Virus record (IMG/VR): IMGVR_UViG_2690315808_000002
Direction: 5' to 3' (one strand)
DNA from: a virus
Lineage: Duplodnaviria > Heunggongvirae > Uroviricota > Caudoviricetes
DNA length: 14,412 nucleotides
Position 1 is the stretch's first letter; the number at the start of each line of letters is the position of its first letter. The translations under genes were made by a program, and so were the position numbers. Under the pieces are notes generated by a model that ran no database searches, was not told the DNA's origin, and saw only the letters and a list, made by a program, of their open reading frames with translations. Positions 1-14,412 of this stretch are shown here, piece after piece.

Positions 1-894
1 ATGCGCTCACCAATTTGTCATCTTTTCTCAGCAATTAATTCATCACCATTTAAGATTGCACCAGAGAAGGAGCAAGATCTTAAAACGATAGTTGACGACA
101 AAAAAATTATAATTTCAGTTGTGAGTGAACCTGGTTTTAATATCCGAGTCAGGAAGAATGAGAGTAATAATTCACATGAAATAGTTCTAACAGTAGCTTC
201 ACTTGAATATATTTGGGCATTTTCCAATTTCTTTTGGGTTTTTACGCAAGAGTACTCCAAATCTCAGAAAAATAATGATGAGCACTTTGATTTAACAGGA
301 AAAAATAGGCTTAAAAAGTCTGATGAACTTCTTAAATGGGCAAGGAAAAACTTGCAAACAACAGGTTGCGAATCATGGCCTAAAAAATGTCCCAAGCCAG
401 AAGCATATTTACAAGGAAGCGAAGACTCACAAGTTGCTAGCGAGATATTTCTTTGTGCTATTGCTTGGATTCTTCATCATGAAATAAGTCATGTTGTTTT
501 ACAGCATCCATTGGTCACTACAGCATTCTCCACTCAAGAGGAGCGTGAAGCAGATTCACATGCTACAAAATGGATATTAGGCAACCTGTATGAATCCGCT
601 CCTGAATTAAAGAAACGTGCACTTGGCATTGCTACGGCAGTGCTTTGTATACAAAGCTTAGAAGTTGAAAATTACTTCTGTTTACAAAATACACACCCAG
701 CTGCATATGAGCGTATATATTCGAATATTTCATGCTACCCTGTCGGAAATGAAGAGTTGATTGAAGCTCTATGTACAGTGATGCTTCAATATCTTTTCCA
801 TGGCAAAAATATCAATGTGAATCTAGATGGGGAGTCCTTTTCATCGATTTTAGGTGATCTTCTCTGTGATATTTCACGTCTTACCAGTAACTGA
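1..894 (+). CDS. lit: Lit cell-death zinc metalloprotease (phage-exclusion protease that cleaves EF-Tu)
   Basis: 297-codon ORF starting at ATG at position 1; HExxH zinc-binding motif (ILHHEISHVV); position next to int at the prophage end; length matches Lit as I recall it. Promoter lies outside the window. Confidence 0.85.
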   Translation: MRSPICHLFSAINSSPFKIAPEKEQDLKTIVDDKKIIISVVSEPGFNIRVRKNESNNSHEIVLTVASLEYIWAFSNFFWVFTQEYSKSQKNNDEHFDLTGKNRLKKSDELLKWARKNLQTTGCESWPKKCPKPEAYLQGSEDSQVASEIFLCAIAWILHHEISHVVLQHPLVTTAFSTQEEREADSHATKWILGNLYESAPELKKRALGIATAVLCIQSLEVENYFCLQNTHPAAYERIYSNISCYPVGNEELIEALCTVMLQYLFHGKNINVNLDGESFSSILGDLLCDISRLTSN

Positions 895-984
895 TATGGC
901 TGTCCGCCGCTCGCTTAAAGTGGACTTTTTAGTTTTTATCATGTGCGGTGAGAAATTCAATGTGGCGTTGAGATGCTTAAAGGT

Positions 985-2112
985 TCACAACGCTACTTTG
1001 CTCCATCCTTTACCTCGATCATCATGATAACGATCGGTTTGTTGTTGTGTTTTATGACCAAGTAGTTTTTGTGTGTCTAACCCCTGTTCTTTATACAGAC
1101 GTTCAGATAAAGACCTTTGCTCATGGAATGTCGCAGGTGAACCCTCTCCCCAGTCAATTCTTGCTAAATCTCTCGCTTTACTAAAATTCATCGTCAATGT
1201 ATTGGCTTTAACCTGCGCTCCGCGCTCTGCTTGTGAAGTTGAACGAAAAAAATGCACTAAGTATGCACTGACTGCATAGTCACGGCAGCGGGCTACTACA
1301 TCGCGTAAACTCCAGTTAATCGCATTGAGGCGAAGAGAAAGAGGAATTGCGATTTTGCTCCCGGTCTTTTCCTGAATGACATGAAGATGATCATCCCAAA
1401 TATCGCTAAATTTCATACGCGAAATATCACCTAACCGCTGACCAGTAACCAGCGCTAACAGCATGGCATTTCCCATGTAACGATGAGTAGCGTCTGCGAT
1501 ATCGAAGATTTTTTTCCATTCTTCAAGGCTCAGCCGTTGTCGGGTAATTTTTCTTCTTGGTTGTTTAGTGGCTAATGCTGGGTTATAGCCAGGAGGTACT
1601 TCTCCGTAGTGCTGCGCCTCTTTGAAAACATCAATCAGGACGGAGCGAACTACTTGTGCCATTCTTGGCCGCCCAGCGGCGATATACTCATCAAGCAATT
1701 GTGCTATATCTCTGACATCAACGGCTGAGATCAACTTCATTCCTGCTCGTTCTCTGAGCAAGGATACTGGTTTAGCTTTTTGTTTATAGGTGTTGAGTCT
1801 TATATCACCACTTTTAAGCCTGTCATCCTGGATCGCTTGATAGCGATCTAACCAGGTTGACGTTGTGATAGCCTTTCCTTTGCTGGTTGCGATCCTGTCA
1901 CTGATAGCCAGAATCTGCCGGGTTCTTTGTTCAGCCAGGCGAGTGTTGGCCTCAGTGGCAATAGCGATAGCTTCAGCTTCGTTTGTTCCCAAAGCATGGA
2001 ATTTTCCTGTCACTGGATGCTTATACCGCCAATAGACTTTATTTACCTTCCTACTATAAAGCGGATATAAGTTAGGGACTGAAACATTATTCTTACGCGG
2101 TCTGGCTGCCAT
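985..2112 (-). CDS. intE: Lambda-family tyrosine integrase
   Basis: 375 aa; C-terminal catalytic region resembles lambda Int (LLGHKTQQQTDRYHDDRGKGW, with the tyrosine nucleophile in DRYHDD); overlaps xis by 20 bp as in lambda. Confidence 0.9.
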   Translation of the reverse strand: MAARPRKNNVSVPNLYPLYSRKVNKVYWRYKHPVTGKFHALGTNEAEAIAIATEANTRLAEQRTRQILAISDRIATSKGKAITTSTWLDRYQAIQDDRLKSGDIRLNTYKQKAKPVSLLRERAGMKLISAVDVRDIAQLLDEYIAAGRPRMAQVVRSVLIDVFKEAQHYGEVPPGYNPALATKQPRRKITRQRLSLEEWKKIFDIADATHRYMGNAMLLALVTGQRLGDISRMKFSDIWDDHLHVIQEKTGSKIAIPLSLRLNAINWSLRDVVARCRDYAVSAYLVHFFRSTSQAERGAQVKANTLTMNFSKARDLARIDWGEGSPATFHEQRSLSERLYKEQGLDTQKLLGHKTQQQTDRYHDDRGKGWSKVAL

Positions 2113-2338
2113 TACTCAAAATCCGTTGCAAAAGTAATGAGTCATTTTTCTTGATTACAGGTGTTACCAACTCCCCAACTAACTCGGCGTCCTCACGCAC
2201 TCGCCATAACCGGCCTTGTTTCATGGCCGGTGGACAAAATAAATTCTGCTTAGCATAACGACGCAATGTGGACACACTTGGAGGATTACTTCTGTATTTT
2301 TCAGCAGCCCATTCTTCAAGAGTTAACATTTGAAGCAT
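2093..2338 (-). CDS. xisE: Excisionase (lambda Xis-like)
   Basis: 81 aa; N-terminus (LTLEEWAA...STLRRYAKQNLFCPPAMKQGRLW) resembles lambda Xis; immediately upstream of and overlapping int. Confidence 0.85.
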   Translation of the reverse strand: MLQMLTLEEWAAEKYRSNPPSVSTLRRYAKQNLFCPPAMKQGRLWRVREDAELVGELVTPVIKKNDSLLLQRILSNGSQTA

Positions 2339-2374
2339 ATGCGATCACCTTATTACTACACTAACTGCTTAGTC

Positions 2375-2686
2375 TCAGCATATCGACCCTGCACGGTCGG
2401 TTAGTTTCTCCACAAAACAGAGAAGAGCACCTGTGGCCACAGCTATCAGGATGGGTCGGGTTATTAACCCGTCATCCGGGGATACTCTTCTCTGTTTTGT
2501 AAAAAGGGCGGTACCAGAAAGGACTAAGGAAAAAACTGGTACCGCCAAGACTACACACAGCATAAAGTTGTGGTGTCGGGTGCCCCCGGTGCCTGGCGAA
2601 GGTTGCACACCAGGCGGGTGGGTATCCACAGAAGGTCGATTGTCAGCCTCAACCTTAACCCGCGTGCGCTGAGCCGCATTCACCAC
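2375..2686 (-). CDS. ymfH: Doubtful 103-codon ORF (the position usually annotated ymfH); may be non-coding
   Basis: Open frame only; N-terminal half is Pro/Gly/Thr/Arg-rich, C-terminal half hydrophobic; it lies over a GC-rich block of nested perfect inverted repeats (see findings). Confidence 0.25.
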   Translation of the reverse strand: MVNAAQRTRVKVEADNRPSVDTHPPGVQPSPGTGGTRHHNFMLCVVLAVPVFSLVLSGTALFTKQRRVSPDDGLITRPILIAVATGALLCFVEKLTDRAGSIC

Positions 2687-2802
2687 AACGCTAAGGATTC
2701 TCTCTGGTTGAAAATACTTAGCTGTTATGTGCCTGTCTTTTCACCACTTCAGGCTCGGTGGTATGCTGGAGTTCTCACACAGCCAGCAAGCAAGGAAACT
2801 TA

Positions 2803-3144
2803 ATGAACCAGTTTTATGTTCACGTTCGTCTATTTGAAGACACAGCCGAACAGACCAAAAAATTTGAAGAATTAATGCTTAACTTTCTGTACCAGAAAAC
2901 AGTTAAAGAGTCTGACGATAGCTGCTGCAGACTGATTCCAGAGGGATATATCCTCAAAAGTACAATGAACTGCCAACAAATCCTTGATCAAACATTTTCA
3001 ATTGCTAACAGTGCCGGTGTTGACGCAAATATATTTGTCTGTAAATTTGAACAAAGCGCATGCTTACTTCCGTCTGCTTCCTTAGTTGGTAACGATTTCG
3101 TTCATTACGATCTTACGCCTAAGCCCATCAAGCTCGATTCTTAA
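2803..3144 (+). CDS. ymfI: Hypothetical prophage protein, 113 aa
   Basis: ATG at 2803 preceded by AAGGA with 6-nt spacing; the ORF-track start at 2758 is a GTG extension. No recognisable domain. Confidence 0.6.
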   Translation: MNQFYVHVRLFEDTAEQTKKFEELMLNFLYQKTVKESDDSCCRLIPEGYILKSTMNCQQILDQTFSIANSAGVDANIFVCKFEQSACLLPSASLVGNDFVHYDLTPKPIKLDS

Positions 3145-3390
3145 AGCCTTAACCATTGTGTCGTGATAAACACGGCTCACCTTCTCTCCATTGCATGGCA
3201 GAGGGGTGAGTGTGTTAGCCATGAAATTCATGAACTCGGTTCGACCAGGGGCTTGCGCCCCGCAAGTCTTTAATGCCTGTTTTGCTAACAAAATGCGGGC
3301 CTCAGTGCCTGCATTTGGCTCTATCTGCTGCAAACGTTTAGCGTCTTCCAGCAACAATGCGATCACATGCTTCAAATTCTGCTCATTCAT
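3082..3390 (-). CDS. ymfJ: Hypothetical prophage protein, 102 aa; first gene of the leftward early transcript
   Basis: Intact ORF transcribed leftward, away from the repressor gene; its 3' end overlaps the 3' end of ymfI by 63 bp. Confidence 0.6.
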   Translation of the reverse strand: MNEQNLKHVIALLLEDAKRLQQIEPNAGTEARILLAKQALKTCGAQAPGRTEFMNFMANTLTPLPCNGEKVSRVYHDTMVKALRIELDGLRRKIVMNEIVTN

Positions 3391-3529
3391 CTATTCTCTC
3401 CACTGAAATCATCCGCTAACGAATCATCCCGGTCTTCGTACGTACCGGGCGGGCTACTTCGTGGGCGTCCTGCCTGTTTGTTGTTTCTCTTGGGTACATT
3501 ATGTATCTCAAAGGTACATTGTCAAGTAT

Positions 3530-3552
3530 AAAAAAACCTGCCGAAGCAGGTT
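3530..3552 (-). terminator. Rho-independent terminator just downstream of the repressor gene
   Basis: Stem ACCTGC / GCAGGT (3536-3541 / 3546-3551) with CGAA loop; on the minus-strand transcript it is followed by a U-run (A-run 3530-3536 on the + strand); 13 bp past the cohE stop. Confidence 0.55.
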
Positions 3553-3564
3553 CATAAACATTGA

Positions 3565-4239
3565 TTAGGCTTTGATTTTGTATCTTCTTGGTTTTCCTGA
3601 GAAAATCACAGTACCAATTATAGAGCAATTACCGTTGATCTTAATGTAAGGCTCAGGCCAGTTTGGGTTTAACGCTTTGAGATAACGCTGTGTCCCATCT
3701 TCTATCAACCTTTTGAAGGTGGTTTCACCTGTATCGTGCATCAATGCAATAACGTCGTCACCGTGGCAGGCAGGTACTTCAGGATCGACAAAAATCATGT
3801 CTCCCGGGCGGTACTCATCAATCATTGAATCACCTATTACCCGCAAGATATAAGTCATTTCCCCACAGGGTACAGGGCAGGGATACGTTTCTGCTGTGCT
3901 CAAATCAACCTCAGAATATCCAACTTCTTTCCATGCTCCGGCCTGTACCCATGATATGACAGGGACTAATGTGATTTGTTTATTAGTGATTGAAACATCA
4001 GGTTTTTTTGTGATGTTCGTTGTCTGGTGTTCTTGATCGAGCCATCCTACAGGCAGGTCGAAACATTTTTCGATGTGTCGTGCCATGCTGTCACCGATAT
4101 TTTTAGTAGCACCATCTCCCATAAACCTGCTGGTCTGGGTTGGCTCGCGATCAATCATAGTGGCAAAGGAAGAATTCCCGCCAACACCATCTCTCAGTTT
4201 TCTGGCGTTAGACCGCCGGATGTCATGGATTGTTTTCAT
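3565..4239 (-). CDS. cohE: CI-like prophage repressor with LexA/S24 autopeptidase domain
   Basis: 224 aa; C-terminal S24 peptidase signature (GDSM serine, downstream KRL lysine) and a candidate Ala-Gly cleavage site (VQAGAW); divergent from a Cro-like gene. Confidence 0.9.
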   Translation of the reverse strand: MKTIHDIRRSNARKLRDGVGGNSSFATMIDREPTQTSRFMGDGATKNIGDSMARHIEKCFDLPVGWLDQEHQTTNITKKPDVSITNKQITLVPVISWVQAGAWKEVGYSEVDLSTAETYPCPVPCGEMTYILRVIGDSMIDEYRPGDMIFVDPEVPACHGDDVIALMHDTGETTFKRLIEDGTQRYLKALNPNWPEPYIKINGNCSIIGTVIFSGKPRRYKIKA

Positions 4240-4329
4240 AACGAAATTAAAACCCTTGTACCGTTAAGGTACAAGTATCTTGAAGGTTCATTTCAATCAT
4301 GTAATATGTACACCGGAGGTACATATTGT
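4240..4329. promoter_or_regulatory. Divergent immunity control region (OR-like) between repressor and cro
   Basis: Perfect 21-bp palindrome CTTGTACC-GTTAA-GGTACAAG at 4255-4275 and related site ATGTACACCGGAGGTACAT at 4306-4324 (both TGTAC-N7-GTACA); candidate rightward promoter TTGAAG (4280-4285), 16-bp spacer, TAATAT (4302-4307); GGAGG 11 nt before the cro ATG. Confidence 0.6.
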
Positions 4330-4530
4330 ATGAAAGCGTATTGGGACTCTTTAACCAAAGAACAGCAGGGCGAGTTGGCCGGAAAAGTTGGCTCAACACC
4401 TGGCTACTTACGGCTGGTTTTCAATGGCTATAAAAAAGCCAGTTTTGTGCTGGCTAAAAAACTTGAGCAATACACATCAGGTGCAATTACGAAATCTGAC
4501 TTAAGACCGGATATCTATCCGAAAGATTAG
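4330..4530 (+). CDS. croE: Cro-like HTH regulator, 66 aa
   Basis: Internal ATG at 4330 of the longer ORF-track frame 4027..4530 (the upstream part is antisense to the repressor gene); small HTH-like protein divergent from the CI-like repressor. Confidence 0.75.
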   Translation: MKAYWDSLTKEQQGELAGKVGSTPGYLRLVFNGYKKASFVLAKKLEQYTSGAITKSDLRPDIYPKD

Positions 4531-4561
4531 CAGAACACTTTCAATTTTTAACCACAGAACG

Positions 4562-5131
4562 ATGAGGCTAATCGTGGGTAAGCATCACTGGAAAATAGAA
4601 AAACAGCCTGAGTGGTACGTGAAAGCTGTCAGAAAAACTATCGCGGCGTTGCCGAGTGGTTACGCTGAAGCGGCTGACTGGCTCGATGTAACAGAAAACG
4701 CTTTATTCAACCGCCTTCGTGCAGATGGCGATCAGATTTTCCCGCTGGGATGGGCAATGGTTTTACAGCGTGCTGGTGGCACTCACTTCATTGCTGATGC
4801 TGTGGCGCAGTCTGCAAATGGCGTCTTTGTGTCTCTTCCTGACGTCGAGGATGTGGACAACGCCGATATTAACCAGCGTCTGCTGGAAGTCATTGAACAG
4901 ATCGGCAGTTATTCAAAACAGATTCGTTCAGCAATCGAAGACGGTGTAGTGGAACCGCATGAGAAGACAGCAATTAACGACGAGCTGTATCTCTCAATTT
5001 CGAAGCTGCAGGAGCATGCAGCACTTGTCTACAAAATTTTTTGCATTTCAGAAAGTAATGACGCCCGCGAGTGTGCAGCTCCGGGCGTCGTGGCGTCGAT
5101 TGCTTCTGGTTGTGGAGAAACTAACGCATGA
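4562..5131 (+). CDS. ymfL: Putative early regulatory protein (possibly CII/CP76-like), 189 aa
   Basis: Intact ORF directly after cro; family assignment is from memory, no motif confirmed. An alternative GTG start at 4574 has a better-spaced GAGG. Confidence 0.55.
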
Positions 5132-5466
5132 ACAGTTTAACAACACACTACCGTCGCTCGCAACTGATTGCGCTTCCTGTACCGGGTGGAAAAGCGAAGG
5201 TGGAATATTGCTATGCAGTGAATGTACCAGGTGACAGGGAAATTGTAACCCACAGCTTTGCAGAGTGGGCTGTGGGTGATTTCAACCGGCAGAAGGAGAC
5301 AGTCCTTTGCGACAAGTTAACCGCTGGTTCAAAGATCACTACGGAGTGCCCGTCAGAGTCATTCGTTGGGAGCCGGAAACACAACGGGTTATCTACCTCC
5401 GCGAAGGTTATGAGCATGAATGCTTCAGCCCGCTCGAACAGTTTCGTCGTAAATTCAGGGAAATAG
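5128..5466 (+). CDS. ymfM: Hypothetical protein, 112-codon ORF; probably a frameshifted remnant
   Basis: ORF overlaps ymfL stop by 4 nt; from about 5280 a different frame carries a 68-codon protein-like stretch with no start codon that ends at 5486 (see finding). Confidence 0.45.
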
Positions 5467-5475
5467 AGGTCGGTC

Positions 5476-6843
5476 ATGAGCACTAAATTAACCGGCTATG
5501 TATGGGATGGTTGCGCTGCATCAGGCATGAAGTTATCCAGCGTGGCAATTATGGCCCGCCTGGCTGATTTCAGTAATGACGAAGGTGTGTGCTGGCCATC
5601 AATTGAAACCATTGCCCGTCAGATTGGCGCGGGGATGAGTACCGTCAGAACGGCTATCGCACGGCTGGAAGCAGAAGGCTGGTTAACGCGTAAGGCGCGT
5701 CGCCAGGGTGATGGTTCATCACCCCACTGTGCCGTGGTGGATGAATATCACGAGCACGCCACAGATGCGCTTTACACCACGATGCTTACCGGGATGGGGG
5801 CGCGACGCCAGCCACTGATGTGGGCCATTACCACCGCCGGGTACAACATTGAGGGGCCGTGCTACGACAAACGGCGGGAAGTCATCGAGATGCTCAACGG
5901 CTCGGTGCCAAACGATGAACTGTTCGGGATCATCTATACCGTTGATGAAGGTGACGACTGGACCGACCCGCAGGTGCTGGAAAAAGCCAATCCAAATATT
6001 GGCGTGTCGGTTTATCGCGAATTTTTGTTAAGTCAGCAGCAGCGTGCGAAAAATAACGCCCGTCTGGCAAACGTCTTTAAAACAAAACACCTCAATATCT
6101 GGGCGTCGGCGCGTTCGGCGTATTTCAACCTGGTGAGCTGGCAGAGCTGCGAGGATAAATCACTGACCCTTGAGCAGTTCGAGGGGCAGCCGTGCATTCT
6201 GGCCTTTGACCTGGCGCGTAAGCTGGATATGAACAGCATGGCGCGACTTTATACCCGCGAGATTGACGGTAAAACGCATTACTACAGTGTGGCCCCGCGT
6301 TTCTGGGTACCGTATGACACGGTGTACAGCGTCGAGAAAAATGAAGATCGCCGGACAGCCGAACGCTTTCAGAAATGGGTGGAAATGGGCGTTCTGACCG
6401 TTACCGATGGTGCGGAGGTGGATTATCGCTACATCCTCGAAGAGGCCAAAGCGGCGAACAAAATCAGCCCGGTCAGTGAGTCACCCATCGACCCCTTCGG
6501 GGCGACCGGGCTGTCACATGACCTTGCTGATGAAGACCTGAACCCCGTCACCATCATTCAGAACTACACCAACATGTCCGATCCGATGAAAGAGCTGGAA
6601 GCGGCGATTGAATCGGGGCGCTTTCATCATGACGGCAATCCCATCATGACCTGGTGTATCGGCAACGTGGTCGGCAAAACCATTCCGGGTAACGATGATG
6701 TGGTGAAGCCCGTCAAGGAGCAGGCGGAAAACAAAATCGATGGTGCAGTTGCGCTGATTATGGCGGTTGGCAGAGCCATGCTGTACGAGAAAGAAGACAC
6801 GCTGTCTGATCACATTGAGTCCTACGGGATCCGCTCGCTTTAA
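5476..6843 (+). CDS. oweE: Deletion fusion: replication-initiator N-terminal HTH domain joined to the C-terminal two-thirds of a terminase large subunit
   Basis: 455 aa. First ~80 aa resemble a phage replication-protein winged-helix N-terminus ([30 protein letters not shown]); the rest resembles terminase large subunit from about the Walker B region (VVDEYHEH) through the nuclease domain; no Walker A P-loop is apparent. Confidence 0.8.
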
Positions 6844-6854
6844 CTGAGGTAATT

Positions 6855-7037
6855 ATGATCATGCTGATTCTCGCGCCTCTGGTGGGCGTGCTGGGTGCGC
6901 TTTTGCTGGCGTATGGTGCCTGGCTGATTTATCCCCCGGCGGGTTTTGTTGTTGCCGGGGCGCTGTGCCTGTTCTGGTCGTGGCTGGTGGCGCGATATCT
7001 CGACCGTACACAGTCGTCTGTCGGCGGAGGTAAATAG
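6855..7037 (+). CDS. ymfR: Small predicted membrane protein, 60 aa
   Basis: Hydrophobic 60-aa ORF with GAGG a few nt upstream of the ATG; sits between terminase and portal remnants. Confidence 0.5.
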
Positions 7038-7510
7038 TGTTCTTTTCGGGATTATTTCAACGAAAAAGTGACGCACCGGTGACCACGCCAGCAGAGCTGG
7101 CGGATGCCATCGGGCTGTCGTATGACACCTATACCGGAAAGCAGATCAGCAGTCAGCGGGCTATGCGACTGACGGCGGTTTTTTCCTGCGTCAGAGTGCT
7201 GGCAGAGTCGGTCGGGATGTTGCCCTGCAATCTGTATCACCTGAACGGCAGCCTGAAGCAGAGAGCCACCGGCGAACGTCTGCATAAACTGATCTCCACG
7301 CATCCCAATGGCTATATGACGCCGCAGGAGTTCTGGGAGCTGGTGGTCACCTGTCTGTGCCTGAGGGGAAACTTTTACGCCTACAAAGTGAAAGCATTTG
7401 GCGAAGTGGCTGAACTGCTGCCCGTCGATCCCGGCTGTGTGGTATATGCGCTGGGAAGGTGTCAGCGATGGCCTGAAGGTGACCGCCGGGAGTGTTATTC
7501 AGCGCGATGA
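7037..7510 (+). pseudogene. beeE: Portal protein N-terminal fragment (HK97-family-like) running into unrelated sequence
   Basis: GTG start at 7037 with GGAGG 7 nt upstream; first ~130 aa resemble portal N-termini (AVFSCVRVLAESVGMLP, HPNGYMTPQEFWELVV, RGNFYAYKV); the frame then continues over the start of the baseplate fragment and stops. Confidence 0.7.

Positions 7511-14412: not shown

Follow-up and report, generated by a model that had tools for sequence, protein, structure and literature searches.

A small-RNA terminator followed by a conserved three-way-junction RNA, a proposed RNase III processing or insulator element, beneath the ymfH annotation of prophage e14

Upstream of xis in the e14 prophage, a dense block of perfect inverted repeats is overlaid by the reading frame ymfH, which raises the question of whether this locus encodes a protein, binds proteins as DNA or acts as RNA. 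In the whole 14.4-kb stretch of DNA analysed (the window), a repeat search and an independent scan both recovered a 16-bp perfect inverted repeat (2412-2427 / 2485-2500) and an 11-bp perfect inverted repeat (2507-2517 / 2536-2546) whose arms are separated by 18 nt. With gaps of up to 80, these are the two longest perfect inverted repeats of the window. When the window was shuffled (n=30), the longest inverted repeat did not exceed 12 bp, and repeats of 11 bp or more occurred 0.17 times per shuffle. A preliminary description had given the 11-bp stem with its 18-nt loop correctly, and the 12-bp palindrome at 2431-2442 and the 15-bp palindrome at 2457-2471 read exactly as it claimed; the 16-bp repeat is present and perfect, although its right arm had been placed one position too far, at 2486-2501. 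The same description called the block GC-rich, which is weakly true, since its GC content (48.9%) exceeds that of the window (45.5%) and stays below that of the adjoining 2547-2720 (54.6%).

All of the repeats act as RNA, transcribed from the minus strand, which is the early-left (repressor-side) transcript direction of a lambdoid prophage. It is rather likely that the terminator of a small RNA (sRNA) is followed here by a junction serving as an RNase III processing or insulator element, and that ymfH is an artefact. The upstream part of the locus contains the following features.

2692-2700, minus strand: weak boxA-like motif GAAUCCUUA, 2-4 nt before the P1 helix, read by eye from alignments and upstream clusters
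2567-2689, minus strand: structured P1 domain, with a closing helix GUUGUGGUG (2689-2681) / CACCACAAC (2575-2567) around several hairpins, from the inverted-repeat search
2547-2566, minus strand: single-stranded sRNA seed UUUAUGCUGUGUGUAGUCUU, from alignment with Rac KilS and Qin DicF
2507-2546, minus strand: terminator hairpin, 11-bp stem GGCGGUACCAG/CUGGUACCGCC with an 18-nt loop, from the repeat scans
2501-2506, minus strand: C + U5 tract of the terminator, with the in vivo RNA 3' end at 2501

The stem at 2507-2546 together with CUUUUU is the intrinsic terminator of a prophage small RNA. Seven of its 11 pairs are G-C, and C + U5 follows directly on the minus strand. Term-seq has reported an RNA 3' end at MG1655 1201195(-) (Adams et al., 2021; PMC7815308 supplements). 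Mapped here, this position corresponds to window position 2501, the last U of the tract, and most K-12 transcripts end before the junction according to Term-seq. The U-tract is invariant across all homologues aligned and the GGCGG/CCGCC base of the hairpin is kept, while in ST64B, Kp4866, Rac and Qin the stem interior has a different sequence that is still complementary. An automatic scan missed the terminator because its loop limit was 8 nt and the actual loop has 18 nt.

Alignment establishes that 2689-2501 includes the 3' module of a predicted sRNA of the KilS/DicF family, an unannotated e14 paralogue in which a role of Hfq is putative. The module consists of seed, terminator hairpin and U-tail and has homologous members: KilS and e14 are near-identical over the seed and the 5' half of the terminator, the terminator base is common to DicF, and the seed is kept in SfV, ST64B, phiNP and Kp4866. 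In each of e14, SfV, mEp460, ST64B, Stx2a, phiNP, Qin and Rac it sits in the same interval, with the immunity repressor on one side and the first early-left gene on the other. Further upstream, the closing helix of P1 is conserved whereas its interior differs among nine upstream clusters, and the boxA-like motif is, by eye, closer to boxA in relatives (UGCUCUC / UGCUCUUU). A consensus promoter scan gave no good promoter directly 5' of the sRNA domain, and an RNA 3' end at 2729 suggests that the sRNA is processed out of a longer ymfJ transcript. A weak promoter candidate, AAGACA-17-TATTTT, was read by eye and is backed by no tool.

KilS (b4833) of Rac is a northern-verified sRNA with three RIL-seq (Hfq) interactions (Bar et al., 2021; PMC8175672). 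The e14 sRNA resembles it in a near-identical seed, UGCUGUGUGUAGUC[C/U]UGGCGG, in a terminator hairpin on a GGCGG/CCGCC base with a U5 tail, and in its place within the prophage, where it occupies the 5' leader of the first early-left gene on the repressor side. KilS differs in being a 98-nt RNA, able to have its own promoter, that is followed by an STnc100-like domain and kilR, whereas in e14 the STnc100-like domain comes before the sRNA and the three-way junction and xis come after it; by eye, the STnc100-like domain takes the place of the junction after the Rac sRNA terminator. The annotations also diverge, the e14 copy being a protein gene (ymfH) and KilS an sRNA. DicF of Qin shares the homologous terminator hairpin and U-tail, and its locus shares an upstream precursor domain with a GUUGUGG/CCACAAC-type helix (L084 against Qin) and, in dicF-dicB, a helix of at least 20 bp that begins just past the U-tract. 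After the terminator, Qin has an STnc100-like domain where e14 has the three-way junction, a different fold, and the e14 seed differs from that of DicF, so pairing with ftsZ is not expected.

The upstream domain also recalls STnc100/PasD, in which UGGUGAAU and a hairpin lead to the CACCGGGAGGCACCCGGCACCA closing helix and then to a terminator, all copies being prophage-borne; canonical copies are found 3' of Q or stx2, in the late region, and not in an early-left leader. The STnc100 model RF02076 covers 2498-2719 only, and the three-way junction lies outside it. The full model aligned to e14 with its motifs conserved at 29.2 bits, and the SfV copy scored 39.5 bits, both below the gathering score of 47, while DicF (RF00039) aligned at the terminator with 28.5 bits against a gathering score of 48. 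These two leads came only from a permissive scan, and the Rfam search proposed in the preliminary description gave zero matches in the window at gathering thresholds.

Directly past the terminator lies the second element, with a small hairpin behind it.

2404-2505, minus strand: three-way-junction RNA of 102 nt, from covariance model R1, covariation, RNAalifold and MFE folds
2449-2477, minus strand: hairpin 1 of the junction, where the junction alignment varies least
2431-2442, minus strand: hairpin 2 of the junction, CUGU-GGCC-ACAG in e14, varying in sequence and length among phages
2382-2401, minus strand: small hairpin just past the junction and before the first downstream gene

The 16-bp repeat forms the core of a basal helix of about 25 bp, in which U5 + ACAAAACAGAGAAGAG + UAUC (2505-2481) pairs with GGUG + CUCUUCUCUGUUUUGU + GGAGA (2431-2407), and this helix carries the two hairpins. 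It is started by the terminator's own U-tract, which pairs with the conserved GGAGA, and these pairs are retained in 41 of 41 variants (RNAalifold). RNA folding, suggested as a check on the repeats, returned the 25-bp helix from RNAalifold independently and from MFE folds alike, with fold stability of z = -5.8 to -6.9. Hairpin 1 had been recorded beforehand as an imperfect hairpin, and it does exist; its apex reads GGG-CUCAUAA-CCC in most phages and has degenerated to CGGGUU-AAU-AACCCG in e14. Hairpin 2 is 25 nt larger in phiNP. Despite such size changes, the 20-bp helix core (alignment columns 6-25 / 103-122) is free of indels, and nine of its 20 pairs never vary in sequence.

The covariation check likewise supported the stems. 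Across 41 distinct variants, pairing holds in 95.9% of cells, compared with 45-57% when the partners are slid, and for hairpin 2 the count (85.9%) understates the pairing because the MAFFT alignment is out of structural register in the ST64B and e14 types. Changes on both sides occurred at seven pairs and the observed covariation score was reached by none of 500 shuffles, the compensatory changes representing few independent events because the homologues are closely related. The signal is strand-specific: 78 cells are G-U on the minus strand, against 20 (A-C) that the plus strand would make G-U, and R1 scores 101.5 bits on the minus strand versus 32.8 on the plus strand. No Rfam family matches the junction, and a search with R1 turned up no further copy in the window, nor any in the stretches of Qin and HK022 that it covered. 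Conservation and covariation show that the junction exists as a conserved structured RNA.

Of 5426 complete E. coli genomes, 2795 carry the junction; it also occurs in 68-73 phage records of five genera, and it is conserved in phages of Escherichia, Shigella, Salmonella, Klebsiella and Citrobacter. Among the 186 loci whose upstream flank is long enough, 185 have the sRNA terminator 5' of the junction, the exception being the rearranged locus L055. Around this one junction, nine upstream and 11 downstream sequence clusters were found; the genes 3' of it differ by phage, and xis is among them only in e14. The link to xis-int proposed in the preliminary description is an accident of e14: in relatives, at least 11 different downstream contexts follow the same block. 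At the post-junction site, a hairpin of differing sequence was seen by eye in about 9 of 11 downstream cluster representatives. Pairing of the hairpin-1 loop with a downstream start, a Shine-Dalgarno sequence or the seed was also considered by eye and dropped, being unconserved across contexts.

Our best guess is that, in early-left transcripts that read through the terminator, the junction serves for RNase III processing or as an insulator. Transcription would normally end at 2501, releasing the KilS/DicF-type sRNA, and polymerases that read through would transcribe the 102-nt junction. Cleavage of its basal helix by RNase III would then separate the sRNA from the early mRNA that follows, which carries YfdP/Sb37-like genes in phages and xis-int in e14, and would leave the new 5' end of the mRNA just before the small hairpin, which may be protective. 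Hairpin 1, being nearly invariant, is probably the binding site of a further, conserved host factor. RNase III accommodates about 22 bp, and RNAalifold and MFE folds give an intramolecular basal helix of 25 bp; because this is the size of an RNase III substrate, cleavage would cut the sRNA from the mRNA. The closest parallel is DicF, whose 3' end arises by termination or by RNase III and whose 72-nt form is made by RNase III. At the homologous dicF-dicB locus, an RNase III cut lies 19 nt past the DicF terminator, within a 21-bp helix, and among the RNase III-dependent sites listed the only one pertinent here is in the dicF-dicB spacer. The 21-bp helix begins 8 nt past the DicF U-tract.

RNase III processing sites occur in phage leaders, including the lambda N leader, lambda sib and T7 early mRNA, where cleavage separates or destabilises the flanking RNAs. 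Like the junction, they offer a long intramolecular helix, about two turns in length, within a stretch of an early transcript that is not translated. These classical sites are simple hairpins with internal loops, whereas the junction is three-way with a sequence-invariant side arm, and cleavage here is predicted. Because a simple long hairpin would suffice as a site, the RNase III model leaves the three-way architecture, the near-invariance of hairpin 1 and the 9 of 20 unvarying core pairs unaccounted for.

The annotated protein gene lies across both RNAs.

2375-2686, minus strand: ymfH ORF (b1142 in K-12), 103 codons, not considered a true gene

The overlapping ORF was correctly noted beforehand, together with the doubt that it is a protein gene. 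From the equivalent start, the frame runs for 19, 24, 30, 47 or 75 codons, with frameshifts, in 115 of 121 homologous loci, and the few versions of 100-103 codons differ in their middle section. A frame broken in nearly all homologues is very probably spurious, and ymfH also overlaps an RNA whose 3' end falls within it. The core of the earlier view, a structured RNA in place of a protein gene, is upheld by the unconserved frame, the covarying stems and the RNA 3' end on the U-tract of the hairpin; that view did not specify the minus strand, identify the right-hand stem as an sRNA terminator or set the left-hand repeat apart as a junction. The ymfH gene is probably an annotation artefact lying over RNAs.

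Several other explanations were weighed against this reading. A genuine small protein gene, or a relic miniature inverted-repeat element (MITE), is extremely improbable. The ORF is intact in K-12 and a few relatives, and PGAP places a 'hypothetical protein' over the region in many genomes among those listed; yet the frame is interrupted or shifted in those 115 of 121 loci despite 80-90% DNA identity. Similarly, the 16-bp repeats look terminal, as in a MITE, but target-site duplication is absent (CUUUUU and GGAGAA, which flank the element, do not form direct repeats), each locus has one copy, and the same sRNA terminator precedes the element in prophage early regions, L055 excepted. It is also very improbable that a dimeric protein (repressor, Xis, Int or IHF) binds the repeats as DNA and loops the two 16-bp arms together, as in the cluster of binding sites once suggested. 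Two identical half-sites 73 bp apart centre to centre, about seven helical turns, would fit, and half-sites that changed symmetrically would look as if they had changed by compensation. Against this, the G-U pairs are strongly biased to one strand (78 versus 20), one pair is U-G in 40 of 41 variants, so that the DNA half-sites differ there, the inner hairpins covary as well, and the arm spacing changes by 25 bp in phiNP. The attP, Xis and IHF-site reading was dropped because the block is kilobases from xis-int in relatives; in SfV-type phages it lies about 2.5 kb or more from xis and not at attP. A second, back-up terminator or structural shield, in which a stable fold stops polymerase or Rho unspecifically, is quite improbable. 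The very stable fold, the long untranslated leader and the outer-stem flanks ACAAAAC and GUUUUGU, which resemble the A-/U-tracts of a bidirectional terminator, speak for it, but no free U-tract follows the 3' strand, where GGAGAAAC stands instead, 57 nt are inserted within the stem, no 3' end beyond the junction is listed by Term-seq, and a generic stable fold would not need so much sequence conservation.

Two readings start from a conserved host component. In one, which is rather unlikely, the junction modifies RNA polymerase in cis like put of HK022, so that polymerases past the sRNA terminator ignore later terminators and Rho along the long early-left operon. The junction heads a long early operon in phages without a recognisable N gene, a boxA-like motif stands upstream of the locus, and the near-invariance of its sequence across genera, while the surrounding phage modules vary, suggests a conserved host partner such as RNA polymerase. 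HK022 put is similarly a cis-acting structured phage RNA of comparable size with two hairpins at the start of an early operon; it has no closing helix, however, and precedes the terminators that it suppresses, whereas the junction is closed by the 25-bp helix and comes after a terminator, the strongest terminator here being upstream of it. R1 found no match in a 10-kb HK022 stretch (22000-32000), in which put itself was not located. In the other, which is unlikely, hairpin 1 mimics the anticodon arm of initiator tRNA and decoys or titrates a host or defence factor, the candidates being a VapC-type tRNA-fMet nuclease, MetRS and the 30S P site, and the long helix merely presents it. CG-CGGGCUCAUAACCC and metZ agree at 16 of 17 positions and share an exact 14-mer, and none of 5000 shuffles scored as high. 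The SfV-type hairpin 1 apex and the metZ anticodon arm both have three G-C pairs and the loop CUCAUAA, a combination that is the hallmark of initiator tRNA, and this hairpin is the most conserved part of the element. In Salmonella, VapC of LT2 generates tRNA fragments and the SOS response brings prophage-dependent tRNA cleavage, both of which would suit a mimic. The likeness was noticed post hoc, however, and it ends at the arm: the rest of the element is unlike tRNA-fMet (metZ/W/V), and no tRNA cloverleaf was recognised by ARAGORN in the window or seven related loci, nor any tRNA in an Rfam E-value scan. Loop position 37 varies, being U in Salmonella and Klebsiella variants where a purine is expected, and the loop is lost in the e14 copy. 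It would be a long shot to call the junction a new class of phage RNA whose side arm imitates the initiator-tRNA anticodon arm and acts on a conserved host component. If that were true, the RNA would be made only on early-left read-through at induction, where it might, for example, draw off VapC-type tRNA-fMet nucleases or other tRNA-targeting defences, or else modulate the initiation of translation, with the 25-bp helix releasing or presenting the side arm.

With a terminated sRNA and a processing or insulator junction as the preferred reading, the annotation of ymfH (b1142) in K-12 should probably be replaced by an sRNA gene, a paralogue of KilS and DicF, and the PGAP 'hypothetical protein' calls over the region are probably wrong as well. 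One leader plan is common to Qin, Rac, e14 and the SfV/ST64B/mEp460 phages, in the order structured domain, sRNA seed, terminator, long-helix module and first (often toxic) early gene. This shared plan frames how cryptic prophages silence kil, dicB and xis-int yet still make an sRNA. Present in about half of complete E. coli genomes, absent from Rfam and bearing a look-alike of the initiator-tRNA anticodon arm, the junction is an inexpensive, well-defined experimental target.

The window corresponds to the left end of e14, a cryptic prophage of E. coli K-12, and is 100% identical to MG1655 (MG1655 coordinate = 1198694 + window position). Its genes lie in this order:

1-894, plus strand, lit
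985-2112, minus strand, intE
2093-2338, minus strand, xisE
2375-2686, minus strand, the annotated ymfH ORF
between the ymfH ORF and ymfJ, plus strand, ymfI
between ymfI and cohE/ymfK, minus strand, ymfJ
3565-4239, minus strand, cohE/ymfK, a CI-like repressor gene

No perfect inverted repeat elsewhere in the window is as long as the two in the block at 2412-2546. One is 16 bp long (2412-2427 / 2485-2500, the right arm having been placed 1 nt out in the preliminary description); the other is an 11-bp stem (2507-2517 / 2536-2546) with a loop of 18 nt, and both it and the palindromes at 2431-2442 and 2457-2471 read exactly as described. Shuffled windows contained on average 0.17 repeats of at least 11 bp, and none exceeded 12 bp. 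The third-longest perfect inverted repeat measures 10 bp (6465-6474 / 6504-6513). The block is richer in GC than the window (48.9% vs 45.5%), although calling the block itself GC-rich was an overstatement. The proposal of a structured RNA instead of a protein gene was correct in substance but incomplete. The block has two halves: one is the terminator of a known prophage sRNA type, ordinary and explained, and the other is a real, widespread and conserved RNA fold.

The right-hand 11-bp stem works as a minus-strand terminator: CUUUUU follows it on that strand, and AAGACU on the plus strand. Term-seq tables list a 3' end at 1201195(-), lying between ...CUGGUACCGCCCUUUUU and ACAAAACAGA (Adams et al. 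2021, PMC7815308); this is window position 2501, the last U of the U-tract. The hairpin base GGCGG/CCGCC and the U-tract are invariant among homologues, and in ST64B, Klebsiella phage Kp4866-6, Rac and Qin the remainder of the stem has given way to different sequences that are again self-complementary. That ymfH is a protein gene is very unlikely, because the DNA is conserved without the frame and an RNA 3' end lies inside the ORF. Of 121 loci translated from the conserved start (GUG GUG AAU GCG, within the likewise conserved P1 helix of the upstream domain), 115 meet a stop after 19, 24, 30, 47 or 75 codons and the other six reach 100-103 codons. Two of the six, the window and L314, carry the K-12 sequence; in two more, L022 and L043, an additional T within the U-tract restores the frame, and the middle section differs. 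Between e14 and SfV, a 1-nt indel shifts the frame in mid-ORF. The RNA region of SfV-type loci is spanned by an open frame that continues into orf32 (226 codons; L001 2491-~2850, minus strand); this is probably the reason for PGAP 'hypothetical protein' calls in many RefSeq genomes.

The sRNA/terminator part is a previously unannotated member of the KilS/DicF kind. KilS (b4833) of Rac is an annotated, northern-verified sRNA with three RIL-seq (Hfq) interactions (Bar et al. 2021, PMC8175672). Its seed is AUUGCUGUGUGUAGUCCUGGCGG and the e14 counterpart is UUUAUGCUGUGUGUAGUCUUGGCGG, and the terminators and U5 tails of the two RNAs are of one kind; this comparison within K-12 is decisive for the kinship. 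DicF of Qin occupies the same locus position. The immunity repressor and the first early-left gene flank all three RNAs, as they do the homologues in SfV, mEp460, ST64B, Stx2 phages and phiNP. Upstream of the e14 seed is a structured domain. The helix GUUGUGGUG/CACCACAAC (2689-2681 / 2575-2567) that closes it is conserved, and at least seven unrelated sequences fill the interior; the version in L084 is homologous to the sequence 5' of dicF in Qin. This makes DicF, KilS and the e14 RNA variants of a single locus type. In a permissive Rfam scan, DicF (RF00039) aligned to 2506-2559 (-) with 28.5 bits against a gathering score of 48, and the whole STnc100 model (RF02076) to 2498-2719 (-) with 29.2 bits against 47 (39.5 bits for the SfV copy). 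The e14 RNA is filed under neither family, because neither score passes the threshold. Its upstream domain resembles STnc100/PasD; canonical STnc100/PasD copies are late-region elements located close to Q and stx2.

The left-hand 16-bp repeat forms a three-way-junction RNA (2404-2505, minus strand). At the top, UAUC/GGUG lengthens it to 20 bp; at the bottom, a conserved GGAGA pairs with the U5 of the terminator. The result is a 25-bp helix that RNAalifold predicts without a supplied structure and that carries two hairpins:

2477-2449, minus strand, hairpin 1
2442-2431, minus strand, hairpin 2

The segment 2374-2548 alone is matched at ~83% identity in mEp460, cdtI, Stx2a, Stx2c and other phages, and the whole of 2374-2760 in SfV-like phages. 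Matches occur in 2795 of 5426 complete E. coli genomes and in 68-73 phage records from Escherichia, Shigella, Salmonella, Klebsiella, Citrobacter and Cronobacter; 186 gathered loci yielded 41 distinct versions. Minimum-free-energy folds of e14 and SfV agree with the helix and two hairpins, and the five U-tract pairs are kept in all 41 variants. Counted across 33 pairs, pairing holds in 95.9% of cells; sliding the partners by 1-3 columns lowers this to 45-57%. Two-sided changes affect seven pairs (A-U to C-G; G-C to C-G; G-C to A-U and C-G; A-U to G-C in 17 hairpin 1 variants), and none of 500 shuffles reached the observed covariation score, the sequences being closely related and the compensatory changes thus few independent events.

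Pairing prefers the minus strand, which matches the direction of transcription: there are 78 G-U cells, against 20 for a plus-strand reading, 40 of 41 variants have U-G at one pair, and R1, the covariance model of the junction, scores 101.5 bits on the minus strand vs 32.8 on the plus. A DNA-level reading of the repeat as paired protein-binding sites is therefore disfavoured, because two half-sites would be identical and not G-U related; the arm spacing, which differs by 25 bp in phiNP, also opposes it. A MITE, an att site and an operator pair were likewise rejected. No Rfam family matched the junction in gathering-threshold or permissive scans, and HK022 put differs in topology and in placement relative to the terminator. 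The junction moves together with the terminator, not with xis. Sequences right after GGAGAAAC(Y)AA form 11 unrelated clusters, including YfdP/Sb37-like genes, xis (e14 type only) and others, some of which look RdgC-like from their translations; a small hairpin comes first in ~9 of 11 cluster representatives (read by eye), and the upstream side forms nine clusters. Since the downstream clusters vary in this way, the suggested leader controlling xis-int applies to the e14 type only, a special case resulting from the deletion that produced e14.

The anatomy of junction and sRNA is held with high confidence; how the two may work together is more tentative. The 3' end of DicF is made by termination or by RNase III, the RNase III form being 72 nt and 19 nt longer, and a genome-wide study includes the dicF-dicB spacer in its list of RNase III-dependent sites. 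Folding gives this spacer a closing helix of ~21 bp, beginning 8 nt past the U-tract, so the +19 cut falls within it. The dicF-dicB (L313 1146-1295) and kilS-kilR (L319 ~960-1100) spacers each have an STnc100-like domain (GGUGAAUGCGGCU.AGCGCACG...CACCUGGAGGCACCAG); the reported Qin cut falls in that domain, and, judged from its sequence, Rac appears to be organised alike ahead of kilR. The junction fills this slot in e14- and SfV-type elements, its 25-bp helix beginning at the U-tract itself. Given the dicF-dicB precedent, the same slot and a helix of 25 bp where RNase III takes ~22 bp, it is proposed, with less than even confidence, that read-through transcripts are cut within this helix; the cut would free the sRNA and leave an mRNA starting just before the small hairpin. 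Such a cut would account for the position, the indel-free length of the 20-bp core and the conserved GGAGA, but leaves the invariance of hairpin 1 unaccounted for.

Conservation within the element is highest at the apex of hairpin 1. In SfV-type copies this apex reads CG-CGGGCUCAUAACCC, and initiator tRNA metZ of E. coli has CGUCGGGCUCAUAACCC, with three G-C pairs and the loop CUCAUAA; 16 of 17 positions are identical (exact match of 14 nt), which none of 5000 shuffles equalled. The likeness ends at the matched arm, and no tRNA was detected in the element by a permissive Rfam scan or by ARAGORN on the window and seven related loci. Loop position 37 is U in Salmonella and Klebsiella versions, and the defective e14 copy has a mutated loop and a lengthened stem. 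Imitation of the initiator-tRNA anticodon arm, a reading that rests on this likeness noticed post hoc, is a lead.

Further Term-seq 3' ends lie at window 2563 and, strongly, at 2729 (Adams et al. 2021, PMC7815308), and deep sequencing has seen a 68-nt RNA, ECS171, ending near 2730. The sole strong promoter-like site, near-consensus TTGACA-16-CATAAT at 3525-3498 (-), stands just past a terminator-like hairpin (3553-3534, minus strand) directly 3' of the repressor gene. It is a candidate early-left promoter for ymfJ, the sRNA and, by read-through, xis-int. Together these observations suggest that the sRNA may be processed out of the ymfJ transcript. The 2729 end and ECS171 (~2729-2797, minus strand) are antisense to the ymfI ribosome-binding site, and the same block recurs 5' of KilS in Rac. 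By eye, a boxA-like motif can be read at 2692-2700 (-), separated by 2-4 nt from the P1 helix that follows, which raises the possibility of a nut-like role for the structured domain; the e14 match is weak (AAUCCUUA), UGCUCUC stands just 5' of GTTGTGG in L002, L245 and L246, and L098 has UGCUCUUU. In alignments A1 and A2 of related loci, tRNA 3'-half lookalikes (GGTTCGATTCCAGAC..., GGTCCGTTCGATTCGGAC...) precede the sRNA locus in phiNP, Kp4866-6 and Stx2a_1447 (L245 ~2230-2330, L246 ~2230-2330 and L004), where ARAGORN found no tRNA. The early-right region of ST64B holds an IsrK homologue (L003 5240-5316, plus strand; RF01394, 64.3 bits, above the gathering score).

The e14 prophage thus holds an unannotated KilS paralogue with an almost identical seed (window 2547-2566, minus strand; KilS at L319 1106-1203, minus strand). 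K-12 may produce two RNAs, from e14 and Rac, that share one targeting sequence, and KilS reads or probes could cross-map to e14.

Follow-up and report, generated by a model that had tools for sequence, protein, structure and literature searches.

The locus raises two linked questions, namely how a single open reading frame came to join the beginning of a phage replication initiator to the end of a phage terminase, and whether the resulting protein has been kept for a function. The window (the whole stretch of DNA analysed here, 14,412 nucleotides) is the cryptic and defective prophage e14 of Escherichia coli K-12. A megablast search of 5,426 complete E. coli genomes matched positions 5000-7200 to E. 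coli K-12 MG1655 with 100% identity over the full length, and the window was base-for-base equal to the K-12 record NZ_CP032667.1 except for the orientation of one invertible segment. The gene order is lit, intE, xisE, ymfH-J, ymfK, ymfT, ymfL, the 455-codon ORF, ymfR, a portal fragment, a baseplate J fragment, ymfQ, tail fibre genes, pinE, mcrA and icd'. The invertible P segment (window 9091-10928), which adjoins pinE and carries 21-bp inverted repeats at 9091-9111 and 10908-10928, lay in the opposite orientation to that in NZ_CP032667.1, the rest of the sequence being identical; it is the known Pin-mediated tail-fibre switch.

The ORF has an ATG start and 455 codons plus a stop on the + strand, exactly at positions 5476-6843, where the first-pass annotation had located it (ORF list and translation). 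It is the same gene as ymfN/oweE/aaaE of the MG1655 e14, with sequence, position relative to the neighbours and junction all identical. In NC_000913.3 the product of b1149 is named 'chimeric replication protein/phage terminase YmfN', and ymfN is divided into the pseudogenes oweE (b4692; nt 1-234) and aaaE (b4693; nt 232-1368), which overlap by 3 bases. The chimera is already described in the RefSeq annotation and the literature, and as a case of ordinary prophage decay it is already known; its primary description, referred to in a citing paper, is said to be that of Mehta, Casjens and Krishnaswamy (2004, BMC Microbiol 4:4). Several papers, bioRxiv 2020.11.19.390815 among them, mention that ymfN was re-annotated as oweE and aaaE. 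To this the present analysis adds the exact size of the deletion (9,554 bp) and its content relative to the intact prophage of E. coli S88, as well as an out-of-frame second e14 junction that served as a control and the occurrence of the junction in three non-K-12 isolates.

The features are listed below in window coordinates, with the evidence for each in brackets.

4330-5466, + strand: early-right genes ymfT, ymfL and ymfM, upstream of ymfN in one operon (annotation)
5476-6843, + strand: ymfN (b1149), the chimeric ORF, stop codon included (ORF list, translation, NC_000913.3 annotation)
5476-5709, + strand: oweE part, codons 1-78 of a lambda-O-like initiator, with a complete HTH_36 winged helix (match to the AF16 gene, Pfam, PHROGs)
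5707-5709, + strand: deletion junction, a GGT codon found in both parents, 3-bp microhomology (three-way nucleotide comparison, S88 BLAST blocks, oweE/aaaE overlap)
5707-6843, + strand: aaaE part, codons 200-577 of an HK97/SfV-type terminase large subunit (TerL), with an ATPase remnant (Walker B, C-motif), nuclease and C-terminal tail (S88 TerL alignment, Pfam, phage matches)
5728-5745, + strand: Walker B CAVVDE, YmfN residues 85-90 (motif search, aligned to AILDE of the HK97 TerL 6Z6D)
5911-6783, + strand: TerL nuclease domain, YmfN residues 146-436 (Pfam PF20441)

Two parent genes meeting at one codon

The N-terminal part proved to be a replication-protein-like winged helix, as had been proposed from the letters alone. 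Pfam HTH_36 matched YmfN residues 23-70 (E 7e-11, profile positions 8-55 of 55), and PHROGs families phrog_11896 (E 2e-49) and phrog_391, 'replication initiation O-like' (E 5e-31), were recovered with residues 1-81, these initiator matches spanning only profile positions 1-81 of 225-298. Residues 1-78 were identical to those of the intact 313-aa initiator of E. coli AF16 at 78 of 78 positions, and 232 of the 234 nucleotides were the same. With the lambda-O-like HTH_36 initiators (WP_123872962.1 / WP_000104933.1, 313 aa), ymfN has in common the start codon and the upstream ymfL and DUF4222/ymfM genes, as well as, at the sequence level, the N-terminal winged-helix DNA-binding domain. In contrast to those proteins, YmfN lacks residues 79-313, and with them the C-terminal domain, which in lambda O recruits the helicase loader.

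Past the breakpoint, codons 97-137 of the intact initiator gene contain a tandem array made up of 4-6 copies of a 15-bp repeat (TCTGACCCGTCAAAA). The origin iterons of lambda sit inside gene O, and by analogy this array probably represents the iterons of the phage origin. It is missing from ymfN; a search of the whole window returned 0 matches at up to 3 mismatches, and an iteron array was found neither in nor beside the gene in e14. In AF16 the array lies at 12765-12887 of the extracted locus, shows internal dyad symmetry and encodes a repetitive SDPSKSDASKS linker.

The C-terminal part belonged to a large terminase of the HK97/SfV type. YmfN residues 78-455 and residues 200-577 of the intact 577-aa TerL of S88 were identical at 376 of 378 positions, and identity over this region was 93-99.5% across the HK97/SfV-type TerLs (S88 WP_000088150.1; SfIV, SfI, SfII, SfV and ST64B). 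PHROGs assigned residues 76-447 to the terminase large subunit family phrog_9 (E 2e-132). Pfam TerL_nuclease (PF20441) covered residues 146-436 almost from end to end (E 2.8e-34, 119 bits with a cut-off of 24, profile positions 4-284 of 286), and only the last third of TerL_ATPase (PF03354) was matched, at residues 78-134 (profile positions 118-174 of 178). The RNase-H-like nuclease domain is complete in sequence, and the earlier description of it as intact agrees with the two residues in 378 that differ from the intact terminase. The nuclease motifs AFDLA (YmfN residues 243-247), IDPFG (338-342) and KIDGAV (420-425) carry conserved acidic residues.

In an alignment of the intact TerL with the structure of the HK97 large terminase, 6Z6D (E 5e-25), RKNGKT of 6Z6D was matched by RKNGKS at residues 117-122 of the intact protein, a Walker A that precedes the breakpoint at residue 200. 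The terminase sequence in e14 begins at this breakpoint residue, 7 residues ahead of Walker B, in line with the first-pass statement that the terminase body begins around Walker B and that the P-loop is absent; no Walker A was found in a motif search over the full length of YmfN. The only GK[ST] strings, both GKT, at residues 265 and 400, were considered as a P-loop in disguise and discarded, both being part of the nuclease domain and present at equivalent positions in the intact terminase. The Walker B (hhhhDE) and the coupling C-motif (ITTAG, YmfN 118-122, aligned to ISTQA of the HK97 TerL) were kept. YmfN therefore shares Walker B, C-motif and the full nuclease domain with the HK97/SfV-type TerLs, but has a foreign N-terminus in place of their first 199 residues, Walker A included. 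Its gene context also differs from theirs, since the adjoining small terminase and HNH genes are missing upstream of ymfN, with ymfL and ymfM there instead, and the portal gene downstream is a truncated 136-codon fragment; the intact context is present in S88. Specific cutting by HK97-type terminases depends on both a small terminase and an HNH partner protein.

The domain searches returned two unrelated families abutting near residue 78 (Pfam, PHROGs) where a single native family might have covered the full length, and the best phage matches (vB_EcoM-689R6, SfIV, SfI, SfII, SfV and ST64B) all began at that residue. Among the 5,426 E. coli genomes, left-only DNA (window 5000-5709) matched within intact 942-nt initiator genes, and right-only DNA (from 5707) within intact 1,734-nt terminase genes. 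Compared base by base, the ORF follows the initiator through ...CGC CAG GGT and the terminase from GGT GAT GGT... onwards, the shared GGT being initiator codon 78 and terminase codon 200, in frame in both parents. The BLAST blocks obtained with the S88 prophage overlap by exactly 3 nt, at window 5707-5709, and neither filler DNA nor an IS remnant was seen at the junction in the nucleotide comparison. Because both GGT codons are in frame, the frame that opens at the initiator start codon now encodes a chimera of 455 aa. The proposal that the frame had been preserved was thus borne out; the junction was placed, by alignment to the intact parents, at residue 78, slightly N-terminal of the residues 80-90 that had been guessed.

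The deleted DNA and a second e14 deletion

An intact relative of e14 is carried by E. coli S88, with the same ymfK repressor protein, ymfT, ymfL, DUF4222 gene and initiator, followed downstream by terminase, ymfR, portal, head and tail genes, baseplate J, ymfQ and tail fibre genes. BLAST comparison of the window with this prophage gave three collinear blocks of 96-98% identity, with about 98% on either side of the ymfN junction.

Block 1: window 3415-5709, S88 locus (reverse complement) 7837-10124
Block 2: window 5707-7444, S88 locus (reverse complement) 19676-21413
Block 3: window 7441-9111, S88 locus (reverse complement) 34073-35743

Between the ymfN breakpoints S88 has 9,554 bp. This DNA begins with initiator codons 79-313 and the genes for a PerC/YfdN-like regulator, a Dam-type N6-adenine methylase, a LexA-family protein and RusA, continues with those for a KilA-N protein, DUF968 and antiterminator Q and with the lysis genes (holin, endolysin and lysis protein), and ends with an HNH endonuclease, a P27-type small terminase and terminase codons 1-199; small ORFs are also present. 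The first-pass annotation had attributed to one deletion the loss of the rest of the replication module, the late regulators, the lysis cassette, the small terminase and the terminase N-terminus. The S88 content matches that list; a single event is the parsimonious reading of it and is not proven.

In a second e14 deletion (window 7037-8228), a 4-bp microhomology (window 7441-7444) marks the join between the 136-codon portal fragment (beeE) and a baseplate J fragment (jayE); in S88 the two points are separated by 12,663 bp, occupied by head and tail genes. This junction is out of frame: the portal frame ends at the stop at 7510, and the baseplate frame is a different one. Because the second junction is out of frame, the in-frame join in ymfN needs no selection; one in-frame join out of two is expected by chance, and the preserved frame looks like chance.

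Distribution, variation and expression of ymfN

A 47-nt probe (window 5685-5731), which matches only across the ymfN junction, was searched against the 5,426 complete E. coli genomes and was found in 284, always with 100% identity. Among the matches listed the carriers were nearly all K-12 laboratory derivatives, as judged from strain name or genome size, and three were isolates of one Indonesian farm study (BS-01, HS-01 and HS-02, with genomes of about 4.5 Mb), HS-01 being a partial case. With a probe from the diverged allele, the junction records of BS-01 and HS-02 were not K-12-like. In HS-01 the DNA from icd to 5 nt before the ymfN junction is gone, the N-terminal part included, and a GC-rich stretch adjoins; the BS-01 remnant lacks lit to ymfT as well as mcrA. 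The second e14 junction was also present in the three farm isolates, indicating, as both junctions occur in all of them, that the doubly deleted element predates their divergence.

All three diverged alleles that keep the ORF (K-12, BS-01 and HS-02) have it whole, uninterrupted by any stop or indel across its 1,368 nt; relative to K-12 there are 31 nucleotide differences in BS-01 and 28 in HS-02. This intactness, seen next to frameshifts in nearby fragments of one allele, is among the points that favour co-option, even though the sample is small. Under co-option the winged helix would target the nuclease or DNA-binding module to specific sites, giving a regulator or a site-directed nuclease that might act, for instance, in inducing e14, in killing the cell or in defending it against related phages; the complete HTH_36 and the complete nuclease domain kept in YmfN also speak for it. 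We consider this improbable. The iteron-like array bound by such initiators is missing from e14, and the small terminase and HNH genes, the partners for specific cutting, were both deleted. The junction element, moreover, was limited, among the matches listed from the 5,426 genomes, to K-12 derivatives and three isolates of one farm study, one of which (HS-01) lacks the N-terminal part.

The substitution pattern was weighed in the same light. Between K-12 and BS-01 the terminase part had 30 synonymous and 1 nonsynonymous codon differences, and the dead portal and baseplate J fragments had 19 synonymous and 7 nonsynonymous ones (p = 4e-7 against a neutral 25% synonymous). Selection on the chimera, as suggested by the 30:1 ratio, was rejected, given that the same bias (19:7) is found in the dead fragments and is not peculiar to ymfN. 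The terminase part was the more synonymous-biased of the two (Fisher p = 0.018), which counts against decay, but the difference would equally be expected if terminase was under tighter constraint than baseplate J in the donor phages. The e14 interior is about 2.8% diverged (2-3% across the farm isolates), the chromosomal flank being 99.8% identical. Since the bias is mirrored in dead fragments, the variation arose in functional phage genes and most likely entered e14 by recombination with intact relatives, and variation made in this way is uninformative on selection acting on the chimera. No differences were found within 230 nt to the left and 55 nt to the right of the ymfN junction, which fits the recombination view, since a tract donated by an intact phage cannot extend across the join.

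Several neighbours of ymfN in HS-02 are annotated as frameshifted (ymfH, the portal fragment, tfaP, a tail protein gene and pinE). Compared with K-12, HS-02 had 22 gap events in 10.4 kb, none of them in ymfN and 16 within the 540 nt just downstream. Selection against indels was examined on this basis and rejected, as the expectation for ymfN falls below 1 once the clustered events are set aside and the deficit is not significant. The HS-02 ymfR (locus ~7262-7423; window 6873-7007) carries 11 of these 16 clustered events, small deletions totalling 15 nt, a multiple of three, and is probably a divergent allele, not a product of random decay or assembly error. No evidence of selection acting on the chimera was found.

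Regarding expression, ymfN keeps the native initiator start, 10 nt past the ymfM stop. No consensus-like promoter site was found upstream of 5476, and a promoter of its own was therefore rejected. The preceding ymfM (5128-5466, 112 aa) is annotated as 'cell division inhibitor' in NC_000913.3; other records (PGAP) show a DUF4222 ORF (5307-5486, 59 aa) that overlaps ymfM in a different frame and whose 3' end overlaps the ymfN start. Lying in the early-right operon (ymfT-ymfL-ymfM-ymfN), ymfN is transcribed upon derepression of e14, for example by DNA damage, and a protein can then be made. The published evidence of YmfN expression that we found is at the transcript level. Expression of ymfN was highest under norfloxacin, and the same expression-network study gave YmfN a predicted regulatory role, one motif being predicted as common to the upstream regions of its inferred targets and of co-expressed operons (PMC1764438). 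The transcript was 3.4-fold up in an rpoZ mutant (PMC5811629), and a table in a 2025 Reg-Seq preprint has ymfN under the heading 'YmfT imodulon' with other e14 genes (PMC12132413). Transcription under DNA damage and the predicted motif again favour co-option; against it stands the finding that ymfM, and not oweE/ymfN, was responsible for the filamentation seen with a ymfL-ymfM-ymfN fragment (bioRxiv 2020.11.19.390815). That selection maintains YmfN specifically as a winged-helix-tethered terminase nuclease or DNA-binding regulator, made when DNA damage derepresses e14, is judged quite improbable. The RefSeq protein accession given to the chimera (YP_009518764.1) was likewise counted against decay.

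Origin and significance of the chimera

It is highly probable that ymfN arose, through a microhomology deletion, in the decay of a formerly complete temperate phage of the SfV/S88 type, and that it was most likely left without a selected function. The head of this ancestor would have been HK97-like and its tail Mu-like. A single illegitimate recombination, at GGT, would have fused initiator codon 78 to terminase codon 200 and excised about 9.55 kb. With that DNA would have gone the remainder of the initiator together with the probable iteron origin, the Nin-like genes, the late regulators and the lysis cassette; the same excision would have taken the HNH endonuclease, the small terminase and the 5' third of the terminase gene with Walker A. 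The gene still lies in the early-right operon, and its product would consist of a winged helix deprived of its iteron targets, an ATPase fragment unable to bind ATP and a nuclease domain lacking its partners. Such a protein would be capable of neither replication initiation nor DNA packaging, and most likely it has no selected function.

Several successive rearrangements could have led to the same gene. Phage genomes are mosaic, so the intervening region of the ancestor may have differed from that of S88, and AF16 has the same initiator gene beside a different late region and terminase. Both halves of ymfN are nevertheless 98-100% identical to separate intact genes of an S88 prophage collinear with e14, and the junction holds no filler DNA or IS remnant. 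A two-step route through a nearby 7-bp match (GGTAACC, found in both parents) followed by a 9-nt slip, the hypothetical intermediate junction of which would read ...CAGGGTAACCCCGGTGAT..., is conceivable and less parsimonious. A multi-step origin, or else a native single-family architecture, is thus very improbable; the latter is refuted by the separate intact parent genes in S88 and by the fact that the fused initiator-terminase architecture, with its two Pfam/PHROG families abutting at residue 78, occurred in none of 50,697 phage records.

An activity of the chimeric protein is conceivable, although nothing in the evidence calls for it. Apart from its value for good annotation, ymfN matters little in itself. 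For e14, one 9.55-kb deletion removed the probable origin together with the late regulator Q, the genes for lysis and for the small terminase, and the ATP-binding site of the large terminase, and a second one, of 12.66 kb, took the head and tail genes; as a result of the two, e14 can excise but cannot replicate, lyse or package. For defective prophages in general, ymfN is a clean example of how they form: microhomology-mediated internal deletions can leave in-frame chimeric ORFs, and such ORFs, even when intact and with strongly synonymous-biased variation, need not be functional.
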